From a virus (lineage: Duplodnaviria > Heunggongvirae > Uroviricota > Caudoviricetes): a stretch of DNA of 64,000 nucleotides. Numbering within the stretch: the first letter of the stretch is position 1; each line of letters starts with the position of its first letter. A program made the translations under genes and the position numbers. Location of the stretch: the IMG/VR virus record IMGVR_UViG_2974574300_000001, positions 1 through 64,000 of that record; one strand, written 5' to 3'. This document shows positions 1-64,000 of this stretch, piece after piece. The notes under the pieces were generated by a model, which worked only from the letters and a program-made list of their open reading frames with translations, did no database searches and had not been told where the DNA came from.

Positions 1-118
1 AAATACTTAGAAGATAACTTAAAAGGTTCCTCTAAAAAGGCTATTTAAACAGATATCTTTCTGGATATCTATCTTTTATCTTAAAAGCCTTTTAAGAGGT
101 CTTATAAGAGGTATACCA

Positions 119-490
119 ATGAAAAACAGAACAAACAAAGGCCAGTTTAAAAAAGGCCAGTCTGGAAACCCATCTGGAAGACCAAAAGGCTCTCGTAACA
201 AAAGCTCACTCGTAAAAGCTCAACTGACCATTGATAATTCTGCTGAGTTTGCTGCAAAGTTGTTTGAAGCGATTGTTACAAGGGACGCTGCTAAGCTTGC
301 AGAGTTCGGGTTAAACACAGACGACGTAACCATCAAGAGCATGATTGAGGTCGGTAAAACTATCATGACTCACTCAGCAGGTGAGATGAAAGCCATTGCA
401 GCAGACACTAAGAAGACTCCTGATAACGGTGGTCAGTCTCAGACAGATAGCAAACCAACGTTCTCTGCTGTTGCAACCCTCAAAAAATAA
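119..490 (+). CDS. hypothetical protein with Gly/Lys/Arg-rich N-terminus
   Basis: ORF with AAGAGG RBS upstream of ATG; N-terminal KGQFKKGQSGNPSGRPKGSRNK basic low-complexity segment typical of small phage proteins. Confidence 0.6.
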   Translation: MKNRTNKGQFKKGQSGNPSGRPKGSRNKSSLVKAQLTIDNSAEFAAKLFEAIVTRDAAKLAEFGLNTDDVTIKSMIEVGKTIMTHSAGEMKAIAADTKKTPDNGGQSQTDSKPTFSAVATLKK

Positions 491-572
491 TTTTAAAAGA
501 TGTTGACAGACTCTATAAAGTTACTCTAAAGTCTGTCACATCAACAAACAAAATGAGAGAAGAGAGTAAAAT

Positions 573-1988
573 ATGAGCGAATTATTTAAACATGCGCACC
601 TTCATGCAGGTCGAACTGAAAATGGTGCTGTAAACCATACTTCATCAATGTCTGCTCTTGTAGACTTTTACAAAGCTGCTGGTTCGAGTCGTAGCAATGT
701 AGAAATCTTACCAGACCTGTTCTACAAAGCTTTGCGTGAGGATGTTGATGTTGCAGTTCGTATTTTACTGCATATGCGAGATGTACGAGAAGGTATGGGT
801 GAGCGTAAAGCCTTCAGAACTGTTTTGCTTCAAGCAATTGAAGATAAAGTTTTAGAACCTACACAGGTTCTTCGCATTATGGATAAGATTGCAGAACTTG
901 GTCGTTTTGATGACTTCAAAATCTTCGTAGGTACTCGTTTCGAGACAGATGCCTTCAAACATTTAGAAGCAGCATTACTAGACCCTGCAACAGCAGGTTT
1001 GGCAGCTAAGTGGTTACCACGAGTCAAACCACGTCATAAGCAGTTTGTAAAACGTTTCTGTAAGTTTGCCAACTTGAGTGAGAAAGATTATCGCACACTG
1101 TTGTCTGCGCTCTCTGATACAGTTGAGCAAAAAATCTCTGCTAATGAGTTTGGTAAGATTGACTACAGTAAGATTCCTTCACTTGCTGCTGCACGTTACC
1201 AAAAACTGTTTAACCGCAAAGATGGAGAACGCTACAAAGCTTACATCGAGTCCTTATCAAAGGGTGAGACTAAGATTAATGCTGGTGCTGTTTACCCATA
1301 CGATGTGATTAAGTCTGTTAAGTATGGTAATGCAGATGTTGCTAATGAGCAGTGGAAAGCACTACCAAACTGGATGGCAGAGGGTGAAAACATCTTATGT
1401 ATGACTGATGTTTCAAGCTCAATGTCTTGGGTGAATTTTGGTTCAATCACTGCTCTTGATATTGGCGTATCACTTGCCTTGTATGTAGCAGAACGCAATA
1501 CAGGTTGCTTTAAGGATGAGTTGATGGTTTATTCAACAAACCCTCACTTCATTGAACTGAGTGGTGATTTACGAAACCGTCATCGTCAGGTGATGCGACA
1601 CGTTGAATATGGCTCAACTAACTTACAAGCAGCTTTTGAACGCATTCTTGAGATAGGTAAGAGAAACAACTTGACTCAGAAAGATATGCCAAGTAAGCTT
1701 ATCATCTTCTCCGATATGGAGTTCAATCAGGTTGATGGAGCTAACGGTCGTACAAACTTTGAAGCAATTCAGAGTAAGTACAAGAAAGCTGGATACGAAA
1801 TGCCACAACTGGTATTCTGGTACTTAGCAAACCGTAATGGTACTTGCGAAGTATCTGTTAAGGATAACGGTGTAGCAATGGTATCTGGTTTCTCTCCAGC
1901 CACTTTAAAAGCTCTGCTTGGTGGTGAGAAGTTTGACCCAATCAGCGTAATGCTCAAAGCAGTAATGATTGACCGTTATATCTGGTAA
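573..1988 (+). CDS. vWA-domain protein with MIDAS motif (Ro60/TROVE-like or DUF2828-like candidate)
   Basis: 471 aa ORF; helical N-terminal half then DVSSSM (DxSxS MIDAS) and downstream acidic IIFSDMEF strand typical of von Willebrand A fold. Confidence 0.6.
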   Translation: MSELFKHAHLHAGRTENGAVNHTSSMSALVDFYKAAGSSRSNVEILPDLFYKALREDVDVAVRILLHMRDVREGMGERKAFRTVLLQAIEDKVLEPTQVLRIMDKIAELGRFDDFKIFVGTRFETDAFKHLEAALLDPATAGLAAKWLPRVKPRHKQFVKRFCKFANLSEKDYRTLLSALSDTVEQKISANEFGKIDYSKIPSLAAARYQKLFNRKDGERYKAYIESLSKGETKINAGAVYPYDVIKSVKYGNADVANEQWKALPNWMAEGENILCMTDVSSSMSWVNFGSITALDIGVSLALYVAERNTGCFKDELMVYSTNPHFIELSGDLRNRHRQVMRHVEYGSTNLQAAFERILEIGKRNNLTQKDMPSKLIIFSDMEFNQVDGANGRTNFEAIQSKYKKAGYEMPQLVFWYLANRNGTCEVSVKDNGVAMVSGFSPATLKALLGGEKFDPISVMLKAVMIDRYIW

Positions 1989-2006
1989 AAAGTTTTAAAA
2001 AGGGTA

Positions 2007-2035
2007 TTGACAATGTGTTTGATACCCTTTAATAT
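2007..2035 (+). promoter_or_regulatory. sigma70-like promoter (TTGACA-17-TAATAT) overlapped by GGGTAT/ATACCC inverted repeat
   Basis: TTGACA at 2007-2012, 17 nt spacer, TAATAT at 2030-2035, immediately upstream of tRNA array. Confidence 0.6.
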
Positions 2036-2097
2036 GTTCTACATAGAAACGAAACGAGAGCTTTTCTAAGATACTGAAAAATATTTTAAAAAAGTTC

Positions 2098-2127
2098 TTG
2101 ACAATCACTAAAAAATAATGTTAAAGT
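2098..2127 (+). promoter_or_regulatory. possible sigma70-like promoter (TTGACA-17-TTAAAG)
   Basis: TTGACA at 2098-2103; weaker -10 element. Confidence 0.35.
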
Positions 2128-2153
2128 GGTTACATAGAGTTTGAAAAGTTTAT

Positions 2154-2230
2154 CTCTGTTTAGCTCAGCTTGGTAGAGCGTTCCGTTTGGGGCGGTAAGG
2201 CCGGAGGTTCAAGTCCTCCAACAGAGACCA
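2154..2230 (+). tRNA. tRNA-Pro (anticodon TGG)
   Basis: 7 bp acceptor CTCTGTT/AACAGAG, D-arm GCTC..GAGC, anticodon loop TTTGGGG, T-arm GGAGG-TTCAAGT-CCTCC, encoded CCA. Confidence 0.75.
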
Positions 2231-2237
2231 AATTAAT

Positions 2238-2315
2238 GTTCCAGTAGACAAAATGGTATAGTCACCACTCTTTCAAAGTGGATATTTGAGGGTTCAAATC
2301 CCTTCTGGAACGCCA
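2238..2315 (+). tRNA. tRNA-Glu (anticodon TTC)
   Basis: acceptor GTTCCAG/CTGGAAC, anticodon stem CCACT/AGTGG loop CTTTCAA, T-arm GAGGG-TTCAAAT-CCCTT, CCA. Confidence 0.7.
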
Positions 2316-2406
2316 GTTTTGACAGAAGACCAATTACAGCAAACTTAATCTTATTCATCTGAAGGTAAATCGGACAAAGAAGAGATTTGGTCTGGTCATT
2401 AAGAAT

Positions 2407-2483
2407 TGCGGGTATAGAGAAAGGGCGTCTCACATGTCTCATTAGCATGGTATCGGCAGGTTCGACTCCTGCACCCGCCTCCA
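2407..2483 (+). tRNA. tRNA-Met (anticodon CAT)
   Basis: anticodon stem CATGT/GCATG loop CTCATTA, T-arm GCAGG-TTCGACT-CCTGC, acceptor with 1:72 mismatch, CCA. Confidence 0.6.
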
Positions 2484-2566
2484 AATTTACAGAAGACCGT
2501 TTACAGCAATATTTATTAAATTTTTAGCGGAAAAATTGAAAGATACGGTCTGGTAATACTAAACAT

Positions 2567-2643
2567 GGTTAGGAAGCACATAAGGTATGTGCGGTCGCCT
2601 GTTAAGCGAATGGCACAGGGTTCGAATCCCTGACTAACCGCCA
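2567..2643 (+). tRNA. tRNA-Asn (anticodon GTT)
   Basis: acceptor GGTTAGG/ACTAACC, D-stem GCAC/GTGC, anticodon loop CTGTTAA, T-arm CAGGG-TTCGAAT-CCCTG, CCA. Confidence 0.7.
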
Positions 2644-2712
2644 AATTTAGGAGAGAAGCGATTGCTCACCGATTTGTAAGGTGCAAGTCCTTAGCCTGAA
2701 TAGAAATTAAAT

Positions 2713-2800
2713 GTGTCGTTATCCCGTAGATGGTAGCGGTGGGGACTGTAAATCCCTTGTCATTGAGACTCGGTAGGTTCGACTCCTACACGGCACACCA
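2713..2800 (+). tRNA. tRNA-Tyr (anticodon GTA), long variable arm
   Basis: acceptor GTGTCGT/ACGGCAC, anticodon stem GGGGA/TCCCT loop CTGTAAA, long variable arm, T-arm GTAGG-TTCGACT-CCTAC, CCA. Confidence 0.7.
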
Positions 2801-2805
2801 ATAAA

Positions 2806-2882
2806 GGTTATGTAGTTTAATTTGGTTAAAATACTCCCTGTCACGGGAGATGATGAGGGTTCAAATCCCTTCGTAACCGCCA
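2806..2882 (+). tRNA. tRNA-Asp (anticodon GTC)
   Basis: acceptor GGTTATG/CGTAACC, canonical Asp anticodon loop CTGTCAC (weak stem), T-arm GAGGG-TTCAAAT-CCCTT, CCA. Confidence 0.6.
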
Positions 2883-3310
2883 ATTTTGAGAGGGCTATTT
2901 AGCCCCTCCCTTAAAGAGTTCTTACGAGTATTCTTTAAAGGAGCAGAAGACCAAATTCAGCAAGTTACTTAAAATTTCAAGCCAATTTAATTTTGAAAAA
3001 TTTAAAACTTGGTCTGGCTCAACAAATTTACAGAAGACCATTTACAGCAAAACTTAAACAATCTATTTCTCGGTAAAGAAAAGGAGAAGGTTCGATTCCT
3101 TCACTCGGCAGGTGTCGAGTTGGTGTAATGGTAGCACTTAAGATGATAAACAACGGTCTGGTAATTATCTTTGTAGATAAGTTATTAAGCTTACCTGTGA
3201 GTATGCGACCACAAAGGGTGAAAGGGTAAATTCTAGATTTAAACCCAAAAAGGCACATCGCTACAGACCTTAAGCAAGTCTGGGTAGCTTATCTACAAAG
3301 ATAATTTAAT

Positions 3311-3386
3311 GGAAGTGTAGCAGAATGGTGATGCGGCAGACTTTTAATCTGACAGGCGATGGGTTCGAATCCCTCCACTTCTACCA
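3311..3386 (+). tRNA. tRNA-Lys (anticodon TTT)
   Basis: acceptor GGAAGTG/CACTTCT, anticodon loop CTTTTAA, T-loop TTCGAAT, CCA. Confidence 0.65.
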
Positions 3387-3390
3387 ATAT

Positions 3391-3467
3391 GGTTCAGTCG
3401 CAGATAAGGTAATGCAAGGGTCTCATAAGCCCTATGAATGTGGGTTCGATTCCCATCTGAACCTCCA
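3391..3467 (+). tRNA. tRNA-Met or tRNA-Ile2 (anticodon CAT)
   Basis: acceptor GGTTCAG/CTGAACC, anticodon stem AGGGT/GCCCT loop CTCATAA, T-arm GTGGG-TTCGATT-CCCAT, CCA. Confidence 0.7.
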
Positions 3468-3469
3468 AT

Positions 3470-3544
3470 TGTGGGTTAGCATAAATGGTAATGCAAACGG
3501 CTGATAACCGTTAGAAGAGGGTTCGATACCCTCACCTACAACCA
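3470..3544 (+). tRNA. tRNA-Ile (anticodon GAT)
   Basis: acceptor TGTGGGT/ACCTACA, anticodon stem AACGG/CCGTT loop CTGATAA, T-arm GAGGG-TTCGATA-CCCTC, CCA. Confidence 0.7.
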
Positions 3545-3559
3545 ATTTCAATAAAGTTG

Positions 3560-3588
3560 TTGACATTGAGATGTGACTACTTTATAGT
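3560..3588 (+). promoter_or_regulatory. sigma70-like promoter (TTGACA-17-TATAGT) inside tRNA array
   Basis: TTGACA 3560-3565, 17 nt spacer, TATAGT 3583-3588. Confidence 0.6.
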
Positions 3589-3880
3589 AACTAAAATACT
3601 TCAGAATATGTATAATTCAAACACCAATACATGAGCGTTAGACGTAACACAATGTGGGGAAATTTGTTGTACATATTCTGAATAGTTTTCGTTGCGTAGC
3701 GTCTATTTTGCAAATTTAAAATAAATGCAAACGACAATGTTTTTCTGGCAGTAGCTTGATAGGCTAAACACCAGTGAGGTCTTCCAATCCCTCATCAAAG
3801 AATTTGGCGTACTAGCCACGGTATGATTAATAAGGTGGGCATCTTTAAGGGCTTTCTAAGAGAGTCTTTAAAGATAATTA

Positions 3881-3962
3881 CGGGGCGTATCTCAGCGGTC
3901 TTCTAAACCGCCGTTAACCGAGTAAGTGGAGTATGCGGGTTCGAGTCCTGCCGCCTCGACCA
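3881..3962 (+). tRNA. non-canonical tRNA-like gene (anticodon-like hairpin with TCT, no clear D-arm)
   Basis: acceptor CGGGGCG/CGCCTCG, T-arm GCGGG-TTCGAGT-CCTGC, CCA; only a 5 bp/7 nt hairpin GCGGT-CTTCTAA-ACCGC placed where the D-arm should be, followed by 23 nt extra region. Confidence 0.45.
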
Positions 3963-4104
3963 ATTAGTTAGCAGATTACTTAGACGACCTAAGCGGGTCT
4001 TCCTGTAGGGAGGTGGTCTGTATCTCATGTTTTCCAGAACATGTAAATAATCTGAGAAGGGGCTTTACAGTGTTGAGATAATACGGTAAGCTTCGAATTA
4101 TAGT

Positions 4105-4187
4105 ATGGGACGATGTTAAGACTCTAAGGCATGAGCAACGGCTTCCAACACCGTTTCAAAGGGGTTCAACTCCTCCGTCCCATGCCA
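4105..4187 (+). tRNA. non-canonical tRNA-like gene (aberrant D region; anticodon uncertain, possibly CCA)
   Basis: perfect 7 bp acceptor ATGGGAC/GTCCCAT, T-loop TTCAACT, CCA; 26 nt between acceptor and candidate anticodon hairpin ACGGC-TTCCAAC-ACCGT. Confidence 0.45.
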
Positions 4188-4200
4188 AAGTCTTATTAGG

Positions 4201-4288
4201 GGTAGGTAGCGGCTAATGGTAGCCAAACTGTCTTGAAAACAGTTGCCACTGTAGAGATACGGTGAGGGTTCGACTCCTTTACTTACCG
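4201..4288 (+). tRNA. tRNA-Ser (anticodon TGA), type II
   Basis: acceptor GGTAGGT/ACTTACC, 3 bp D-stem, anticodon stem ACTGT/ACAGT loop CTTGAAA, long variable arm, T-loop TTCGACT; CCA not fully encoded. Confidence 0.7.
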
Positions 4289-4545
4289 CCTAATAAGATT
4301 TAAAGCCAAGCTTCATTCGGATGTTGCTTTGGTATCCCTCGTGTATTGTCGTACACACTGATAAAACACCTAGTAGGTGTCACGGAGAAGAGATAATATC
4401 AAGCTCTCCAAAGGTTCTAGTCACCGGATTAAACAAGACTATGCAAAGACCTTTTTAGGTCTTTTTAGAGGGCTTCTAAGGTTATTACAGCTTGTTGTGG
4501 AACCTTGTTGCTTAGGTTCTTAGAAGTTCTCTAAAAAGATTTAAT

Positions 4546-4623
4546 GGGAGATTGACGGTAATTGGTAAACCTACCTCGCTTAGAACGAGGTGTTTGAGGG
4601 TTCGAATCCCTTGTCTCCTACCA
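4546..4623 (+). tRNA. tRNA with anticodon TAG (Leu by anticodon) but short variable arm
   Basis: acceptor GGGAGAT/GTCTCCT, anticodon stem CCTCG/CGAGG loop CTTAGAA, 5 nt variable loop, T-arm GAGGG-TTCGAAT-CCCTT, CCA. Confidence 0.6.
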
Positions 4624-4630
4624 AATTAAT

Positions 4631-4706
4631 GCAGGTGTAGCAAAATGGTTATGCGGCTGACTCTTAATCAGTAAGACGATGGGTTCAATTCCCTCCACCT
4701 GTACCA
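4631..4706 (+). tRNA. tRNA-Lys (anticodon CTT)
   Basis: acceptor GCAGGTG/CACCTGT, anticodon loop CTCTTAA, T-loop TTCAATT, CCA; paralog of 3311-3386. Confidence 0.6.
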
Positions 4707-4712
4707 AACATT

Positions 4713-4788
4713 GGGGATGTAGTTTACATGGTTAAAACATAAGTTTTGCAAACTTGGGAACTGAGTTCAATTCTCAGTGACTCCACCA
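4713..4788 (+). tRNA. tRNA-Ala (anticodon TGC)
   Basis: G3:U70 in acceptor, anticodon stem TAAGT/ACTTG loop TTTGCAA, T-arm CTGAG-TTCAATT-CTCAG, CCA. Confidence 0.6.
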
Positions 4789-4794
4789 ATTAGT

Positions 4795-4869
4795 GCATCC
4801 ATAGTTTAAACGGGAAAATTACAGTCTTCCAAACTGAGGTTGAGGGTTCGATTCCCTCTGGATGCTCCA
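4795..4869 (+). tRNA. tRNA-Trp (anticodon CCA)
   Basis: acceptor GCATCCA/TGGATGC, anticodon loop CTTCCAA, T-arm GAGGG-TTCGATT-CCCTC, CCA. Confidence 0.7.
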
Positions 4870-4875
4870 AACAAT

Positions 4876-4952
4876 GCTGCTTTCGTATAATTGGCTATTA
4901 CACATCCCTTGTAAGGATGGAAATGCAGGTTCGAGTCCTGTGAGCAGCACCA
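4876..4952 (+). tRNA. tRNA-Thr (anticodon TGT)
   Basis: acceptor GCTGCTT/GAGCAGC, anticodon stem CATCC/GGATG loop CTTGTAA, T-arm GCAGG-TTCGAGT-CCTGT, CCA. Confidence 0.7.
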
Positions 4953-5047
4953 ATTCAGAGGTCAAGTGAAAGACCGCTGGTGTCAACTGAAGACCGTAAC
5001 AAATTCCACGGAGTTGAGTTAGCGGCACAACTTCAGACCTCTTTCAC

Positions 5048-5122
5048 ACTCGCTTAGTTTATATGGTAAAACATCACCCTTACAAGATGAAGAAAAAGGT
5101 TCAAGTCCTTTAGTGAGTACCA
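5048..5122 (+). tRNA. tRNA-Val (anticodon TAC)
   Basis: acceptor ACTCGCT/AGTGAGT, D-stem GTTT/AAAC, anticodon loop CTTACAA, T-arm AAAGG-TTCAAGT-CCTTT, CCA. Confidence 0.65.
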
Positions 5123-5123
5123 T

Positions 5124-5202
5124 GTTCCAGTATCCCAATTGGCAGAGAGGCCAGACTTAAAATCTGTGTTATGTATCGGTTCGAATCCGATATGGAGTAC
5201 CA
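5124..5202 (+). tRNA. tRNA with anticodon TAA (Leu by anticodon), short variable arm
   Basis: acceptor GTTCCAG/ATGGAGT (6 of 7 pairs), anticodon stem CCAGA/TCTGT loop CTTAAAA, T-arm ATCGG-TTCGAAT-CCGAT, CCA. Confidence 0.5.
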
Positions 5203-5207
5203 ATTTT

Positions 5208-5283
5208 AGCGGTATAGCATAACTGGCAATGCAGCAGTCTCTGAAGCTGTCCTATTAAGGTTCAAATCCTTATGCCGCTGCCA
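5208..5283 (+). tRNA. tRNA-Gln (anticodon CTG)
   Basis: acceptor AGCGGTA/TGCCGCT, anticodon loop CTCTGAA, T-arm TAAGG-TTCAAAT-CCTTA, CCA. Confidence 0.6.
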
Positions 5284-5314
5284 CTTCTAAGGGTTCTTAC
5301 GAGAGTCCTTAAAT

Positions 5315-5390
5315 GTGGCCTTATCATAAACGGTAATGACCCATGCTGTGAACATGGTCTATACGGGTTCAAATCCCGTAGGTCACCCCA
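5315..5390 (+). tRNA. tRNA-His (anticodon GTG)
   Basis: acceptor GTGGCCT/AGGTCAC, discriminator C, anticodon stem CCATG/CATGG loop CTGTGAA, T-arm ACGGG-TTCAAAT-CCCGT, CCA. Confidence 0.7.
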
Positions 5391-5396
5391 ATTTAT

Positions 5397-5472
5397 AGTC
5401 CAAGTAGCTTATATGGTTAAAGCGCGTGTCTGAAAAACATGAGAAGAGGGTTCAAATCCCACTGGACTACCA
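5397..5472 (+). tRNA. tRNA-Phe (anticodon GAA)
   Basis: D-stem GCTT/AAGC, anticodon stem CGTGT/ACATG loop CTGAAAA, T-loop TTCAAAT, CCA. Confidence 0.65.
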
Positions 5473-5489
5473 ATTTTCAAAGGTGCTTA

Positions 5490-6224
5490 ATGAAAGAGAT
5501 GACAGGACAAGGTAAGGAGATTTTTAATCTCTTAAAAACCGGTAAAGGGTTTTCTAACCCACTTATTACTGGTGCAGTAGTTCTCGGTGGAACCGTAGCT
5601 GCCTCTACATCACTTGTAAGCTCTATTAGCTCTGTAACAGACCCTACAATGAAGGAGAAGCTTGTTGCTGCTGGACTCACAACAGTCCTTCTAAACAGCT
5701 TTACAACAAGCCTGACAAGCACTACAGCAACTACTAAGACCCTAACAGACTATGGTCAAAAGTCTATTGATGAGTTTTCATCACGTATGCAGGTAGCAAA
5801 GGGGTATTCCAATGTTATGGGTGCAGCAGGAGAACAAGTTGGTTGTACACCATTTAGTGGTATTATGGGTGTTGCTACAGAGTATGGTCAGCAAGCTATT
5901 GACACGATTAACAGCACACTAGACAGTGTTAACGGTGTGTTAAGTGACTTACAAGACGCTATTGATAAGGGTCTTGATACTGTTTCTGATTTAGCTAACC
6001 AAGCTGTTAGCAAGATTAATGAAGGTATCTCAAAGATTACAGCTTATGCAGATGAAGTTGTGCAGATGATTGAAGAAGAAGCTGCCCTTATTGCAGAGTA
6101 CCTTAAAACGAATATCAATGGGTTCTTAGCAGGTATCTTACCAGACTGGTTTGATGATGCTTGGAAAACTGGTGTAATCGACACTATTGCAACACCAGAA
6201 ATGAAGAACGCATTACAGAAATAA
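5490..6224 (+). CDS. hypothetical protein (Ser/Thr-rich N-terminal half)
   Basis: ORF track 5439-6224 trimmed to first ATG after tRNA-Phe; AGGTG RBS. Confidence 0.5.
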   Translation: MKEMTGQGKEIFNLLKTGKGFSNPLITGAVVLGGTVAASTSLVSSISSVTDPTMKEKLVAAGLTTVLLNSFTTSLTSTTATTKTLTDYGQKSIDEFSSRMQVAKGYSNVMGAAGEQVGCTPFSGIMGVATEYGQQAIDTINSTLDSVNGVLSDLQDAIDKGLDTVSDLANQAVSKINEGISKITAYADEVVQMIEEEAALIAEYLKTNINGFLAGILPDWFDDAWKTGVIDTIATPEMKNALQK

Positions 6225-6225
6225 T

Positions 6226-6318
6226 GGAAGATTAACCCTAAAAGGTAAGGGAGCAGTTTGCTAAACTGCCAGTAGCTGAGAAATCGGTGTACCAGTTCAA
6301 GTCTGGTATCTTCCTCCA
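6226..6318 (+). tRNA. tRNA-Ser (anticodon GCT), type II
   Basis: perfect acceptor GGAAGAT/ATCTTCC, 3 bp D-stem CCC/GGG, anticodon stem GCAGT/ACTGC loop TTGCTAA, long variable arm, T-arm ACCAG-TTCAAGT-CTGGT, CCA. Confidence 0.75.
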
Positions 6319-6322
6319 ATCT

Positions 6323-6398
6323 GAATCCGTGACAGAAATGGATATGTGCCTGTCTGCAAAACAGGTTTATAAGGGTTCAAGTCCCTTCGGATTCTCCA
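6323..6398 (+). tRNA. tRNA-Cys (anticodon GCA)
   Basis: acceptor GAATCCG/CGGATTC, anticodon stem CCTGT/ACAGG loop CTGCAAA, T-arm AAGGG-TTCAAGT-CCCTT, CCA. Confidence 0.75.
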
Positions 6399-6435
6399 AG
6401 TTATTTTACTCTCTCTCAATTAAAATAATAATAAT

Positions 6436-6495
6436 GCCCTGCTATAAGTATTCTTCCTTTCGCTACCGAAGAGTATTTTTAGACAGGGCTTTTTT
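6436..6495 (+). terminator. long hairpin followed by T6 (possible terminator after tRNA array)
   Basis: GCCCTG ... CAGGGC closing stem with nested AGTATTCTTC/GAAGAGTATT stem, then TTTTTT. Confidence 0.4.
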
Positions 6496-6560
6496 ACAGA
6501 GTTATACTTTATAGGAAGACTTATACAGTATGTCTCTGACGTACATTGTGGTTTCTCCTT

Positions 6561-6586
6561 GACGGTCTCTGTGCCGTCTTTTTTAA
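6561..6586 (+). terminator. rho-independent terminator
   Basis: GACGG-TCTCTGTG-CCGTC hairpin followed by TTTTTT. Confidence 0.65.
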
Positions 6587-6620
6587 GGGGAAACAAGATT
6601 TATTATTTGGAGAAAACATA

Positions 6621-6821
6621 ATGAGCGAGAACGTTTATAAAGAACTTTATGAAGCTAACAAGAAGTTAGAGTTTATGCAGAATACTATCATGGCAATTGC
6701 AGACAGATTATCTGTAGCAACAGGCATTGATATTAAAGAAGCATCTATGGATGCACTTCTTGATGCTGTTGATGCAAAGTTCGAAGTTAAGAAAGAAGAG
6801 ACTGCGACAGACTCTGAATAA
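6621..6821 (+). CDS. small hypothetical protein upstream of terminase
   Basis: 67 codon ORF with GGAG RBS; position directly before large terminase. Confidence 0.45.
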   Translation: MSENVYKELYEANKKLEFMQNTIMAIADRLSVATGIDIKEASMDALLDAVDAKFEVKKEETATDSE

Positions 6822-6842
6822 TTCTATTTGCGGAGGCGCTTA

Positions 6843-8444
6843 ATGGACTTAAATGCTGTTAAGCAGAAGCGAGTGGAAGATGTTAGGAAAGTCCTAGCTG
6901 GAGAGTTGGGGCTTTCTGATGAAGTAAAAGAAATTATCAAATCATTCGGTAAAGACCCCTCTAAATTCCTTCCAACTCAAATTCTGACTTTATTAAGATA
7001 CACACCAGACCAAGTTCGCCTTATCTTTAAATTGATGACTGATAAGAACTATGTAGCCCCTCAGCCGGGTTCTCAAGAGGTCTTTTTAAACACTAATGCT
7101 GACTTGGTTCTCTATGGTGGTGCTGCTGGTGCTGGTAAGACTGCTGCATTGTTAATGGACTCTTTAAGATTTATTGAAGACCCTAACTATAATGCTGTGT
7201 ATTTCCGTCGAAACACAACACAGTTACAAGGTGGTTTATGGCCTGCTGCAAAGAAACTATTTGGTAAGTTTGGTGGGATTCCTCACGAGCAGAAAATGAC
7301 TATCACATTCCCTTCTGGGGCGACTATCAAGTTTACCTATCTAGAACTTGAAAAGCACGCTGAAGGTCATCAGGGTATTGAATACTCAGCTATTTACTTT
7401 GACGAAGGTACACACTTCTCTGCTTCACAGATTTCATACCTACAAACCCGTCTACGTTCTGGTGCTGAAGGTGATTCATACATGAAGATTTCCATGAACC
7501 CAGACAGAGACCACTTTATTTATGATTGGGTAGAGCCATTCTTAGATGAAGGAGGTTATCCAGACCCTGAAAAGTGTGGTCGTATTCGTTGGTATGTAAT
7601 GAATGATGGTGTGATGGTTTCTGATTGGGAGAGAGACAAGATTCTTGAAATGTTCCCTCTTGAGATTCCTCAAACATACACCTTTATCTCTGGTACGATT
7701 GATGATAACCCAATCCTTGACTTCTTAGAACCAAAGTATCGCGGTAAGCTTGAAAACAACACCCCTGTAAACGTTGCAAGACTTCGTTTCGGTAACTGGA
7801 AGGCTCGTGCAGAAGGTTCAAACTATTGGCAAAGACAATGGTGTGAGATTGTTGATTCACTTCCAGAAGATGTATTCGATGTTAGAGCATGGGACTTAGC
7901 AGCAACTTTACCATCTGAGATTAACCCTAATCCAGACTGGACAGCGGGTGTTAAGATGGGTAAATCTAAAAAAGACGGTTGCTATTATATCATTGATGTA
8001 GTAAGATTTAGAGATAGACCCTCTGGAGTCGAAACACAAATTAATTTGACTGCTGAAAGTGACGGTAAGCGAACTGGTATTTTTATCCCTCAAGACCCAG
8101 GCGCTGCTGGTAAATCCTACGCAACATCCCTCATCAGGAAACTTGCCGAGAAAGGCTATCGTGCAAGAGCTAAACCAACAAATAAAGATAAAGTTACCCG
8201 ATTTGCGGGGTTTTCTTCTGCTTCTGAAGCTGGACTTGTAAAAGTTTTGAGAGGTAGTTGGAATGAAGCTTACTTTCAAGAACTTGAAGGCTTTTGTGGT
8301 GATGGTAAAACTAAAGATGACCAAGTGGATGCTACCAGTGATGCTTTCAACAGTCTTAACGAAGTTAAATTATTCAAGCCACCATCAATGGGTGCTCACA
8401 CAGACTTAGTGAGAGGAAATCCATATGAGGGGCTTAGACGTTGA
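6843..8444 (+). CDS. terminase large subunit
   Basis: Walker A-like VLYGGAAGAGKTAAL near N-terminus, acidic nuclease-type motifs in C-terminal half; GGAGG RBS before ATG 6843. Confidence 0.85.
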   Translation: MDLNAVKQKRVEDVRKVLAGELGLSDEVKEIIKSFGKDPSKFLPTQILTLLRYTPDQVRLIFKLMTDKNYVAPQPGSQEVFLNTNADLVLYGGAAGAGKTAALLMDSLRFIEDPNYNAVYFRRNTTQLQGGLWPAAKKLFGKFGGIPHEQKMTITFPSGATIKFTYLELEKHAEGHQGIEYSAIYFDEGTHFSASQISYLQTRLRSGAEGDSYMKISMNPDRDHFIYDWVEPFLDEGGYPDPEKCGRIRWYVMNDGVMVSDWERDKILEMFPLEIPQTYTFISGTIDDNPILDFLEPKYRGKLENNTPVNVARLRFGNWKARAEGSNYWQRQWCEIVDSLPEDVFDVRAWDLAATLPSEINPNPDWTAGVKMGKSKKDGCYYIIDVVRFRDRPSGVETQINLTAESDGKRTGIFIPQDPGAAGKSYATSLIRKLAEKGYRARAKPTNKDKVTRFAGFSSASEAGLVKVLRGSWNEAYFQELEGFCGDGKTKDDQVDATSDAFNSLNEVKLFKPPSMGAHTDLVRGNPYEGLRR

Positions 8445-8460
8445 TAGCTAGGTGAGAAGA

Positions 8461-9927
8461 ATGGCAGATATTACAGAAACACAAGAAAGCTTACCACCAT
8501 TTAGAATGGGTGAAGTAGGTTCTTTGGGTCTGAAGGTTAAGAATGGAAGAATCTATGAAGAACCTCGTCAGGCACTAAGGTTCCCTGAAAGTATTAAAAC
8601 TTTCCAATTAATGATGCGTGACCCTGCTGTAGCAGCATCTGTAAATATTATTAAGATGTTTGTCAGAAAAGTCAACTGGAGATTCGTACCTCCAAAGGGA
8701 AAAGAGCAAGACCCTAAAATGCTTGAAAGAGCAGACTTCTTTAATTCTTTAATGGATGACATGGAGCATGATTGGGCAGATTTTATTAATTCTGTAATGT
8801 CATTCTGCACTTATGGGTTCTGTGTTAACGAAAAAGTTTATAAGAAGCGTCAGGGTAAGAAAGGGAAGTACCAATCAAAATTTGATGATGGTTTAATCGG
8901 ATGGGCTAAATTGCCAATCAGAAACCAGTCAACGCTTGATAAGTGGTACTTTGACGAAGACTTTAGAAAAGTTACTGGTGTTAGACAGAATCTGAGAAAT
9001 GTTTCACATATTGCTGGAGCAATTAATCTCGGAGAAAGACCACTAACAAGAAAACTTCCACGAGCTAAATTCATGCTGTTTAAGTATGACGATGAATATG
9101 GAAACCCAGAAGGTCGTTCACCATTACTTAATGCTTATGTACCGTGGAAGTATAAAGTTCAGATTGAAGAATATGAAGCTGTTGGTGTTTCAAGAGACTT
9201 GGTGGGTATGCCAAAGATTGGTTTACCACCAGATTATCTGGATGAAAATGCAGAACCTGAAAAGAAAGCTTTCGTACAATACTGCAAAACTGTTGTCAAT
9301 GACATGATTGCTAATGACAGAGCAGGTTTAATCTGGCCTAGATATATTGACCCAGACACTAAAGAGGATATTTTTGAGTTCTCATTAGTCTCTAGACAGG
9401 GTGCTAAAGCATACGATACAGGTTCTATTATTGATAGATATTCCAAGCAGATTATGATGGCATTTATGTCAGATGTTCTTGCTATGGGTCAGTCAAAATA
9501 CGGTTCATTCTCTCTTGCAGATTCTAAGACAAGCTTACTAGCGATGTCGGTAGATATTCTGCTGAAGCAAATTAAGAACGTAATTAACCGTGATTTAGTT
9601 GCACAGACTTATGCTCTTAATATGTGGGATGATGAAGAACATGTACAAATCACATATGATGATATCGAAACTCCAGACCTTGAAGCAATTGGTTCTTATA
9701 TTCAGAAGACTGTTGCAGTAGGTGCTTTGGAAGTTGACAAAGAGCTATCTAACAAGCTTAGAGAGCATATTGGTCTTCCTCCTGCTGATGAGTCTCAGCC
9801 AGTATCTGAAAAGCTTTCTCCAAATAGCCAAAGCCGTTCAGGAGATGGCTATAAGACTGCTGGAGAAGGTACTGCAAAGACACCTTCAGCGAAAGACCCA
9901 AGCACAGCAAATAAGGCAAATAAATAA
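8461..9927 (+). CDS. portal protein (putative)
   Basis: about 490 aa ORF immediately after large terminase, acidic/Ser-rich C-terminus; assignment by gene order. Confidence 0.55.
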   Translation: MADITETQESLPPFRMGEVGSLGLKVKNGRIYEEPRQALRFPESIKTFQLMMRDPAVAASVNIIKMFVRKVNWRFVPPKGKEQDPKMLERADFFNSLMDDMEHDWADFINSVMSFCTYGFCVNEKVYKKRQGKKGKYQSKFDDGLIGWAKLPIRNQSTLDKWYFDEDFRKVTGVRQNLRNVSHIAGAINLGERPLTRKLPRAKFMLFKYDDEYGNPEGRSPLLNAYVPWKYKVQIEEYEAVGVSRDLVGMPKIGLPPDYLDENAEPEKKAFVQYCKTVVNDMIANDRAGLIWPRYIDPDTKEDIFEFSLVSRQGAKAYDTGSIIDRYSKQIMMAFMSDVLAMGQSKYGSFSLADSKTSLLAMSVDILLKQIKNVINRDLVAQTYALNMWDDEEHVQITYDDIETPDLEAIGSYIQKTVAVGALEVDKELSNKLREHIGLPPADESQPVSEKLSPNSQSRSGDGYKTAGEGTAKTPSAKDPSTANKANK

Positions 9928-10427
9928 TGGCTGAAGTTATCTCTATTTCAAATGCTACACGAGTGCATTCGTATAGAGGTGTTCTTATTATCACTGACAA
10001 ATTATCTGTAGAGGCTGGCTCAAGGGTCAGCCTTTCAGGTTATGTAAGTGATGGTGGAACCTCTGACGTTTTCACTATTTGCAGGTTACTTGATGCACCA
10101 ATGAGTGGAAAACCGTTTATTTCAGGAAATTGTAGTGAAATTGTTAAAATTCCATTTGACAGTTCATGCCTTTTGGGTGTAAAGTTATATAACTGCGAGA
10201 ATAAACGTATCAATGTTAATAGCATTGAAGCCGCTTTCATTACCCTCGACACTGCATTTCAATCTCCAATGACAGTTAATAAAGAAACAAACAGACTTGA
10301 ATACATTTTTTCACAAAATGATTACAAAGTACTTGTCAAAGGCAAAGTATATGATATGATTGTAAATGTGGTAGATGAATCTGGTAACCATTCAACAGTC
10401 CTTAAACAAAAAGTAAGGTTTAATTAA
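9927..10427 (+). CDS. hypothetical head-associated protein
   Basis: ORF in head module, start overlaps portal stop. Confidence 0.45.
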   Translation: MAEVISISNATRVHSYRGVLIITDKLSVEAGSRVSLSGYVSDGGTSDVFTICRLLDAPMSGKPFISGNCSEIVKIPFDSSCLLGVKLYNCENKRINVNSIEAAFITLDTAFQSPMTVNKETNRLEYIFSQNDYKVLVKGKVYDMIVNVVDESGNHSTVLKQKVRFN

Positions 10428-10759
10428 TGGGAACATTAACTATTGATGGTAAGAACAAAATCCTCGCCACGCTAACCCCAACGACTATTATTTTACACAA
10501 TGTAGACCCAACGGCAGACCCTACAGCAAATAAGGTTACTCAGCCAGTGGCTATTTATTTTTCTGAACCGGATAATGGCTTAATTGCCTCAGAAGACACA
10601 GTTAACATTACTGTTCCAGCTTCTGCAACGGTCTCACACTATAGCTTGTGGGATGCTAACGATAAATGCGTGGCAACTGGTGCTCTTAGCAAACCTCAAT
10701 TCTTTGCTGAAGAAGGTATCTATGTTATCTCTTCAGTCTCTGTAGATTTAAACAAATAG
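10427..10759 (+). CDS. hypothetical protein
   Basis: ORF with start overlapping upstream stop. Confidence 0.45.
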   Translation: MGTLTIDGKNKILATLTPTTIILHNVDPTADPTANKVTQPVAIYFSEPDNGLIASEDTVNITVPASATVSHYSLWDANDKCVATGALSKPQFFAEEGIYVISSVSVDLNK

Positions 10760-10770
10760 GGTGAGTAAAA

Positions 10771-12117
10771 ATGAGTTCGAATATCTTCAGACTTGCTGAT
10801 AGATTATTCAACCAACCTTTACTAGCCACTGAATCATTAGCTCACTCAGCAGCAACTTATGTGAATAACAGATTGCTGGGTGATGTCCAAGCAGCAGTAA
10901 ACTTTGATAAACCCAAAGGTGAAGCAAGAAGTCTTTTAAAAGTAAAAGATGACATTGCTATTATCCCTATTATGGGTGGTTTAACCCATCGTATGACATT
11001 CATTGATGCAATGTGTACAGGTGGATTAAGCTCTTATGAGGGTTTACGTAGAGGCTTTGACGAAGCTTTAGCAGATGAGTCAATTAAGACTATTGTTCTG
11101 CACATCGATTCTGGTGGTGGTGAAGCTTCAGGTTGCTTTGAATTAGCACGTCACATTATGGCTTCAAGAGGCCAAAAGAAAATTATTGCTTATGTAGATG
11201 AGTTCGCTTGTTCCGCTGCATACGCTCTTGCATCTTCTGCTGAAGAAATTATTGCATCACCAGATGCAGATGTTGGTTCTATTGGTGTAATTATGGTTCA
11301 TCAGGAATTAACTAAAGCATTTGAAAAGAATGGCGTAACAATTAACGTCATCAAAGCTGGTGAGTTTAAAGGTATGGGTTCACCATTCCAAGCACTTTCA
11401 GAAGAAAGCAAAGAAAGACTTCAAAAGAGAATTAATGATACCTACGCAACCTTTACAGGTTTTGTAGCTGAATCTCGTAATCTCTCTGAAGAAGCTGTAA
11501 AGAATACTGAGGCGAATGTTTATTCTGCTCAGGAAGCTCTTGAACTTGGTTTAATTAACTCAATCATGTCTCAAGATGATTTCTTAAATTACTTACAAGG
11601 TTCTGAAGAGGCTCCTGTAAGTTTAAACGTTAACAATTCAGGTGAAGAAATGACTGAACAAGAAAAGCAAGAACTAGAAGCTTTGCGTCTTCAGGTTGCT
11701 CAAATGAAAGCTAAAGAACAGGAAGCTGCTTTGTCAGATTTGACTAATAAGATTTCTGCTTCTGCTGAAGCTTTTGGATTTGATGCAAAAGAAGCTGCAA
11801 CGACTATTTTAGGTGCTGGTCTTGATAACCCTCTGAGTGTTCTGTTTATGAATGCTATGGAAGGTGCTAACCAGAAACTTAATGAAACTATCGCGTCCCA
11901 TGCTTCTGCAATGGAAGAAAAAGAATCAGAAATTACCAAGCTGAAAGAAACTGCTGGTGCTGTTCTTGAACATTCCAATGCTATGGAAGAAGTGGGTAAT
12001 GACGGCGAAGCTGATTTGGTTGAAGAAGAAAAAGAACCAGCTAAGAATGCTTCCGAAGACACCGCTGAACAACGCAAACTGGCTCTCCAGAATGCTCTAA
12101 AATCTCTTATCAAATAA
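10771..12117 (+). CDS. prohead protease (S49/SppA-like) fused to scaffold-like coiled-coil domain
   Basis: IDSGGGEASG and CSAAYALASSAEEIIASPDADVGSIGV resemble S49 serine peptidase core; C-terminal Ala/Glu/Lys-rich helical region. Confidence 0.7.
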   Translation: MSSNIFRLADRLFNQPLLATESLAHSAATYVNNRLLGDVQAAVNFDKPKGEARSLLKVKDDIAIIPIMGGLTHRMTFIDAMCTGGLSSYEGLRRGFDEALADESIKTIVLHIDSGGGEASGCFELARHIMASRGQKKIIAYVDEFACSAAYALASSAEEIIASPDADVGSIGVIMVHQELTKAFEKNGVTINVIKAGEFKGMGSPFQALSEESKERLQKRINDTYATFTGFVAESRNLSEEAVKNTEANVYSAQEALELGLINSIMSQDDFLNYLQGSEEAPVSLNVNNSGEEMTEQEKQELEALRLQVAQMKAKEQEAALSDLTNKISASAEAFGFDAKEAATTILGAGLDNPLSVLFMNAMEGANQKLNETIASHASAMEEKESEITKLKETAGAVLEHSNAMEEVGNDGEADLVEEEKEPAKNASEDTAEQRKLALQNALKSLIK

Positions 12118-12128
12118 GGAACACAATA

Positions 12129-12506
12129 ATGGCATATCAAGGTTTTACTAAGTTAGGTAACAGAGAACCTCTGAATGATATCATTCTTTGGGAACAGGTT
12201 ACCCCAACAGGTCACTCTCGCAAAGAGTACACTCCGGTTGCTTCAACAGAATACCGTGTAGGTGAAGTTCTGAAAGCAGATGGTACTAAGGTTACAGCAG
12301 GGCAAGAAGCTCAGGCTGATTCAGTATGTATCGTTAACTTTTATGCAGACCTGCAACTGTCTTATCATGGTCAGTTGAAAGTTGTTGGTATCCACCGTGA
12401 TGCAGAACTGAAAGACATGCTGACTCTTGAATCAAGCGTTGATGCTGATGCAGTCAAGGCAGCTCTAGCCGCTAAAGGTATTGATTTCGTACCAACTGGC
12501 CTGTAA
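12129..12506 (+). CDS. hypothetical head protein (possible decoration protein)
   Basis: 125 aa ORF between protease and capsid genes, AAGGA RBS. Confidence 0.45.
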   Translation: MAYQGFTKLGNREPLNDIILWEQVTPTGHSRKEYTPVASTEYRVGEVLKADGTKVTAGQEAQADSVCIVNFYADLQLSYHGQLKVVGIHRDAELKDMLTLESSVDADAVKAALAAKGIDFVPTGL

Positions 12507-12539
12507 TAACAATAATAAGACATTCTGGAGAATTTTACA

Positions 12540-13616
12540 ATGTTGACTAATTCTGAAAAAAGCAGATTTTTCCTTGCTGACCTGACTGGTGAAGTCCAGT
12601 CTATCCCAAATACTTATGGGTATATTTCCAACTTAGGTCTGTTCCGTTCAGCACCAATCACCCAAACTACTTTCCTTATGGACTTGACTGATTGGGATGT
12701 TAGCTTGCTTGATGCGGTAGACCGTGATAGCCGTAAAGCAGAGACTAGCGCACCTGAGCGTGTTCGTCAAATCAGCTTCCCAATGATGTATTTCAAAGAA
12801 GTTGAAAGCATTACTCCTGATGAGATTCAGGGTGTACGTCAGCCAGGCACTGCAAACGAACTGACTACTGAAGCTGTAGTACGTGCTAAGAAGCTGATGA
12901 AGATTCGTACCAAGTTCGATATTACTCGTGAGTTCCTGTTTATGCAAGCTCTGAAGGGTAAAGTTGTCGATGCTCGTGGTACTCTGTACGCTGACCTGTA
13001 CAAGCAGTTCGACGTTGAGAAGAAGACTGTTTACTTCGACCTTGACAATCCTAATGCTGACATCGACGCTTCTATCGAAGAACTGCGTATGCACATGGAA
13101 GACGAAGCTAAGACTGGCACTGTAATCAACGGTGAAGAAATTCACGTAGTTGTTGACCGTGTATTCTTCAGCAAACTGGTTAAGCATCCTAAGATTCGTG
13201 ACGCTTATCTTGCACAGCAGACTCCACTGGCTTGGCAACAGATTACTGGTTCTCTGAGAACTGGTGGTACTGACGGCGTTCAGGCTCATATGAACACCTT
13301 CTACTACGGTGGTGTTAAGTTTGTCCAGTACAACGGTAAGTTCAAAGACAAGCGTGGTAAGGTTCACACTCTGGTGAGCATTGATAGTGTAGCAGCAACT
13401 GTTGGTGTTGGTCATGCCTTCCCTAACGTATCTATGCTGGGTGAAGCTAACAACATCTTCGAAGTGGCATATGGCCCATGTCCTAAGATGGGTTACGCAA
13501 ATACACTTGGTCAGGAACTGTACGTATTCGAATACGAAAAGACCGTGACGAAGGTATTGACTTCGAAGCTCACTCTTACATGCTGCCATACTGCACTCGT
13601 CCTCAGTTGCTGGTAG
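12540..13616 (+). CDS. major capsid protein (putative)
   Basis: 358 aa ORF after protease/scaffold, strong RBS, high codon-usage regularity; assignment by position. Confidence 0.6.
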   Translation: MLTNSEKSRFFLADLTGEVQSIPNTYGYISNLGLFRSAPITQTTFLMDLTDWDVSLLDAVDRDSRKAETSAPERVRQISFPMMYFKEVESITPDEIQGVRQPGTANELTTEAVVRAKKLMKIRTKFDITREFLFMQALKGKVVDARGTLYADLYKQFDVEKKTVYFDLDNPNADIDASIEELRMHMEDEAKTGTVINGEEIHVVVDRVFFSKLVKHPKIRDAYLAQQTPLAWQQITGSLRTGGTDGVQAHMNTFYYGGVKFVQYNGKFKDKRGKVHTLVSIDSVAATVGVGHAFPNVSMLGEANNIFEVAYGPCPKMGYANTLGQELYVFEYEKTVTKVLTSKLTLTCCHTALVLSCW

Positions 13617-13661
13617 ATGTTCGCGCTGACGCTAAAGGTAGCTAATAAACTTAGGAGGGTT

Positions 13662-14114
13662 ATGAATGTGTTATACAGCGACCCAGCCAATAACCCTCTT
13701 GATAGAGTAAGAATCCTCTGCACAGACACTAATAATGATGAAATTCTTATTGAGCAGTCTGTGCTAGAGTGGTTCTATCTAGAATCTGGAAAGGATGAAA
13801 AGAAAGCAGCCATCAAAGCTCTTAAATATTTACTCTTTCAAGTAGCCAAGATGGGAGATGAGAAGGTTGGTGGTGTTTATTTACGTAACTCTTCCAGATT
13901 CAAGTCTCTGAAAGCTGTTTATGACGACCTTGTTAAAAGCTCTGTTTCAGGACTACCCTATGCAGGTGGTATTAATCAGTGTGATATTGACATGCGTCGT
14001 CAGAATCCTTGCTCTGTCAAGAAATACACAGAATATGGTGATGCTGCCAGATACGAAGGCAGAGATTACTGCAACCGTGTTAATGGCGTATTTATTATCG
14101 AGCGAGATGAATAA
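13662..14114 (+). CDS. hypothetical protein (head-tail region)
   Basis: ORF trimmed to ATG with AGGAGG RBS. Confidence 0.45.
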   Translation: MNVLYSDPANNPLDRVRILCTDTNNDEILIEQSVLEWFYLESGKDEKKAAIKALKYLLFQVAKMGDEKVGGVYLRNSSRFKSLKAVYDDLVKSSVSGLPYAGGINQCDIDMRRQNPCSVKKYTEYGDAARYEGRDYCNRVNGVFIIERDE

Positions 14115-14596
14115 TGGTTAAAAGGGTTATTCACCCCGCTAGAGCAAAATTAGTCGGGGCTATGAAGAACTTGCAAACGGCTAATGCTCAAGTTGGGTAT
14201 TTTCAAGAACAAGGTCAACATAGCTCTGGTTTTTCTTATCCTGCTTTAATGTATTTACAAGAAGTTATTGGTGTTCCTTCAGCTTCTGGTAAAGTATATC
14301 GTAGGTTGTTTGAAATCACTATGATGCTAAACAAACAGGCCTTGTTAGAGCAGACTAAGAAGAATCTATATAAGCAACTTAGCAGTCTCAACACAGACCC
14401 TTCAAATACCTTAGAAGCATTTGCAAAGAATGCTCAAAAGGCAATTAAAAGGGGCTTTGGTAATTCTGCTATCCTCCCTCCTAACGCACCTTCCACAGTC
14501 AAGAAAAAAGGCTTTAATGCACCTCTTGTTGAGACAGGTGACTTAAGAGATAACCTTGCTTATAAAATTTCTACTAAGAAGGGTATTAAGAAATGA
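14114..14596 (+). CDS. hypothetical protein (head-tail connector region)
   Basis: ORF, translationally coupled. Confidence 0.45.
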   Translation: MVKRVIHPARAKLVGAMKNLQTANAQVGYFQEQGQHSSGFSYPALMYLQEVIGVPSASGKVYRRLFEITMMLNKQALLEQTKKNLYKQLSSLNTDPSNTLEAFAKNAQKAIKRGFGNSAILPPNAPSTVKKKGFNAPLVETGDLRDNLAYKISTKKGIKK

Positions 14597-14994
14597 GACT
14601 CTTAAACAGACACAGCTTTGTAGTAAAGCGTAAAGTCTCTGAAGACGGTTATTACAATGATGATGGTGATTGGGTAGCTTCACAAGATATTGTAGAGGTT
14701 AACTGTAAAGGTAATATCCAGCCATATATCAAAGGTTCTGTAAAGAATGGTACACAGATTGCTTTACCGGAAGGTATCAGACTTACCGATACAAGAATCC
14801 TGTATACTACATATAAACTTAGAACTTCAGATGATGTAGAGTGGAATGAGTCTGATATTGTTATGATTGATGGTCATGAGTATGAAGTATTTATGACTAT
14901 GGATTGGTCACAGCAATTAGCCCATACGTCCCATTATGAATATATCATTATTAGAAGGGATAAAATGAATGCAGTTAGAAACAGCAGAACTTGA
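14593..14994 (+). CDS. hypothetical protein (head-tail connector region)
   Basis: ORF overlapping upstream stop. Confidence 0.45.
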   Translation: MRLLNRHSFVVKRKVSEDGYYNDDGDWVASQDIVEVNCKGNIQPYIKGSVKNGTQIALPEGIRLTDTRILYTTYKLRTSDDVEWNESDIVMIDGHEYEVFMTMDWSQQLAHTSHYEYIIIRRDKMNAVRNSRT

Positions 14995-15568
14995 AAAAGG
15001 TCTAGTTAGAACCTTAGTGGATGTTATTGGTCACAGACTGGCTCGTGATAAAAATAATAGACCGAATGTAATTAGAGCTTACCCTTCTGATAACTCAAAT
15101 GACAAAGGTTTAAAACCTGACCAGCCATTTATTACCGTATACTGTCAAGATGCTGCAACACCTTATGGTTGGGTTCTTGATAAGTTTGTTGAGGATGATG
15201 TAGTTTGCTACAGAATTGCTTTTCAGATTCCAGTATTAATTACGGTGAATGGTAAAGGTGCTCACAGTATTATGCTTGAGCTTAAACAACGATTAGAGAT
15301 GAGTTCAGTCAGAGATTTAATCCTTGAAGAGACAGGAGCTACAGTACTAGACACTGGAGCTATCCCGAATGACTATACTTATCTCAATACAGATTTCGAA
15401 AATTCTGCGCCTCTTGTTGTAACTCTTGTAAAAAACTCAGTCCTGAAGGATGAACGTGGAAGTATTATTGAGCGTGTCATTGTTGATGGTGAGTTGGTTT
15501 ATGAAGAAGGACAAGAGCCACCAGAATATACTATCCATCTAGATGTAGACTCCAAAGGGGTAAAATAA
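14969..15568 (+). CDS. hypothetical protein (tail completion candidate)
   Basis: ORF preceding sheath-like gene. Confidence 0.4.
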   Translation: MQLETAELEKGLVRTLVDVIGHRLARDKNNRPNVIRAYPSDNSNDKGLKPDQPFITVYCQDAATPYGWVLDKFVEDDVVCYRIAFQIPVLITVNGKGAHSIMLELKQRLEMSSVRDLILEETGATVLDTGAIPNDYTYLNTDFENSAPLVVTLVKNSVLKDERGSIIERVIVDGELVYEEGQEPPEYTIHLDVDSKGVK

Positions 15569-16921
15569 ATGTGGAATCCAATTGTTAATGTAGATATTAC
15601 ATTGAACACCGCAGGAACTACAAGAGAAGGTTTTGGTTTGCCACTATTCTTAGCTTCAACAGATAACTTTGAAGAAAGAGTGCGTGGTTACACTTCCTTA
15701 ACTGAAGTTGCTGAAGATTTCGATGAAAATACTGCTGCATATAAAGCTGCTAAACAACTTTGGAGTCAGACTCCTAAAGTAACTCAGCTTTATATCGGTA
15801 GACGCGCTATGCAGTACACTGTATCAATTCCTGATGCCGTTACCGAAAGTACAGACTACTCAATTACTGTAGCTGCTGGCGGTGGAATTTCTCAACCATA
15901 CCAGTACACAGCACAAAGTTCAGACACTGCTGAGGTAGTGTTACAACAGTTTAAAACACAGATTGAAGCTGACCCAACAATCAAAGATAAGGTTTCTGTG
16001 AATGTAACTGGTAGCAATGGCTCTGCCACAATGATTATTACCAAAGCTGGTGATAATGACTTTGTGAAAGTAACAACCACAGCACAGACTGTATATATTG
16101 CAAGTACAACTGCCGATACAGCAGCAACTGCTCTGGCAGCCATTGAAGCTTATTCTACTGACTGGTATTTCATTGCAGCAGAAGACAGAACTCAACAGTT
16201 TGTCTTAGCAATGGCTTCTGAGATTCAGGCTCGCAAGAAAATCTTCTTTACAGCTAACTCCGATGTAACAGCCCTGCAAGGTACAGAATTAGCCAGTGCA
16301 AATGATGTTCCAGCACAGCTTGCTAAGAATATGTACACTCGTACAGTTTGCTTGTGGCATCACGCAGCAGCAGAAGATTACCCAGAGATGGCATACATTG
16401 CTTATGGTGCTCCATATGATGCAGGTTCAATTGCTTGGGGTAATACTCAGCTAACTGGTGTAGCAGCTTCTCTACAACCATCTAATCAGAGACCTCTGAC
16501 AAGTATTCAGAAGTCTGCTTTAGATGTACGTCACTGTAACTTTATTGACCTTGATGGTGGTGTTCCAGTGGTTCGTAGAGGGATTACTTCTGGTGGGGAA
16601 TGGATTGATATCGTCCGTGGTGTTGACTGGTTAGAATCAGACCTGAAAACTTCTCTGAGAGACTTGCTAATTAACCAGAAGGGTGGTAAGATTACTTATG
16701 ATGATACTGGTATTACCCGTATTCGTCAAGTCATTGAAACCTCTCTGCAAAGAGCAGTCAACAGAAACTTCCTGTCATCTTACACAGTTAATGTTCCTAA
16801 AGCCTCTCAAGTTGCTTTAGCAGACAAGAAAGCTCGTATCCTGAAAGATGTTACCTTCGCAGGTATCTTAGCAGGGGCTATCTTGGATGTTGACTTGAAA
16901 GGTACAGTGGCTTACGAATAA
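15569..16921 (+). CDS. tail sheath or major tail protein (putative)
   Basis: 450 aa ORF followed by 148 aa tube-like gene, chaperone pair and tape measure. Confidence 0.5.
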   Translation: MWNPIVNVDITLNTAGTTREGFGLPLFLASTDNFEERVRGYTSLTEVAEDFDENTAAYKAAKQLWSQTPKVTQLYIGRRAMQYTVSIPDAVTESTDYSITVAAGGGISQPYQYTAQSSDTAEVVLQQFKTQIEADPTIKDKVSVNVTGSNGSATMIITKAGDNDFVKVTTTAQTVYIASTTADTAATALAAIEAYSTDWYFIAAEDRTQQFVLAMASEIQARKKIFFTANSDVTALQGTELASANDVPAQLAKNMYTRTVCLWHHAAAEDYPEMAYIAYGAPYDAGSIAWGNTQLTGVAASLQPSNQRPLTSIQKSALDVRHCNFIDLDGGVPVVRRGITSGGEWIDIVRGVDWLESDLKTSLRDLLINQKGGKITYDDTGITRIRQVIETSLQRAVNRNFLSSYTVNVPKASQVALADKKARILKDVTFAGILAGAILDVDLKGTVAYE

Positions 16922-16936
16922 TAGAGGTAAATTGGA

Positions 16937-17383
16937 ATGGCTATGTATCAGCAATATTCCCCTAAAGACGTTGTATGTAGCTGGAATGGTATTGCCATTG
17001 AAGGCTTTGCCCCAGACTCATTCTTGCGTCTACAGAGAACATCACCACTTGTGACACCAGTTGTTGGTGCAGGTGGTCAGGTTGCTCTGACAAGAAATGC
17101 AGACAAGACAGGTACTATTGAGATTGAGCTAATGCAGACTTCTCTCTCTAACCAGATGCTTTCTGCAATTCAAGCTAAACAAGACAATATGGAACTTGAA
17201 GTAGATATCTCTTCTAACTTCGTAATCTACGACCCATCAGGCTCTGTTCTGGCAACTGGTATTAATGCTTGGTTGCAGGAGTTGCCACAGATTGAACTTG
17301 GTCGTGACCAGAACTCTAAAACTTGGATTTTTGGTTGTGAGAAGCTAGACTATACTTCTACAATTCCAGCGTCAAGTGTTTAA
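16937..17383 (+). CDS. tail tube protein (putative)
   Basis: 148 aa ORF after sheath candidate, followed by terminator. Confidence 0.5.
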   Translation: MAMYQQYSPKDVVCSWNGIAIEGFAPDSFLRLQRTSPLVTPVVGAGGQVALTRNADKTGTIEIELMQTSLSNQMLSAIQAKQDNMELEVDISSNFVIYDPSGSVLATGINAWLQELPQIELGRDQNSKTWIFGCEKLDYTSTIPASSV

Positions 17384-17395
17384 TAAATCCTATAA

Positions 17396-17428
17396 GGGGG
17401 AGACTTTAAAAGGTCTTCCCCTTTTTTG
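17396..17428 (+). terminator. rho-independent terminator
   Basis: GGGGGAGAC-TTTAAAAG-GTCTTCCCC hairpin followed by TTTTTTG. Confidence 0.7.
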
Positions 17429-17456
17429 TTTCTTTTAAAAGTATTAAGGAATCACA

Positions 17457-17855
17457 ATGAAAACAGAATTTAGAGTAATTAATGGTAAGAAAGTAAATAT
17501 CGTTCTGCTTGGGGCAAGAGATGGTATTAAGATGTCTATGAAGTTGGGTAAAATTGTTGTCCCAACCTTTGCACAGATGCTATCAAGTCTGACTGACAAG
17601 GGTAAGAAAGAAGCTCCGATGGTTCCATTTAAAGAACTTGTTGAAGCTTGTTTTGACAGAATTGAAGAGATTAACCTTGAAGAGATGGCAACCCTGTTAT
17701 TTCAAGGGGCAACTGTTGATGACTTCCCACTTAATATTGATACGTACTTCCAAGCAAACTATGGTGAGTTCATTGATTACTTAGCATTTGCGCTGGAGGC
17801 AAACTTCGGAAGTTTTTTCGAAGCAAGCATTTTCAAAAGCCTAACTTCTCAGTAA
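17457..17855 (+). CDS. tail assembly chaperone (gpG-like)
   Basis: 132 aa acidic ORF directly upstream of tape measure; TTTTTTC slippery heptamer near 3' end. Confidence 0.55.
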   Translation: MKTEFRVINGKKVNIVLLGARDGIKMSMKLGKIVVPTFAQMLSSLTDKGKKEAPMVPFKELVEACFDRIEEINLEEMATLLFQGATVDDFPLNIDTYFQANYGEFIDYLAFALEANFGSFFEASIFKSLTSQ

Positions 17856-17857
17856 AC

Positions 17858-18096
17858 ATGGGTAATACTCTACAGACACCACTGACTGATGCTGCTGTAG
17901 AGGCAACCTATGAAGAAGCAGACGAGATGAAATTTGTGCTTGCTATTTATGGTATGGAAGGGTGTAAAGAAACACTTGACCAACTCTTTGCTATGACATT
18001 CTCTGATTTATTATCATTGAGACAATTTCTTGAAATTCAGAGGTCGTATAAAGAGGAAATTGCTTACAACGAACTTAGAAGAGCAGGAAAAATGTA

Positions 18097-18097
<1 letters not shown>
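17858..18097 (+). CDS. tail assembly chaperone T-frame segment (-1 frame, open from 17777)
   Basis: frame is -1 relative to 17457-17855 and overlaps it. Confidence 0.5.
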
Positions 18098-26113
<8,016 letters not shown>

Positions 26114-26115
26114 TA

Positions 26116-27282
26116 ATGGCAGTAGGTGAAATTCAAATTAGTGCCTTGCCTCAAGCAGCCTTACCAATTGACCTTAGTGATATCTTCCATCTTAAGCAGG
26201 GTATTGAGGATAAGAGATGTACTCTTGAGCAATTACTTGCTCCACACTCAAGCCTAAGAAATAACCCTCACGGTGTTACTAAAACACAAATTGGTTTAGA
26301 TAATGTTATCAATGCTCTTCAGTTAGTTGCTGCAAATAACTTATCAGATGTTGCTAATGTCACTGAGGCAAGAGCAAATCTACAGATTATGTCTTCAGAA
26401 GAGGTTAATAGTCTTGTTCAACAGCATATTAATGATAAAAGTAACCCACACAATACAACTAAGGCACAGATTGGTTTGAGCAATGTCCAGAACTGGACAA
26501 CATCTAATCTTTATAATGAAGATGCAGATAAGTACGCTACAGCAAGAGCAGTAAATAACTTGTACAAGGCTGTTCAGGCTTCTTATCCAGTAGGTACTAT
26601 CCATCTCTCTATGAATCCTGCAAACCCTTCTACATATTTAATTTGTGGGGGTACTTGGGAGTTAGTTTCAAGAGGAAGAGCACTTGTAGGTTATGATAGT
26701 GATTCTAGGCCAGTTGGTAGTAACTTTGGCTCAAGTAGTGTTAGCTTATCTAGTAACAACCTACCATCACATAGCCATTCAATCTACCTAACTGGTGGTG
26801 GACACACTCATGGTGCTGCTATTACTATTGATGGCTTTGATTACGGCAATAAGAGCACAAACAGTTTCGATTATGGAACAAAGACCACTAATAGCACTGG
26901 TGCTCACACCCACTCAGTGAGTGGTTCAACAAATACCACAGGTAATCACACACATACTGTAGGTGGTCGTTATGGTGGTGACTCTATCGGTGGTAAACCG
27001 CGTGTTCAGGTATCTGGTACAGAACAGGTTTCCAGTGTAGCTGGTGACCACTCACACACTATTAGCGGTTCAACAAATACCACAGGCAATCACCAACACA
27101 CTGTTGCAATTGGTGCTCACACGCATACTGTTGCAATTGGTGCTCATACCCATAAAGGCACAGTAACTTTGCAGTCATCTGAGCATACTCACTCAGGTAC
27201 TACAGGTACTACAGGTGCTGGTCAAGCATTCAGCGTTGAACAACCATCCTTTGTGGTTTATGTATGGCAAAGAACCGCTTAA
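26116..27282 (+). CDS. tail fiber protein with C-terminal HxH repeat tip domain
   Basis: repeats GAHTHSVSG, GNHTHTVGG, GDHSHTISG, GNHQHTV, GAHTHTV; shares near-identical nucleotide blocks with 28741-29676. Confidence 0.7.
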   Translation: MAVGEIQISALPQAALPIDLSDIFHLKQGIEDKRCTLEQLLAPHSSLRNNPHGVTKTQIGLDNVINALQLVAANNLSDVANVTEARANLQIMSSEEVNSLVQQHINDKSNPHNTTKAQIGLSNVQNWTTSNLYNEDADKYATARAVNNLYKAVQASYPVGTIHLSMNPANPSTYLICGGTWELVSRGRALVGYDSDSRPVGSNFGSSSVSLSSNNLPSHSHSIYLTGGGHTHGAAITIDGFDYGNKSTNSFDYGTKTTNSTGAHTHSVSGSTNTTGNHTHTVGGRYGGDSIGGKPRVQVSGTEQVSSVAGDHSHTISGSTNTTGNHQHTVAIGAHTHTVAIGAHTHKGTVTLQSSEHTHSGTTGTTGAGQAFSVEQPSFVVYVWQRTA

Positions 27283-27295
27283 AAATTCTTTTACA

Positions 27296-27318
27296 GGGGG
27301 CTGTACAGCCCTCTTTCT
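27296..27318 (+). terminator. possible terminator hairpin after fiber gene
   Basis: GGGGGCTG-TACAG-CCCTC hairpin followed by T-rich TCTTTCT. Confidence 0.35.
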
Positions 27319-27332
27319 AGAGGACAAAAATA

Positions 27333-28694
27333 ATGGCAGATTACAAATTGAGTGAATTAAACTCAATCGATACAATCCGTTCAGACGACCTTCTTCATGT
27401 CAGGGTTAAAAAGAGACCTGAAATGCTGGGTGATGAAGACCGTCGAATGACCTATCAAGACTTCTTAGCATCTTTTAAGCTTGAAAGATTTGTTCAGATT
27501 GCTGGTAGTACTATGACTGGTGACTTAGGGATTGTTAAGTTACTTTATGGTGGTAAGGCAGTCTTTGACCCTACAGGCTCTTCCGAGATTACTATGGGGG
27601 ATGTTTTAAAGACTTTTAAAATTAATGCAAATGGTCTTAAACTAACTATTGCAGATGCTTCAAGGTCTGCAACTGTTTATCATACTCTTAATAAGCCAAG
27701 TCCTAATGAGCTTGGGATGAGAACTAATGAAGAGAATGATGCAAGATATGCAAGGCTTGCTGTCACAAACACATTCTCTGGGACTCAGAACATTCAAGGT
27801 GATGTTAACTTACTTCGCCTTAGAAACCAAAATGCAAATAATGCACAATATATTGAAGGTGTAGACCTAGATGGCTCGGCTAGATGGTTGGTTGGTATTA
27901 GTAAAAATGGTTCTGATGCAGTGCAGTTGTACAATAATAAATATGACTCAGCTTTGACTATTGCAAGTAATATCTCTGTTAATAAGTCTTTAGCAATCAC
28001 TGGTCAAGTCCAACCTTCGGATTTCTCTAACTTAGATGCTAGATACTTTACTCAGACAGTTGCTAATCAGAGATTTGCACAGTTAGCTGGGAATAACACT
28101 TTTACAGGTGCTAATACTTTCACTAACCTTGTTGTTAAGAAGAATGCTAATGCTATTACTTTGCAGAATACTGATGCAGGTACAGCACTTTATATTCTCG
28201 GTAAGAGGTCTGATGGAACAAATAAATGGTATGTTGGTACAGATTCTGATGAGACACGTCTGAACATTTATAACTACCTTACAGGTTCACAGGTTTCACT
28301 AGGGACTACTATTGGTATTAATAAAACCGTGCAAATCAATGGTCAAGTTCAGCCATCTGATTGGACTAACATTGACTCTAGATATATTCCGGCAGCAACA
28401 TTAAGTACAATTGCAAGAACTAATGCACAAAATACTTTTAATGGTGCGCAAACAGTTGTTAGTGATGGCGAAGGTTTAGTTATTAAAAACTCTACTCAGA
28501 ATAGGCCATTGTATATTCGTGGTAAGGACGCTGCCAATGTATCAAGATGGTGGTTAGGTGTTGGTGACCCAAATTCTACTGATGTAGCCTTAAACAACAG
28601 CTTCTCTGGCACTCAGTTAATTTTAGGTAACTCATCTGCAAGTATCAATAAGACATTAACCCTAGCAGCAGATTCAACCTTCAGATTTCTCTAA
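27333..28694 (+). CDS. tail fiber protein (shaft) with repeated QPSDxxNxDxRY linker motifs
   Basis: 453 aa; internal repeats INKSLAITGQVQPSDFSNLDARY and INKTVQINGQVQPSDWTNIDSRY; third copy is split between frames at the 3' end. Confidence 0.65.
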   Translation: MADYKLSELNSIDTIRSDDLLHVRVKKRPEMLGDEDRRMTYQDFLASFKLERFVQIAGSTMTGDLGIVKLLYGGKAVFDPTGSSEITMGDVLKTFKINANGLKLTIADASRSATVYHTLNKPSPNELGMRTNEENDARYARLAVTNTFSGTQNIQGDVNLLRLRNQNANNAQYIEGVDLDGSARWLVGISKNGSDAVQLYNNKYDSALTIASNISVNKSLAITGQVQPSDFSNLDARYFTQTVANQRFAQLAGNNTFTGANTFTNLVVKKNANAITLQNTDAGTALYILGKRSDGTNKWYVGTDSDETRLNIYNYLTGSQVSLGTTIGINKTVQINGQVQPSDWTNIDSRYIPAATLSTIARTNAQNTFNGAQTVVSDGEGLVIKNSTQNRPLYIRGKDAANVSRWWLGVGDPNSTDVALNNSFSGTQLILGNSSASINKTLTLAADSTFRFL

Positions 28695-28740
28695 CTTAGA
28701 TGCTAGATATTACACGCAATCTACCGCAAACTCTAGGTAT

Positions 28741-29676
28741 ATGCTTGCTTATTCTTCTGGCACTGGTACAGAGGTAGGTGATAGTGATGGCATTGCTTGG
28801 AATGCTAAAACTGGTCTGTATAATGTTACAGGTTATAGTGGAGGCTCAACACAGCTTGTTTTCCAAATGTATCAGGGTGCAAGCTCTACTCCCTCTGCTC
28901 AATTAAAATTCAACTACAGGAATGGGGGTTTTTGGTATAGGTCATCAAGGGATGGTTTTGGTTTTGAAGAGGACTTCACACAAATTTATACAGAGAAGTA
29001 TAAACCAACTCCTTCAGCTATTGGTGCATACACTAAAGCAGAGACTGACCAGAAGATTGCAGAAGCGATTAGTGACTCTACAGACCTTAATAAAATCTAT
29101 CCAGTAGGTATTGTAACGTGGTTTAACAGTAATGTTAACCCTAATACCGCACTTCCTGGATTAACTTGGACGTACCTGAACAATGGTGTAGGTAGGACAA
29201 TCAGGGTTGCAGCAGCTAATGGTTCAGATGTTGCTACAACTGGAGGCTCAGATTCTGTTACGTTAGCAGTTGGAAACTTACCTTCACACACTCATAGTTT
29301 CTCTGCGACAACCTCTAGCTTTGACTACGGTACTAAAACCACTAACACTACTGGTGCTCACACCCACTCAGTGAGTGGTTCTACTAACAACACTGGTGCT
29401 CATACACATACAGTTGGTGGTCGTTATGGTGGTGACTCTATCGGTGGTAAACATCGTGTTCAGGTCTCAGGGACTGAACAGGTATCTAGCTATGATGGTG
29501 CTCACTCTCACACTGTATCTGGTACTGCTGCCTCTAACGGAAACCATGCTCACACAGTTGGTATTGGTGCTCACAGTCATACAGTTAGTGGTAACACTGG
29601 TGGTACAGGTTCTGGTTCAGCATTTAGTGTAACTAACCAGTTCTATAAGCTGATGGCTTGGGTAAGAACTGCTTAA
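28741..29676 (+). CDS. tail fiber distal tip with HxH repeats (probably continuous with 27333-28694)
   Basis: C-terminal GAHTHSVSG/GAHTHTVGG/GAHSHTVSG/GNHAHTV/GAHSHTV repeats; frame open from 28666 encoding QQIQPSDFSNLDARYY upstream of the ATG. Confidence 0.65.
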   Translation: MLAYSSGTGTEVGDSDGIAWNAKTGLYNVTGYSGGSTQLVFQMYQGASSTPSAQLKFNYRNGGFWYRSSRDGFGFEEDFTQIYTEKYKPTPSAIGAYTKAETDQKIAEAISDSTDLNKIYPVGIVTWFNSNVNPNTALPGLTWTYLNNGVGRTIRVAAANGSDVATTGGSDSVTLAVGNLPSHTHSFSATTSSFDYGTKTTNTTGAHTHSVSGSTNNTGAHTHTVGGRYGGDSIGGKHRVQVSGTEQVSSYDGAHSHTVSGTAASNGNHAHTVGIGAHSHTVSGNTGGTGSGSAFSVTNQFYKLMAWVRTA

Positions 29677-29755
29677 TCCCTTATTGACTGATTGTTAAGA
29701 TGGTGTTAATATTCTTTATGGGTATTCTCACCATCTTGGCTGATGAGGTGATTAA

Positions 29756-29950
29756 ATGCCTACAATCCTAGCAATTCTCCTAAAAAATCTAGGTAGCTTC
29801 TTCTGGAAACTCATTTTATCCCTTCTAAGTGAATACATGATTGAGAAAGTGTTCTTTAAGCTTGCAAGATACCTTGCGGGTAAGACAGACACACCTATTG
29901 ATGATGAGTTCGTAGATAACTTAGAAAAAGCTTTTAAGGGGGAGAAATAA
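29756..29950 (+). CDS. small hydrophobic protein (possible membrane protein)
   Basis: 64 aa ORF with hydrophobic N-terminal helix. Confidence 0.4.
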   Translation: MPTILAILLKNLGSFFWKLILSLLSEYMIEKVFFKLARYLAGKTDTPIDDEFVDNLEKAFKGEK

Positions 29951-30316
29951 ATGAAGTGGCTAGAGGAAGCTTTTAAAAATAATATTGGTGCAATTGTTGT
30001 TGGTATTTTTAGTGTTATTGGGATGTATACCACGATGCAAGTTTCAAGTGGTAAGCAAGAAGTGTCTGTCACAACAAAGTTACAGCAGCTAGATAATTAT
30101 TCCAGAAGTAACTATTCAGCTATTCGTGATTTACAGTCTGACATGAGACTGATTCAGCTAGGGATGGAGAACCAGAAAGTTCAGTTAGAGAATGTTAAGG
30201 GTGAAAACGCAAAACTTACCAAAACCCTTGATAAATTCTCTGACAGTGTAAATAATCTGGCTCAATCAGTATCAGCCCTCCAAGCTATTACTGAGAAGAA
30301 CACAAAAGAACACTGA
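29951..30316 (+). CDS. membrane-anchored coiled-coil protein (possible holin/spanin-like)
   Basis: N-terminal TM helix IGAIVVGIFSVIGMYTT followed by coiled-coil rich sequence; located after tail fibers. Confidence 0.4.
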   Translation: MKWLEEAFKNNIGAIVVGIFSVIGMYTTMQVSSGKQEVSVTTKLQQLDNYSRSNYSAIRDLQSDMRLIQLGMENQKVQLENVKGENAKLTKTLDKFSDSVNNLAQSVSALQAITEKNTKEH

Positions 30317-30329
30317 AAATAAAATTTTA

Positions 30330-30360
30330 AGGCTCCTTTTTACGGGAGCCTTTTTGTTTT
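30330..30360. terminator. bidirectional rho-independent terminator between convergent modules
   Basis: AGGCTCC-loop-GGAGCCT hairpin with T-run on plus strand and A/T-run on minus. Confidence 0.65.
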
Positions 30361-31258
30361 ACTTACCTACTGACAAAGGTGCTTCAATCTTCCCTGCGTG
30401 TTTGTAGTTGTTAATACCACCAATAAAATCACTCGCAGTAAGGTGTTTTAGGTCACTTAGCGTGTTAAGTGGTAGACCAATCTCAAAAGTTGGTGCATGG
30501 AACTCTTCATTATTCATCAATTCATAAACCTGCTTCATATGGTTCTGATAAATCTGAGTATCCCCAAAGACACCTATCAAGTATCGTGGAGTGTACCCAG
30601 TCATCTTGCAAAGTACTTCCAGAATAAAACCATAAGATGCAATGTTAAACGGAAGTCCTAAAAAGGTGTCTACAGAACGTTGATACCATTGTAAGTCAAC
30701 TTCACCCTCGTTAGTGATATAAATCTGAAACAGAACATGACAAGGTGCTAAAGCCATCGAGTTGGATGCAATATCTGCTGCATTCCAAGCATTAACAAGC
30801 ATGTAGCGGTCTGTGATATCACCTTTCATCTTCGTTACTAAGGTCTCTAACTGGTCTACAACACAACCATTATGACCTTCAAAGTTTCTCCACTGAACCC
30901 CGTAGATTCTCCCACCTGCATCTTCTAACCAATCTTGTTCAGAAGAATAATTAGAGCTTAACCAGCGTTTAAAATCATCTGACCAGATAGTCCAGCGTTC
31001 TCCATCATTTTCACCCCAAGTACGGTAACGGAGTTCACCAAGTTTATTCTCACCGTTCAGGAACCATAAAGCTTCCCCAATAACTTGCCGTGTAAACACC
31101 TGTTTAGATGTTAAGAGTGGGAAACCAGTACGCATATCAAAACGAAATTGTGGTGGAGCGAATGCAGAGATAACATCTCCAGTTCGTGTAGTACGCAGTT
31201 CACCAACGGATAAAACATGGTTCAGGATATTTTTGTAACTTGAATCTGCTTGTGACAT
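30359..31258 (-). CDS. thyA: thymidylate synthase
   Basis: conserved ThyA active-site region PCHVLFQIY and YQRSVDTFLGLPFNIASY. Confidence 0.9.
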   Translation of the reverse strand: MSQADSSYKNILNHVLSVGELRTTRTGDVISAFAPPQFRFDMRTGFPLLTSKQVFTRQVIGEALWFLNGENKLGELRYRTWGENDGERWTIWSDDFKRWLSSNYSSEQDWLEDAGGRIYGVQWRNFEGHNGCVVDQLETLVTKMKGDITDRYMLVNAWNAADIASNSMALAPCHVLFQIYITNEGEVDLQWYQRSVDTFLGLPFNIASYGFILEVLCKMTGYTPRYLIGVFGDTQIYQNHMKQVYELMNNEEFHAPTFEIGLPLNTLSDLKHLTASDFIGGINNYKHAGKIEAPLSVGK

Positions 31259-31259
31259 A

Positions 31260-31805
31260 TCAAAAGTGTCCTTTTACTTGTGGAACATAGATTTCAAAGG
31301 TTGCTTTACCATCATCTGAAGGTCTTGACTGTACCTTTGCAAACACACGGCTATCATACAGTTTATCGAAGAAGTTTTCAAAAGGTAAATACACAGTGGC
31401 CTCTTCAGTAACTTTATGGAAAACTGTATGGAAAACTACACCAGCATACGGTAAAGCATCGACAAGAACACCTGCACCACCAATTACAAAGACATCTTCA
31501 TCAATAGAGCTATCAAGATACTTCAAAAATGCTCCAAAGGACTCTTTGCTGGCCTTAGCATACATTACATCATCTTTGTCAAAGTCTATACCTAAATATG
31601 GTACAGAATTTGTTAAGATGAGGTTTGTACGTTCTGGTAAAGGTTTACTACCCAGAGTCTTAAAAGTCTCATTACCCATCACTACTAAATTATCTTTAGT
31701 GAGTCTCTTAAACTCTTGCATATCCTGTTTATGTCGAGGCCACGGCATACCAGTTGGAGTACCAAACTCTCCATTTTCACCACTTGCAAAGATTAATTTA
31801 ATCAT
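31260..31805 (-). CDS. folA: dihydrofolate reductase
   Basis: N-terminal DHFR motif IFASGENGEFGTPTGMPW and NLVVMGNETFKTLG..PLPERTNLILT; adjacent to thyA. Confidence 0.85.
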   Translation of the reverse strand: MIKLIFASGENGEFGTPTGMPWPRHKQDMQEFKRLTKDNLVVMGNETFKTLGSKPLPERTNLILTNSVPYLGIDFDKDDVMYAKASKESFGAFLKYLDSSIDEDVFVIGGAGVLVDALPYAGVVFHTVFHKVTEEATVYLPFENFFDKLYDSRVFAKVQSRPSDDGKATFEIYVPQVKGHF

Positions 31806-32062
31806 TTTGTAAACCCTTTCTTAATGAACCAGTTGATAACATTCTTCACAGCTTTATTGCTATGGTAGATTAAGTGCGGTGTGGGTTGGTATGAACCATA
31901 AGCCCAGAAAGCAATGATTTCATTACATCCTGTACACCTTGTACTCTCTTCAGCAATATGACCGTTGGCTATTTCACTTACCTCACCTTGTAAGTCTGTA
32001 CACCCACAATGTGGACATCGGATAGGTGTTCCGTCAGACTCACAGCAGTGTTCAATTTTCAT
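31802..32062 (-). CDS. zinc-ribbon protein
   Basis: CPHCGC...CTGC cysteine pairs. Confidence 0.45.
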   Translation of the reverse strand: MKIEHCCESDGTPIRCPHCGCTDLQGEVSEIANGHIAEESTRCTGCNEIIAFWAYGSYQPTPHLIYHSNKAVKNVINWFIKKGFTK

Positions 32063-32578
32063 TTACTTAACCTCAAAAACTGGCTCAAGAACCAATATAA
32101 AGTCTACACAGTCATCTTCTTCATCCAGAATACCATCAAAGTTCTTAGGAACGAAGTCGAAGAGGCTCATAACAAAACAGTCAGAAGTGACCCTGATAGT
32201 TCCTCCCATGTTCTCTACAGTTAACACTGTACGACTTTCTTTTACCTCCCTCAGAAGATTACTCACAAAGTCATCTAAGAAATACTTCATTAGTGACTTG
32301 AAACCTTTAGGGTAATCTGTACCAGAGTATGTTTCAATCTGCGGTACAAGCTTAACATTTATACTAGTCTTTGTTAAGAATGTGCTAGAGAACATGCTAT
32401 CAGGTAACTTACAAACAGTCTTTCCAGTACCTTCATGCTCAATCTCAACAAAACCAGCTTCATCGCCACATGTAACTATTTTAAAAGATGCTTCATTCTC
32501 ATACTGTGAAGCCATAAACTTTTTAAGCATCACTTTAAGGAAATCTGCATGAGCATCTTGTAAGTAGATATCAATCAT
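32063..32578 (-). CDS. hypothetical protein
   Basis: ORF in operon. Confidence 0.45.
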   Translation of the reverse strand: MIDIYLQDAHADFLKVMLKKFMASQYENEASFKIVTCGDEAGFVEIEHEGTGKTVCKLPDSMFSSTFLTKTSINVKLVPQIETYSGTDYPKGFKSLMKYFLDDFVSNLLREVKESRTVLTVENMGGTIRVTSDCFVMSLFDFVPKNFDGILDEEDDCVDFILVLEPVFEVK

Positions 32579-32591
32579 AGTTAATCACCTA

Positions 32592-32951
32592 TTATGGGAA
32601 CAAGCACTTAATGTCATCGTTTTTGAAAACAAAACTTGTGTAGTTGTGACCGTCAACATCCAGCCAAACAGCCTGAACATCTACACCATCAAGATTCTGG
32701 TAAAGCTCTTTGATGAAGTGGTCTTTTACAATCTGACTGCTAGTTGTTTCCAGCTTAATGTTCGAGATTGCTGAACCTACAGCCATATAACCCATGACAC
32801 GTTTCTTCTCAGTATGCTTAATCTTACCATCTTTGTAAGCCATAATGAGATTGGAAAGAATCTTTACACCATAATACTTTTCAAGGTGAGTAGGTACACC
32901 ATAAAAGCCTAATGCGAAGTTTTCAGAGTGGATAATGTTTTCACGTTTCAT
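32592..32951 (-). CDS. hypothetical protein
   Basis: ORF in operon. Confidence 0.45.
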   Translation of the reverse strand: MKRENIIHSENFALGFYGVPTHLEKYYGVKILSNLIMAYKDGKIKHTEKKRVMGYMAVGSAISNIKLETTSSQIVKDHFIKELYQNLDGVDVQAVWLDVDGHNYTSFVFKNDDIKCLFP

Positions 32952-32952
32952 A

Positions 32953-33282
32953 TTAGTCTGCCAACCTTAAATTGAAATTAACACCAAATTTTTCACATAC
33001 TTCCAACATATACTCAAGGGAAACATTACCAGTGAGGTGGATTATGTTGGATACACGAGCCTGAGAGATACCGCAAATTTTAGCAACTTGTTCTTGAGAA
33101 AGACCTCTGGATTTAATCTCTCTCTTAAAACGATGTGCAACGAAGTCTCTCATTTCGTCTACATCCATTGGACAAATATAACTCTCCATTTCAGCCTCTC
33201 TATCAGCCTCCCAATCATCTTGTGGGGCATAAGGGTCAAAAACATCATTCATCTTTCTTCTTCCGTTTGCGTGAAGTGTCAA
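32953..33282 (-). CDS. helix-turn-helix DNA-binding protein (XRE-like)
   Basis: RGLSQEQVAKICGISQARVSNI HTH motif. Confidence 0.55.
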   Translation of the reverse strand: MTLHANGRRKMNDVFDPYAPQDDWEADREAEMESYICPMDVDEMRDFVAHRFKREIKSRGLSQEQVAKICGISQARVSNIIHLTGNVSLEYMLEVCEKFGVNFNLRLAD

Positions 33283-33457
33283 TCAATGAATCTATGTTTG
33301 TAGCCCTAACCTTTTCACGTTCATCGTTAAGATAATCATCAAGAACCTTTTCAATCTGTGAATCATCTTGACAGATAACTGTAAAGACTGTAAAGCCGTC
33401 TGTATCATCAATTATCTTACCATAACCGCTTCTGGGATGTAACTTTTTAAGAGCCAT
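33245..33457 (-). CDS. hypothetical protein
   Basis: 70 aa ORF overlapping neighbours. Confidence 0.3.
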   Translation of the reverse strand: MALKKLHPRSGYGKIIDDTDGFTVFTVICQDDSQIEKVLDDYLNDEREKVRATNIDSLIDTSRKRKKKDE

Positions 33458-33458
33458 A

Positions 33459-33842
33459 TCAAATACCTGTGCAGCTTCTGTTTTCTAAGAAATACTCAAC
33501 ACCATACATAGCTTTTTGCATCAAATCTTCTTTAAACTGGATACGATGGTTGCGCATAGCCTGTACATCAATATCATCATGGTGCTTCTCTTTAATATTT
33601 GCAGATTGCAGGAAATACTCTCCAAGAACGCGATACTGATAGTCAGTTACCTTATCAGTCATCTCTGTTAAAGACTCTTCAGAGATTGGTTTCAGTAGCT
33701 CACCATTAGCTAGAGCAAGACCTTTAACAATCTGGCAAGTGTCTTCTGGAACACCTGATAAGTCCACATTTGGAAGTTCTGTTGCATTGACTGGTAAATT
33801 CATTGCCATAACCATTGCAGCAGCTAATAAAATCTTTTTCAT
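33459..33842 (-). CDS. secreted protein with signal peptide
   Basis: N-terminal MKKILLAAAMVMAMNLPVNA signal peptide-like sequence. Confidence 0.5.
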   Translation of the reverse strand: MKKILLAAAMVMAMNLPVNATELPNVDLSGVPEDTCQIVKGLALANGELLKPISEESLTEMTDKVTDYQYRVLGEYFLQSANIKEKHHDDIDVQAMRNHRIQFKEDLMQKAMYGVEYFLENRSCTGI

Positions 33843-34124
33843 AATGACCTCAAAGTTATATTAAATTTTGTATTACATTGAGTATAAAAATAAGCTATAA
33901 CACCTGACTTGTCAACAGATTTTATAGCTTATTTGGCAGATTTTTTATAAGGCTACTGCCATCCTTCCATACCAGACTACGCCATGCCAGACCAGACTTC
34001 ACATCACCTTACCGTGCAATACATCGCTTAAAACCCTCTTAGAAGACTCTTAAGTGATGCTGGTGAGTACCCGTTGGTTCATGCTGCTCAGTATACTCAC
34101 CAAATTTTCTATGTCAACAACTTT

Positions 34125-35231
34125 TTATTCGTAATCTCGAATAACTAGCCCAACAGGGAACTGTAAAGACCCCTTACGAGTCATCTTCTGGAACTGAACC
34201 GTCAAAGGTTTCCCGATAAACTCTTCAGGATGCTCAGCAAGATACTGTTTCTTCTCATGAGTAGTTTTCCATGAGACATCTACAAAGACGTTAGGAAGAG
34301 TCTCTACAACGAACTTGCCATGACCACGTTTATCGGTCTTTACACCAGTCACTTTAAACTCTTCAGTGTGCATCTTCTTGTGCTTAATCAAGAAGTAGGA
34401 ACGGTGACCACACTCGTAGAAAGATTCTTCAGAGATTGAGCGGTACATTGCACCTTCAAACTTAGCTTCAACCCACTTATCATGAGCTTCATCAAACTCT
34501 TCCCAAGAATTTACACGACGAGACTTAACAGGAACAACTTTACAGCCGTCTCTAAAGTCATTCAATGGTGAAGTCTCAATAATATCTCTACGCTCAGGCC
34601 ACGTCTTAGTACTGTCACAGATATCATACCAGTAAAACTTGAGTAGATGTCGGTCAGGATTGTCTTCATTTTTAATCATGGAGACAATATCTTCTAAGTC
34701 CAACCCATGAGCATAGATTTCACCATCAAATTCATCAACATCTTTATGGAGCCTCAACATTGCCATAATGTCAGGTATTAGCTCAGTAGGAATTTTATAA
34801 ATAGTGTTCTCACGAGAATATGCTGTAAATACACTGCCAATACTTAAGTGTCTTGAAATTCTACAACGGACACCATCAAGTTTTGGTTGAGCATCAGCAG
34901 GGAACTTCAGATACTTTGCATGGCTAACCTTTGCAGCATCATGAGCAAGCTGTACACCTACCTTCTCAGTATTCTGTGCAGACTCTTTTGTGTAAGCGTA
35001 ACCTTTACGGTCTACTTGTTTCTTGTACTTAGCAGAAACTTCAAAGAGAGCTTGCTGTTCAGCGTTACGCTCATTCTTTTTACCGATGTTCTTAGGCTCT
35101 GCTGTGTACTCTTCAAACATCATCTTGCCATTTTCTTTACCGTAGGTTGTAATAACTTTGTCACCTACAGCAACACATGACCAGACGTTAAAAGAGCCGT
35201 CTTTATTTTGTTTGTATAGGATTGTCATTTT
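34125..35231 (-). CDS. ATP-dependent DNA ligase
   Basis: adenylation motif KLDGVR (KxDG); size typical of T7-type ligases. Confidence 0.8.
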   Translation of the reverse strand, partial: KMTILYKQNKDGSFNVWSCVAVGDKVITTYGKENGKMMFEEYTAEPKNIGKKNERNAEQQALFEVSAKYKKQVDRKGYAYTKESAQNTEKVGVQLAHDAAKVSHAKYLKFPADAQPKLDGVRCRISRHLSIGSVFTAYSRENTIYKIPTELIPDIMAMLRLHKDVDEFDGEIYAHGLDLEDIVSMIKNEDNPDRHLLKFYWYDICDSTKTWPERRDIIETSPLNDFRDGCKVVPVKSRRVNSWEEFDEAHDKWVEAKFEGAMYRSISEESFYECGHRSYFLIKHKKMHTEEFKVTGVKTDKRGHGKFVVETLPNVFVDVSWKTTHEKKQYLAEHPEEFIGKPLTVQFQKMTRKGSLQFPVGLVIRDYE

Positions 35232-35421
35232 ATTCCTCTGAGTGATACCAAGTATTGCAAGCATTACATGCGTAAAGCTCTAAGTCATTTTTATCTGGTT
35301 TGTGGAAACAGTTGGCTCCGCAGTGGCAACGAAATGGCTTTCCACCAACTGTCAGGATGAAGGACTGAACCTTTCCATCAGGAGTTCGTACAGCATTTTT
35401 ATGCTTATCTTCTTTGTTCAT
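35230..35421 (-). CDS. small zinc-ribbon protein
   Basis: CHCGANC...CNACNTW cysteine motifs. Confidence 0.4.
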   Translation of the reverse strand: MNKEDKHKNAVRTPDGKVQSFILTVGGKPFRCHCGANCFHKPDKNDLELYACNACNTWYHSEE

Positions 35422-35624
35422 TTTCTCTTACCACCAATCTCTACGTCGATAACTTGAACATCGCCAGCAACATCAAACTTATGAATGATGCTTTCAACAG
35501 TGTAAGTCCAACCATCAATGCGAACCAGCTCACCTTCTCGTGGAACTATTGGATTACGTTGAGCTACGGTTGTAGTGGAGTGAACAGCATCATAACAGTA
35601 GATATAGTTTACTAGGACTTCCAT
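35418..35624 (-). CDS. hypothetical protein
   Basis: ORF trimmed to ATG with GAGGT RBS to avoid overlap with lipoprotein gene. Confidence 0.35.
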   Translation of the reverse strand: MEVLVNYIYCYDAVHSTTTVAQRNPIVPREGELVRIDGWTYTVESIIHKFDVAGDVQVIDVEIGGKRK

Positions 35625-35634
35625 CGTGAAAACC

Positions 35635-35892
35635 TCACTCAATAACCGTAGTATGTGATTCCCCATTTTTGCCATAGCTGTAAGATGTTGTTGTTTGAGA
35701 GTTTGGGCATCTGACAACAACAATATCTCTGCTTATAGCATCACCATGTAACTTGTATACTCTGCAATCTTGCATCTCTGGTGGGAGGCTGTAAGAAGCA
35801 TTTTTATCTTCATAAGAAGGGTTGCAGCCAGATAGAAAAATTACTCCAAGTGCAACCATTGCTTTCACACAACTCTTAACCTTATTGTTCAC
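35635..35892 (-). CDS. small lipoprotein
   Basis: signal peptide with lipobox LSGC. Confidence 0.5.
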   Translation of the reverse strand: MNNKVKSCVKAMVALGVIFLSGCNPSYEDKNASYSLPPEMQDCRVYKLHGDAISRDIVVVRCPNSQTTTSYSYGKNGESHTTVIE

Positions 35893-36024
35893 GATAGTCT
35901 ACCTCTCTGTATGTTTTTAAATAGTGAGTGATGAGTTCTGGTAATTCACTACGTTTAACGTTTGAACGAAGAAGTGTCCAGTCAAAACCTTTACCAACCC
36001 TTCCCCAGAGACTGTACATTTTCT

Positions 36025-36258
36025 TCATAGCAACTCCAGAATATCAATACGTTCACCTTTGAGTACTCCAGTACGGTCTCTTGCAATCTTACCATCAACA
36101 ATAAGAATGTGCGCAGACTTTAAAGCCTCACGATTAAAACCTTTTACGAACTTACTAGGCATCACTACAATGTACATCTCCTGAATCAACTCTGGAGTAT
36201 AGCAATTGTCATGAAGTTGCTGAATAACGTCTGCAAGTGTCATTTTTGATGTCTCCAA
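36025..36258 (-). CDS. hypothetical protein
   Basis: ORF. Confidence 0.4.
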   Translation of the reverse strand: METSKMTLADVIQQLHDNCYTPELIQEMYIVVMPSKFVKGFNREALKSAHILIVDGKIARDRTGVLKGERIDILELL

Positions 36259-36449
36259 TACTCAATGTCAATAAGTTCTTGTGCAATGCTTTTCAGATTA
36301 CCTTTCAAGAAAACCTTCTCAGAACCTGAAAGAGATGAATTGTCAATTAACCTGTTCATCCTCTCAAACAACTTCTGCTTACGGTTCTTGATAGTTTCCT
36401 TTGAAGCACCTTTCATCATTGCTGCATGGGTTCTTCCACGGTGGCTCAT
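36240..36449 (-). CDS. hypothetical protein
   Basis: ORF. Confidence 0.4.
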   Translation of the reverse strand: MSHRGRTHAAMMKGASKETIKNRKQKLFERMNRLIDNSSLSGSEKVFLKGNLKSIAQELIDIEYWRHQK

Positions 36450-36500
36450 AAGCCCTCCTATATAAGATACAGTATAAGGTACTCTTCCCTGAGCACCTTG

Positions 36501-37016
36501 TCAACTTAGTTTTGCAAACTCTCCGTGGAGTTTAATAGCAGCTTCACAGTAAGCTTTATGGGCTTCTTCTTCCGTTGTGTATGTTCCTATATGTATAGTC
36601 TTGCCATTATGGTTAATCTGGGCTATCCACTTACCAGACTTGCTTCTACTTGTACCTTTTAAGTTTTTTGATGTTCTGGGTTGTCTCCTATTAGACATGT
36701 TCTGCTCTTTTGTGGCCTCTCTTAGATTGTCCCAAGCGTTATTCAAACCATCTCCATCTTTGTGGTCAATGTGTTTATCAGGCCACTTACCTGTCATCCA
36801 GAACCAAGCAATTCGGTGATTACCTGTCCTGTATCCTAAAATCTGTGTGTGCATATACACACCAGACCTTGTGCGCTTAATTGCTCCGGCTTGGCTTCCA
36901 ATGACCACCCTACTACTATGTGGAGGTCTCCCAATCCATGTTAAGACCCCTGTTTCGGGGTCATAATCTAACCAAGACTTTAACTGTTCATGTGTGAATC
37001 CACAATCTCTCATCAA
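36501..37016 (-). CDS. HNH homing endonuclease with AP2-like DNA-binding domain
   Basis: HIDHKDGDGLNNAWDNLREAT HNH motif and C-terminal GKWIAQI...GTYTTEEEAHKAY AP2-like domain; paralogs at 47411 and 60835. Confidence 0.75.
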   Translation of the reverse strand: MMRDCGFTHEQLKSWLDYDPETGVLTWIGRPPHSSRVVIGSQAGAIKRTRSGVYMHTQILGYRTGNHRIAWFWMTGKWPDKHIDHKDGDGLNNAWDNLREATKEQNMSNRRQPRTSKNLKGTSRSKSGKWIAQINHNGKTIHIGTYTTEEEAHKAYCEAAIKLHGEFAKLS

Positions 37017-37567
37017 TGTACCTCATACCAGCTCTTACCAACTTTACCAGTACCAGTTACAAGCGTTTCCTCCTTAAGACCTAAGTTTCTTGATGCCTGA
37101 CCATACATCCAGTCAATTACTGCTTTAACATCCTGTGTCATCTCTTCTGGGCACTCCCAACTATTCTCGTCGTGGTATGCTAAAAGCAATCTAGCACCAA
37201 TAGCTGGTTTTCGACCATTCAGCTTTGTAAGACCCTCTTCACAAGCCCTTCTACAAGCAAGGTTGATAGCTTCATTCTGAACCTGACTTTCCGAACCCAT
37301 GAGCAAGTAATTTAAAAGTTTGTGCGGAGATTTACACCACAACCATGCACCTGCTACCTTTACAAAACCACCCTTAGAGATTGCAGCAGTCTTACCAAAC
37401 ACCTCTTCAAGAGCCTTCTTAGTGGCTTTGAAGTCTGCTTCCAAATTATCTATCAACTTTTTAATCTTAGGAAGGCGTACAAAGTAAGTTTGCTTAGTTA
37501 AAGCACCCTCTTCAGTAGTTGCAGCTTTAATCGTCTTAGCAAACTTCTCGTCACCTGCCCCAAACAA
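37013..37567 (-). CDS. DNA polymerase (family A, T7-like), 3' exon
   Basis: begins with FGAGDEK continuing motif B; contains motif C LLAYHDE. Confidence 0.8.
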   Translation of the reverse strand: MFGAGDEKFAKTIKAATTEEGALTKQTYFVRLPKIKKLIDNLEADFKATKKALEEVFGKTAAISKGGFVKVAGAWLWCKSPHKLLNYLLMGSESQVQNEAINLACRRACEEGLTKLNGRKPAIGARLLLAYHDENSWECPEEMTQDVKAVIDWMYGQASRNLGLKEETLVTGTGKVGKSWYEVH

Positions 37568-37569
37568 TA

Positions 37570-38370
37570 CATCTGGTCAATACACTCGCAAGGTGTACCA
37601 GTTCTCTTATGAACTTCTCCGCATTTCTACGGAGTGTCGGACTATATCACGTAGCAGTGCTGCTACCGTTGCGCTTGGGATGGTCATTAGCTTACCACCC
37701 TACTCTACTCAGTTCATACGTTAAGTATGCTTTTCGATAGTCTCTGAACGTTTCTCTGTTAGGAATCTCTATAATCATGTTATTTACTCAGGTAGTCAAT
37801 TGCCCTTTGCATATTATCAACGCTATCTGCAAGCAACCCCAAAGCTCTATTGCAATTGTGGCACAACATACCTCTTACTTTTCCGGTTTTGTGGTCATGG
37901 TCAACGACAAGTTTAGCCTTATGCCGTGAGCTATTCATGATAAAACCTTCACCGCCACAAATTTGACATTTGTAATCACAGTTACGAAGTAGGGTTTCAA
38001 CCTCTTCTCTTTCTAAACCATATGTTCTCAGGTAGTAATTCTTAACTCTACCTTTCTCTCCGCAATGCGAAGAACAATAAACTTGCCTTGCTGTTCTAGG
38101 CATGAACACCTTCTCACAGCTAGGACATTTCTTAGTAAGAACCCTATGTTCTGCTCTTCTGTCAAATTTTAATACGCAACTTCTGCACCGTTTTTGATTG
38201 TATTGGTATGGTTTAAACTCTGCACCACACTCAGTACACAATCTCTCTTTGTAACCTGCCATTGTCTCTCTCCTTTGTTTTAGGAGTCCTAACAGAGACT
38301 TCGCTGCTGATTACCATGTCTTTACAGACTTAGGCTTCCAGCAATTCACAACGTTTTACATGCGCCACTG
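37570..38370 (-). mobile_element. group I intron (putative) in DNA polymerase gene
   Basis: about 800 nt separating polymerase motif B halves (IYA.. | ..FGAGDEK); boundaries compatible with exon ending in U and intron ending in G; carries HNH ORF. Confidence 0.6.
37780..38262 (-). CDS. intron-encoded HNH endonuclease (endonuclease VII-like with zinc ribbon)
   Basis: DHDHKTGKVRGMLCHNCNRALG HNH/EndoVII signature plus CxxC pairs. Confidence 0.75.
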   Translation of the reverse strand: MAGYKERLCTECGAEFKPYQYNQKRCRSCVLKFDRRAEHRVLTKKCPSCEKVFMPRTARQVYCSSHCGEKGRVKNYYLRTYGLEREEVETLLRNCDYKCQICGGEGFIMNSSRHKAKLVVDHDHKTGKVRGMLCHNCNRALGLLADSVDNMQRAIDYLSK

Positions 38371-40513
38371 ACGCATAAATACCATTCTTGGCTTTCTTAC
38401 GACCCTTACTAATTTCTTGAAGAAGGTTTGTATCCTGAGTAGCTCGACAAGTCAAGATATCTTCCTCTTTATTAAGGCTGAAGTAGATACTATTTAAAGT
38501 ATGTGCATCAGTTCCTGAGTACACCACGTACAAGTCATTTTCCGAATCATAATGCAAATACTTGTCAATCTCTGGGTTTAGATACTGGTCAAAATGTTTA
38601 CAATAGTATCTACCATCCTCTTGTTTGACAAACTCAACCTCTTCTTTACCCTCTGTCACTGCTTTGGTGAACTCTTTATCACCCATAAAGTTACACAGCA
38701 GTACAAGTTGCGCGCTATTCATATCTGCTGAAACAATATTAGTCCCTTCTTCACAAGTCCACACCTCCCGCATAGGTGCTCCATAGACAGCAGCACCAGA
38801 TGGTACGTTTACAATACCATATTGTGTCATACGCCCAGTTGAAGTACCAAACACCATTGCACCAGCACTAAGGCGACCATCAGGACGAATCTGGTTCAAC
38901 CAACCTTTTTCATCATCCTTTGAGTTCTCAATAGTTCTGCGTCTGTGCATCAAAGTATAGTATTTAGCAATCTTCTGTCCAAGCTCACCTTCAATCGTAT
39001 CATAAGATGATTCAGTAAGTTTTGGCGAAGTACGGATTAAGCAAGGCTCAAGCAAATCTGTGTACTTCTTCACAGACCAGTTATGCTCAATGTACTGGAC
39101 ACCTTCATGTTCAACATAACTCAAACCACACCGCTCAACCATTTCCTGCCACTTAGGATGTTTTGTAATCATCTTTTTATTGTCTTTGAAACGACAAACT
39201 TTGACAGGACGACCATCTGAGTCTTTCTTGTAGTTCCAGTCATCTGGAATCCAACCAACTGATTTCAAGTAGTCTTTAACAACTGCTACCTGAGTCATAC
39301 GAGAAACTTCGAACTCAATTGGTGTATATGGTGCATCAATCAAACCTGTGTAGCGACTTGACTCAAGTTCAAAGTGGTTAACGACGTGGCTGTTATAGTA
39401 CTTCACAGTTTTGACTGTTTTTACTGGTTTCCAGTCTTTGCATTTCTTACCAATCTTTGCGTTCAACTCATTGCAAATTGCACGAGCATCCTTCATTGCT
39501 ACAAAGCCTTCCTTGTACTCTTCACCAGTTACAGTGTTGGTTGGTGTATAGCAATTTCTCTTTTCAATGTTAAAAATCTTTGTAGTTGGCTTACCAAATG
39601 GCTTGATTTCATAAGTTTGCATCTCACCGTTACGTACCTGCTGACGATACTTTGTTTTAGGGTACTTGGTAATTCTCTTCAGTCCATCTGCATGACCAAA
39701 TGTTTCAACATACTCATTCCAAGCTTTTGCAAACTCTTCTCCAGTGACTTTACCTTTGGTCTTAATAGTTGGAGGAAGATGTGGTTCAACCTCTGAAGCA
39801 AGCTCATTAGTCAACTTGTCAAGTTCCTTCACATGGAACTCCATAAGCTCTTTATCAGCTTTCCAACCATTGATAGCTTGTTGACTCATCCAGAAAGATG
39901 TTTCTTTAGCTCGCATGTAGGTTTCATAAGTGTCTATGCCACACTTCTTAAGCTTGAGATACTCATTATCAAGTGCCCGTTTAGTTTTGGCGTTAATACG
40001 GATATCTTCTACAACACGAGTGAAGATTTCTGCATTCCACACACCCCAATGCTCAATCTCTGGTTTACGAACACCAACACGAGCACCCCATGCAGCCAAA
40101 CCATGAGCACCTTTATAACCCTTTGGAGTTGGTCTATCCATCCACTGAACACGAGACTGGATAAGAGAATCCTGAAAGAAATTACTCCACGGCTTACATT
40201 TTGGATTATCAAAGTTCCATAAATCCGGTGCAATGTGATTGAAGACCCACCAGTCATAACCGAGGCCGTTATGGATACAAAGTCGTTTTGCCTTTAACGC
40301 AAACTCAACACCTTCACGTAAACCACCCTTAATGTACTTAGTGTACTTGTGACCGAGGATAGGCTCATCTGTAAAGACCCATACAGGTGGCTCTTCATCG
40401 TCAGATTTATAGTCTGCAAAGGCCATTACGTGAACTTTAGTGAACTCAAGGAGTAAACCATCAGTTTCTGTATCACCAACCAAATGTAAGTTTTTAAAAT
40501 CTACGTTTTCCAT
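38330..40513 (-). CDS. DNA polymerase (family A, T7-like), 5' exon with 3'-5' exonuclease domain
   Basis: exo motif GDTETDG, HNGLGYDW, and motif B start RKKAKNGIYA at the ORF end; reading frame continues into intron to stop at 38330. Confidence 0.85.
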   Translation of the reverse strand: MENVDFKNLHLVGDTETDGLLLEFTKVHVMAFADYKSDDEEPPVWVFTDEPILGHKYTKYIKGGLREGVEFALKAKRLCIHNGLGYDWWVFNHIAPDLWNFDNPKCKPWSNFFQDSLIQSRVQWMDRPTPKGYKGAHGLAAWGARVGVRKPEIEHWGVWNAEIFTRVVEDIRINAKTKRALDNEYLKLKKCGIDTYETYMRAKETSFWMSQQAINGWKADKELMEFHVKELDKLTNELASEVEPHLPPTIKTKGKVTGEEFAKAWNEYVETFGHADGLKRITKYPKTKYRQQVRNGEMQTYEIKPFGKPTTKIFNIEKRNCYTPTNTVTGEEYKEGFVAMKDARAICNELNAKIGKKCKDWKPVKTVKTVKYYNSHVVNHFELESSRYTGLIDAPYTPIEFEVSRMTQVAVVKDYLKSVGWIPDDWNYKKDSDGRPVKVCRFKDNKKMITKHPKWQEMVERCGLSYVEHEGVQYIEHNWSVKKYTDLLEPCLIRTSPKLTESSYDTIEGELGQKIAKYYTLMHRRRTIENSKDDEKGWLNQIRPDGRLSAGAMVFGTSTGRMTQYGIVNVPSGAAVYGAPMREVWTCEEGTNIVSADMNSAQLVLLCNFMGDKEFTKAVTEGKEEVEFVKQEDGRYYCKHFDQYLNPEIDKYLHYDSENDLYVVYSGTDAHTLNSIYFSLNKEEDILTCRATQDTNLLQEISKGRKKAKNGIYASVAHVKRCELLEA

Positions 40514-40709
40514 TTTTACTCCCTCTAAAATCATTAACCCCATACATTACTGCAAAAAATTATAAAAAGCAAGTTGACAATACACTTGACAAGGTGTTAA
40601 TCTTTGCGAAGTGGGTTTTTACTTAAAAGGTTACTTAACAGTTTAACTATACAGATACTTTAAAACTCTTAAAAGATTATTTAATAGCTTTTAAAAAGCT
40701 TTAAAGTAT

Positions 40710-40726
40710 AACGTATAGAATACGTT
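40710..40726. promoter_or_regulatory. palindromic operator-like site in divergent intergenic region
   Basis: AACGTAT-AGA-ATACGTT inverted repeat between divergent replication operons. Confidence 0.4.
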
Positions 40727-40769
40727 AAGATAAAAGATTAAACTTAATAGTTACTTAAAAGAGGCTTAC

Positions 40770-41192
40770 ATGCAGAAAATGTTTGTTCACCCAGACATAG
40801 CTGACTTTGTTAGAGCTTTGCAGAAGTTGGAAGAACTTGACATTGCTGCTCAACGGGAATATGCTCACCATCACAGGAGAATGGTTGATATACAACATGA
40901 AATAGAGTTGTCTGAAAACTATGAAGATGACTTAAAATGCTCTGTATTTGAGCATATGAAAGATGTTGCTACAGCGAGACGTAAAGCTAAAGACACAGTT
41001 GCTTTACTAGATTCTCTTAAAAAGAGGTTGCAAAGTGGTACAGACCTGTGTAATCTAGCGTCACTGATTAACGATGTTGAAACTTCTTGGGATAGGCACT
41101 ATTATCCACGTTCTGAAAAGACACTTGACTTTTCTTCATCCGAAAACTTAAAATGTTCTAGAAAGAAACTTAACCAACTGAGAGAGAAATAA
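40770..41192 (+). CDS. hypothetical protein
   Basis: ORF. Confidence 0.45.
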   Translation: MQKMFVHPDIADFVRALQKLEELDIAAQREYAHHHRRMVDIQHEIELSENYEDDLKCSVFEHMKDVATARRKAKDTVALLDSLKKRLQSGTDLCNLASLINDVETSWDRHYYPRSEKTLDFSSSENLKCSRKKLNQLREK

Positions 41193-41193
41193 T

Positions 41194-41994
41194 ATGAATA
41201 TCGATGTAGAAAAGATGCTTGAAGAAAAAGGTATTGACGAAGCGTTCTTAATCAATGCTGTAGAAAGCATGGCTATGATTCTTCGTGGTAACAACTACAC
41301 AGAACAGTTTATGCCTGCAAGCTATAACTTGCCTGAAGACAAGTCTGATAACGGTGCTTTTGCAGAACAGGTTAACATGATGTTGACAGACACTACACTT
41401 GCTCTAGCATCTATTGCTGTTGGTGTTGATGCACTTGCTGAGTTTATTTTTTATGAAATGCAAAAGAATGACTATATCAGGATGTCAGACGAAGATAAGG
41501 AACTGTTACTGACTAAGGATACTGATTTCCTTATTGACATGCTTATCTCATCAACAAGTGTTGTTATGGCTGCGCTTGAGAAGCGTATGGAAGAAAAGCT
41601 GTCACGATATGAAAAGCTTGATTGGGGCGTAGAAGAATTAAGCCCACGAATCAAAGAGATTATCCAGCAAACTAAAAAGTCTTTGGAAGAAGCTGTTGAA
41701 AATGACTCTGTAGCTGATATAGAGCCACTTCAGGTGAAAGTTGCGCTAATGATTCCAGCTATCTCTACGATGATGAATATCGTTGCACTAATCCAACTTT
41801 CACAGATGATGGGTATGAGTATTGAGTTCATTGAGGAGATGACTGGTGGTGTTAGTATGCAAGCAATCAATGATGTTTTGGTGAATATTGGTGCTTCAAT
41901 CATTGAAGAGAAACTACGCATTAACTTCGGTGATGATTTTGTGAAGCAACTCTCAGCTATGGCTGAAAAAGAGTCTGCTGAGCAACTGCACTAA
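41194..41994 (+). CDS. hypothetical protein
   Basis: ORF. Confidence 0.45.
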   Translation: MNIDVEKMLEEKGIDEAFLINAVESMAMILRGNNYTEQFMPASYNLPEDKSDNGAFAEQVNMMLTDTTLALASIAVGVDALAEFIFYEMQKNDYIRMSDEDKELLLTKDTDFLIDMLISSTSVVMAALEKRMEEKLSRYEKLDWGVEELSPRIKEIIQQTKKSLEEAVENDSVADIEPLQVKVALMIPAISTMMNIVALIQLSQMMGMSIEFIEEMTGGVSMQAINDVLVNIGASIIEEKLRINFGDDFVKQLSAMAEKESAEQLH

Positions 41995-42011
41995 GCCTTT
42001 ATAAATCTTAC

Positions 42012-42037
42012 AAGCCTCCTTAGTTGGGGGCTTTTTA
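42012..42037 (+). terminator. rho-independent terminator
   Basis: AAGCCTCC-TTAGTT-GGGGGCTT hairpin followed by TTTTT. Confidence 0.55.
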
Positions 42038-42055
42038 GTAATTAATGGAGATAAA

Positions 42056-42799
42056 ATGAGTAAAATCATCGCATTTACTGGAAAGGCACGTTCTGGAAAA
42101 GACACCTCGTGCTCTATTGTGAAGAACATCTTAGAGGATGAGTACGGCTACAATGTTGCAGTAATGGCCTATGCAGACAACCTTAAGCTATCTGCATCAA
42201 AGATATTTGACCTGACTTGGAATGACCTGTATGGTGAAACTAAAGAGACTCCACAGGTTTTTGACTTATCATATCCTGAACTGATGTCAAAAGTTACGGA
42301 AGCTATGGAGTTCACCTTCAGAGATGAACGTTACCATATGGACTTCAAGCTTATGTCAGAGTTAACCGGACGATTGATTATGGAGCTTAAGAAGGTCGCT
42401 AAACCAACTCTATTGACACGTCTGGGATTTAGCAAGAAGTATAAATTCTCATCAAGACAAATTCAACAGATTTGGGGTACTGAAGTTATCCGTAAAGTTA
42501 TGGGTGACAAATTCTGGGCTAAAGACCTTGAAAAAAGAATGGTTAGATTCTATGAAATGTGCTCACTTAGAAATCAATATGGTTTTGTCTTAATCAGTGA
42601 TTTAAGATTTGACTCTGAAGCTGAATGGCTGAGTAGATTTGCACACCAAACTATTGAAGTAAAAAGAGACAATGTGGACAAAGTTTCATCACATGTTTCA
42701 GAAAATGGGATTTCTACAAAATATGAGCGTGACATTATTCATAATAATGGTACTCTTGCAGACCTTGAGAACAAGCTAAGAGCCATCATTAAAGTTTAA
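42056..42799 (+). CDS. deoxynucleoside monophosphate kinase (T4 gp1-like)
   Basis: N-terminal P-loop IAFTGKARSGKDT resembling T4 dNMP kinase. Confidence 0.65.
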   Translation: MSKIIAFTGKARSGKDTSCSIVKNILEDEYGYNVAVMAYADNLKLSASKIFDLTWNDLYGETKETPQVFDLSYPELMSKVTEAMEFTFRDERYHMDFKLMSELTGRLIMELKKVAKPTLLTRLGFSKKYKFSSRQIQQIWGTEVIRKVMGDKFWAKDLEKRMVRFYEMCSLRNQYGFVLISDLRFDSEAEWLSRFAHQTIEVKRDNVDKVSSHVSENGISTKYERDIIHNNGTLADLENKLRAIIKV

Positions 42800-42807
42800 A
42801 AGAGAGA

Positions 42808-43008
42808 ATGAAGATGAGAGTAAAAGACAATTTTAAAGTTATTGACCACCGTTTAGTGGAACTCTCATCTCTTTCCAATGAGGTAATGATTGAACGTCTT
42901 AAGAGAGTTGAATCACGAAGGAAAGAGATTGCAGATGAAATTCATGAACTGGACAAGATTGAAAATGGATTGAAGGCAGAACTACAACGAAGAGGTGCTA
43001 ATGTCTAA
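42808..43008 (+). CDS. hypothetical protein
   Basis: ORF. Confidence 0.4.
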   Translation: MKMRVKDNFKVIDHRLVELSSLSNEVMIERLKRVESRRKEIADEIHELDKIENGLKAELQRRGANV

Positions 43009-44986
43009 AGGTCGTAAATTGAAAGAGGCTGGTCAGTTTATTGGTCATTGTGCATGTCCACGTTGTGGTTCATCAGATGCTGGTTCAATCTACCATCATG
43101 ACGATGATTCTTATTCGATGACTTGCTTTAGCTGTAACAAAGGTTTCCCAGAGTGGGATTTTGATAAAGGACAAATCGTGAGCACTTATTCTACTGGTTC
43201 AGACAATAAAAACCGTACTTTCCGTGGAATGGATTTAGAAGATGTAAAAGAAAACCTTGAAGCAATGGACTTGAAAGACAGGAAGATTCCTGCAAAAGTT
43301 CTTGAGCGTTTGGGTATCAAAGTTGACATTGACAGTGACGGTGAAATTGACGCACATTTCTACCCAACTTACAAACGCAATGAAGATGGCAAGCTAGAGC
43401 ACGTTGGTTACCGTGTACGTCATCGTTATCCAGAAGACCATCCAAAAGAACACCTACGAGGTAAGCTAAAAGACTTTTCAGGTGGTGTTGGAGACATTAA
43501 AGGTGAACTGGCAATGTTCGGTTCATGGATTGCTCCAGAAGGTGGTAACCGTCTATTCATCTGGGAAGGTGAGATGGAATGTGCGACAGCAATCTATATG
43601 ACTTCTCTTGCGATTAAGGACAAGTCTCGTCGTAAAAATTACTGTCACGTATCTGTTCCATCAGGTGCAAACATCAAGTCTATCAAAGATAACTATCAGT
43701 ACATTACATCATTTGATGAAATCTACTTGTGCTTTGATAACGATGAAGCAGGTGCTAAAGCTACCAAAGAGGCTGCTGGCATTCTCCCTATCGAGAAGGT
43801 TCGTTTATTCCAGTATCCAGAGGGTGTAAAAGACCTTAACGAATGGTGGACAAAGTTCTATAAAGAGAAAGATACAGTTCTGGAAGGATTTAAGCAGCGT
43901 ATCTACAATGCACCCCGTTACTGCCCTGCTGGTATCAAGAACTTCGCAGATGGTTTTGAGGCAATGAAGAACCGTGGTCAGATTCCATTGATTCCTTTCC
44001 CAGAATCATTCGGAGATTTGAACAGACTGACTTATGGTGGTTATGGGCTAGGTGAGATTACAACTCTGGCAGCACCATCTTCAGTGGGTAAATCAGCATA
44101 CACTCGTGAAATGATTTACACAGCTTGGAAAGATACCGATTACAATATTGGTGTAATTCCTGTAGAGGATACCTATGAAGAGTTGATGGAGATGCTCTGT
44201 GCAATCCACCTGAGCAAGCAGATTTCTGAGATTCCTTATGACGAACGTGATTGGGATGAATTGAAGGAAGCACACGCAGAACTATCTAAAGGTCGTCGTA
44301 TCCACATCGTAGACCATCAAGGGGCAATTGACCAAGATAACTTGCTGGAGTTTGTTGACTATCTTGTTAATAGCCTTGATTGTAAGATTATTATTCTTGA
44401 CCCTATTACGTTGGCTCTGTCACGTTCAGATACGGATGAAGAGGAAGTTTTGTCTGAGCTATTGCGCCGTTGCAAACGCTACCAGTATGCACAGGTGAAC
44501 GTCTGCCACGTTCGTAAAAGTGCAGGTGGTCAGAAGGCTAACTCTGAAGGTGGAGATATCTCTGAAGAGGATATTAAAGGTTCTGGTGCGTATTTCCAGA
44601 TTTCTATGAACAACATTCTGTTAATGCGTAACAAGGTTGACCCAGACCCTGTTAAGAAAAACCTGACAAAAATCAAGTTAACTAAATGTCGTCGTCACGG
44701 TAAGTCAACGGGTATTGCTGGTCATACTTGGTACAATCCAGATACAGGACGCCTCATCAAAGCATCTGGTTGCGGAGTTGACATTGATGGTGCAGCAGAG
44801 AATATTCGCCAACAGTTTGGTATTGGCGAAGCTGAAGACCATTACGATGACTCTTTGCCACATTATGAGGATGAAGTGTTTGACCGTGAGACTGGTGAAG
44901 TCTATACTGAAGAGCAGCGTCAAAGCTCAACGATTCCACCTGTATTAAGTGAGGATGCAGATGACTGCCCATTCGAAACTGAGTGA
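43001..44986 (+). CDS. DNA primase-helicase (T7 gp4-like)
   Basis: N-terminal zinc-binding CPRCGSSD...CFSCNKGF, primase core, Walker A PSSVGKSAYT in helicase domain. Confidence 0.8.
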   Translation: MSKGRKLKEAGQFIGHCACPRCGSSDAGSIYHHDDDSYSMTCFSCNKGFPEWDFDKGQIVSTYSTGSDNKNRTFRGMDLEDVKENLEAMDLKDRKIPAKVLERLGIKVDIDSDGEIDAHFYPTYKRNEDGKLEHVGYRVRHRYPEDHPKEHLRGKLKDFSGGVGDIKGELAMFGSWIAPEGGNRLFIWEGEMECATAIYMTSLAIKDKSRRKNYCHVSVPSGANIKSIKDNYQYITSFDEIYLCFDNDEAGAKATKEAAGILPIEKVRLFQYPEGVKDLNEWWTKFYKEKDTVLEGFKQRIYNAPRYCPAGIKNFADGFEAMKNRGQIPLIPFPESFGDLNRLTYGGYGLGEITTLAAPSSVGKSAYTREMIYTAWKDTDYNIGVIPVEDTYEELMEMLCAIHLSKQISEIPYDERDWDELKEAHAELSKGRRIHIVDHQGAIDQDNLLEFVDYLVNSLDCKIIILDPITLALSRSDTDEEEVLSELLRRCKRYQYAQVNVCHVRKSAGGQKANSEGGDISEEDIKGSGAYFQISMNNILLMRNKVDPDPVKKNLTKIKLTKCRRHGKSTGIAGHTWYNPDTGRLIKASGCGVDIDGAAENIRQQFGIGEAEDHYDDSLPHYEDEVFDRETGEVYTEEQRQSSTIPPVLSEDADDCPFETE

Positions 44987-45242
44987 TAGTTATAAAAGAG
45001 AGGGGTTCACACCCTTCTTTGAAGAAAAAAGTTTAAATAAATTTCAGGAAGAGTGTTTGACAAAGATTGATAGGTTCTATAGAATGCTCCTTATGAAATG
45101 CGATGGGGAAGTTGAGATAAAAGAAGATTTCCACCAAAGCATAATTACAGTCATCATTGCGCTGCCTCAGCATAATATTAGTTGGCTGTTTATAATTAAA
45201 GAAAATGTGTTTGAATATCAAGTATATCGGAGAATATCATGA
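44949..45242 (+). CDS. hypothetical protein
   Basis: ORF overlapping helicase 3' end; start uncertain. Confidence 0.3.
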   Translation: MRMQMTAHSKLSDSYKREGFTPFFEEKSLNKFQEECLTKIDRFYRMLLMKCDGEVEIKEDFHQSIITVIIALPQHNISWLFIIKENVFEYQVYRRIS

Positions 45243-45388
45243 AACACTCTAAAGCATTTGAAAAAGTTTTTGGGGATTCCTTAAAAGCCACTGCTGGAAA
45301 ACCAGCAAAATACTATGAAGAAAAACGTGTAAGAACTGGAAAAACTGCACGTAAAGCAGCTTCTAAAGATAAGCACAACTTCCAGTAA
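45239..45388 (+). CDS. small basic protein
   Basis: 49 codon ORF with GGAGA RBS, ATGA overlap with upstream stop. Confidence 0.3.
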   Translation: MKHSKAFEKVFGDSLKATAGKPAKYYEEKRVRTGKTARKAASKDKHNFQ

Positions 45389-45395
45389 TTAGTAT

Positions 45396-45424
45396 TTGAC
45401 AATAGAGTATCAACAAATTAGAAT
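45396..45424 (+). promoter_or_regulatory. sigma70-like promoter (TTGACA-17-TAGAAT)
   Basis: TTGACA 45396-45401, 17 nt spacer, TAGAAT 45419-45424, upstream of SSB-like gene. Confidence 0.6.
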
Positions 45425-45460
45425 TGGTACTCTTCATAAATTGAGATAGAGGTTTAAATA

Positions 45461-46324
45461 ATGTCTAAAGTTGTTAAAATGAAAGCTCCGGTAGAGAAGT
45501 ACAACGGTACTGAACGTCAAACTCTGCGTTACCTGCTGAAAGATGTCTGGTTTTATTACCTGAACACTTCACCACGTCCGGGAAAAGGTAAGTCTATTGA
45601 TAAGAAATTCCCAGGAAAAGACTGTAACTACAGCGTATCAATTCTGGCAGAAGACGGTAACAAACTGTTTAAAGAGTTTACTAAGTCTAAGAAAAATCCA
45701 GAAGGCTGGGATAAAGTTACTACTGAAGCAGTTGATGCAGATGACTTCGAAGAGAAGTTTGGTTGTAAACCACCTTTTGAAGCAGACACTTACTACATCT
45801 TGAAAGTAAGTCGTGCAGCAGCTTATAAAGATGGTGCTGTATGGACAGCTAAACAGTCATTCCCTGTTATGCTTATTGAAGAAGTAAATGGTAAGCGTGT
45901 AGCTGTTAAACAGCCGATGAAGAAAATCAAAGCTCAAGCATCTGATAAACATGAAGATGACAAGAACTATGATGTAATTCATCCAGATATTGCAGTTGGT
46001 AACGGTTCTTTTGGTAGTGTGATTCTTTCTACTCACTTCTACACTTTTGAGAACAATGTTCTGACAAAACCTATTCAGGAACAGTTTATCATTGATACTC
46101 TTGTACCTTACACTGGTGGTAACGGTGCTAATGGTGAACCTGAACTTGATGAAGATGAACTGGCTATGCTTGGTCTTGATGGTGTTGAAGATAACGGTGA
46201 AATCACTGAAGAAGACGCAACAGACCATAAACCTTCGAATGCTTCTGATGATGGCGATGGCGATGACGAAGACTTGCCAGACCCAGATGACGAAGAAGAT
46301 GAAGACTTCGATACAGAAGACTAA
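45461..46324 (+). CDS. single-stranded DNA-binding protein (gp2.5-like, putative)
   Basis: highly acidic C-terminal tail DDGDGDDEDLPDPDDEEDEDFDTED; located in replication module. Confidence 0.5.
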   Translation: MSKVVKMKAPVEKYNGTERQTLRYLLKDVWFYYLNTSPRPGKGKSIDKKFPGKDCNYSVSILAEDGNKLFKEFTKSKKNPEGWDKVTTEAVDADDFEEKFGCKPPFEADTYYILKVSRAAAYKDGAVWTAKQSFPVMLIEEVNGKRVAVKQPMKKIKAQASDKHEDDKNYDVIHPDIAVGNGSFGSVILSTHFYTFENNVLTKPIQEQFIIDTLVPYTGGNGANGEPELDEDELAMLGLDGVEDNGEITEEDATDHKPSNASDDGDGDDEDLPDPDDEEDEDFDTED

Positions 46325-46342
46325 TCTCTAAAAGTTACTTTA

Positions 46343-46371
46343 AAGCCCTGTACTTAGTATGGGGCTTTTTC
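46343..46371 (+). terminator. possible rho-independent terminator
   Basis: AAGCCC ... GGGCTT hairpin followed by TTTTT. Confidence 0.45.
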
Positions 46372-46386
46372 ATATGGAGAGCCATA

Positions 46387-47433
46387 ATGGAGAAGTACAC
46401 ATTAACAAAACTTCCCGATTCAGTTACACATGTTTTTATTGACTCTGACAGCATTGCCTATAAAGGTGCTTGTGTAGTTGAGAAAGCAAAATATAAATAC
46501 GTCAATAAACTCACAGCAGAAGAATCTGAACCATTTGACAATGCGAAAGATGCTGCAAGATGGTTAGCAGACCAGAGAATCCTTGTGGAAGAACTTGGCC
46601 TGACATTTGATGAAGATGAATGGGAAAGACAGACTTGGAAAGAAGCTAAGAGTGAGAAAGAAGCTATCATGGCGACTCAACAGGTGCTTCAGGAATGGCT
46701 TAAGGTTGTTGGGAAAGAGAGAACTTGGGTAGGTTATTTAACAGAGAAAGGTGTGCATAAACATAAAGACATTAAAGGTCTTGAGCACCAATATCAAGGT
46801 AACCGCAAAGATGCTGTCACACCAACACACTTAGTTGCTTGTCGTGAGTATCTTCTGTCAAGACCAGAGTTCAAATTGATTCTTGATGGATTTGAAGCTG
46901 ACTCTATCGTTATTGCTAAAGCTGAAAAAATGGGAAAAAAGGCTGCCTTAATGAGTATTGATAAAGACCTTCGCCAAGCTGAAGGGACTTACTGCATTGA
47001 TATGACCTATGAAAAGTCACCTTTGATTTTCATTGCTGACAACAACGTAGGTGAAATTTGGGATTGCCCAATAAAATCTACACCAAAAGCTAAGAAGACA
47101 GTCGGGGTAGGTTTTAAATTTCTTTGCTATCAAGCCGTGGCTGGTGATAATGCGGATAATTATTTTGGCTTAAAGGGTGTTGGCAAGGTTACTATAATGA
47201 AAGCCCTTGAAGGTAAAACCACCTACAAAGAGTGTCTTGATGCAATTTATGAGCTTTATGCTAAGAAAGAGTCATATACTTATGTCTCGTGGGATGGTCA
47301 AACAATTACCAGAACACCTTTAGAGTTAATGCAACAACACTTTTTCTTAGCTTATCAGGAAAGAAATAAGAAAGACGATTTCACTTTTGATAAGTATGGA
47401 TGGACACCAAATGTTAACCCAACAAACTCTTAA
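46387..47433 (+). CDS. 5'-3' exonuclease / flap endonuclease
   Basis: PIN-like acidic residues (FIDSDSIAY, IDKD) and H3TH motif GDNADNYFGLKGVGKVT. Confidence 0.7.
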   Translation: MEKYTLTKLPDSVTHVFIDSDSIAYKGACVVEKAKYKYVNKLTAEESEPFDNAKDAARWLADQRILVEELGLTFDEDEWERQTWKEAKSEKEAIMATQQVLQEWLKVVGKERTWVGYLTEKGVHKHKDIKGLEHQYQGNRKDAVTPTHLVACREYLLSRPEFKLILDGFEADSIVIAKAEKMGKKAALMSIDKDLRQAEGTYCIDMTYEKSPLIFIADNNVGEIWDCPIKSTPKAKKTVGVGFKFLCYQAVAGDNADNYFGLKGVGKVTIMKALEGKTTYKECLDAIYELYAKKESYTYVSWDGQTITRTPLELMQQHFFLAYQERNKKDDFTFDKYGWTPNVNPTNS

Positions 47434-47910
47434 AGAATACCTACACTATGACCCGAAACAGGGGTCTTTACTTGGTTAGTTGATAGAAAAGGTAAGGCCA
47501 AAGCTGGCTCAGTAGCAGGTTTTAAACACCATAGCGGTTATATCTATATAAAACTCTTCGGAAAAAGATATGCAGCACACAGGCTGGCATTCTTGTATAT
47601 GAAAGGATACCTCCCAAAATTTGTTGACCACAAGAATTGTATCAGATACGACAACTGGTTCGACAATTTGAGAGAGTGTAGCAGGTCAGACAACAACTGT
47701 AATGCAGTCAAAAGAAGAGATAATAAGTCTGGTGTGAAGGGTGTATATTACCACAAGCAAAGAGGTAGATGGGCTGCACAAGTTAAGCATAATAAAGTTT
47801 GCTACCATCTAGGTCTATTTGACTCTGTTGCTGAGGCTGAAGAAGTTGTCAAAAAGAAAAGAGAAGAACTTCATAGAGAGTTTACAAATCACGGAGAAGC
47901 TCATGAATGA
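47411..47910 (+). pseudogene. HNH-AP2 homing endonuclease gene disrupted by frameshift
   Basis: frame A MLTQQTLKEYLHYD then frame B PETGVFTWLVDRKGK...VDHKNCIRYDNWFDNLRE...GVKGVYY; junction at C-run GACCCG near 47450. Confidence 0.55.
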
Positions 47911-48407
47911 TTAAAGTTAAAGGTTTTGGGAGTTGTCCAACTTATGGACATTGGATTTCACTATGTGGTGAAGTTGACCCAGCAAAGCACTTTGGTTTTG
48001 TCTACCTAGTGTACTGCAAAAAGACTGGACAGTACTATTTGGGTAAAAAACAGCTTAACAGTGTGACCAAAAGAAAAGTTGCTGGTAAGACTCGGAAGAA
48101 GATAGTCACTAAGGAAAGTGATTGGATGACTTATGAGACTTCTTCTGAGTATATCAAAAAAGATATTGAAAGTTTTGGAAAAGAATTTTTTGACTTTTAC
48201 ATTATCCAAACCTACTACACAAAAGGTGGTCTAGTTTATGGTGAAGCAAACCTTCAACATAAGTTCGATGTAATGACAAAAAGGATTGACTCGAAGCTCA
48301 GACTCTTCTACAATGCCAATATTGCAGCAATTAAGTTTATTACCAAAGAAACTTATGAAGATGCTGAAAAAAGAATCCATAAGGTAATGAAAGTAAATTG
48401 TGCTTGA
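47907..48407 (+). CDS. GIY-YIG endonuclease-like protein
   Basis: FGFVYLVYCKKTGQYYLGKK resembles GIY-(10)-YIG motif. Confidence 0.45.
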   Translation: MIKVKGFGSCPTYGHWISLCGEVDPAKHFGFVYLVYCKKTGQYYLGKKQLNSVTKRKVAGKTRKKIVTKESDWMTYETSSEYIKKDIESFGKEFFDFYIIQTYYTKGGLVYGEANLQHKFDVMTKRIDSKLRLFYNANIAAIKFITKETYEDAEKRIHKVMKVNCA

Positions 48408-48428
48408 TAACTATTAAGAGAGAATAAA

Positions 48429-48677
48429 ATGTTTAACAAAAGTAAAGCTGTAAGTCATGTAGCAAAAGTTGACAGCAAGATTGAAGAACTTGAGCGCATC
48501 CTTGCAAATGCTAGAGAGTCAATAATTAAAGAAGTTGAAGCTGTTGAATCTCAAATGCAGCATCTAATGCTTAAACGTCAAGAGCTACGTGAGCATCTAG
48601 AATATATTGAAACACGAGAGCTAAAGGTTAACAAATATTTTAAGGAGTCCGAATGTTTAACTCAAGAGAATCAGTAA
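48429..48677 (+). CDS. hypothetical protein
   Basis: ORF. Confidence 0.4.
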   Translation: MFNKSKAVSHVAKVDSKIEELERILANARESIIKEVEAVESQMQHLMLKRQELREHLEYIETRELKVNKYFKESECLTQENQ

Positions 48678-49408
48678 AAAACTGGAACCTTCGTTGTGGA
48701 AACACTCAAAAGCAACCTTACAGTGATGAGTATTGGGAATCTTTAAAATCTCAATCTCTGTGTATGCTTGAAGAAGCAAAAGAACTTGTAAAAGCAATTG
48801 AAGAGGAAGACCCCATTGAGACACTGGATGCTCAGGCAGATTTACAATATGTTCTTGACGGCTTGATTTACCTGTCACAACATGACCATAACGGTGCTAT
48901 GAAAGCTGTTTGTCATAATAATGACCTGAAGTACACAGATGATTATGAAGAAGCTTTAAAACGTCTTGCAGACATTGAAAAGCGTACTGGTCAAGAGTGT
49001 ATTATCAGAATGTCAGTAGTTGATGGTAAAGAGTGGTATGCGATTGTTCGTGCAGCCGATGGGAAGATTATGAAGCAATCAAATCTCCCTAAAGTACAGC
49101 TTGGTGAATACATTGTAGAGCTTGAAAGCCAAGAACTTTTTGTGGTAGTATCTGAGACATGCGTTATCTGCAAAGGTATTGTAGGTAGCTTAAAGGATTT
49201 GGGTGTAGATGGTTTTGTAGAAGTTAATCCAATTACCTCTAAAGCAGATAAAGATTTCTGTAAAGAGAACGGACTATGGATTGCAGATATTGTCTACTAT
49301 GATGGTGAGCAGTTCCATGTAACCTCATACCCGAAACTGAATTATGATGCTAATAACCTGAAGTGCTGGTTAAAAGGGGTTGGTTATAATGGATTCACAG
49401 AACATTAA
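48653..49408 (+). CDS. hypothetical protein (possible MazG-like pyrophosphohydrolase)
   Basis: N-terminal region with EEAKELVKAIEEED and downstream acidic helices. Confidence 0.35.
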   Translation: MFNSRESVKNWNLRCGNTQKQPYSDEYWESLKSQSLCMLEEAKELVKAIEEEDPIETLDAQADLQYVLDGLIYLSQHDHNGAMKAVCHNNDLKYTDDYEEALKRLADIEKRTGQECIIRMSVVDGKEWYAIVRAADGKIMKQSNLPKVQLGEYIVELESQELFVVVSETCVICKGIVGSLKDLGVDGFVEVNPITSKADKDFCKENGLWIADIVYYDGEQFHVTSYPKLNYDANNLKCWLKGVGYNGFTEH

Positions 49409-49712
49409 TAAAGAGGGTGTGGCTCAGAAGAGCCACTTCTCAAACTACAATATTTCTATGACGGTGTTTATGAATGACCCGTTACTAGAAAAATATAGTG
49501 AGACTCCAGATACACTTCTGGACAATGAACAAGTTTTAAAAGCAGTCCTGTACAAATACGGGATTGATATTGAGAAAGAGTATTCCTTTGAAATCTGCCA
49601 ACACAGGAATACTTTCGGTAAAGTTGTGATGGCTCCACTCTTTATGGGTGTAGAAAGGACTGACTATGGTTGGTTGTATCTAAAAAGAAACTTGGAGAAA
49701 TACCGTGTCTAA
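49389..49712 (+). CDS. hypothetical protein
   Basis: ORF trimmed to ATG. Confidence 0.35.
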   Translation: MDSQNINKEGVAQKSHFSNYNISMTVFMNDPLLEKYSETPDTLLDNEQVLKAVLYKYGIDIEKEYSFEICQHRNTFGKVVMAPLFMGVERTDYGWLYLKRNLEKYRV

Positions 49713-50043
49713 AGCAAAAAAGCTATCTTATGATGACATTATCTCAGGTGCTAAATTAGGTGTTGATAGTATCGGACAAGATGTTAAGCACGGGGACACA
49801 GTTATGTACTGTGATGACCGAAGAGGCAGAAGTGCAATCTTGTTTGGAAGAATTGTTTGCAAGATGCGAGGTAATTACGTTGTTGCAGACATGGATGTGA
49901 ACGTTACACAAAAACTTGAAACACTTATGGATGATAATACACCATCATGGTTCTCCCTGAATTGTATGCACACTTCTTCAGTCACAAGAGTAAGTGATAA
50001 GTTTTACGATATGTGGCAGAATGAGCAAATTTTCAAGATTTAA
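49705..50043 (+). CDS. hypothetical protein
   Basis: ORF. Confidence 0.4.
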   Translation: MSKAKKLSYDDIISGAKLGVDSIGQDVKHGDTVMYCDDRRGRSAILFGRIVCKMRGNYVVADMDVNVTQKLETLMDDNTPSWFSLNCMHTSSVTRVSDKFYDMWQNEQIFKI

Positions 50044-50047
50044 ACTA

Positions 50048-50072
50048 GGGAGCCTCTTCGGAGGCTCTTTTC
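50048..50072 (+). terminator. rho-independent terminator
   Basis: GAGCCTC-TTCG-GAGGCTC hairpin followed by TTTT. Confidence 0.65.
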
Positions 50073-50089
50073 ATCTGTAGGATTCGAAA

Positions 50090-52324
50090 ATGATTAAGAC
50101 AATTAAAAAATCAAACGGTACAGTAGTAAGCTTTGACCCAGAAAGACTGAATAAGTGGGCATCATGGGCAGATAAGCGTGGAATTATCTGGTCAGAAGTC
50201 ACTATGGAAGCCATGAAACGTGTCTATGAGGGTTGCACTACAAAAGAGATGCACCAAGCCATGATTGATGTTTGTGTTGATAAACAAACTCAAGAGTACT
50301 CAGATATGGCTGGACGGCTGCTTTTGGGTATTATCTACAAAGAAGCCTTTGGAGGCTTTACTAAGGTTCCTACGCTGGTTACCTTCGTTAAAAATATGGA
50401 GAGAGCAGGACTTTGGGAGAAGATGGATTATTCACAGGAAGAGCTTGAATACCTGCAAGGTTACATCGTACACTCAAAAGATATCTCTTACGGTTATGCA
50501 GTCTTGAAACAGTTCAGAGACAAGTATGGTATCCGTGATATTAAAACGGGAAGACTTTTTGAGTCACCACAATTTATGTTTATGGGTATGGCTATGAAAG
50601 CCTTTGAGAAGCAACCAAAGCACCGTAGACTGCAAGATGTTATCAAGCTGTACACTTACCTATCTGACCTGAAGATTAACGCTCCTACGCCTTATTTAAA
50701 TGGTTTAAGAGCAACTAAATCAGGTTATGCGTCATGCTGTTTGATTAAGGCAAATGATACTGCTGAGTCTCTCGGTATTGCTGCAAAGGTTGCTTATGAT
50801 ATGACCACAAAGCAAGCTGGTATTGGGATGCTGATGGAGACTCGCACTATTGGTGATGGTATCCGTCAAAATACGATTGAGCACATGGGTAAGCTACCTT
50901 ATTACAAGCTTGTACGTTCATCTGTAGAGGCAAACAAACAGAAGAGTCGTGGTGGTTCAGCTAATAACTTCTACACTGCTCTAGACCCGCAGATTGAAGA
51001 TTTACTGCGTTTGAAGCACCCTACAACGGTTCCTTCTAAACGTATTAATGAGATGGACTACTCATTCGGCACAAACGATTATTTCTGGCAGTGTGTTCAG
51101 TATGATACAGATTGGTTGCTATTCTCTTACAAAGATGCACCAAAACTCTATGACATGTTCTACACAGCATCTGCTGATGAGTTTGCTATGGCAGTTGGTC
51201 ACGCAGTACATTCAGGAGTTAAGCACAGACGAGTAAAGGCTCGTGAAATTGCTAAGCTGTTTATTCAACAGCGTTATGCTACAGGTCGTGTGTATCCATT
51301 CTTCACAAATAATGCGAACACACATACACCATTTAAAGAACCATTGAAGATGTCAAATCTTTGTATGGAAATTGTGTTGCCAGTGTATGGTTTTGAGAAA
51401 GAGACAGACCTTTACAGAGACGATGCTGTGAAAGAGGATGGTGAGGTGGCTCTTTGCTTCCTAGCTAGTTTGGTTGCAGGGAGAATTTCAGAAGATGAAT
51501 ACGCTGACGTTGCTTATTATGCTCTTGCAATGGTTGACTCCGTTATTGACCTTATGGATTATCCGTATCCGTCGATGCGTAACCATGTTCAGAAGCGTCG
51601 TTCTGTTGGGATTGGCCTTACAAATGTGGCTCATTACCTTGCGAAGAACTACGTGAACTACTCTTCACGAGCAGGTAAAACAAAACTTCATGAACTGGCA
51701 GAGATGCACTCTTACTATCTGCATGAAGCCTCTCTGAGACTTGCTAAAGAGCGTGGCGTTCCAGAGTACATGAAGTTCACTAAGTATCCTGAAGGCTGGG
51801 TTCCTCCAAAGACAGCTAACAAGAAGATTGATGAAAAGCATGATGCAAAACTACGATATGATTGGGATGACTTAGCACAACGTATCAAAGAAAATGGTGG
51901 AATCCGAAACTCTGTATTAGAAGCTTACATGCCTAATGAGAGTTCTTCACTAGCAACTAATACGACAAATGGCTTGTACCCAATTCGTGACTTTATTTTA
52001 ACTAAAAAATCTGCAACTGGTAACGTACTATTTATTGTTCCAGATTATGAAGAGTTGAAGTATGTCTATGAGATTGCTTGGGATATTGACACCTTTGATA
52101 TGATTGATTGTTATGCAATTGTTCAAAAGTTCACTGGTCAAGCTATCTCTTCAGACTTCTATGTTGACTATGCAAAGTCTAAGAAGGTATCATTGGCTCA
52201 AGCTTTGAAGTACATGATTTATGCCAACTCGGTAGGTATGAAAACCATGTACTACCTTAACAGTCGCATTGGTGTAGGTAAATCTGCACTGCAAGATGCT
52301 TATTGCGAGGGTTGCGGTGTTTAG
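50090..52324 (+). CDS. nrdA: ribonucleotide reductase class I large subunit
   Basis: 744 aa, active-site region SNLCMEIVLP and catalytic cysteines. Confidence 0.85.
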   Translation: MIKTIKKSNGTVVSFDPERLNKWASWADKRGIIWSEVTMEAMKRVYEGCTTKEMHQAMIDVCVDKQTQEYSDMAGRLLLGIIYKEAFGGFTKVPTLVTFVKNMERAGLWEKMDYSQEELEYLQGYIVHSKDISYGYAVLKQFRDKYGIRDIKTGRLFESPQFMFMGMAMKAFEKQPKHRRLQDVIKLYTYLSDLKINAPTPYLNGLRATKSGYASCCLIKANDTAESLGIAAKVAYDMTTKQAGIGMLMETRTIGDGIRQNTIEHMGKLPYYKLVRSSVEANKQKSRGGSANNFYTALDPQIEDLLRLKHPTTVPSKRINEMDYSFGTNDYFWQCVQYDTDWLLFSYKDAPKLYDMFYTASADEFAMAVGHAVHSGVKHRRVKAREIAKLFIQQRYATGRVYPFFTNNANTHTPFKEPLKMSNLCMEIVLPVYGFEKETDLYRDDAVKEDGEVALCFLASLVAGRISEDEYADVAYYALAMVDSVIDLMDYPYPSMRNHVQKRRSVGIGLTNVAHYLAKNYVNYSSRAGKTKLHELAEMHSYYLHEASLRLAKERGVPEYMKFTKYPEGWVPPKTANKKIDEKHDAKLRYDWDDLAQRIKENGGIRNSVLEAYMPNESSSLATNTTNGLYPIRDFILTKKSATGNVLFIVPDYEELKYVYEIAWDIDTFDMIDCYAIVQKFTGQAISSDFYVDYAKSKKVSLAQALKYMIYANSVGMKTMYYLNSRIGVGKSALQDAYCEGCGV

Positions 52325-52379
52325 TTTTAACAACTATGAGGGTCGTAAAAGACCCTCTAAAAATAACTTTGGAGAGACC

Positions 52380-52637
52380 ATGAAAGATTTAATAGAAAAA
52401 CATGAGCGACCAATATACTTGCTCCACAAGCCTCGGAAAACGATGTACTATGTGGGTAGCACAGACATGATGATAAAGCAAAATGATGACTCATGGGTTG
52501 CTGGTATCTCTTACATCTCTACAGCAGATGGTAAAATTTATGCAAGACCTTATGAGATGTTTAACAAAGAAAATTGGGAAGTTTTAGACAGAAAACAAGC
52601 CTTAGAAATGATAAAGAAAGGAGAAATCACACTATGA
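52380..52637 (+). CDS. hypothetical protein
   Basis: ORF between nrdA and nrdB. Confidence 0.4.
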   Translation: MKDLIEKHERPIYLLHKPRKTMYYVGSTDMMIKQNDDSWVAGISYISTADGKIYARPYEMFNKENWEVLDRKQALEMIKKGEITL

Positions 52638-53707
52638 TTAACCAGCACCCAATCTTTTTAGGTGGTGAGAGAAAAACTTTTGACTCACTTAATAAACACT
52701 ACCCAAAAATCTTTGAGCTTTATAAACAACAAAAAGCACAAGATTGGTCAGAAGATGAGTTCCCTTTTGAACAATCACGTCTTGATTTTGAGAGTGTCCC
52801 AGCATCAATGTCAGGTGTAATGCTTGAGATTCTTAAGTGGCAATGGGAAGCAGACACTCAAGTTGCTAAGAGCTTGGCATTTGCCTTTGCACCCTTTATC
52901 TCTGATGACATCTATGCAACTGCAATTATGAAGCAGTCTGAGATTGAAAACCTACATGCTCTTACTTACTCAGAGATTGTAAGACAATGTATTAAAAACC
53001 CTGAAACAATCTTAGATGAGATTAACCAGAATGTTGCTGTGCAAGACCGATTAAAAACTGTGAATCGTGTTCTTGAAGAATTACTGGATGAAGGGATAAA
53101 CTACCGACTGAGTTATGTCCGTGATTCACTTCTGGACAAAGACCCTTTACACTTCCATAAAGTTATTCTGAAAGGTCTGTTTGCAGTGACTGCACTTGAA
53201 GGTATATCTTTTATGGCATCCTTTGCATGTACCTTTGCACTTGATGCTCAAGATAAATTTCAGGGTATTGCTCAAGCTGTCCAGAAAATTATGCTTGATG
53301 AAATCCTTCACACTAAAATTGATATTGAAGTTTTAAAAGAAACTTTAAGAGATGATGAGTGGCAGAAAGCTTTTCAACAAATTCTTCCAGAGATTAAAGT
53401 AATCTTAGATGAAGTAGTTGAAAGTGAAGAAAAATGGTCGTATTATATCTTCTCCGAAGGACGTGCTGTAGTAGGCTTAAATACAAAGCTTCTTCATGAG
53501 TGGGTTTACTATAATGCTGCCCCACTGTATGATATGTTTGGCATTCAAAGAGATTTTGTAGCTCCTAAAGAACCACCTTTGAAGTATATGATTAAGAAGA
53601 TGGAAATTGATAAAGAGCAGAATGCTAATCAGGAGCAACAGAACGGTGCGTACCTATTGAATACTGTTGTAGATGATTTGAATAGTGGATTTTTAGAGGT
53701 TCCTTAA
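52634..53707 (+). CDS. nrdB: ribonucleotide reductase class I small subunit
   Basis: di-iron ligand-like E/H motifs, position after nrdA. Confidence 0.8.
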   Translation: MINQHPIFLGGERKTFDSLNKHYPKIFELYKQQKAQDWSEDEFPFEQSRLDFESVPASMSGVMLEILKWQWEADTQVAKSLAFAFAPFISDDIYATAIMKQSEIENLHALTYSEIVRQCIKNPETILDEINQNVAVQDRLKTVNRVLEELLDEGINYRLSYVRDSLLDKDPLHFHKVILKGLFAVTALEGISFMASFACTFALDAQDKFQGIAQAVQKIMLDEILHTKIDIEVLKETLRDDEWQKAFQQILPEIKVILDEVVESEEKWSYYIFSEGRAVVGLNTKLLHEWVYYNAAPLYDMFGIQRDFVAPKEPPLKYMIKKMEIDKEQNANQEQQNGAYLLNTVVDDLNSGFLEVP

Positions 53708-53949
53708 TGACTTATGTAATTTACTCCAAAACTGGATGCCCTCAGTGCGAGACCGCAAAGAATTTTGCAAAAGCTCGTGGTATTGACCATGTTGTGAGAA
53801 TGTTAGGGCAGGATTATGAGCTATCAGAACTAATGGATATTGCACAGATGCCAGTTCGTCAGATGCCATTCATCATGAAAACTGATGGACAAAACCTAAA
53901 ACCTGTTGGGACGCTACAGAATTTTATGGCAGAGGTGAATAATGCTTAA
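53707..53949 (+). CDS. glutaredoxin / NrdH-like redoxin
   Basis: CPQC active site at N-terminus. Confidence 0.65.
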   Translation: MTYVIYSKTGCPQCETAKNFAKARGIDHVVRMLGQDYELSELMDIAQMPVRQMPFIMKTDGQNLKPVGTLQNFMAEVNNA

Positions 53950-54148
53950 ACGCCTTTGGGAAGGTTTGGTTGTTGATGCACCAGCTATTGTGATTGGTAT
54001 GCTTATTGTTAACCTATTTACTGACTTTGAACAAGGTTCATTGTTTGGAGCCATGTTACTATGGGTTATCTTTGAAATATTAGAGATACAGTTAGGTATC
54101 ACTGAAAACCTAAGAGAACTCTTTGCGAAGTTTTCTAAAAAGATTTAA
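53942..54148 (+). CDS. small membrane protein
   Basis: hydrophobic 68 aa ORF. Confidence 0.4.
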   Translation: MLKRLWEGLVVDAPAIVIGMLIVNLFTDFEQGSLFGAMLLWVIFEILEIQLGITENLRELFAKFSKKI

Positions 54149-54155
54149 AATGAAA

Positions 54156-54178
54156 GGGTCTCTTCGGAGACCTTTTTA
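54156..54178 (+). terminator. rho-independent terminator
   Basis: GGGTCTC-TTCG-GAGACC hairpin followed by TTTTT. Confidence 0.65.
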
Positions 54179-54196
54179 GCATGTAAAGGGGCAATA

Positions 54197-55393
54197 ATGA
54201 ACAAAGTACAGATTATTAAAAAGAATGGCTCACTCGAAGAACCTGATATCAAAAAAGTTTTAGCAGCAGTCACAAAGTCAGCTAACAGAGTTGGTTATAA
54301 AGAGCTTCCACCAGATGTTACTCAAGCTCTTGAGTCAGCATTTATGAGGATTCTGGTAAAGTCCACTAAGCAGAATAATTTACTCATTTCAGTAAATGAT
54401 ATTCACAGTATTGTTGAGGGTGCTTTGGCAGAAGTCAATCACGAGATTTATGAGTCTTACTCAACATATAGAAATTACCGTAAAGAAGTTGCTCAGAATT
54501 GGGATGAACTCTACCAGAAGACCAAAGATACACTCTTCTTAGGTGACCGAGAAAACGCTAATTTTGACAGCAGTTTAATTTCTACAAAAGGTTCAATTAT
54601 TCGTGGTTATCTGACTAAAGAAATCTTTAAACAGTACCATTTAACACCAGAGGAACTTGAAGCCATTGAAAAAGGGTTTATCTATATCCATGATTTAAGA
54701 GACCTAATTTTTGGTGGTATCAACTGTTGCCTGTTTGACATTGGTAAAGTCCTGAAAGGTGGCTTTGAAATGTCTGGCATTGAATATTGTGAACCGAAGT
54801 CTGTACTGTCAGCCTTACAGGTTATTGGTGACGTAGTTCTTTCAGCAACTGCACAGCAATTTGGTGGCTTTACTTTAGCAGAGATTGATAAGGTACTTGT
54901 GCCGTATGCTAAGAAGTCTCTACGCTATCATGCTGAGAAAGCAACAGCTTATGGTATTCCTAAAGAACATTACCACAACTATGTCATGGAGCAGCTACAG
55001 ATTGAATTAACTCAAGGTTTTCAGTCTCTTGAAATGAAACTAAATACTGTACCTTGTAGCCGTGGTGATTTTGCATTCACAACTTTGACATTCGGGTTGC
55101 TTGACTCAGATATGTCTAATGAAGATAACCGACTGCAATACATGATTGCGAGCACTCTCCTAGATGTTCGTATGAATGGACAAGGTAAGAGCAAGAAGCC
55201 TGTTGTATTCCCTAAATTGGTTTATATTTATGACCAGAAGAGACACAATGAGAATATCTGTCAAGGCCACCTGTACAGTAAAGCTATTGAGTGTTGCTCT
55301 AAAGCTATGTATCCAGATTTCTTAAGTGTATCTGGACATGGTGCTGTAGCAGAGGCTTTTGAGCGTTCTGGCAAGGTAATTTCCCCGATGGGT
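54197..55393 (+). CDS. nrdD: anaerobic ribonucleotide reductase (class III), 5' exon
   Basis: ORF ends ...VISPMG then stop inside intron; downstream exon continues CRAFLSPY. Confidence 0.8.
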
Positions 55394-56135
55394 TAACAGG
55401 CTCTATAGCTCATCTAAAACGTGCCTAAACAGGGAAACTCTACAGATGTAGACAATCCTGTGCTAAATGATGTACGATGTAAGAAACTATACAACATAGG
55501 AGTCTTACATGCCAAACTATCACGTCACTGAAGATGGAAAAGTCTTTAGGGAAAATGGTGTAGAGCTTACGCAGTGGAAATCCAACACTGGGTATATGAA
55601 AGTGAGGTTTTACGGTAAGAAGAATCGTGACATGTATGTCCACAGGTTAGTTGCTGAGAAATATGTACCTAACCCAAATAATCTTCCAATTGTAAAACAT
55701 AAGGACGATAACAAACTAAATAACCACGCATCTAACTTAGAATGGGGTACTCATTCTGAGAATGCTAAAGAAGGTTATGAGAACGGATGCTACAAGTTCC
55801 ACAAGCGTTCATATGCCGTGAAAGCCACACACAAAGTGACAAAGGAAGTTATTGTTGCTAAGTCAATACGAGAGTTATCCAATATACTTGGACACAATCG
55901 CAAGACCATCTCTTCAATATTGAAGGGTGTAAAAGAGCATAATAACTTCGAATATGAGTTTGAATACATCTAAATGCCGAACGACTAACCGTGATGAATG
56001 TAGCGGTGTAGGGTCAAGCGACTCGAAATGGTACGCTACTTAGAAATAAGTAGAAGATATAGTCTGGACTTACTGGCGACAGTAAGCAGCTTGAATAAAG
56101 CGGGGTAAGCTTAGCGAACTTACCTGAACAACAAG
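55394..56135 (+). mobile_element. group I intron in nrdD
   Basis: exon ends with T, intron ends with G, in-frame join PMG|CRAFL; 5' core CTAAACAGGGAAACTCTACAGATGTAGACAATCCTGTGCTAAAT is, as best I recall, close to the T4 td intron core. Confidence 0.7.
55509..55973 (+). CDS. intron-encoded HNH homing endonuclease
   Basis: HKDDNKLNNHASNLEWGTHSEN HNH motif; located inside nrdD intron. Confidence 0.7.
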   Translation: MPNYHVTEDGKVFRENGVELTQWKSNTGYMKVRFYGKKNRDMYVHRLVAEKYVPNPNNLPIVKHKDDNKLNNHASNLEWGTHSENAKEGYENGCYKFHKRSYAVKATHKVTKEVIVAKSIRELSNILGHNRKTISSILKGVKEHNNFEYEFEYI

Positions 56136-57083
56136 TGTAGAGCATTTTTATCACCATACCATAACGAATATGGTGAAGAGTTTTATGTAGGTCGTGCTAA
56201 CATTGGTGCTGTATCTTTGAACTTACCAATGATTTACCAGTATTCTAAAGAGAATGGCTTAGATTTCTGGAAAGAGCTTGATAAGTACCTAGAAATGATT
56301 CGCAGCTTCCACAAGAAACGTTACGAAATGATTGCTAATATGCCAGCAAGTTCTAACCCTCTTGCATTCACACAAGGTGGTCTGTACAAAGGGAATAAGA
56401 AACCTACTGACAAGGTTGGCTGGGATATCGTGAAGTCCTTCACAGCTTCTTTTGGGGTTACTGCGCTTGATGAGCTAGATGTTCTTGCTGAAGGTAAACG
56501 ACTTCATGAAGTTGGAAGCTGTAGTTTTGCATATGATGTTCTGGAATATATCAACATGAAGACTGAAGAGTTTAAAAATGAAGATGGCTTCTTATATGCA
56601 GTCTATGGCACTCCAGCAGAATCACTTTGTGGAACTCAGCTAAAACAGTTCAGAGATATGTTTGGCGTTATCAAAGGCGTTTCTGACAAGGAATACTTTA
56701 CAAACAGCTTCCATATGAATGTTGCAGCCGACATTACACCATTTGAGAAGCAGGACTTAGAAGAACCCTTCTTCCATATCTGTAGAGGCGGCAGAATCCA
56801 GTATGTAAGAGTGGCTAATCCAGAAAACTTACCAGCACTTAAGAGTTGTATTACAAGAGGGATGTTGAAAGGTTTCTATCAGGGACTTAACTTTGACTTA
56901 GCAATCTGTGAGCATTGTGGCAACAGACCAAAGGCTGATGTTGAAGAATGTGAGGTTTGTCATTCACACGATATCTCTGTGATTAACAGGGTGTGCGGGT
57001 ACTTGTCATTCACAAAAATTAAAGGTCAGTCTCGAATGAATGACGCTAAGATGGCAGAAATTAAGGATAGGGTTTCTATGTAG
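56136..57083 (+). CDS. nrdD: anaerobic ribonucleotide reductase (class III), 3' exon
   Basis: C-terminal zinc ribbon CEHCG..CEVC and glycyl-radical motif RVCGYLS. Confidence 0.8.
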   Translation, partial: CRAFLSPYHNEYGEEFYVGRANIGAVSLNLPMIYQYSKENGLDFWKELDKYLEMIRSFHKKRYEMIANMPASSNPLAFTQGGLYKGNKKPTDKVGWDIVKSFTASFGVTALDELDVLAEGKRLHEVGSCSFAYDVLEYINMKTEEFKNEDGFLYAVYGTPAESLCGTQLKQFRDMFGVIKGVSDKEYFTNSFHMNVAADITPFEKQDLEEPFFHICRGGRIQYVRVANPENLPALKSCITRGMLKGFYQGLNFDLAICEHCGNRPKADVEECEVCHSHDISVINRVCGYLSFTKIKGQSRMNDAKMAEIKDRVSM

Positions 57084-57090
57084 AATACAA

Positions 57091-57648
57091 ATGAATTACG
57101 AACTAATATATAATGCAATTATTAAGAAGGCACATTCTGAAAGGGGTGTGCCTCTTACATACTACAAATGTCAAGGTAAGGGTTATGAAAGACACCATAT
57201 CATACCAGTGTGTCTAGGTGGCGATAAAATTAGTGGAGATAATATTGCTTTACTTACACCTAGAGAGCATTATGTAGCTCATAAATTACTGGTTAAGATG
57301 TATCCAAACAATCATAAGTTATGGTTTGCATGGAACAGGTTAGCTCATGATGGCCTAGATAGGAAAATATCATCCAGAGACTATGAAAAGGTAAGGGCTT
57401 TGAACTCGAAAGCTTCATCCATTGTGAATAAAGGTAGGGTTTTCACTGAAGAACATCGAAGACGATTAGGAGAATCTCAAATAGGTAATACAAAATCAAA
57501 AGGTTGTAAAAGGTCTATAGAAACAAGGAAGAGGATGTCAGAAGCCGGAAAAAAGCCAAAGAAAAAGAAAACTTGCCATCATTGTGGTATGACTGGTGGT
57601 GCTGGTAACATGACTCGATATCATTTTGACAATTGTAAGAAAAAATAA
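57091..57648 (+). CDS. HNH endonuclease with NUMOD3-like repeats
   Basis: ERHHIIPVCLGGDKISGDNIALLTPREHYVAH HNH motif; C-terminal basic repeats and CHHCG zinc finger. Confidence 0.55.
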   Translation: MNYELIYNAIIKKAHSERGVPLTYYKCQGKGYERHHIIPVCLGGDKISGDNIALLTPREHYVAHKLLVKMYPNNHKLWFAWNRLAHDGLDRKISSRDYEKVRALNSKASSIVNKGRVFTEEHRRRLGESQIGNTKSKGCKRSIETRKRMSEAGKKPKKKKTCHHCGMTGGAGNMTRYHFDNCKKK

Positions 57649-57722
57649 CCTTATGTAAAACTTGACAAGGCGGTGTAGGTCTTGATAGGCTTACATCACC
57701 TTTTTATTGGTGAGGTAACTAT

Positions 57723-58208
57723 ATGAATTACATGGAGATTAGACCATTTGACACAGCTAATGGTGAAGGGGTTCGTGTAAGCCTCTTCGTAGCTGGTTGT
57801 AAGCATCACTGTGAAGGCTGCTTTAACAGGGAGTCTTGGAAGTTTAATGCTGGTAAAGAGTTTACTTATGCAAACCTTTACGGGATTCTAAGACTTTTGG
57901 AAGATGATTCTTTAAGTGGATTATCTATTCTTGGTGGAGAACCACTAGATGACCGTAACGTTGAAGAGGTCACAAAGATTTGCCAGAAGGTAAAGTCTAT
58001 CTACCCAGAAAAATCTATCTGGCTCTGGACAGGTTTTCAGTTACACGAAAAAATTCACCTAGATGTGATGAAATATGTTGACGTGGTGATTGATGGTAAG
58101 TATGATTCATCTAAACCAACAGTTAAACCATATCGTGGTTCTGATAACCAAAACCTCTGGAGAAAAGAGTATGGGTGGCAAGGTGATTGTCAGTGGAGAG
58201 CCGAGTAA
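57723..58208 (+). CDS. nrdG: anaerobic ribonucleotide reductase activating protein
   Basis: radical SAM cluster motif CKHHCEGC near N-terminus; adjacent to nrdD. Confidence 0.8.
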   Translation: MNYMEIRPFDTANGEGVRVSLFVAGCKHHCEGCFNRESWKFNAGKEFTYANLYGILRLLEDDSLSGLSILGGEPLDDRNVEEVTKICQKVKSIYPEKSIWLWTGFQLHEKIHLDVMKYVDVVIDGKYDSSKPTVKPYRGSDNQNLWRKEYGWQGDCQWRAE

Positions 58209-58548
58209 GTCTCGTCGTAGAGTAGGTTACGGAAAAGGTGAGATAATGGTTCTTTCTTTTAACAGTGCTTTATTAGGTACTTACAAAGTTAAGACCGAAC
58301 TCCTTGATGAGTGGAGAAAGTATACAAACTCACTTTTCGGTAATGTTGGAATGGAAGCCTTAGCAGAGATTGAGAAGGCTGGAACATTTGAAGTTGTCGG
58401 TAAAGGTAACTACACAATGTTCTACAAAACAAATTTAAACGTTGGTGACAGTATTGTTGGTGTCACTGAAGAAGAACTTAAAACATTTTGTGAAAAGATT
58501 GAGAGAGATACGAAATGGGACTCTGGAACAGTTTTAAATCAAAAGTAA
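58171..58548 (+). CDS. hypothetical protein
   Basis: ORF trimmed to ATG with GGAGA RBS. Confidence 0.4.
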   Translation: MGGKVIVSGEPSKSRRRVGYGKGEIMVLSFNSALLGTYKVKTELLDEWRKYTNSLFGNVGMEALAEIEKAGTFEVVGKGNYTMFYKTNLNVGDSIVGVTEEELKTFCEKIERDTKWDSGTVLNQK

Positions 58549-58772
58549 AAGCAGCACTAGCTTCATTAGGTATGCTCACTGGTGTTGATGTGACTCATCT
58601 TATGCAGAACTTTAAGATGGATGAGAAGCTGGCTAATGAGATTATGAAAAGTATCTATGTAGGCCGTGGTAAAGGTGGTAAGAAACAAGCCCATCGTCCG
58701 TCTGGTGCAGCAGCTATTAAACGAGCAGCTAAGAAAGCTCGTAACCGTAAACGTAATAAGAAGGCTAAATAA
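58515..58772 (+). CDS. small basic protein
   Basis: Lys/Arg-rich C-terminus. Confidence 0.4.
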   Translation: MGLWNSFKSKVKAALASLGMLTGVDVTHLMQNFKMDEKLANEIMKSIYVGRGKGGKKQAHRPSGAAAIKRAAKKARNRKRNKKAK

Positions 58773-58774
58773 TC

Positions 58775-59095
58775 ATGAGCAAAATCTATAACACTCGCAA
58801 ATTACAGATTTTCGTACTGTGCCAGTTTATGGCTAAAGAATATAACTTCTACTATTGTGGTACAGGTTTTATTAGTGATGATGATGGTTCATATCTACCA
58901 TTTAAAGAAGCTGTGAAGCTCTTTAATGAAGAGAAAAACTCTAAGAAAGATATTGAAAAGGTTAAGCTAACCTACAGCAAGAAAGATAAGAAGATTATCT
59001 GCCTAGATAACTTTGTAAAAGTTACTGGAGAAGCAAAAGAGTTTATGGATGAGAGTGAGATTTCATTCACAAGCATCTTGAAAGTAGCTCAGTAA
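58775..59095 (+). CDS. hypothetical protein
   Basis: ORF. Confidence 0.4.
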   Translation: MSKIYNTRKLQIFVLCQFMAKEYNFYYCGTGFISDDDGSYLPFKEAVKLFNEEKNSKKDIEKVKLTYSKKDKKIICLDNFVKVTGEAKEFMDESEISFTSILKVAQ

Positions 59096-59107
59096 ACAGA
59101 TACTATA

Positions 59108-59137
59108 AGGGAACTGTAAAGGTTCCCTTTTTATTTT
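59108..59137 (+). terminator. rho-independent terminator
   Basis: AGGGAAC-loop-GTTCCCT hairpin followed by TTTTTATTTT. Confidence 0.6.
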
Positions 59138-59146
59138 GGAGATAAA

Positions 59147-59662
59147 ATGTATCTGTCAAACCTGAAACGTTCGGCTGCAATGTCAGTCCTAAGACTCAGC
59201 TTTGAGGAACGTCAAGAGTTCATTGACTCCCACCAATACGACCCTTCTAACTCGAATCACATGGTTCTTTGGAATCGTGATAACTTCCGTGAAAGAGCAC
59301 TTGTCCGTTATTACCCACACTACACAATAGATAACCTGTATGAATGGTGTGTTGTGAAGAACACTATTGCAACACTGAACAATCTTTGCAGGTATACAGG
59401 TAAGCAAGCATTTACATTAGGCCACCACAAACCTGTTACAAAGGGTGGTGAGCATCACTGTGCAAACTGGTTTATCCAGACTAAGCTCGATAACCAGAAG
59501 CAAGGAGATAACCTTCTAAGCACACCTAAGATGACCTATGAAGAGCAAGAGAAATATATCAAAAATAATATGCCAGATGTGCTTGACAACAACTATACAG
59601 ATTTGGCAATATCTCTCCTGTTGAAGTTCGAGACAGTTTATAGGGCAACTTATAATGGCTAA
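59147..59662 (+). CDS. HNH nuclease-like protein
   Basis: LGHHKPVTKGGEHHCANW...N..K motif resembling HNH. Confidence 0.4.
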   Translation: MYLSNLKRSAAMSVLRLSFEERQEFIDSHQYDPSNSNHMVLWNRDNFRERALVRYYPHYTIDNLYEWCVVKNTIATLNNLCRYTGKQAFTLGHHKPVTKGGEHHCANWFIQTKLDNQKQGDNLLSTPKMTYEEQEKYIKNNMPDVLDNNYTDLAISLLLKFETVYRATYNG

Positions 59663-59933
59663 AGAGAAGTGGAAGATTTTACCATTAGTCAGTGAAGGTG
59701 GTAATGGTTGTGAAATGTACATGATACGTGGTCATGTTCCAGAACCAATTGCACTTGAGATGGTAAACAACTTTACAGATGGCTCTTACAAAGACTTAGG
59801 GGAGCCAACTATAAAGCAGCAATGGGTAAAGCCTGTACCAGACAGCACAGGTAACTGTAGTGTACTTTATCACGTTGTAGACCCTGCAAAATGCAAATCT
59901 GCAATGGCAGTAACAAACGTAACTTTTGATTGA
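59655..59933 (+). CDS. hypothetical protein
   Basis: ORF. Confidence 0.4.
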   Translation: MAKEKWKILPLVSEGGNGCEMYMIRGHVPEPIALEMVNNFTDGSYKDLGEPTIKQQWVKPVPDSTGNCSVLYHVVDPAKCKSAMAVTNVTFD

Positions 59934-59944
59934 GAGAGAAAACT

Positions 59945-60826
59945 ATGAAAACATCTATCCGTGTTACAGTTCATTCACCAACTAAAGGGACTCATGAAGA
60001 AGAGTTTAACATCGTCCAATTTCCTTCTGGTGAGATTGGTGGACATTTTTCACCAGAGTTTGTTGATTTTACTGCTTATGCTGCATCATCCATCAACAAC
60101 GTGATTATGATTGTAAAGGGTTATGACAAAGACACATTATTTGCTGTGGCACTTGCTAAAGAGGCAATTGATGATTTAGTACCTCATAAGTTTGCTATGA
60201 AGACTGCTATCTTTTACTATTTGCCAAATGCACGTTACGACCGTCACATGTTTAAAGGCGATGCAGCAGCTTTGAAAGTGTTTGCACAACAGGTTAATGC
60301 AATGGGTTTTGATGCAGTCTGTGCAGTTGACCCTCATAGTTACGTTCCAGATAACCTTTTCAACTGCTTCCAGAGTATTCCTCAAAAGGAGATTGCAGTC
60401 CACTATGCAAATGACCCTCTGATTGATTACTTAGTAGCCCCAGATGCAGGTGCTTCTAAGAAGATTGCAGAGACTGCTAAAGAGGTGGATAAACCATATA
60501 TCACAATGTCTAAAGTACGCAACCTTAAGACTGGTGAAATAACTGGTATGCGAATCCTTGATGATGTTGATTTGACAGATAAAACTGTCATGATTCTTGA
60601 TGATATTTGTGATGGTGGTCGAACCTTCGTAGAAGCAGCGAAACATCTTCGTGAAGCAGGTGCAAAACGTGTGGAACTTTATGTAACACATGGTATCTTC
60701 TCTAAAGATGTTGAAAACCTTCTTGACAATGGTATCGACCATATTTACACTACAAACTCTTTAGGCGAAGCTAAAGACCGTGGCTTAACACATTACAGTC
60801 AAGTTACTGTAGCAAACCTTGATTAG
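59945..60826 (+). CDS. prs: ribose-phosphate pyrophosphokinase (PRPP synthetase)
   Basis: PRTase motif VMILDDICDGGRT, VDPHS and APDAGASKK regions resembling Prs. Confidence 0.7.
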   Translation: MKTSIRVTVHSPTKGTHEEEFNIVQFPSGEIGGHFSPEFVDFTAYAASSINNVIMIVKGYDKDTLFAVALAKEAIDDLVPHKFAMKTAIFYYLPNARYDRHMFKGDAAALKVFAQQVNAMGFDAVCAVDPHSYVPDNLFNCFQSIPQKEIAVHYANDPLIDYLVAPDAGASKKIAETAKEVDKPYITMSKVRNLKTGEITGMRILDDVDLTDKTVMILDDICDGGRTFVEAAKHLREAGAKRVELYVTHGIFSKDVENLLDNGIDHIYTTNSLGEAKDRGLTHYSQVTVANLD

Positions 60827-60834
60827 GTAACAGT

Positions 60835-61326
60835 ATGAATAAGGGTTATTTTGAAAGATACCTAATATATGAACCAGATACAGGTTTATTAATTTGGAGA
60901 GTAACCCTTTGCAGTACCGCTATTGCTGGTAATGTGGCTGGCACAAGGTCTAAGAAGGGTTATATCCAAGTCCAGATAAATAAGAAGAGGTACTATGCAC
61001 ATAATATTGCATGGATTATGTCTGGAGGTGAGATACCAAGTGGATATGAGATAGACCACATAGACCTTGATAAATCTAATAATAAGTTGGAGAATTTAAG
61101 ACTTAGCACAAAGTCACAAAATCAGAGGAATAGGGGTATATACAAGAATAATAAAACTGGTGTGAAGGGTGTAAGTTTTTGTAAACAAACAGGTCTTTAC
61201 AAAGCAAGAGTCATGCTTTACCATAAAGAATACTTTTGTGGAAGATTTAAAACGGTAGAAGAAGCAAAAGAAGCTGTAATTAAAAAGCGAATAGAACTTC
61301 ATGGTGAGTTTGCAAGACATAACTAA
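60835..61326 (+). CDS. HNH-AP2 homing endonuclease
   Basis: EIDHIDLDKSNNKLENLR HNH motif and C-terminal AP2-like GVKGV...EEAKEAV...LHGEFA. Confidence 0.75.
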   Translation: MNKGYFERYLIYEPDTGLLIWRVTLCSTAIAGNVAGTRSKKGYIQVQINKKRYYAHNIAWIMSGGEIPSGYEIDHIDLDKSNNKLENLRLSTKSQNQRNRGIYKNNKTGVKGVSFCKQTGLYKARVMLYHKEYFCGRFKTVEEAKEAVIKKRIELHGEFARHN

Positions 61327-61340
61327 GAGAGAGATAAAAT

Positions 61341-63122
61341 ATGAGTAAGTCACTTTACGCAGTACCAGCAGGTCTTAATGCAGATGCTTACAAGGCATCA
61401 CATATATATCAGTATCCAGATGCTACGCAATATCTTATGTTGAACCTGACACCACGTAGTGATAAATGGTTTAACAGTCCTTTAGCAATTGACGGTGTAG
61501 TGGCTTTTGGTATTCAACGTTTTGTTAAAGATTACTTGATAGACCACTGGAACGCCACTTTCTTTGAACGTGATAAAAAAGAAGCAATTGATGAAATCTT
61601 AGAAGTCATGAATGGTGTTCTGGGTAAAGATGCTATCGGTCGAGAGCATTGGGAAGCACTTCACGACTTAGGTTATCTACCAGTTGAAGTATACGCTGTA
61701 GAAGAAGGCACAGTTGTCCCTATGCGTGTTCCAATGATTGTCTTCCAGAACACTGTTTCAGGTTTCCATTGGGTAGCAGGTTATCTGGAAGATGCTTTCT
61801 CTGCTGAGATTTGGAAGGCTTGCACCATTGCGACTATCGCATTGCACTACAAACGTATCTGTAAGAAGTGGGCTGACCTTACTTGCGACAACGACTTACA
61901 TTTACCTTATCAGTGCCATGACTTTGCTATGCGTGGTATGTCCGGCTTTACTGATGACGCATTTAATGCTGTAGGTCACTTAACCAGCTTTAAAGGGACT
62001 GATAGCTTCCCTGCTGTATACACAGCTAAACGTATCTATGGACAGTCTTGCCCAATCTCTGATATTGGCAGTTCTGTACCAGCCACTGAACACTCTGTGA
62101 TGTGTGCAAACATTGCTTGGGAAGGTGGTAACGAGTTGGTTGAAGAAGAAAGACGATTTAAAGGTGAGTTGCAAACCTTCCGTCGTTTCTTAACAGAAAC
62201 TTACCCAACTGGTATTGCAAGTATTGTTTCAGATACTTATAACTTCTGGAGAACTGTGTCAGAAATCTTACCAGCACTTCGTAAAGAAATTATGGAACGT
62301 GATGGTAAGCTGGTAATTCGCCCTGACTCTGGAGACCCTGTACATATTGTCACAGGTTATAAAGCAATCCACTTAGAGTGTGCTAAAAAGGCTTACTACG
62401 AGCACCTAAGCAAGCTAGAGGCAAGTGATACAATGCTGAACTCTGTCCTGAACATGAAGCTTGAAAACATTAGTTACGGTATTGCTGGATGGCTACTGTC
62501 AGAAGGCTACGAGATGGTTGTTGACAGAGAAGACTTTGGAGTTGCTGATACAGTGATGTTGAAAAATGCTTATATGGTTGGTTCTGCAAACGTTGTAACA
62601 CGTCCTGTAGCTGAAATTGATGGAGCTATTAAGACACTGTACAACATCTTTGGGGGAACTATTAACTCTAAAGGATTTAAGGTACTTGATGAGCACATCG
62701 GCCTTATCTATGGTGACTCTATCACGCTGGAACGTGCAAACGAAATCCTGAAGCGTCTGTATGAAATGGGTTTTGCAAGCTCTAACGTAGTGTTTGGTGT
62801 AGGCTCTTACACTTACCAGTACATGACTCGTGACACCTTTGCATTTGCTGTCAAAGCAACTCTTGCAAGCATTGGTGGTAAAGAGATTATGCTTGCAAAA
62901 GACCCTAAAACAGATAGTGGTGTTAAGAAGTCTGCCTTTGGTGGTGTAGCACCCATGTGGGATGGTGATAAGCTGAAAGCTGTAGATGGCTATGGATTCC
63001 GGAGTTTTGCAGATGTACTTGACCACCCAGCTTGTGCTTTACGTTTAGTCTTTAGCGACTCTGAGCAGTTCGGTTATACAACTCTTGGTGATATTCGAAA
63101 CAATATTGACAAGCAGCTTTAA
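61341..63122 (+). CDS. nadV: nicotinamide phosphoribosyltransferase
   Basis: conserved Nampt blocks DAYKASHIYQYP, HDFAMRGMS, FKGTDS, VPATEHS, VSDTYNFW, VIRPDSGDP. Confidence 0.85.
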   Translation: MSKSLYAVPAGLNADAYKASHIYQYPDATQYLMLNLTPRSDKWFNSPLAIDGVVAFGIQRFVKDYLIDHWNATFFERDKKEAIDEILEVMNGVLGKDAIGREHWEALHDLGYLPVEVYAVEEGTVVPMRVPMIVFQNTVSGFHWVAGYLEDAFSAEIWKACTIATIALHYKRICKKWADLTCDNDLHLPYQCHDFAMRGMSGFTDDAFNAVGHLTSFKGTDSFPAVYTAKRIYGQSCPISDIGSSVPATEHSVMCANIAWEGGNELVEEERRFKGELQTFRRFLTETYPTGIASIVSDTYNFWRTVSEILPALRKEIMERDGKLVIRPDSGDPVHIVTGYKAIHLECAKKAYYEHLSKLEASDTMLNSVLNMKLENISYGIAGWLLSEGYEMVVDREDFGVADTVMLKNAYMVGSANVVTRPVAEIDGAIKTLYNIFGGTINSKGFKVLDEHIGLIYGDSITLERANEILKRLYEMGFASSNVVFGVGSYTYQYMTRDTFAFAVKATLASIGGKEIMLAKDPKTDSGVKKSAFGGVAPMWDGDKLKAVDGYGFRSFADVLDHPACALRLVFSDSEQFGYTTLGDIRNNIDKQL

Positions 63123-63136
63123 AAGTATATGATAAG

Positions 63137-63160
63137 AGGCTCCTACGGGAGCCTTTTTAA
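63137..63160 (+). terminator. rho-independent terminator
   Basis: AGGCTCC-TACG-GGAGCCT hairpin followed by TTTTT. Confidence 0.65.
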
Positions 63161-63175
63161 TTTCTGGAGAAAGAC

Positions 63176-63511
63176 ATGAAAATCAAAGAGATGAATATTA
63201 ACGTTGTCTTGGAAGAACGCTGGGAAAACATTAAGAAACCTGAAGATGGTAAAAAGTTTCTTAACAAAATTTTAGTAGCAGCTAAAGAAGAACTGACGGG
63301 TAAGGTTGCAGCAGCAATCACAATAAAGGTTTGTGTAAAAGGTCTTCCACAACATCACCAATTTGCACTTGACGAGTTTAAAGAAAGCTTCTACAATCCA
63401 AACAAACAGATGCTTGAAAGTAACTTTGCAGTGTCTACAAGTATCGTCCATGACAGAAGCTTTATCCTTTACAAAAACATGAGAGGTGAGTCATGCAAGC
63501 ATATTGGATAG
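63176..63511 (+). CDS. hypothetical protein
   Basis: ORF. Confidence 0.4.
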   Translation: MKIKEMNINVVLEERWENIKKPEDGKKFLNKILVAAKEELTGKVAAAITIKVCVKGLPQHHQFALDEFKESFYNPNKQMLESNFAVSTSIVHDRSFILYKNMRGESCKHIG

Positions 63512-63669
63512 AAATTTTACTGTCACTTGGTAGTGTAGCAGTATTTGTTTACCTTCTTTGCAAGTACTATGCAGAGCACAAGAAGTGTGACTACTGCAAC
63601 GGAGAAGGGTATACAAGAGCAGGTTGTTGCCCTATGTGTGGCGGTTCTGGTAAAATGTTTAATAAGTGA
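63493..63669 (+). CDS. small membrane-anchored zinc-ribbon protein
   Basis: 58 codon ORF, hydrophobic helix then CDYCNGEG...CCPMCGG. Confidence 0.3.
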   Translation: MQAYWIEILLSLGSVAVFVYLLCKYYAEHKKCDYCNGEGYTRAGCCPMCGGSGKMFNK

Positions 63670-63697
63670 TTTAACAGTAAACTAAGAGGAAAGTATT

Positions 63698-64000
63698 ATG
63701 CGCATGGTAAACGACCACGCAGAAGTGATTAAGAGTTCAACTTCTTTAGAGACGTCTCAAGCACAGATTACAATGACACCTGAAATGTTCAGCCTTCTGA
63801 GTTCTGGTGTATACACATTCAAAGAAAGGGCAGTGATTCGTGAGCTGTCATGTAATGCAGTAGATGCTCAGAAAGAAGCTGGAAAAGAGAACATCCCATT
63901 CCATGTGCATTTACCTACTCGATTTGAGCCTTACTTTGAAGTCCGTGACTTTGGAACTGGTTTAACCCATGACAAAGTAATGAGTTTGTACCTGAACTAC
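63698..64000 (+). CDS. partial ORF, GHKL ATPase-like N-terminus (possibly rIIA-like), truncated by window end
   Basis: RBS AAGAGGAAAG before ATG; IRELSCNAVDA resembles GHKL N-box. Confidence 0.3.
   Translation, partial: MRMVNDHAEVIKSSTSLETSQAQITMTPEMFSLLSSGVYTFKERAVIRELSCNAVDAQKEAGKENIPFHVHLPTRFEPYFEVRDFGTGLTHDKVMSLYLNY

Follow-up and report, generated by a model that had tools for sequence, protein, structure and literature searches.

The question raised by this locus is whether a Ro60-like protein encoded just ahead of a phage tRNA array is accompanied by small RNAs of its own. In the window (the whole analysed stretch of viral DNA, 64,000 nt), an open reading frame (ORF) located at 573–1988 on the plus strand and starting with ATG encodes a 471-aa protein, for which the original prediction had suggested a possible kinship with the RNA-binding Ro60 proteins. 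This reading was supported by the architecture shared with Ro60 (a HEAT ring with a vWA/MIDAS domain). Moreover, four unannotated RNAs encoded downstream of the gene were found to belong to a conserved class, which accompanies the Ro60-like gene in very diverse phages.

Characterization of the Ro60-like protein

The ORF was confirmed at its predicted position, and a chance reading frame is ruled out by more than 2,500 homologs and by a match to PHROG 850 ('RNA-binding protein'), whose profile spans residues 1–471 (E 3e-183). The gene is present in 708 of 50,697 phage records, with hosts from at least six phyla. A Pfam search revealed DUF7788 (147.5 bits) and DUF2828 (102 bits), both exceeding the curated cut-offs, and these were the only families matched at E ≤ 1. 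Among the families proposed for checking (TROVE, DUF2828 and vWA), DUF2828 was thus recovered, together with DUF7788, while neither TROVE (PF05731) nor vWA_Ro60 (PF25045) matched the 471-aa protein; the control protein, gp220 of Bxz1, matched TROVE (E 9e-50) and vWA_Ro60 (E 4e-54). A search of NCBIfam returned no family for the protein, and a PDB sequence search with the single protein came back empty, while one with the profile yielded only a marginal TROVE match (E 2.3) at the DVSGSM motif. An hhalign comparison with TROVE proteins (probability 85%, E 6e-6) was limited to query residues 238–443 (the last ring helix and the vWA domain), leaving the N-terminal ring unaligned, and both alignments used were shallow. 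The divergent homologs in loci L166 and L169 showed a weak Pfam DUF2828 match and formed no bridge to the eukaryotic members.

The AlphaFold2 model (pLDDT 89, pTM 0.88) is all-helical up to approximately residue 265 and then adopts an alpha/beta vWA fold, as had been anticipated (a helical N-terminal half and a C-terminal vWA domain). In this predicted structure, a ring of HEAT-like helical repeats is closed by the vWA domain, and structural comparison placed Ro60 structures among the matches (including PDB 2i91 and 9nep), with phiRo60 of the Thermus phage phiLo (9KOP and 9L5Y) among the top ones. The DVSSSM sequence (residues 279–284; codons at 1407–1424, plus strand), proposed earlier as a DxSxS motif, does form this part of the MIDAS and lies in invariant columns of a 46-sequence alignment, as do all the residues of the complete MIDAS (D279, S281, S283, T349 and D381). 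The ORF product is a Ro60-like protein of the DUF2828/DUF7788 lineage, in which a vWA/MIDAS domain closes a ring of HEAT repeats. It differs from Ro60, which belongs to TROVE/vWA_Ro60, and is shorter by approximately 60–80 residues.

The ortholog of this protein is gp130 of phage Bas63 (JohannRWettstein), with 458 of 471 residues identical (97%), equal length, the same flanking genes and the same position before tRNA-Pro. In the PhageMaP preprint (PMC11482910), gp130 was described as structurally Ro60-like and as countering the Ppl defence, and some of the downstream 'tRNAs' were speculated to be Y RNAs. A near-identical ortholog thus reportedly enables a phage of the Felix O1 type to overcome a bacterial defence. 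A literature search found the mechanism of Ppl not described beyond the PhageMaP proposal.

Small RNA elements within the tRNA array

A sigma70-like promoter (TTGACA-18-TAAAGT; 503–532, plus strand; 10 of 12 positions in a consensus scan) lies 41 nt upstream of the ORF and probably drives the Ro60-like gene. As predicted, the gene is situated just upstream of a tRNA array (2154–6398, plus strand), the gap to the first of its 22 ARAGORN tRNAs being 165 nt. The spacer (1999–2127, plus strand) contains a 12-bp hairpin (1999–2030) and two sigma70-like promoters (2007–2035 and 2098–2127), which probably drive the tRNA/small-RNA array. The aberrant tRNA-like genes mentioned in the original prediction do exist: the tRNA at 2806–2882 has an 8-nt anticodon loop, and a 'tRNA-Met' with a cloverleaf fold (2407–2483, plus strand) was called by ARAGORN only, went unreported by the Rfam tRNA model at E ≤ 1 and is unannotated in the near-identical FM4b record. 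The latter was first suspected to be a Y RNA and was set aside as an ordinary cloverleaf that sits between two of the elements described below. Weak tmRNA, permuted-tmRNA and miRNA-family matches in other gaps of the array (3487–3962 and 4451–4550) were judged to be chance or generic hairpins.

Four unannotated elements (E1–E4) are embedded in the array, 340–1,170 nt downstream of the gene and on the plus strand, where they occupy tRNA-like slots, 6–10 nt from the neighbouring tRNAs. All of them read AAG...CUGG, with UUACAGCAA found three times and UUCAGCAA once. E1 (2326–2395; between tRNA-Glu and the tRNA-Met-like gene) is a short RNA composed of AAG, AGACCAA, UU, ACAGCAA (2336–2342), a loop, UUGGUCU (2387–2393) and GG, with an R1 score of 42.9 bits. 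E2 (2493–2553; R1 51.7 bits), likewise short, reads AAG, AGACCGU, UU, ACAGCAA (2503–2509), a loop, ACGGUCU (2545–2551) and GG, and its closing stem is present in the MFE fold. E3 (2947–3017; R1 23.9 bits, E 6e-4 in 9 kb), identified also by its fold, is a short form with the UCAGCAA variant (2957–2963) and the stem AGACCAA/UUGGUCU. E4 (3034–3161) is a long, YrlA-like form, in which the 5' arm AGACCAUU is followed by ACAGCAA (3044–3050), and the 3' arm AACGGUCU (3152–3159) by GG; its closing stem contains a single A.C mismatch in the window, and the other Felix-like phages have it fully paired. The interior of E4 can be read as a T-arm (GAAGG-UUCGAUU-CCUUC, 3086–3102), a closed 7-bp hairpin (3103–3120) and a D-arm-like GGUGUAAUGGUAGCACU (3122–3138). 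The same four elements are present in Bas63 (locus L002, 37068–37875).

A putative YrlA layout of E4 (T-arm, closed acceptor-like hairpin, D-arm and long-range stem) was seen by inspection, in the MFE fold and by a pattern scan. A module model built without Felix-like sequences (R3) gave 36.4 bits for E4, a stretch without any tRNA call, and 42.4 bits for its Bas63 counterpart, but tandem-tRNA junctions reach 38 bits, so that the R3 score fails to separate true modules from such junctions; a simple regex module scan was similarly noisy. The Rfam YrlA model (RF02553) found no match in the window at 1–9000, 2880–4560 or 2300–3200, and did match the Bxz1 control.

Distribution of the elements and their linkage to the gene

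The elements follow the consensus AAG-stem-UUACAGCAA...stem-CUG. Their model was built from a seed of 18 sequences, reduced to this number as MAFFT misaligned the 3' arms when the loops were unequal. Within the 54 best matches, CAGCAA is invariant, U occupies each of the two preceding positions in 59–83%, and the 5' G (53/54), its pairing C (53/54) and the 3' G (54/54) are nearly or fully conserved. In the stem joining the RNA ends, 97.6% of cells pair and compensatory changes occur in six of seven pairs, values that are partly circular, as the stem was a search criterion.

In phages of six phyla, a strand-matched element lies no more than a few hundred nt from the gene, also at loci free of tRNAs, and tandem arrays comprise up to eight copies. 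About one third of the homolog loci (24/75) were without a short-form element, the presence count being a lower bound. Next to the Lolly9 homolog, the Rfam YrlA model did give a match. This linkage, with the conservation of the whole ring together with the vWA domain (ring residues R40, R69, R72, R78, R111 and K146 are invariant in the homolog alignment), is left unexplained if the protein acts through protein-protein contacts, i.e. if the vWA/MIDAS face blocks a host protein, such as Ppl, by binding to one of that protein's acidic residues, the RNA elements being unrelated passengers of the array. We regard such a mode of action as unlikely; it is, moreover, compatible with an RNA-based one, since Ro60 itself combines a ring with a MIDAS motif.

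In the opposite direction, from element to gene, the association is weaker: the gene was found in only 24 of 80 motif-only loci within the stretch examined. Of the 34 well-formed elements in the same scan, 25 lacked a homolog within that stretch, so that tRNA arrays, and not the protein, might be what the elements serve. Nineteen of these 25 are located at most approximately 300 nt from a same-strand tRNA, in arrays of 4–28 tRNAs, which favours a view of the AAG-stem-UUACAGCAA-stem-CUG hairpins as cis-acting signals (processing sites, stabilisers or attenuators) of tRNA or early-gene transcripts, read by a host factor, with the gene merely sharing the neighbourhood. The tRNA-like slots filled by the window elements fit this too, as do about 25 element matches in the 5' leader region of the gene, which would equally suit an autoregulatory operator. 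However, the T5 array (25 tRNAs) is without any element, 23 of the 40 loci with no tRNA in the flank examined keep one beside the gene, copies occur up to eight times in tandem, no U-tract is present 3' of the stem, the long forms carry a putative Y-RNA-type module, and Dictyostelium RNAs of the same definition are abundant, stand-alone and stable (PMC7919456). Taken together, we consider the cis-signal explanation improbable.

Both the original prediction and the PhageMaP authors pointed to the tRNAs themselves, and the ligands could accordingly be phage tRNAs, or damaged or misfolded ones, with the protein acting as a tRNA chaperone or quality-control ring. The nearest downstream tRNA is indeed less than 1 kb from the gene in 16 of 72 distant loci and at 1–2 kb in none, all of the tRNAs being on the strand of the gene; Ro60 threads the 3' ends of misfolded RNA through its ring (PDB 2i91 and 9nep, both among the structural matches), and aberrant tRNAs are present in the array. 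Nevertheless, the flank examined is free of tRNAs at 40 of the 75 homolog loci, and the gene is tracked by the ACAGCAA element rather than by tRNAs, which makes tRNAs as the ligands proper a very improbable solution; they would fit into the main explanation, given below, if Y-like RNAs gate their access to the ring.

Comparison with known Ro60/Y RNA systems and other phage RNAs

Besides the protein architecture shared with Ro60/Rsr of bacteria and animals, the locus resembles Ro60/Y RNA systems in having small RNA genes at most approximately 1 kb away on the same strand (in the window, E1–E4 in a variant form). One RNA form appears to combine a T-arm with a closed hairpin and a D-arm, like YrlA, and short YrlB-like and long YrlA-like forms stand side by side. 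A further resemblance is that RtcB adjoins the gene in one phage. The phage RNAs differ from Y RNAs in the signature of their closing stem (AAG...UUACAGCAA...CUG), and the Rfam YrlA model misses the window RNA. No element of this type is adjacent to the canonical phage Ro60 of Bxz1.

The phage phiLo protein phiRo60 binds the adjacent Yrl1 and Yrl2 RNAs, and its complexes with the host PNPase slow RNA decay (PMC12135203; PDB 9KOP and 9L5Y). It is, like the window protein, a phage-encoded protein of the Ro60 fold with adjacent small RNAs (two in number), but it is a canonical TROVE protein, and its RNAs lie upstream and were recognized by a CGAA motif, which sets them apart from the ACAGCAA type. 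In the PhageMaP preprint no specific RNA was named, whereas here four inter-tRNA elements are given, in a family spanning many phage groups. The stable RNAs of the T5 tRNA cluster and the ROOL and GOLLD RNAs are likewise non-tRNA RNAs of unknown function inside phage tRNA arrays; however, the element model gives no match with the T5 RNAs, and ROOL and GOLLD are ornate RNAs of approximately 600 nt with no motif in common. In the Listeria phage WIL-1, a ROOL RNA shares the array with three elements.

Similarity to Dictyostelium Class I RNAs

Every published defining feature of the Dictyostelium Class I RNAs (RF01414; Kjellin et al. 2021, PMC7919456) is common to the phage elements. Class I RNAs measure approximately 42–65 nt; their two ends pair in a short covarying stem, the 5' G is fully conserved, and the sequence begins with AAG and finishes with CUG(U) (PMC7919456). 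Beside the 5' arm lies an 11-nt motif, CCUUACAGCAA (authors' own files, PMC7919456). The phage elements have an end-joining stem of variable sequence (a partly circular observation), the motif beside the 5' arm and the AAG/CUG termini. An RF01414 search matched seven of eight copies in an Aeromonas phage (locus L094, 19–30 bits), as well as E1 (19.7 bits, aligned end to end) and E2 (20.1 bits), all below the gathering threshold of 41.5 bits. A covariance model built from amoeba sequences only gave 27 phage matches at E ≤ 1, all 27 on the strand of the gene and 26 coinciding with phage-defined elements. T-arm-like modules were seen in two amoeba members.

There are also differences. The phage elements are placed in operon-like arrays after sigma70-type promoters, while the amoeba genes stand alone with a DUSE promoter approximately 60 nt upstream, and the phage stems are often of 7–9 bp with longer loops. 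The resemblance may stem from common ancestry, from horizontal transfer or from convergence on the same protein partner. A tentative and rather doubtful extension is that the dictyostelid Class I RNAs form a single class with the phage elements, the conserved partner of this class being the DUF2828-type Ro60-like protein; in this case an amoeba DUF2828 protein would bind Class I RNAs, possibly DDB_G0281243, present in the DdR-21 pull-down. This proposal draws on the shared RNA definition and on the linkage of RNA and gene in phages, evidence that is silent on the amoeba protein. The only direct binder shown for amoeba Class I RNAs is the RRM protein Rnp1A/CIBP, and a literature search by name for DDB_G0281243 returned one preprint only, with supplements that give no description. 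If true, Class I RNAs, which have been without a known function since 2004 and were believed to be limited to social amoebae, would serve as 'Y RNAs' in a second lineage of Ro60-like proteins, common to phages, giant viruses and eukaryotes.

A putative phage-encoded ribonucleoprotein

The explanation that we favour, and hold to be reasonably probable, is that the Ro60-like protein and E1–E4 form a phage-encoded ribonucleoprotein (RNP) of the Ro60/Y-RNA type, which would act on RNA during infection. The product of the ORF at 573–1988 would be its protein half, and E1–E4, from their slots in the tRNA array, its RNA half, probably transcribed from the two promoters within 2007–2127 and probably excised by tRNA-processing enzymes. 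In analogy to Y RNAs, in which Ro60 binds a stem, the putative protein-binding site is the covarying end-joining stem, flanked by AAG and CUG, together with the invariant (U)UACAGCAA beside the 5' arm. The variable loop (in E4 a putative permuted tRNA-like module, as in YrlA) may bring in a second factor or keep it out, for instance an exoribonuclease, a tRNA enzyme or RtcB. One outcome would be the escape from Ppl reported for the 97%-identical Bas63 gp130. Plasmid-borne expression of gp130 by itself was enough to rescue T7 on Ppl (PMC11482910), and T7 lacks RNAs of this kind, so that the phage RNAs are not needed for this particular activity. The missing YrlA-model match, the R3 scores of tandem tRNAs, the loci without elements and the missing Pfam TROVE match also count against an RNP.

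The protein-level reading (Ro60-like, anti-Ppl) is already present in the literature, and the RNA candidates, with their coordinates and consensus, are new. A Ro60 ring without its RNA is mechanistically uninterpretable, and the candidates make the RNP directly testable. If the binding proves true, it would represent a second, widespread Ro60/Y-RNA system and would assign a function to those parts of phage tRNA arrays that are unannotated or mis-annotated.

The Ro60-like gene and its protein

The open reading frame at positions 573–1988 (+ strand) begins with ATG and, as originally predicted, encodes a 471-aa protein; a sigma70-like promoter is located upstream (503–532). The sequence DVSSSM, in which a MIDAS motif had been recognised, corresponds to residues 279–284, and the complete motif (D279, S281, S283, T349 and D381) is invariant in an alignment of 46 homologs with identities down to 40%. 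The window originates from a Felixounavirus, and the first 9 kb of the window share 99.7% identity with Salmonella phage FM4b and 97–98% with Felix O1. In records of the FM4b/Felix O1 type the gene is labelled “RNA-binding protein”, “vWFA protein” or “hypothetical protein”.

The idea that this protein is Ro60-like was right and had already been published, since its ortholog in phage Bas63, gp130 (bas63_0130), is 97% identical, occupies a like position and was reported to be structurally similar to Ro60 (PhageMaP preprint, PMC11482910). Bas63 without gp130 was sensitised to the Ppl defence, and gp130 alone, on a plasmid or inserted into T7, rescued T7 on Ppl (PMC11482910). The same authors speculated that some of the downstream “tRNAs” may be Y RNAs (PMC11482910). 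The Discussion of that preprint refers the T7 gain by gp130 to “hhe”, against Ppl in the Results and figures, which looks like a text slip.

The family was found in 708 of 50,697 phage records; among the hosts are Escherichia, Salmonella, Vibrio, Aeromonas, Campylobacter, Listeria, Staphylococcus, Enterococcus, Bacillus, Mycobacterium, Fusobacterium and Synechococcus, and mycobacteriophage annotation already reads “Ro-like RNA binding protein”. DUF2828 proteins are also known from plants and mimivirus-like sequences.

The tRNA array and its linkage to the gene

ARAGORN identified 22 tRNA genes in the window (2154–6398), all on the + strand. The 165-nt spacer that follows the Ro60-like gene contains two near-consensus sigma70 promoters (2007–2035 and 2098–2127), and therefore the array probably has a transcription start of its own. 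Aberrant tRNA-like genes, also part of the original prediction, are indeed present: the tRNA at 2806–2882 (labelled tRNA-Asp in related phages) has an 8-nt anticodon loop with the ARAGORN anticodon “gtca”, and the “tRNA-Met” called by ARAGORN at 2407–2483 gave no match to the Rfam tRNA model at E ≤ 1 and is unannotated in FM4b. The latter is annotated in Bas63, has a cloverleaf fold and is positioned exactly between the RNA elements E1 and E2 (see below). It has been proposed that phage tRNAs evade anticodon nucleases through altered anticodon loops.

Several other features of the array were recorded. The 656-nt gap at 3545–4200 contains the best sigma70 promoter match of the region (3560–3588, 11/12), has no + strand ORF and gave only weak tmRNA-like Rfam matches (3691–3962); it corresponds to a tRNA-Arg site in Bas63 and may represent a decayed tRNA or other non-coding transcript. 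A hairpin of about 100 nt (4451–4550), with a spurious miRNA-precursor match (32.7 bits), lies directly 5′ of tRNA-Leu, and a 261-aa ORF (5439–6224), hypothetical in both FM4b and Bas63 annotation, overlaps with its start the 3′ end of tRNA-Phe.

Linkage was analysed in 75 IMG/VR loci of distant homologs (39–47% identity), whose tRNAs were without exception on the gene's strand. In 16 of 72 loci the first tRNA downstream was less than 1 kb away, and in none was it 1–2 kb away; such tRNA adjacency was seen in 8 of 15 protein clusters (60% identity), and 40 of the 75 loci had no tRNA in the examined flank. Annotated phages were mixed: 20 tRNAs precede the gene in Bacillus phage Nate, 13 follow it in Klebsiella phage KP13-16, tRNAs also adjoin it in Campylobacter Los1, Enterococcus PEF1 and Synechococcus B23, and there are no adjacent ones in Vibrio ValKK3, Fusobacterium phiKSUM and an Erwinia jumbo phage.

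A strand-matched RNA element beside the gene

The Rfam YrlA model detected the Y RNA upstream of gp220, the canonical TROVE Ro60 of Bxz1 (32.5 bits), and, in mycobacteriophage Lolly9, a match 141 nt downstream of the DUF2828-type gene (37.7 bits). In the Lolly9 spacer, three units stand in tandem. Each has the closing arms GUGGAC...GUCCAG, with ACAGCAA following the 5′ arm, and it is the middle one that harbours the YrlA module. Both spacers around the odd tRNA-Met of the window share this layout (CAGAAGACCNNUUACAGCAA...NNGGUCUGG).

When 79 non-redundant loci were scanned for ACAGCAA combined with a closing stem of 7 bp or more, 51 elements turned up on the gene's strand at distances of up to 700 nt from the gene (0.47 per kb). 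The opposite strand had 4, the density elsewhere was 0.04 per kb, and shuffles gave 1.75. The elements share the consensus (U)AA-AG-stem-NU-ACAGCAA...stem-CUG-A. A covariance model built from 18 short phage forms (R1) was then run over 1.4 Mb on both strands (E ≤ 1) and returned 83 matches, every one on the gene's strand; 62 were no further than 700 nt from the gene, and for 19 of the remaining 21 a tRNA was about 90 nt away or less. R1 found none in the 41-kb Bxz1 locus and nothing above 13.3 bits in the T5 tRNA region (25 tRNAs, several stable RNAs). In eight further annotated phages, selected solely for host diversity, R1 gave 22 matches in 7 loci, again all on the gene's strand: 8 in tandem in Aeromonas phage LAh_6, 3 each in the Staphylococcus, Klebsiella and Bacillus phages, 2 each in the Enterococcus and Synechococcus phages and 1 in the Fusobacterium phage. 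In the stem 97.6% of cells are paired and 6 of 7 pairs are compensatory, figures that are partly circular, because the stem was a search criterion. Independent evidence comes from the bias in strand (105/105 R1 matches) and position and from the near-invariant 5′ G, pairing C and 3′ G, none of which was searched for.

The linkage of element and gene is independent of tRNAs, because 23 of the 40 loci without a tRNA in the examined flank carry an element beside the gene. Two other readings, namely that the elements are cis-acting processing signals of tRNA arrays and that the tRNAs themselves are the ligands, fit this strand-matched, tRNA-independent linkage less well.

In the reverse direction, IMG/VR was scanned for the motif alone (AAGGNNNCTTACAGCAA, 15–45 nt, CCTG), and 80 of the resulting 97 stretches were examined as loci. 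The family HMM detected the gene in 24 of the 80, and the TROVE HMM in none. For the 34 matches with a perfect 6-bp stem, tblastn found the gene in 9, in each case strand-matched and for 8 of the 9 at a distance of 71–867 nt. Among the 25 well-formed elements without the gene in the examined stretch, 19 had a tRNA on the same strand no more than about 300 nt away, the arrays comprising 4–28 tRNAs. Thus, the element is found in two settings, next to the gene and within tRNA arrays, and both occur in the window.

Short and long elements in the window

With filters off, R1 gave four credible matches in positions 1–9000 and nothing more across the 64 kb. These are (all on the + strand, extents from sequence): E1 (2326–2395, 42.9 bits), E2 (2493–2553, 51.7 bits), E3 (2947–3017, 23.9 bits, with the variant UCAGCAA) and the long form E4 (3034–3161, 22.0 bits). 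E1 and E2 occupy tRNA-sized slots, 6–10 nt from neighbouring tRNAs. In E4, ACAGCAA (3044–3050) comes first and is followed by a T-arm (GAAGG-UUCGAUU-CCUUC, 3086–3102), a closed 7-bp hairpin (3103–3120), a D-arm-like segment (GGUGUAAUGGUAGCACU, 3122–3138) and the closing 3′ arm (AACGGUCU-GG, 3152–3161). This order of T-arm, closed hairpin and D-arm-like segment, enclosed by a stem, resembles the YrlA layout, and at least 10 other loci have similar long forms. A model of the permuted tRNA-like module (R3), built without Felix-like sequences, scored E4 at 36.4 bits and its Bas63 counterpart at 42.4 bits; this test is only supportive, because tandem-tRNA junctions reach 38 bits. Enterococcus PEF1 and Klebsiella KP13-16 have very strong R3 modules (56–60 bits) next to the gene (L090 2449–2513 and 2626–2693; L093 4722–4793).

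In Synechococcus B23, a 110-nt “tRNA-Undet” (L096 4848–4957) follows an element, 393 nt past the gene. Upstream of tRNA-Lys in the window, a mini hairpin (AGAC-CUUAAGCAA-GUCU-GG, about 3266–3284) looks like a truncated, one-base-deleted element copy. In public records, small hypothetical ORFs or an over-extended start codon are annotated across the elements (window 2233–2448, FM4b CDS_0048, minus strand; L089 4471–4560; L094 2875–3000). The annotated start of the LAh_6 gene (L094) overlaps two elements, and its true start is probably near 3001.

Match to the Class I RNAs of Dictyostelium

A lax Rfam scan of the eight Aeromonas phage copies hit a single family, RF01414 (Class I RNA, Dictyostelium), seven times at 19–30 bits (gathering score 41.5), and E1 and E2 align to it end to end. 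Class I RNAs measure 42–65 nt; their two ends are joined by a short covarying stem, the 5′ G is fully conserved, an 11-nt motif (CCTTACAGCAA in the authors' files) adjoins the 5′ arm, and the termini AAG and CUGU are conserved. After a search of other eukaryotes and Myxococcus they were judged unique to dictyostelids (Kjellin et al. 2021, PMC7919456). Each of these published characters is found in the phage elements; compare DdR-21, GUUGAC-CUUACAGCAA-...-GUCAAC-UG (PMC7919456 files). A model built from 20 amoeba sequences only, of six species (R2), gave 27 matches in 1.49 Mb of phage loci (E ≤ 1), all on the gene's strand, 26 of which coincide with phage-defined elements, and none in T5 or Bxz1. 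In the literature searched, no paper makes a connection between phages and Class I RNAs, or between DUF2828 and an RNA of any kind.

Two curated amoeba Class I RNAs, asu_can_20 and ppa_can_99 (PMC7919456, supplement file 48), carry T-arm-like modules in their loops (CCUAGGUUCGAUCCCUAG then a hairpin; UUGGUUCGAAUCCGA) that recall the phage long forms. A Class-I-type motif was also seen on three giant-virus MAG contigs of IMG/VR (GVMAG-...; L111, L122 and L156), in L122 within a four-tRNA array, separated by 9 nt from one of the tRNAs; a report describes DUF2828 proteins as mimivirus-like (10.1101/033464). A pull-down with DdR-21 recovered GuaB, NdkC, the RRM protein CIBP/Rnp1A (the direct binder) and DDB_G0281243.

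A putative phage ribonucleoprotein

The best-supported reading of gene and elements is a Ro60/Y-RNA-type ribonucleoprotein, in which the DUF2828-type ring protein would have the Class-I-type RNAs as cognate partners, with the closing stem plus UUACAGCAA as candidate recognition site. The alternative of a MIDAS-mediated protein-protein inhibitor is a poorer fit to the strand-matched, tRNA-independent linkage. In known Ro60 systems the Y RNA tethers or inhibits exoribonucleases: this is how bacterial Rsr works together with Y RNA and PNPase, and phiRo60 and its Yrl RNAs slow down the PNPase of the host (PMC4201824, PMC12135203). Given these precedents, the ribonucleoprotein would most likely act comparably on host RNA-decay or repair enzymes, and an RtcB neighbour in Listeria phage WIL-1 fits such an action. 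The chief reservation is that gp130 on its own is enough to counter Ppl, and therefore the RNAs may regulate or retarget the protein instead of being required for the anti-Ppl phenotype.

The WIL-1 locus (L087, NC_025440; neighbourhood at 2429–2980, 3618–3889 and 6808–8019) additionally carries, within its tRNA array, a ROOL RNA (RF03087, 87 bits, E 3e-16) that shortly precedes three Class-I-type elements and the Ro60-like gene; further downstream come RtcB (“tRNA splicing ligase”), an HD protein and a NADAR protein. No paper connecting ROOL or GOLLD with Ro60 was found in the literature searched.

Overall, the architecture originally noted beside the tRNA array is confirmed and its interpretation supported, the protein part being already known. 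Apparently new within the literature searched, and directly testable, are the candidate partner RNAs as a family and their match to the Class I RNAs of amoebae.

What the first reader, a model, noticed from the sequence alone, without database searches (positions are those of the whole stretch)
2316..3170. Repeated structured spacer modules between tRNA genes with compensatory base changes
Four spacers share CAGAAGACC-(N4-5)-T(T/A)CAGCAA at one end and GGTCTGG at the other: about 2321-2400, 2487-2560, 2944-3020, 3029-3170. The flanks co-vary so that they remain complementary (GACCAA with TTGGTC, GACCG with CGGTC). That pattern argues for a conserved RNA stem, possibly a processing signal or small RNA family.
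Basis: seen in the sequence. Interest (0 to 1): 0.6.

Follow-up and report, generated by a model that had tools for sequence, protein, structure and literature searches.

The report
Phage Y-RNA-like partners of Ro60-like protein
The four repeated spacers in this Felix O1-type phage tRNA array are a real, structurally conserved small-RNA family that always travels with a neighbouring Ro60-like gene (DUF2828) in many phages, and that combines features of bacterial Y RNAs and of the enigmatic Class I RNAs of social amoebae.

Summary
Four modules (2320-2398, 2487-2556, 2941-3020, 3028-3164, + strand) share an outer 4-bp stem, an AGA/G internal loop, an inner 7-bp stem, (U/A)U(A/U)CAGCAA, a variable domain, then the 3' strands. 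Pairing is kept by compensatory changes in relatives (10 of 11 pairs).

Long copies, including module 4, hold a tRNA-like domain in the order V arm, T arm, closed acceptor stem, D arm. That is the topology of bacterial YrlA Y RNAs. Short copies align end to end with Rfam's Dictyostelium Class I RNA model, but below its threshold.

Best reading: these are Y-RNA-like ligands of a divergent Ro60-like protein, released from the tRNA transcript. Binding and function are inferred, not shown. I found no published description.

The parts
573..1988 (+). Gene for a 471-aa Ro60-like protein (Pfam DUF2828 + DUF7788; PHROG 850 'RNA-binding protein'). It is the proposed protein partner of the modules.
2007..2127 (+). 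Two sigma-70-like promoters (2007-2035 and 2098-2127) between the Ro60-like gene and the first tRNA. They probably drive the tRNA/module transcript.
   Evidence: Consensus scan matches 10 of 12 positions for each. These are pattern matches only; no transcription was measured.
2320..2398 (+). Module 1 (short type), between tRNA-Glu and tRNA-Met. Outer stem 2320-2323/2395-2398; 5' AGA 2324-2326; inner stem 2327-2333/2387-2393; UUACAGCAA 2334-2342; unpaired G 2394.
   Evidence: Model R1 scores 47.6 bits, E 1e-12. Rfam RF01414 scores 19.7 bits over the full model.
2487..2556 (+). Module 2 (short type), between tRNA-Met and tRNA-Asn. Outer stem 2487-2490/2553-2556; inner stem 2494-2500/2545-2551; UUACAGCAA 2501-2509.
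   Evidence: R1 scores 49.0 bits. RF01414 scores 20.1 bits, aligned end to end. In orthologues the outer stem switches from UUAC/GUAA to UUGC/GCAA.
2941..3020 (+). Module 3 (short type). Outer stem 2941-2944/3017-3020; inner stem 2948-2954/3009-3015; AUUCAGCAA 2955-2963.
   Evidence: R1 scores 44.5 bits.
3028..3164 (+). Module 4 (long type). It has the same closing stems (3028-3031/3161-3164 and 3035-3041/3153-3159, with one A.C mismatch in this phage) and UUACAGCAA at 3042-3050. These enclose a tRNA-like domain.
   Evidence: RNAalifold on 9 long modules recovers the closing stem, T arm, closed acceptor-like stem and D arm; 16 of 23 pairs are compensatory.
3066..3137 (+). tRNA-like domain of module 4. 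V hairpin 3066-3081; T arm 3086-3102 (GAAGG-UUCGAUU-CCUUC); closed acceptor-like stem 3103-3120 (ACUCGGC-AGGU-GUCGAGU); D arm 3123-3137 (GUGU-AAUGGUA-GCAC).
   Evidence: Read from the sequence. All 7 acceptor-like pairs, and pairs in the T and D arms, show compensatory changes. Equivalent domains in relatives hit Rfam YrlA at 37.7-40.9 bits, E 1e-7 to 6e-7. The window copy itself gives no YrlA hit.

Best explanation
The four modules are genes for small structured non-coding RNAs that work like Y RNAs. They are transcribed with the tRNAs from the promoters at about 2007-2127. They would be set free when RNase P and the 3'-end machinery trim the flanking tRNAs, since each module nearly fills its spacer. 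The terminal stems would protect them from exonucleases.

Their shared core is the proposed docking site for the Ro60-like protein encoded just upstream (573-1988). That core is (A)AG + 5 bp, 3 nt with a central U, single-stranded CAGCAA, and the 3' strand ending CU-G.

The variable inner domain is the effector part: a simple hairpin in modules 1-3 and a tRNA mimic in module 4. By analogy with Ro60/Rsr-Y RNA particles, it would tether or gate the protein ring towards other RNAs or enzymes. The most likely role is surveillance, repair or decay of tRNA-like RNAs during infection.

Shown here:
- the RNA structure and its covariation;
- the tRNA-like topology of the long form;
- the Ro60 fold of the modelled protein;
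- the tight, strand-specific genomic linkage between motif and gene across very diverse phages.

Inferred:
- that discrete RNAs accumulate;
- that the protein binds them;
- what the particle does.
For: Structure:
- 97% of cells pair and 10 of 11 pairs are compensatory; no shuffle and no slid register comes close.
- A structure-blind alignment gives the same helices.

Protein:
- Foldseek's top 12 PDB hits are all Ro60.
- The MIDAS motif is invariant.

Linkage:
- Model R1 gives 21 hits at E<=1 in 642 kb of DUF2828 loci, mostly within about 100 nt of the gene. It gives 2 hits in 751 kb of unrelated viral loci.
- The strict descriptor gives 75 hits on the gene strand, 4 on the opposite strand and 1.8 in shuffles. 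49 of 75 loci have a copy within 700 nt of the gene.
- In GTDB contigs the count is 70 against 3.
- Tandem arrays of short and long copies abut the gene in L127, L130, L160 and L230.
- Erwinia phage phiEa104 lacks both the gene and the modules despite 26 tRNAs.

tRNA mimicry:
- One search recovers the tRNA-like arms.
- Rfam YrlA hits reach 37.7-40.9 bits in relatives.
- The arm order V-T-AS-D is the one described for YrlA (PMC4201824).

Precedent: phage Ro60 proteins bind Y-like RNAs encoded beside their gene and recruit host PNPase (PMC12135203).

Features the descriptor did not impose are still conserved: G after the 3' stem in 84%, the central linker U in 79%, A before the stem in 60%.
Against: - No expression, end-mapping or binding data exist for any of these RNAs. 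I found none in the paper library.
- The protein gives no Pfam TROVE or NCBIfam hit, and sequence-profile hits to Ro60 are insignificant (E 0.45). The Ro60 assignment therefore rests on a predicted structure.
- The canonical Ro60-binding motif of bacterial Y RNAs (GNCGAA / CGAA in a bulged helix) is absent.
- Module 4 of this window does not reach any Rfam YrlA score. The relatives' hits stay below the family threshold of 69 bits.
- 26 of 75 DUF2828 loci had no strict-descriptor hit near the gene.
- Copies immediately upstream of the start codon in some phages could be cis-regulatory leaders rather than free RNAs.
Confidence: 0.7

Rival explanations
1. The modules are only cis-acting processing signals. 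Their stems would guide RNase III, RNase E or RNase P cuts that separate neighbouring tRNAs, and the excised pieces would be discarded.
For: The modules lie between tRNAs and nearly fill the spacers: 3-4 nt from the upstream tRNA and 8-10 nt from the next. The outer 4-bp stem is found in the tRNA-array copies (Felix-like phages, L127, L129, L130) but is not evident in the mini copies beside the gene. It might therefore aid processing.
Against: - Most tRNA junctions in this array have no module.
- phiEa104, with 26 tRNAs, has none.
- In many phages the motif sits beside the DUF2828 gene, away from any tRNA junction. Examples are the 5' leaders in L145, L139, L151, L131 and L200.
- A conserved single-stranded 9-mer and an embedded, covarying tRNA mimic are not needed for a cleavage site.
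Confidence: 0.1
2. The motif is mainly a cis-regulatory operator. The Ro60-like protein would bind the AAG-stem-UACAGCAA element in its own mRNA leader to control its translation. The copies in the tRNA array would be titrating decoys or relics.
For: In L145, L139, L151, L131 and L200 a 34-41-nt mini copy ends 8-15 nt before the start codon, directly before the ribosome-binding site. 13 of 75 hits lie within 300 nt upstream of the gene.
Against: - In this window and all Felix-like phages, no copy precedes the gene. All four lie downstream of it, behind separate promoters.
- More hits lie downstream of the gene than upstream: 30 within 300 nt.
- Arrays of 3-5 copies, including tRNA-like ones, are hard to explain as operators.
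- This reading still requires protein-RNA binding, so it is a variant of the main explanation rather than a true alternative.
Confidence: 0.08
3. The modules act independently of the neighbouring protein. They would be tRNA mimics or sponges that decoy host tRNA-targeting defence nucleases or tRNA-modifying enzymes.
For: Module 4 and its relatives mimic tRNA. They lie in tRNA arrays. Some DUF2828 loci carry RNA-repair genes: T4 Rnl1-type ligase and a metallophosphatase in L132, PTH2 in L131.
Against: - Three of the four modules here, and most family members, have no tRNA-like part. Only 28 of 194 hits carry a T-loop.
- The invariant part is the closing stem plus UACAGCAA, not the tRNA mimic.
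- Linkage to the DUF2828 gene is strand-specific and near-universal.
Confidence: 0.06
4. The modules are DNA-level repeats: miniature mobile elements with terminal inverted repeats, or homing-endonuclease targets, spreading within tRNA arrays.
For: They are repeated, bounded by inverted repeats and variable inside. Relatives carry HNH endonuclease genes inserted between tRNAs.
Against: - The strand bias is extreme: 75 against 4, and 70 against 3.
- The 'terminal repeats' differ between copies yet stay complementary, including G-U pairs, which DNA recognition would not preserve.
- The modules are orthologous and syntenic across genera, with no presence/absence polymorphism typical of mobile elements.
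- HNH insertions in Felix O1 lie elsewhere in the array.
Confidence: 0.02
5. The conserved core is a small self-cleaving ribozyme that cuts the tRNA precursor.
For: It is a compact conserved core (AAG/CUG junction plus UACAGCAA) in a polycistronic RNA that must be cut. I saw a loose resemblance by eye of ACAG-AGAA-GAC to loop A of the hairpin ribozyme; this was my own reading and was not tested.
Against: - No ribozyme family of Rfam 15 matches, even at E<=10.
- The second domain of a hairpin ribozyme and its N*GUC site are absent.
- The same core occurs in mRNA leaders, where self-cleavage would separate the ribosome-binding site from its promoter.
Confidence: 0.03

Closest known systems
Bacterial and phage Y RNAs, especially YrlA (Rfam RF02553), with Ro60/Rsr (Chen et al. 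2014, PMC4201824; Thermus phage phiLo Ro60-Yrl, PMC12135203)
   Same: - They are encoded next to a Ro60-type gene, often in several copies.
- The 5' and 3' ends pair into a stem interrupted by an internal loop.
- The long form carries a tRNA-like domain in the same order: V arm, T arm, closed acceptor-like stem, D arm.
- A short form without the tRNA mimic exists alongside it, as YrlB does beside YrlA.
- Relatives' long modules hit the YrlA model at 37.7-40.9 bits.
   Different: - The protein belongs to another sequence family (DUF2828/DUF7788) with no TROVE Pfam hit.
- The Ro-binding motif GNCGAA/CGAA is replaced by AAG-stem-N-U-N-CAGCAA...CUG.
- All YrlA scores are below the gathering threshold of 69 bits, and the window's own module 4 scores nothing.
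- The RNAs are embedded in a phage tRNA array.
Class I RNAs of dictyostelid social amoebae (Rfam RF01414; Kjellin et al. 2021, PMC7919456)
   Same: - The architecture is the same from end to end. It starts (A)AG, has a terminal stem of 6-7 bp whose sequence varies but whose pairing is kept, and carries the single-stranded motif (CC)UUACAGCAA directly 3' of the 5' strand. A variable A/U-rich interior follows, and it ends CUG(U).
- The size of the short form is similar (34-83 nt against 42-65 nt).
- There are many paralogues per genome.
- RF01414 is the only Rfam family that aligns the short modules over its whole length.
   Different: - Scores are 15.7-26.8 bits, against a gathering threshold of 41.5.
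- The phage spacing between the conserved G and CAGCAA is 1 nt shorter.
- Class I RNAs have their own promoters (DUSE) and are reported only in Dictyostelia.
- Their known direct binder is an RRM protein (Rnp1A/CIBP), not a Ro60-like protein.
- No Class I RNA is reported to carry a tRNA-like domain.
- Homology and convergence cannot be told apart here.
Ro60 / TROVE proteins (Xenopus Ro60 1YVP, Deinococcus Rsr 2NVO, phage phiLo Ro60 9KOP/9L5Y), compared with the partner protein
   Same: The predicted fold matches over the whole length: a helical-repeat ring plus a C-terminal vWA domain with an intact MIDAS motif.
   Different: Sequence identity is 10-17%. There is no significant sequence or profile match. 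The protein is shorter (471 aa against about 530). RNA binding has not been tested.

Membership tests
Y RNA / YrlA (RF02553) | Encoded adjacent to a Ro60 (TROVE) orthologue | tested here: inconclusive
Y RNA / YrlA (RF02553) | 5' and 3' ends pair into a stem that carries the Ro-binding motif GNCGAA(N)G / CGAA in a bulged helix | tested here: not met
   A terminal stem with an internal loop is present and covaries. The CGAA motif is absent; the conserved elements are CAGAAG... and UACAGCAA.
Y RNA / YrlA (RF02553) | tRNA-like domain in the order V, T, closed acceptor stem, D | tested here: met
   Met for module 4 and 8 relatives: RNAalifold finds 16 of 23 pairs compensatory. The order matches the description in PMC4201824. 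Modules 1-3 lack this domain.
Y RNA / YrlA (RF02553) | Score at or above the Rfam gathering threshold (69 bits) | tested here: not met
   The window's module 4 gives no hit at E<=10. Relatives score 25.8-40.9 bits.
Y RNA / YrlA (RF02553) | Bound by the Ro60 protein in vivo | not testable with these tools
   This needs immunoprecipitation or EMSA.
Dictyostelium Class I RNA (RF01414) | Short terminal stem joining the 5' and 3' ends, with pairing conserved but sequence not | tested here: met
   The stem has 7 bp. 6 of 7 pairs show double changes, and every pair except the fixed G-C takes 6 pair types across 194 hits.
Dictyostelium Class I RNA (RF01414) | 11-nt motif CCUUACAGCAA directly 3' of the 5' stem strand (U3, C6, C9, A10, A11 nearly invariant) | tested here: met
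   UUACAGCAA or AUUCAGCAA is present in all four modules. Natural variants in the family (CCGCAA, CAGCAU) keep C6, C9 and A10. Two differences remain: the first two C's are stem or linker residues here, and the spacing is 1 nt shorter.
Dictyostelium Class I RNA (RF01414) | Conserved termini: 5' (A)AG and 3' CUG(U), with the G pairing with the C | tested here: inconclusive
   The sequences AAG...CUG flank the stem in the same register: G-C is fixed, A precedes it in 60-67% and G follows in 84%. The true RNA ends are unknown, and in Felix-like phages a further outer stem lies beyond them.
Dictyostelium Class I RNA (RF01414) | Score at or above the Rfam gathering threshold (41.5 bits) | tested here: not met
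   Window modules score 19.7 and 20.1 bits. The best relatives score 26.3-26.8 bits. One triple array (L233) gave no hit.
Dictyostelium Class I RNA (RF01414) | Dictyostelid origin with a DUSE promoter about 60 nt upstream | tested here: not met
   The sequence is a Salmonella/E. coli phage. The modules lie inside a tRNA operon behind sigma-70-like promoters.
Ro60 / TROVE protein family (partner gene) | Ring of helical repeats plus a vWA domain with MIDAS | tested here: met
Ro60 / TROVE protein family (partner gene) | Significant match to the TROVE sequence profile (PF05731) | tested here: not met
   Pfam reports only DUF2828 and DUF7788, even at E<=10. Profile hits to PDB Ro60 have E 0.45-1.
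Canonical tRNA gene (module 4) | Open acceptor stem with 5' and 3' ends, and an anticodon arm with a 7-nt loop | tested here: not met
   ARAGORN does not call it. The Rfam tRNA model matches only the T arm and 3' acceptor strand, at 13 bits. The acceptor stem is closed by a 4-nt loop, and the anticodon position is replaced by the module's closing stems.

The most novel reading that the evidence does not exclude
The phage RNAs and the Class I RNAs of Dictyostelium may be one ancient RNA class whose cognate protein is the DUF2828 Ro60-like family. That family is also reported in eukaryotes and giant viruses of amoebae.

If so, Class I RNAs would not be a dictyostelid invention tied to multicellularity. 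They would be the amoebal branch of a Ro/Y-like ribonucleoprotein system shared with thousands of phages. Their unknown function would then become testable through a DUF2828 homologue.

One candidate is DDB_G0281243, the uncharacterised protein pulled down with Class I RNA DdR-21 (preprint 10.1101/2020.04.05.026054). I could not check whether Dictyostelium has a DUF2828 protein at all.
Probability: 0.3. Interest if true: 0.9.

Novelty: new variant of a known kind. Interest (0 to 1): 0.8.

Why it matters
DUF2828 proteins form a very large, uncharacterised family, mostly in phages: 8,843 clusters at 50% identity. Databases label them only 'RNA-binding protein' or 'hypothetical'. This analysis gives them a predicted fold (Ro60) and a specific, easily recognised candidate RNA ligand encoded beside the gene. 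Together these define a Ro/Y-like particle that sits in or next to phage tRNA arrays and, in some phages, next to RNA-repair genes.

That makes three things directly testable:
- what these phages do to tRNA-like RNAs during infection;
- how Ro60-type rings recognise a motif quite different from the classical CGAA helix;
- whether the Class I RNAs of social amoebae, whose function has been open since 2004 and which were reported as unique to Dictyostelia, belong to the same system.

It also shows that 'spacers' in phage tRNA clusters can be genes. Some genome records currently annotate them as small hypothetical ORFs, for example SUSP2.

Tried and rejected
- Exact-motif scan of IMG/VR. It returned mostly single chance hits; only Felix-like contigs had 2-4 copies. 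The exact sequence is lineage-specific, so a structural search was needed.
- Rfam at permissive thresholds. No family reaches its gathering score. I first dismissed the weak Dicty_Class_I_RNA hits as noise and returned to them.
- Resemblances I considered by eye and dropped because defining elements are missing: hairpin-ribozyme loop A, a kink-turn (no tandem G.A on the opposite strand), and the bulge-helix-bulge motif of permuted or split tRNAs (only one asymmetric loop).
- Module 4 as a circularly permuted tRNA gene needing circularisation. I replaced this with the simpler YrlA-type reading: the acceptor stem is closed by a loop and there is no anticodon loop.
- A fifth copy at 4986. Rejected.
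- Sequence-based link of the protein to Ro60. phmmer and hmmsearch against PDB were not significant, and NCBIfam gave nothing.
- The AlphaFold-database fold search, which could have listed eukaryotic and Dictyostelium homologues, was unavailable.
- Avesson et al. 2011 could not be read. The supplements of Kjellin et al. do not mention DDB_G0281243 or DUF2828. Searches for DUF2828, PF11443 and DDB_G0281243 found nothing relevant.
- No transcriptome of a Felix O1-like phage turned up.
- My first loose descriptors had high false-positive rates (6-29 per 64 kb). I used them only to locate candidates, not as evidence.
Full report
**What is there.** The window is a Felix O1-type myophage (Felixounavirus). 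It is 99.9% identical over 2.5 kb to Salmonella phage FM4b and 97% identical to Felix O1. A tRNA array of 22 ARAGORN-called genes runs from 2154 to 6398 on the + strand. None is expected by chance. Each copy is followed by GGTCTGG.

**Anatomy of the modules.** Each module has:
- an outer 4-bp stem (UGAC/GUCA, UUAC/GUAA, GAGC/GCUC, UUAC/GUAA);
- an internal loop, AGA on the 5' side and G on the 3' side;
- an inner 7-bp stem (AGACCNN/NNGGUCU);
- a 3-nt linker and CAGCAA, both unpaired;
- a variable interior, and then the two 3' strands.

The limits are 2320-2398, 2487-2556, 2941-3020 and 3028-3164. Modules 1 and 2 almost fill their tRNA-tRNA spacers. In this phage module 4 has one A.C mismatch where Felix O1, SUSP2 and Maleficent have a G-C pair.

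**Is the pairing conserved?** Yes. Orthologous modules exist in three genera of Ounavirinae: Felixounavirus, Suspvirus and Mooglevirus. They also exist in more distant phages whose neighbouring protein is only 47-63% identical.
- In Yersinia phage P778 the inner stem is GGACUGU/ACAGUCC instead of AGACCGU/ACGGUCU.
- In other contigs it is AGAAGCU, AGUAUCU, AGUGUCU, AGUAGCU and so on, always complementary.
- On 23 module cores, 97.2% of cells pair and 10 of 11 pairs have changes on both sides.
- The covariation score is 0.765, against 0.21 +/- 0.03 in shuffles (0 of 500 reach it) and at most 0.15 when the 3' partners are slid by 1-3 columns.
- That alignment was anchored with knowledge of the stems. 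I therefore repeated the test without it: MAFFT plus RNAalifold on 19 full-length modules with flanks. It predicts exactly the same two helices, again with 10 of 11 pairs compensatory.

**The neighbouring gene.** Immediately upstream of the array lies a 471-aa ORF (573-1988, + strand).
- Pfam sees only DUF2828 and DUF7788.
- PHROGs calls it 'RNA-binding protein', as does RefSeq for Felix O1 ORF42.
- An AlphaFold2 model built on 30 homologues has pLDDT 84 and pTM 0.85.
- The 12 best Foldseek PDB matches are all Ro60/TROVE structures, aligned over the full length.
- The MIDAS residues DxSxS...T...D are invariant in the family.
- By sequence the link to Ro60 is not significant. The fold assignment therefore rests on the model.
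- The family is large: 8,843 clusters at 50% identity.

**The motif follows the gene.** I built a covariance model of the module core (R1).
- In the window it finds only the four modules.
- In 642 kb around 75 diverse DUF2828 genes from IMG/VR it finds 21 hits at E<=1. Most are on the gene strand and within about 100 nt of the gene.
- In 751 kb of unrelated viral contigs it finds 2 hits.

The sequences reveal a minimal form, 34-60 nt long: AAG, 5 bp, 3 nt, CAGCAA, a loop, 5 bp, CUG. It often lies directly before the ribosome-binding site of the gene or just after its stop codon, and often in tandem.

I then used a strict descriptor: perfect 7-bp stem, a fixed G-C second pair, and CAGCAA at fixed spacing.
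- It gives 75 hits on the gene strand, 4 on the opposite strand and 1.8 in shuffled sequence.
- 49 of 75 loci have a copy within 700 nt of the gene.
- In GTDB contigs carrying the gene the count is 70 against 3.
- Features the descriptor did not demand are conserved too: G right after the 3' strand (84%), the central U of the linker (79%), A before the stem (60%), and a G-poor interior.
- Conversely, Erwinia phage phiEa104, an Ounavirinae member with 26 tRNAs, lacks both the gene and the modules.

**The long form is a tRNA mimic.** Module 4 contains four elements in order:
- a small hairpin;
- a T arm (GAAGG-UUCGAUU-CCUUC);
- a 7-bp stem closed by a 4-nt loop (ACUCGGC-AGGU-GUCGAGU);
- a D arm (GUGU-AAUGGUA-GCAC).

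RNAalifold on nine long modules from five phages recovers the closing stem, T arm, closed stem and D arm. 16 of 23 pairs are compensatory, including all seven of the closed stem. This order (V, T, closed acceptor stem, D) is the one described for bacterial YrlA Y RNAs, which are encoded beside Ro60 genes in 254 bacteria and 22 phages (PMC4201824). Long modules of relatives hit Rfam YrlA at 40.9, 39.2 and 37.7 bits (E 1e-7 to 6e-7). These scores are below the threshold of 69 bits. The window's own copy gives no hit. The Ro-binding CGAA motif of Y RNAs is absent.

**The short form looks like an amoebal Class I RNA.** Dicty_Class_I_RNA (RF01414) is the only Rfam family that aligns the short modules over its whole model.
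- Window modules 1 and 2 score 19.7-20.1 bits. Relatives score up to 26.8 bits (E 0.009). The threshold is 41.5 bits.
- The Rfam consensus is GaUcuC-CUUACAGCAA-...-GagAuC-UG.
- Kjellin et al. 2021 (PMC7919456) describe Class I RNAs as starting AAG and having a 6-bp terminal stem with many compensatory changes. The 11-nt motif CCUUACAGCAA sits next to the 5' strand, the interior is variable, and the end is CUGU.
- The phage core has the same parts in the same order, with spacing 1 nt shorter.
- The same paper reports no Class I RNA outside Dictyostelia.
- Pull-down partners of Class I RNA DdR-21 were GuaB, NdkC, the RRM protein CIBP/Rnp1A and an uncharacterised protein, DDB_G0281243.
- I could not determine whether Dictyostelium has a DUF2828 protein. 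DUF2828 is reported in mimivirus-like sequences.

**How it most likely works.** Two sigma-70-like promoters lie between the gene and the first tRNA, so the modules are probably co-transcribed with the tRNAs and released by tRNA end-processing. This is inference. I propose that the closing stem plus the unpaired UACAGCAA is the binding site of the Ro60-like protein, and that the interior is an effector domain: a hairpin, or a tRNA mimic in module 4. This follows Ro60/Rsr-Y RNA particles, in which the Y RNA tethers the ring to PNPase and gates access to its cavity. A phage Ro60 has been shown to bind two Y-like RNAs encoded beside its gene and to assemble with host PNPase (PMC12135203). The setting suggests a role in quality control, repair or turnover of tRNA-like RNAs during infection. 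That setting is tRNA arrays in most loci, and a T4 Rnl1-type ligase, a metallophosphatase or PTH2 next door in some. Binding, RNA ends and function are all untested.

**Rivals.**
- Pure processing signals do not explain the linkage to the gene, the leader copies, or the absence from other tRNA junctions.
- A purely cis-regulatory operator fits the leader copies in some phages. It does not fit Felix-like phages, where all copies lie downstream behind their own promoters.
- DNA-level mobile repeats are contradicted by the strand bias and by G-U-tolerant compensatory pairing.
- A ribozyme has no support from Rfam.

**Novelty and limits.** I found no paper linking Felix O1, DUF2828 or these motifs to Ro60, Y RNAs or Class I RNAs. 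Known phage Y-like RNAs are in mycobacteriophages, CcrColossus, Bacillus phage G and phiLo. The library lacks most subscription journals, so prior description cannot be excluded. I class the finding as a new variant of a known kind: a Ro60/Y-RNA-type gene-RNA pair in which both the protein family and the RNA recognition motif differ from the canonical ones. The link to Class I RNAs is a resemblance in every defining feature that I could test by sequence, but it lies below the family's score threshold. It may reflect homology or convergence.

Noticed in passing
window 3162-3308 (+): Directly after module 4 lies a 147-nt element with a 24-bp closing stem (22-nt arms, 95% complementary) around three small hairpins. 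MFE is -48.3 kcal/mol and z = -6.75 against shuffles. No Rfam hit. It looks like another structured RNA gene in the array.
   Followed up: partly
window 3881-3962 and 3487-3879 (+): A tRNA-like sequence with a T arm and a 7-bp acceptor stem. ARAGORN does not call it, and it gives weak Rfam tmRNA hits (22.1 bits; also tmRNA_permuted at 24.9 bits for 3487-3759). A strong promoter-like site (11 of 12) lies at 3560-3588. It could be a degenerate tRNA or a tmRNA-like RNA.
   Followed up: no
window 4100-4192 (+): A second uncalled tRNA-like element: a 10-bp terminal stem, a T-arm-like hairpin, and z = -2.5.
   Followed up: no
window 4953-5047 (+): The spacer between tRNA-Thr and tRNA-Val folds into one long nested hairpin (z = -2.96). 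It contains CTGAAGACCGT, which resembles the module 5' end, but it has no CAGCAA and is not a family member.
   Followed up: partly
window 2806-2882 (+): ARAGORN reads this tRNA with a four-base anticodon (gtca). Relatives annotate it as tRNA-Asp, and Rfam scores it 54 bits as a normal tRNA.
   Followed up: no
window 2644-2712 and 2883-2943 (+): Two further spacers fold better than shuffles (z = -2.6 and -3.1). The second holds two hairpins just before module 3, one of them G+C-rich (GAGAGGGCUAUUUAGCCCCUC).
   Followed up: no
L121 (Felix O1) 3986-4471, 4959-5351, 6269-6682; L123 5186-5638: Relatives carry HNH homing-endonuclease ORFs inserted between tRNA genes at places where this window has none. 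The array is a hot spot for such insertions.
   Followed up: no
L132 3279-4391 and 6842-7555; L131 3769-4152; L127 and L130 upstream genes: In other phages the DUF2828 gene is flanked by a T4 Rnl1-type RNA ligase and a metallophosphatase, by a PTH2 peptidyl-tRNA hydrolase, or by NAD-salvage genes (NAPRTase, PRPP synthetase, NadR-like). This fits an RNA/tRNA-repair neighbourhood.
   Followed up: no
L145 1763-1796, L139 3953-3987, L151 2858-2891, L131 4951-4991, L200 3907-3943: Mini copies of the motif (34-41 nt) end 8-15 nt before the DUF2828 start codon, directly before the ribosome-binding site. This hints at autoregulation of the protein by its own RNA motif.
   Followed up: partly
L130 4231-4305; L127 11393-12652: One related phage contig encodes a tRNA with a CUA anticodon, a possible amber suppressor. 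Another carries an IS605 OrfB/TnpB-type gene near its tRNA array.
   Followed up: no
L122 (SUSP2) 2941-3111: The deposited annotation places a 'hypothetical protein' CDS over the region of module 2 and a tRNA. This is probably a mis-annotation of non-coding sequence.
   Followed up: no

What the first reader, a model, noticed from the sequence alone, without database searches (positions are those of the whole stretch)
3163..3305. 143 bp element bounded by perfect 19 bp inverted repeats inside the tRNA array
AATTATCTTTGTAGATAAG (3163-3181) and its exact reverse complement CTTATCTACAAAGATAATT (3287-3305) flank 105 bp of non-coding sequence. This could be a long stem-loop RNA or a MITE-like insertion.
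Basis: seen in the sequence. Interest (0 to 1): 0.5.

Follow-up and report, generated by a model that had tools for sequence, protein, structure and literature searches.

The report
Conserved structured RNA in phage tRNA array
The "inverted repeat" is the 24-base-pair closing stem of an unannotated, about 144-nucleotide non-coding RNA that Felix O1-like phages keep just upstream of their tRNA-Lys gene; it sits among Y-RNA-like RNAs downstream of a phage Ro60 homologue and is not a mobile element.

Summary
The window is a Felix O1-like phage (Felixounavirus). It is the longest perfect inverted repeat in the window and extends to a 24-bp helix.

It is not a MITE. There is one copy per phage, no target-site duplication, and no copies in E. 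coli or other enterobacterial genomes.

Homologues occupy the same position, 0-16 nt 5' of tRNA-Lys(UUU), in ten diverged phage lineages. All keep a 17-27-bp terminal helix whose sequence differs between lineages. Compensatory changes and G·U pairs on the tRNA strand point to RNA structure. All also keep an inner hairpin with a 9-nt loop, C-Y-U-W-AGCAA.

No Rfam family matches.

The RNA lies in one predicted transcription unit with tRNAs and four paralogous stem-bulge-stem RNAs. One of these is a circularly permuted tRNA mimic of YrlA architecture. A Ro60 structural homologue (DUF2828) is encoded 1.2 kb upstream.

Best reading: a stable structured RNA cut from the tRNA precursor by RNase P and probably RNase III, plausibly a Y-RNA-type partner of the phage Ro60 protein. 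That it is a structured RNA is strongly supported; its function is inferred.

The parts
3163..3306 (+). The whole element: a candidate 144-nt structured non-coding RNA (closing helix P1 plus a multi-hairpin core)
   Evidence: Fold z = -4.8 to -5.5. Covariance model R1 scores 166.8 bits on + against 44 on -. Homologues occur in ten phage lineages.
3163..3186 (+).
   Evidence: 24-bp helix in the minimum-free-energy fold. Of the 22 pairs counted on alignment A4, 97.3% of cells pair and 7 pairs change on both sides.
3283..3306 (+). P1 3' strand; it contains the right arm 3288-3306
   Evidence: Same evidence as the 5' strand.
3264..3282 (+). H5: hairpin CAGAC / GUCUG with the conserved 9-nt loop CUUAAGCAA
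   Evidence: Present in every lineage with a covarying stem: CAGUC/GACUG, AAACC/GGUUU, CUGUUC/GAACGG, AAAGUC/GACUUU, AGAGAC/GUCUCU. Loop consensus is C-Y-U-W-AGCAA.
3224..3246 (+). H3: hairpin GGGUAAAU[UCUAG]AUUU-AA-ACCC
   Evidence: Predicted in the fold. GAUUCUAGAUU is invariant between the Felix, Susp and Moogle groups, and the outer pairs change G-C to A-U. It is replaced by other hairpins in more distant lineages, so support is moderate.
3196..3213 (+). H2: hairpin UGUG[AGUAUGCGAC]CACA carrying the semi-conserved loop GAGUAKGC
   Evidence: UGUG/CACA in Felix against GGGG/CCCC in L037. The loop motif GAGUAUGCG / GAGUAGGC / GAGUGCCG recurs across lineages. The MAFFT alignment there is poor, so support is weak (helix 2: 73.5% paired).
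3311..3386 (+). tRNA-Lys(UUU), always the next gene. Its RNase P site would define the element's 3' end, leaving a 4-nt tail here
   Evidence: ARAGORN. The spacing from P1 to tRNA-Lys is 0-16 nt in all ten lineages (coordinates).
3028..3164 (+). Context: unit U4, a circularly permuted tRNA mimic (T arm 3085-3101, acceptor hairpin 3102-3119, D arm about 3122-3138) closed by a stem-bulge-stem module. This is the YrlA architecture. It abuts the element
   Evidence: After circular permutation ARAGORN calls it a tRNA with an intron, both here and in L039. The acceptor hairpin covaries: ACUCGGC/GUCGAGU, ACACG/CGUGU, ACCCUUC/GAAGGGU. Module scan.
2320..3020 (+). Context: units U1 (2320-2398), U2 (2487-2556) and U3 (2941-3020). 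They are paralogous small RNAs with an outer 4-bp helix, an AGA/G internal loop, the inner helix AGACC/GGUCU and the motif WUUNCAGCAA
   Evidence: AGAAGACCNWWTNCAGCAA matches 4 times on + against 0.07 expected. Folds. The outer helix covaries: UGAC/GUCA, UUAC/GUAA, GAGC/GCUC.
573..1988 (+). Context: Ro60 structural homologue (471 aa, Pfam DUF2828 + DUF7788), 1.2 kb upstream on the same strand
   Evidence: Pfam and PHROG hits. AlphaFold2 pLDDT 86. The top 12 Foldseek PDB hits are all Ro60. Homologues in mycobacteriophages are annotated 'Ro-like RNA binding protein'.
2098..2127 (+). Context: sigma-70-like promoter match (TTGACA-18-TAAAGT, with TG) upstream of the first tRNA. The next strong match is at 3560-3588
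   Evidence: Consensus scan only. No terminator-like site on + lies between 2127 and 3544.

Best explanation
The element is the gene for a roughly 144-nt structured non-coding RNA on the tRNA strand. The 'inverted repeat' is its closing helix P1 (24 bp here, 17-27 bp in relatives). P1 brings the 5' and 3' ends together around a core of three or four hairpins. One hairpin, H5, carries a conserved 9-nt loop, C-Y-U-W-AGCAA.

Inferred mechanism. The RNA is made as part of the polycistronic precursor that starts near 2130 and runs through tRNA-Ile (3544). RNase P cutting at the 5' end of tRNA-Lys(UUU), 4 nt downstream, sets its 3' end. The long, near-perfect duplex is an obvious RNase III substrate, and cleavage there would free the RNA from the upstream RNA (unit U4).

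The released RNA belongs to a cluster of Y-RNA-like RNAs. Four are stem-bulge-stem units, one of them a YrlA-type permuted tRNA mimic. All lie downstream of the phage's Ro60 homologue. H5 looks like a miniature of those units: the same AGAC/GUCU stem followed by ...AGCAA. The most likely role is therefore an RNA partner or scaffold of the same ribonucleoprotein system.

Shown: the structure, its conservation, the strand, single-copy status and the genomic context. Inferred: transcription, the processing steps, and any link to the Ro60-like protein.
For: Structure:
- The 19-nt perfect arms are the longest in the window; none of 30 shuffles reaches 19.
- Fold z = -4.8.
- On 17 distinct sequences, P1 has 22 pairs with 97.3% of cells paired and 7 pairs changed on both sides. 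Partners slid by 1-3 columns pair in only 28-45% of cells.
- RNAalifold independently predicts P1 and H5, with 11 covarying pairs.
- Ten lineages (Ro60-like protein 53-100% identical) all have a 17-27-bp terminal helix of unrelated sequence. Examples are AAUUAUCUUUGUAG..., AUUUCUUUGGGGUUUACC... and UAUUUGAAGUGAGUCUUG..., with z from -2.4 to -6.7.

Strand:
- There are 0-3 G·U pairs per lineage in P1 (21 in the ten sequences) against one A·C opposition.
- Model R1 scores 166.8 bits on + and 44 on -.

Position:
- The element is always 0-16 nt 5' of tRNA-Lys(UUU), while the upstream neighbour varies (U4, U3 or tRNA-Ala).

Transcription context:
- A promoter-like site lies at 2098-2127, with no + strand terminator before 3544.

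Ro60 / Y-RNA context:
- The upstream gene is a Ro60 fold.
- Bas63 (a Felixounavirus) gp130 was reported as Ro60-like and directly upstream of the tRNAs, with the suggestion that some 'tRNAs' are Y RNAs (PMC11482910).
- YrlA is defined as T arm, acceptor-like stem-loop and D arm, encoded next to Ro60, with a second smaller Y RNA processed from the same precursor (PMC4201824).
- U4 has that order and is called a tRNA after permutation.
- Four units share a stem-bulge-stem module.
- The L039 homologue of the element starts with the units' leader UUUGCAAAGAAUCUUUCAGCA.
Against: - No expression data were available, so transcription, the RNA ends and its stability are inferred.
- In Felix O1-type phages P1 is a perfect duplex. 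It lacks the bulged stem and the CGAA-type motif that define Ro60-binding sites in known Y RNAs (PMC4201824, PMC12135203). The four U units are better candidates for the Ro60-like protein's ligands.
- Bas63 gp130 counters the Ppl defence when expressed alone from a plasmid or from T7 (PMC11482910). That activity therefore does not need this RNA.
- Model R1 found the element only in the Felix O1-like clade, not in 75 more distant phage loci that encode the DUF2828 protein. It is not an obligate partner of the protein family.
- Salmonella phage SP116 lacks the element through a larger deletion, so it is dispensable at least in the laboratory.
- Two other long hairpins with little or no conserved core lie in the same array, at 3587-3695 and 4455-4544. 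This favours a plain processing role for long stems here.
- The core hairpins H2 to H4 are not well aligned across lineages.
Confidence: 0.55

Rival explanations
1. Processing signal only. The long duplex is an RNase III (or other endonuclease) site that separates the upstream non-coding RNAs from the tRNA-Lys/Met/Ile block. It would shape the 5' leader for RNase P, and the excised piece would have no function of its own.
For: P1 is 17-27 bp of near-perfect dsRNA in every lineage, about two helical turns, which is the known requirement of RNase III (established knowledge). It abuts a tRNA 5' end in all lineages. Two more long hairpins lie in the array: one immediately 5' of tRNA-Leu at 4455-4544 and one at the start of the next transcription unit at 3587-3695. 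The core diverges quickly between lineages.
Against: A processing stem does not need a 100-nt core. Yet H5, with its 9-nt loop C-Y-U-W-AGCAA and covarying stem, is kept in all ten lineages, and the H2 loop GAGUAKGC in most. Total length stays at 138-160 nt.
Confidence: 0.25
2. tRNA-Lys-linked anti-defence RNA. The RNA acts in trans as a decoy or inhibitor for a host nuclease that attacks tRNA-Lys(UUU) (PrrC/RloC-type anticodon nucleases), or it otherwise protects or regulates the adjacent phage tRNA-Lys.
For: Adjacency to tRNA-Lys(UUU) is the one invariant of its context. The H5 loop begins CUUU/CUUA and ends AA, like the tRNA-Lys anticodon loop CUUUUAA, and in Felix O1 the H5 stem CAGA/UCUG equals the anticodon stem of the neighbouring tRNA-Lys. 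Phage tRNAs are known to counter tRNA-targeting defences (cited in PMC11482910).
Against: The stem identity with tRNA-Lys is not kept in other lineages: in L039 H5 is CUGUUC/GAACGG while the tRNA-Lys anticodon stem is ACGGU/ACCGU. The loop is 9 nt, not 7. Conserved gene order alone can explain the adjacency.
Confidence: 0.08
3. DNA-level palindrome: a cruciform or a binding site for a dimeric protein (replication, packaging or transcription control) rather than an RNA.
For: The arms are perfect over 19 bp in Felix O1-type phages. The - strand RNA would fold almost as well (-44.8 kcal/mol).
Against: A protein-binding palindrome would conserve sequence. Here the sequence is replaced while pairing is kept. 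G·U pairs on + would be A·C mismatches in DNA and on the - strand. The inner hairpins covary as well. The site lies in the middle of a tRNA transcription unit.
Confidence: 0.03
4. MITE-like or other mobile insertion bounded by terminal inverted repeats.
For: Perfect 19-bp terminal inverted repeats and a non-coding interior of a typical MITE size.
Against: There is a single copy in the window and one place per phage record in 188 records. No match in 5,426 E. coli genomes. The arm 19-mer occurs only singly, never as a pair, in 21 unrelated GTDB genomes, none of them enterobacterial. There is no target-site duplication. The element is orthologous and diverges together with its flanks in all related lineages. 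The one genome lacking it lost 3103-3353 by recombination between two T arms, not by excision at the repeats.
Confidence: 0.02
5. Protein-coding: the - strand ORF 3028-3258 (76 aa), annotated 'hypothetical protein' in several GenBank records, is the real feature.
For: It is annotated in FM4b, Felix O1 and other records.
Against: The ORF is not conserved: the largest - strand ORFs at the same place are 38-44 aa in phiSUSP1 and 29-44 aa in L037. It overlaps a T arm and the P1 helix. The region evolves by paired substitutions and indels, not by codon-preserving changes.
Confidence: 0.01

Closest known systems
Bacterial and phage Y RNAs (YrlA/YrlB of Salmonella and Mycobacterium; Yrl1/Yrl2 of Thermus phage phiLo), the RNA partners of Ro60/Rsr
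   Same: Both are encoded next to a Ro60 homologue on the same strand. The 5' and 3' ends pair into a long stem around a structured core, and the size falls in the 70-210-nt range. Several Y RNAs sit side by side and are processed from one precursor. One neighbour (U4) has the T arm, acceptor hairpin and D arm order that defines YrlA (PMC4201824, PMC12135203).
   Different: The element itself has no tRNA-like domain. In Felix O1 its stem is an uninterrupted duplex without the bulge or the GNCGAA(N)G / CGAA motif. The associated protein is the DUF2828 branch, which resembles Ro60 in fold (Foldseek E about 1e-7, 11-15% identity) but matched no solved structure by sequence. Binding has not been tested.
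Bacteriophage T4 species 1 and species 2 RNAs (rnaC, rnaD)
   Same: These are stable RNAs of about 120-140 nt encoded inside a phage tRNA cluster and co-transcribed with the tRNAs. Their function is still unknown (PMC9697503; X03016 annotation). From my own recollection, unverified here, T4 species 1 RNA was one of the first RNase III substrates cleaved in vitro (Paddock et al., Nucleic Acids Res 1976).
   Different: T4 species 1 ends in a T arm plus an acceptor-like stem (CCGGGUUCGAAUCCCGG), so it is a tRNA-like molecule with an oversized arm; the Felix O1 element has no T arm. Model R1 does not match either T4 RNA (best 9.6 bits elsewhere in the locus). T4 has no Ro60 homologue next to its tRNA genes in the record shown.
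RNase III processing stems: the helices flanking 16S and 23S rRNA, and the phage T7 and lambda processing hairpins
   Same: Distant 5' and 3' flanks pair into 20 bp or more of dsRNA, bracketing an RNA that is cut out of a polycistronic precursor (established knowledge). Stem lengths here are 17-27 bp.
   Different: No cleavage data exist. The bracketed RNA is only about 100 nt and of unknown function.
Miniature inverted-repeat transposable elements (MITEs)
   Same: Terminal inverted repeats and a short non-coding body.
   Different: Single copy, no target-site duplication, orthologous in all relatives, and the arms evolve by compensatory change.

Membership tests
MITE / mobile element with terminal inverted repeats | Terminal inverted repeats | tested here: met
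   19-bp perfect arms at 3163-3181 and 3288-3306.
MITE / mobile element with terminal inverted repeats | Target-site duplication flanking the repeats | tested here: not met
   The flanks are ...GGTCTGGT and TAATGGAAG..., with no direct repeat.
MITE / mobile element with terminal inverted repeats | Multiple copies in the same or host genomes | tested here: not met
   One copy in the window. One place per record in 185 of 188 phage records; the other three were not examined (191 places in all). None in E. coli genomes. No paired arms in GTDB genomes and none in enterobacteria.
MITE / mobile element with terminal inverted repeats | Presence/absence polymorphism with precise boundaries at the repeats | tested here: not met
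   The element is present at the orthologous site in all ten lineages. The only absence (SP116) is a 251-bp deletion between two T arms.
Y RNA (Ro60-associated RNA) | Encoded adjacent to a Ro60 orthologue | tested here: met
   It lies 1,175 nt downstream of a gene whose model matches Ro60 structures as its top 12 PDB hits. The gene order is kept in L037-L040 and L121-L124.
Y RNA (Ro60-associated RNA) | 5' and 3' ends paired into a long stem | tested here: met
   24 bp here and 17-27 bp in relatives, with covariation.
Y RNA (Ro60-associated RNA) | Bulged stem carrying the Ro60-binding motif (GGUCCGA in animals; GNCGAAN0-1G / CGAA in bacteria and phage phiLo) | tested here: not met
   P1 is an uninterrupted duplex in Felix O1 and has no such motif. 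CGAAG occurs in the core of some lineages (Sf13 and L038 GCCGAAG; L123 and L124 CACGAAG) but not in Felix O1. The neighbouring U1-U4 units do have a stem / AGA-G bulge / stem with CAGAAG.
Y RNA (Ro60-associated RNA) | Physical binding to the Ro60 protein | not testable with these tools
   This needs pull-down or gel-shift experiments with the 573-1988 protein.
YrlA (tRNA-mimic Y RNA), considered for the neighbouring unit U4 and not for the element | T-like and D-like stem-loops separated by an acceptor-like stem-loop | tested here: met
   For U4 (3028-3164): ARAGORN calls the circularly permuted sequence a tRNA, and likewise in L039; the acceptor hairpin covaries. The element 3163-3306 has no T or D arm.
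Any Rfam 15 family | Covariance-model match at or near the gathering score | tested here: not met
   No hit overlapping 3163-3306 at E <= 5 over 1500-7000 or at E <= 10 over 2884-3312.
T4 species 1 / species 2 RNA | Sequence and structure homology with the T4 RNAs | tested here: not met
   Model R1 with filters off gives no match on L125 1476-1738. T4 species 1 has a T arm and acceptor stem that the element lacks.
RNase III substrate | About 20 bp or more of largely uninterrupted dsRNA | tested here: met
   24 bp here, 19 of them perfect Watson-Crick, and 17-27 bp in relatives.
RNase III substrate | Cleavage by RNase III in vivo or in vitro | not testable with these tools
   This needs end mapping in wild-type and rnc hosts, or an in vitro assay.

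The most novel reading that the evidence does not exclude
The element is a previously undescribed class of phage trans-acting RNA. Its long stem and its helix-plus-AGCAA hairpin would be read by the phage Ro60-like protein or by a host RNA enzyme. Together with the four stem-bulge-stem units it would form an RNA toolkit that travels with tRNA-Lys(UUU) and serves anti-defence or tRNA-surveillance functions during infection.
Probability: 0.15. Interest if true: 0.8.

Novelty: new variant of a known kind. Interest (0 to 1): 0.55.

Why it matters
Felix O1-like phages are widely used for Salmonella and E. coli typing and biocontrol, yet their tRNA region is annotated only with tRNAs and spurious small ORFs.

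This work points to at least five unannotated structured RNAs there. One is the 144-nt RNA examined here and another is a YrlA-type tRNA mimic. All lie directly downstream of a Ro60 homologue that was recently shown to defeat the Ppl defence in the related phage Bas63.

That paper guessed that 'some tRNA genes are possibly Y RNAs'. The present analysis names concrete candidates with coordinates, structures and covariation, so the idea becomes directly testable.

It also offers a second system, alongside the T4 species 1 and 2 RNAs whose function has remained unknown for some fifty years, for asking why phages keep stable non-tRNA RNAs inside tRNA clusters.

Tried and rejected
- Rfam scans at permissive thresholds found nothing over the element.
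- A search for extra copies found none in the window by covariance model, in E. coli genomes or in GTDB genomes. This rejects the MITE reading.
- A loose DNA pattern (GAGTAKGC...CYTWAGCAAG) over IMG/VR returned more than 119 loci. Model R1 was run on 100 of them and only Felix O1-like ones passed, so no new lineages came from that source.
- R1 over 75 distant DUF2828-encoding loci gave no hits.
- Homology with T4 species 1 and 2 RNA was tested and rejected.
- MAFFT could not align the distant homologues (L039, L040, L121) structurally. Covariation statistics were therefore restricted to 17 alignable sequences, and the distant lineages were treated helix by helix.
- I looked for a pseudoknot between the H2 loop (GAGUAKGC) and the segment 5' of H5 (CGCUAC / ACUC). 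The possible pairings use different registers in different lineages, so I do not claim it.
- I checked whether H5 mimics the tRNA-Lys anticodon arm. The stem identity holds only in Felix O1.
- The - strand ORF 3028-3258 was rejected as not conserved.
- The supplement of the YrlA paper, which might list Felix O1, is not held.
- A literature search for Felixounavirus transcriptomes returned nothing useful.

Full report
**What the window is.** The 441 bases around the finding are 100% identical to Salmonella phage FM4b and 99.1% identical to Felix O1. They match 250 phage records, nearly all Felix O1-like (Ounavirinae). ARAGORN finds 22 tRNA genes at 2154-6398, all on the + strand. The finding lies in a 428-base stretch without predicted tRNAs, between tRNA-Asp (ends 2882) and tRNA-Lys(UUU) (starts 3311).

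**The observation.**
- The left arm AATTATCTTTGTAGATAAG is at 3163-3181.
The element is therefore 144 bp.
- With G·U pairs the helix extends to 24 bp.
- It is the longest perfect inverted repeat in the window. Thirty dinucleotide-preserving shuffles gave at most 17 nt.
- The + strand RNA folds at -48.3 kcal/mol, z = -4.8. The - strand folds nearly as well, as expected for a palindrome. Strand therefore had to be settled by other evidence.

**Not a mobile element.**
- The element matches 188 phage records at 94-100% identity, at 191 places in all.
- It does not occur in 5,426 complete E. coli genomes.
- A covariance model built from it finds no second copy in the 64-kb window.
- The 19-mer arm occurs only singly in 21 unrelated genomes out of 596 Gb, never as an inverted pair and never in an enterobacterium.
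- The flanks carry no target-site duplication.
- The only related genome without the element, Salmonella phage SP116, has lost window 3103-3353. The cause was recombination between the T arm of the upstream tRNA-like RNA and the T arm of tRNA-Lys, not excision at the repeats.

**A conserved RNA structure.**
- More diverged relatives are Suspvirus, Mooglevirus and six metagenomic or Yersinia phage lineages. I reached them through the upstream protein, which is 53-89% identical to the window's. All have a 138-160-nt element at the same place, 0-16 nt upstream of tRNA-Lys(UUU).
- The neighbour on the 5' side varies between lineages.
- Each element folds with a 17-27-bp terminal helix, yet the helix sequences are unrelated between lineages.
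- I aligned 17 distinct sequences from the three closest groups. The 22 counted P1 pairs are standard pairs in 97.3% of cells. Seven pairs change on both sides, for example U-A to C-G at three positions.
- Sliding the 3' partners by one to three columns drops pairing to 28-45%.
- RNAalifold, run without my structure, recovers P1 and the inner hairpin H5, with 11 covarying pairs.
- P1 holds 0-3 G·U pairs per lineage on the + strand, against a single A·C opposition.
- The covariance model scores 166.8 bits on + and 44 on -.
- Taken together, this is an RNA on the tRNA strand, not a DNA palindrome.

**The core.**
- H5 (3264-3282, CAGAC-CUUAAGCAA-GUCUG) is present in every lineage. Its stem covaries and its loop follows the consensus C-Y-U-W-AGCAA.
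- H3 (3224-3246, loop UCUAG) is shared by the Felix, Susp and Moogle groups. Other hairpins replace it further out.
- H2 (3196-3213) carries a semi-conserved loop, GAGUAKGC.
- The alignment of H2-H4 across lineages is not good enough to fix that part of the structure.
- No Rfam family matches.
- The - strand ORF that some records annotate over this region is not conserved.

**Surroundings.**
- The motif AGAAGACCNWWTNCAGCAA occurs four times on the + strand between 2324 and 3050, against 0.07 expected.
- Each copy opens a small RNA, here called U1-U4. The ends of each form an outer 4-bp helix, an AGA/G internal loop and the inner helix AGACC/GGUCU.
- The outer helix covaries between units: UGAC/GUCA, UUAC/GUAA, GAGC/GCUC.
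- U4 (3028-3164) ends one base before the element. It contains a T arm, a 7-bp hairpin in the acceptor position and a D arm, in that order. After circular permutation ARAGORN calls it a tRNA, both here and in L039. The acceptor hairpin covaries.
- That order is the defining architecture of YrlA, the tRNA-mimic Y RNA encoded next to bacterial and phage Ro60 genes. YrlA is often accompanied by a second Y RNA processed from the same precursor (PMC4201824).

**The upstream gene.**
- The gene at 573-1988 (Pfam DUF2828 + DUF7788, PHROG 'RNA-binding protein') gives a confident AlphaFold2 model (pLDDT 86).
- Its twelve best PDB matches are all Ro60 proteins, including the Thermus phage phiLo Ro60 (E from 6e-8 to 1e-6).
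- tblastn links it to mycobacteriophage genes annotated 'Ro-like RNA binding protein'.
- A 2024 preprint reports that the corresponding protein of the Felixounavirus Bas63 (gp130) resembles Ro60, lies directly upstream of the tRNAs and counters the Ppl defence. It guesses that some annotated tRNAs are Y RNAs (PMC11482910).
- In that work gp130 alone was enough to counter Ppl.

**How it most likely works.**
- Promoter-like sites lie at 2098-2127 and 3560-3588, with no + strand terminator between them (consensus matches only). The element would therefore be transcribed with U1-U4 and eight tRNAs as one precursor.
- RNase P at the tRNA-Lys 5' end would leave a 4-nt tail on the element.
- The 24-bp duplex meets the length requirement for RNase III, which would detach it from U4.
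- H5 has the same AGAC/GUCU stem and ...AGCAA motif as the U units. The L039 homologue begins with the units' leader sequence. I therefore read the element as a diverged member of that RNA family and a plausible partner of the Ro60-like protein.

**Weaknesses of that reading.**
- There is no bulged Ro60-type site in P1.
- R1 finds no hits in 75 distant DUF2828 loci.
- The element is dispensable in SP116.
- Two other long hairpins in the array look like plain processing sites.
- The main rival is thus that the stem is only a processing signal.

**Comparison with known systems.**
- The nearest functional analogues are Y RNAs and the T4 species 1 and 2 RNAs. The T4 RNAs also sit in a phage tRNA cluster and still have no known function (PMC9697503).
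- T4 species 1 has a T arm and acceptor stem and does not match the model.
- The element fails the MITE tests. It meets two of the three testable Y-RNA criteria, missing the binding motif.
- I rate it a new variant of a known kind: an undescribed structured RNA family in a Y-RNA/Ro60 and tRNA-array context.

**Confidence.** About 0.9 that it is a conserved structured RNA. About 0.35 that it works with the Ro60-like protein.

Noticed in passing
window 2320-2398, 2487-2556, 2941-3020, 3028-3164 (+): Four unannotated paralogous small RNAs (U1-U4) interleaved with the tRNAs. Each has an outer 4-bp helix, an AGA/G internal loop, the inner helix AGACC/GGUCU and the motif WUUNCAGCAA. The same module occurs in L037, L038, L039, L122 and, just after the Ro60-like gene, in the distant L046 (6662-6734).
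   Followed up: partly
window 3028-3164 (+); L039 7950-8087: U4 is a circularly permuted tRNA mimic (T arm, acceptor hairpin, D arm) of YrlA architecture. In the L039 homologue the acceptor hairpin loop reads ACCA right after the 3' acceptor strand, as in the M. smegmatis YrlA that is cut by RNase P and carries CCA.
   Followed up: partly
window 573-1988 (+): The DUF2828/DUF7788 protein is a Ro60 structural homologue, and the gene order DUF5681, Ro60-like, tRNA array, DUF7217, terminase is conserved. The family is widespread in phages: tblastn finds it in 708 phage records, including Vibrio, Listeria, Staphylococcus, Campylobacter and Mycobacterium phages.
   Followed up: yes
window 3881-3962 (+): Where relatives have a normal tRNA-Arg(UCU), this phage has a tRNA-like gene with a 7-bp acceptor stem, a UCU anticodon arm and a T arm, but no D arm and an extra region of about 20 nt. 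ARAGORN does not call it, and Rfam gives only a weak local tmRNA hit.
   Followed up: partly
window 3587-3695 (+) and 4455-4544 (+): Two more long hairpins lie in the array (z = -5.7 and -5.8). The first starts right after a strong promoter-like site (TTGACA-17-TATAGT at 3560-3588). The second, about 29 bp of near-perfect stem, ends one base before tRNA-Leu(UAG). They may be further RNase III-type processing sites.
   Followed up: partly
L017 6465-6560 (Salmonella phage SP116) against window 3103-3353: A 251-bp deletion by recombination between the T arm of U4 and the T arm of tRNA-Lys removes the 3' half of U4, the whole element and the 5' part of tRNA-Lys(UUU). It leaves a chimaeric gene.
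   Followed up: yes
window 2328-2394, 2495-2552, 2949-3016 (+): Rfam's Dictyostelium Class I RNA model gives weak hits (15-20 bits) on U1-U3. Both RNA types pair their ends in a short stem followed by ...UUACAGCAA (CCUUACAGCAA in Dictyostelium). This is probably coincidence or convergence.
   Followed up: no
L125 1632-1639 and 1689-1696 (T4 species 1 RNA) against window 3199-3207: T4 species 1 RNA contains GAGUAGCG twice. The H2 loop of the element family reads GAGUAUGCG, GAGUAGGC(G) or GAGUGCCG. It is a short motif whose significance was not assessed.
   Followed up: no
window 3264-3282 against 3032-3050 and 3154-3160: Hairpin H5 of the element looks like a U unit with its interior removed: AGACC-UUAAGCAA-GUCUGG compared with AGACC-AUUUACAGCAA...GGUCUGG. 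This suggests common descent or a shared recognition element.
   Followed up: partly
window 2233-2484, 2719-2883, 3028-3258 (-) and the equivalent CDS in GenBank records: Several 'hypothetical protein' CDS annotated on the - strand across the tRNA array (for example in FM4b and Felix O1) overlap tRNAs and structured RNAs. At least the 76-aa one is not conserved and is probably spurious.
   Followed up: partly
window 2806-2882 (+): ARAGORN reports the tRNA annotated elsewhere as tRNA-Asp(GUC) with a four-base anticodon 'gtca', that is, an enlarged anticodon loop.
   Followed up: no

Follow-up and report, generated by a model that had tools for sequence, protein, structure and literature searches.

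What is an inverted repeat doing just downstream of a promoter, in the middle of a phage tRNA cluster? The question arises at 3600-3682 of a stretch of phage DNA of 64,000 nucleotides (the window), which comes from a Felix O1-like myovirus (Felixounavirus) and is 99.9% identical over the stretch to the Salmonella phages Mushroom and VSe11. The cluster has 22 tRNA genes, and the repeat sits in one of its gaps, 335 nt long, between tRNA-Ile (3470-3544) and an odd tRNA-like gene (3881-3962). A sequence-only reading of the region had proposed a leader hairpin or a regulatory RNA structure. Two features go beyond that proposal: the interior of the hairpin is more conserved than its stem, and a predicted tmRNA-like gene follows it.

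The inverted repeat, its fold and its promoter

The arms of the repeat, TTCAGAATATGTA (3600-3612) and TACATATTCTGAA (3670-3682), are exact reverse complements, and the 57-nt spacer described earlier follows from their coordinates. Perfect inverted repeats of at least 13 nt with a spacer of at most 100 nt occur only twice in the whole window, the sole other one lying at 33888-33934. Since 0.15 such repeats are expected per composition-matched shuffled window, and 6 of 40 shuffles have one, the repeat taken alone is unusual but not decisive, and could still be due to chance.

The stem reaches 17 bp when U.G pairs are allowed (Table 1), and looser pairing gives 27-nt arms of 81% complementarity (3589-3615/3667-3693). 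Below the 17-bp stem, and separated from it by a 2x2 internal loop, the predicted fold has 5 further bp; together they make up the roughly two turns of mostly uninterrupted dsRNA that an RNase III substrate has. Folding of the + strand gives -27.7 kcal/mol for 3596-3686 (z -4.7 vs shuffles) and -42.2 kcal/mol for 3590-3745 (z -5.0), and the - strand folds less well (-34.9 kcal/mol, z -3.3). No Rfam family matches the hairpin itself significantly, the only matches being spurious ones to microRNA precursors, far below threshold.

The promoter reported next to the repeat is also there, with 11 of the 12 consensus positions. It is the best sigma-70 match within 2000-6600, a region in which the total of promoter-like sites equals the shuffle expectation. 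Its geometry and conservation predict a transcript that would begin about 4 nt before the hairpin. The promoter is identical in phage VpaE1, which lacks the hairpin, and is conserved in relatives with and without it.

Table 1. Features of the hairpin locus and of the RNA that follows it (window coordinates)
Feature	Position	Strand	Remarks
Sigma-70-type promoter TTGACA-17-TATAGT	3560-3588	+	Consensus 11/12; predicted start ~3595-3597
Hairpin, stem-closed 5' module	3600-3682	+	Outer stem 3600-3616 with 3666-3682
CAAACACCA, invariant single-stranded segment, 5' side of interior	3618-3626	+	Same in 13/13 distinct copies, two virus families
Inner helix ACAU/AUGU (3629-3632 with 3652-3655) around GACG-capped 6-bp hairpin (3635-3650)	3629-3655	+	
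GGAAAUUUGUUGU, invariant segment, 3' side of interior	3658-3670	+	Runs into right arm
UAGUUUUCGU, conserved 5' motif	3683-3692	+	Opens the core of every family member
Hairpin UAUUUU-GCAAAUUU-AAAAUA upstream of tag, PK1 position	3704-3723	+	Varies between lineages
Tag frame GCA AAC GAC AAT GTT TTT CTG GCA GTA GCT TGA	3727-3759	+	ANDNVFLAVA*
Helix-5-like hairpin, stop codons in loop	3745-3774	+	CUGG 3745-3748 with CCAG 3771-3774
PK2	3775-3807	+	Stem UGAGG (3775-3779)/CCUCA (3790-3794); loop CCAA (3784-3787)/UUGG (3804-3807)
PK3	3810-3838	+	UACU (3810-3813)/GGUA (3820-3823); CCAC (3816-3819)/GUGG (3835-3838); loop UGAUUAAUAA
16-bp terminal hairpin, last element of the RNA ahead of the next tRNA-like gene	3841-3875	+	z -4.8
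Adjacent tRNA-like element (TLD-like)	3881-3962	+	Ala identity marks C1-G72, G3.U70, A73; encoded CCA

Covariation in the hairpin

Thirteen distinct copies of the hairpin, from Felixounavirus and Chaseviridae, align without gaps, and pairs were counted in them for three elements: the outer stem, the inner ACAU/AUGU helix and the GACG-capped hairpin. Among these copies 96.6% of the stem cells are paired, as against 25-46% in slid controls, and nine pairs are changed on both sides. Six of these are in the outer helix, which is 97.3% paired and in which 6 of the 17 pairs are flipped among copies. The other three are in the 3629-3655 helix, which is 95.4% paired; its pair 3637-3648 takes five pair types. 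In the ACAU/AUGU inner helix itself, changes (A-U/G.U) are confined to one side, which leaves it without covariation support. Wobbles of the U.G type are conserved at 3613-3669 and 3616-3666, where the opposite strand would have A.C. Most of the covariation comes from one deep split, between Felixounavirus and Chaseviridae, so the nine changes reflect few independent events. Most Felixounaviruses have one uncompensated mismatch in the outer stem, the perfect copy of the window being the exception.

These comparisons settle the reality of the inverted repeat as the closing stem of a structured RNA domain of roughly 90 nt, and the changes on both sides of pairs together with the conserved U.G wobbles place it on the + strand. 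We regard the hairpin, with high confidence, as a selected + strand RNA structure that belongs to the tmRNA-like gene described below. The unpaired interior (CAAACACCA, GGAAAUUUGUUGU and the GACG loop) is invariant across the two virus families while the stem drifts, which implies a sequence-specific partner.

A tmRNA-like RNA follows the hairpin

In alignments with Chaseviridae and Erwinia phage M7, conservation extends about 200 nt 3' of the hairpin. The tags, the sub-threshold Rfam alignments and the covariation of helix 5, PK2 and PK3 identify 3683-3880 as a predicted tmRNA-like RNA (the core, below) that resembles the message-carrying half of tmRNA and is unannotated in Felix O1-like phages. 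The whole small RNA would start near 3596 and end near 3880, where the next tRNA-like gene has its 5' edge. All cores start with (GA)UAGUUUUCG, and the right arm of the window's hairpin ends 1 nt before this motif.

The tag frame is directly preceded by a conserved AUAAAU. In E. coli, the tmRNA tag is ANDENYALAA; the tag of the window likewise begins at a GCA resume codon (GCN in tmRNA tags) and has a degron-like end. Its length is constant, at 10 codons plus stop in 60/60 distinct cores, which show 15 peptides in 23 nucleotide versions; every peptide fits AN(D/E)....(A/V)A. Variation is greatest at the third codon positions, which vary in 9 of the 10 codons and include synonymous series for Val, Ala and Leu. 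The helix-5-like hairpin, which holds both UGA and UAG in its loop, is 97% paired with two covarying pairs. In PK2 the stem is 100% paired with three covarying pairs, and the loop-tail pair changes from A-U to G-C in 9 of 18 sequences. PK3 is of the H type, and both of its stems are fully paired in 40/40 sequence variants, with seven sequence versions per stem. Pseudoknots thus flank the tag as in tmRNA: PK2 and PK3 are strong, and the element at the PK1 position is variable and only suggested, as is a pairing of its loop (GCAA) with UUGC (3693-3696). In another Felixounavirus (L145), a cargo-bearing module occupies the position of the terminal hairpin. Comparison of the cores points to clear purifying selection, which has kept the length and codon pattern of the tag, the context of the resume codon, and two pseudoknots.

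Rfam tmRNA models (RF00023 and relatives) align residue by residue with the tag region (~45-60 nt) at 15-35 bits, against thresholds of 47-84, and the core reaches the gathering threshold with no tmRNA model. ARAGORN calls no tmRNA at the locus. No acceptor stem, T-arm or P2 helix is joined to the core, and the tRNA-like domain of a tmRNA is thus missing from it; in most lineages a custom scan finds no acceptor-plus-T-arm element with G3.U70 within 700 nt. GGGGCU/AGCUCCA ends in a lambdoid copy were considered as a tRNA-like domain and rejected, as they belong to independent hairpins.

A possible link with the host tmRNA is given by the 5' motif, UAGUUUUCGU, an exact 10-nt complement of ACGAAAACUA, positions 97-106 of E. 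coli ssrA, within codons 3-6 of the tag ORF. Complement matches of that length to the ssrA tag ORF occur in 17 of 500 shuffles, and an antisense interaction is a marginal lead only. No significant pairing of the phage RNA with ssrA was seen, and global duplex folding gave no usable signal.

Neighbouring elements in the tRNA cluster

The element that follows the core (3881-3962) lacks a D-arm; its anticodon-like loop reads CUUCUAA, and its 3' half is similar to the ssrA 3' end of E. coli. It is not called by ARAGORN and scores 31.7 bits with the Rfam tRNA model. It is a separate, closed tRNA-like fold with no P2 helix to the core, and in other Felixounaviruses its slot holds an ordinary tRNA-Arg(TCT). 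A linkage of the hairpin to this TLD-like gene was rejected, because all four combinations of presence and absence occur.

Gaps of the tRNA cluster hold three more long-stem modules, at 3163-3306, 3841-3875 and 4455-4544, with stems of 24, 16 and 26 bp, respectively, and z scores of -4.8 to -6.3; two of them have structured interiors. Possibly they are boundary or processing elements of the hairpin's kind. Other irregular sequences were noted in the cluster. At ~4107-4190 a tRNA-like sequence, uncalled by both ARAGORN and Rfam, combines acceptor strands ATGGGAC/GTCCCAT and a subsequent GCCA with T-arm GGGGTTCAACTCCTC and a UCC-like loop, CTTCCAA. At 3085-3150 a T-arm-like GGTTCGATTCC and a 3' strand come before a D-arm-like GTTGGTGTAATGGTAGCAC, so that the usual order within a tRNA is inverted; it may be what is left of a tRNA, or a permuted fragment. 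A 31-nt repeat, TT(G/T)ACAGAAGACCnnTTACAGCAA, is present in four copies between tRNA genes (2319, 2486, 2940 and 3027), one of which scores promoter-like. The tRNA at 2806-2882 is given a 4-base anticodon (gtca) by ARAGORN, and its homologue in GenBank is tRNA-Asp(GTC).

Distribution of the core and of the hairpin

Cores were recovered by pattern search and BLAST. A bare 14-mer scan of IMG/VR yielded chance matches for the most part, and so did a two-part pattern applied to bacterial genomes, where just 2 of 120 loci were real. The core is present at 79 IMG/VR loci, lambdoid prophages included. Phage records with it number 370 and belong to Ounavirinae, Chaseviridae, Drexlerviridae, Nonanavirus and Schitoviridae, and about 13% of complete E. 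coli genomes carry it (726 of 5,426). None of the records found annotates it as an RNA: it is either unannotated or mis-annotated as small hypothetical proteins. The open-access literature on phage tmRNA-like RNAs, ssrA-like elements, anti-sRNAs and Pas sRNAs gave no description of the element; an earlier account may exist elsewhere.

The hairpin is found at equal length in about 90 Felixounaviruses, Felix O1 included, and in about 37 Chaseviridae; some two-thirds of Felixounaviruses are without the segment. In VpaE1, a 91-nt segment (3593-3683) holding the 83-nt hairpin is replaced by 2 nt, a net absence of 89 nt, and promoter and core are unchanged. The hairpin is an optional, position-specific module. 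The window holds a single copy of its cargo, and in viral and metagenome collections 14/14 true copies of cargo of the window type lie immediately 5' of a tag-encoding core. In other lineages different stem-closed modules, with covarying stems and variable cargos, some of them tRNA-like, take the hairpin's place.

The 64 distinct contexts of the core sort by what lies upstream. In 19 there is a promoter directly upstream and no hairpin, and in 37 there is no promoter and always a stem-closed cassette (26 scored automatically; the other 11, bulged or offset, judged by eye). Promoter and hairpin occur together in only 8 of the 64, all of them Felixounavirus of the window's type. Promoters equivalent to that of the window lie directly upstream of the core in M7, Bas77, PJ16 and MK54.

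Among the cassettes, those of lambdoid late leaders and T1-like phages have the form ACAACAGGTAAGAGCATT...cargo...AGTGCTCTTTCCGTTGTG (L127, L128, L028 and L316-L318). Like the hairpin, the lambdoid late-leader cassettes stand 0-25 nt 5' of the core (sometimes 3'), with covarying stems of 12-21 bp and variable cargo, but their stem and cargo sequences differ from those of the window; homology is no more than suggested, by a graded similarity of the stems. No earlier characterisation of them was found in the open-access literature. The cassette of lambda (44,785-44,862; L345) comes directly after the 6S terminator and overlaps the annotated orf-64. CACAACA-rich linkers often lie between lambdoid and T1-like cassettes and resemble GcvB target sites (compare AgvB). 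A cargo of about 30 nt, CCCUUAUGGGGCUUGGCUUAAAUGCA, recurs in cassettes of lambdoid prophages, Klebsiella phage MK54 and one Felixounavirus (L127, L318, L145 and L177), either 5' or 3' of the core. In Yersinia phage PYps3T (L004, 2575-2680), an extra hairpin of 106 nt, flanked by a GAAGTA duplication, lies between a window-type hairpin and the core. At locus L099 the same 106-nt hairpin adjoins the core, and upstream of that core a different hairpin plus about 300 nt of extra sequence replace the window-type hairpin. Erwinia phage M7 (L005, 590-757) has, just upstream of the core promoter, a tRNA-like element of about 170 nt that begins with GGGUGAUUCUG..., has a T-arm and ends with ...AAUCACUCGCCA. 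Its 5' end resembles that of tmRNA, it has G.U at 2:71, and it receives no Rfam call.

Proposed role of the hairpin

On balance we lean towards reading the hairpin as a 5' boundary stem, with conserved cargo, at the 5' end of the tmRNA-like RNA. Long stems flank the RNAs of rRNA operons and T7 early RNA as RNase III stalks, and stem-loops such as that of the ompA leader act as 5'-terminal stabilising stems. In geometry the hairpin resembles both, and this likeness is the basis of the mechanism proposed here; those elements, however, usually have no invariant interior. The boundary role itself is argued for by the separation of contexts with a promoter alone (19) from those with a cassette alone (37), by the other stems of 16-26 bp in the gaps of the cluster, and by the cassette of lambda.

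How the stem might act, by processing, insulation or stabilisation, is modelled only tentatively. Where the core is part of a longer transcript, a long stem would insulate it, so that the core folds independently. To judge from geometry, RNase III cutting at the 17 + 5-bp stem, or RNase E cutting at the adjoining A/U-rich UAGUUUU, would leave a defined mature 5' end at UAGUUUUCGU, the same end that promoter-driven cores have. In the window the stem lies about 4 nt from the 5' triphosphate, and it would serve mainly as protection against 5'-end-dependent decay. Since the promoter already sets the 5' end here, and some two-thirds of Felixounaviruses manage without the hairpin, any benefit it brings is modest or conditional. 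A boundary or stability role alone does not account for an interior that is invariant across two virus families; the interior loops may bind an additional, sequence-specific partner. GcvB was considered as the partner of the CA-rich loop and rejected (13/300 shuffles in the window, 66/300 in Chaseviridae).

Alternative explanations

The invariant loops within a covarying stem could also mean that the hairpin is itself the product, its stem serving as a processing stalk, as around 16S and 23S rRNA, that releases the interior of about 55 nt as a small RNA. The interior would then bind a host or phage protein or RNA, and adjacency to the core would reflect co-expression only. Equivalent stems elsewhere do carry recurring, different cargos, some tRNA-like, and one cargo is found on either side of the core. 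In viral and metagenome collections, however, cargo of the window type was not found away from the core, the search for a partner gave none (neither GcvB nor ssrA pairs significantly), and no Rfam family matches. We consider a released small RNA rather unlikely. Less probable still, and in our estimate improbable, is that the hairpin is the region of joined ends of a circularly permuted (two-piece) tmRNA, its arms being helix P2. Here UUCAAAC (3616-3622) with ACCA (3623-3626) would be the 3' acceptor strand and end, GUGGGGA (3654-3660) the 5' strand, and 3627-3653 an excised linker, so that processing would leave an acceptor helix without T-arm tethered to the core. The Rfam permuted model does align GUGGGGAAAUUUGUU with its GGGGgUGaAaUGGuU 5' acceptor segment and the right arm with a P2 strand, ACCA does follow the candidate 3' strand, and three variable positions of the helix change towards pairing. 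Yet the match scores 24.9 bits against a threshold of 47. The candidate helix (3616-3622/3654-3660) is only 78% paired, shows no change on both sides, and takes up part of the sequence that forms the ACAU/AUGU inner helix in the better-paired model. At 3:70 there is G.A or U-A rather than the G.U needed for alanylation, no T-arm lies inside or before the hairpin, where the acceptor piece of two-piece tmRNA (RF04321) would have one, and hairpins of other lineages have unrelated interiors that lack ACCA.

The leader proposed by the sequence-only reading holds in one part: the + strand has an RNA structure that begins some 4 nt past the predicted start, with covariation and a conserved promoter. 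The other part fails, in that there is no mRNA leader and no sign of a switch or attenuator; the structure is an optional 5' domain of the stable-RNA gene 3683-3880. A cis-regulatory leader for the downstream RNA and tRNA genes, whether attenuator, terminator or ligand- or protein-responsive switch, would fit the position directly after the promoter and the U-rich stretch UAGUUUUCGUU that comes next. The U-rich motif, however, belongs to the conserved core and is present where the hairpin is not; a terminator scan made no call; and an A/U-rich 17-bp stem with a 49-nt interior is unlike intrinsic terminators. No conserved, mutually exclusive alternative fold was found, and the hairpin is dispensable in close relatives that have the same promoter and downstream genes. 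Such a leader is very unlikely. A miniature mobile DNA element (MITE-like) or a recombination scar without RNA function would also produce sharply bounded presence or absence among near-identical phages, the sharing of the hairpin by two unrelated virus families, and the PYps3T insertion of a 106-nt hairpin with its GAAGTA duplication. In place of dispersed copies, though, each genome has one, at a constant position 5' of the core, no target-site duplication is visible at the edges of the hairpin, and the compensatory changes with G.U pairs indicate selection on the + strand RNA fold, all of which makes a mobile element or scar a highly improbable explanation. Finally, some GenBank records annotate a protein of 48 aa from the minus-strand ORF 3591-3737, to which the repeat would be incidental, and automatic annotations call small hypothetical proteins here. 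The ORF exists, but it has stop codons in Chaseviridae homologues, its frame is destroyed by the 89-nt absence in hairpin-less phages, and substitutions follow base pairing, not codons; the chance that the region encodes this protein is close to negligible.

Relation to known tmRNAs

The tag of the core, like that of one-piece tmRNA (SsrA), has 10 residues, is of the AND... type and ends in hydrophobic-Ala-(Ala/Val)-Ala. Also shared are the A-rich upstream context (AUA at -6 to -4), the GCA resume codon, the display of stop codons in the loop of a hairpin, and pseudoknots flanking the tag. The core differs in that the position of the 5' acceptor/P2 strand is taken by a transcript start or a closed hairpin. 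Two-piece tmRNA, known from alpha-proteobacteria, some beta-proteobacteria and cyanobacteria, is the best-scoring Rfam family for the locus (24.9-34.9 bits) and resembles the locus in topology, in that a long helix topped by a linker stands shortly before PK1. Its acceptor piece, consisting of P2 3' strand, T-arm, 3' acceptor strand and CCA upstream of the coding piece, is however absent here.

The phage tmRNAs given by tmRNA specialists are limited to those of the Bxz1 group and Bacillus phage G, plus an RNA of mycobacteriophage DS6A that consists of the TLD only and is the one half-molecule reported from a phage (PMC4131195, PMC11915505). Like the core, all are phage-carried tmRNA derivatives, and DS6A also retains one half only. 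The mycobacteriophages of the Bxz1 group and phage G, however, have complete tmRNAs and DS6A the tRNA-like half, whereas the RNA described here represents the opposite half, tag and pseudoknots, in enterobacterial phages; these do not figure in the phage-tmRNA surveys (PMC4131195, PMC11915505). The rnaC and rnaD of T4 offer another parallel, as small stable RNAs within a phage tRNA cluster whose ends are presumably made by tRNA-processing enzymes. Homology to them was rejected, a generic T-arm motif alone being matched.

Implications

The main interest of the locus lies in a widespread, unannotated tag-encoding RNA that has no joined tRNA-like domain; the hairpin is a modest, optional module of it. 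For annotation, a stem-closed module directly 5' of UAGUUUUCG can be taken to mark the start of a core RNA. The core is spread across myo-, sipho- and podoviruses, and near-isogenic natural pairs of phages with and without the hairpin exist.

It is thought that tmRNA works only through physical coupling of its tRNA-like and mRNA-like halves. A core without its own tRNA-like domain could then be part of a split or stripped-down form of trans-translation, used by enterobacterial phages of at least six lineages, in which a separate partner delivers the core to stalled ribosomes. We rate such a system as distinctly unlikely. Candidate partners would be the TLD-like RNA at 3881-3962, the host tmRNA/SmpB, or an acceptor helix made from the hairpin by processing at ACCA (3626) and G (3654); in a split system the two halves would be connected through the hairpin, as a docking or processing element. 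If it were real, infected cells would tag proteins with a peptide specified by the phage. There are two possibilities for what the core does: it may be the phage's own tag template, delivered to ribosomes, or it may be a tmRNA mimic that interferes with ribosome rescue or host tagging. Felix O1, T1-like and lambdoid systems are settings in which both would be directly testable.
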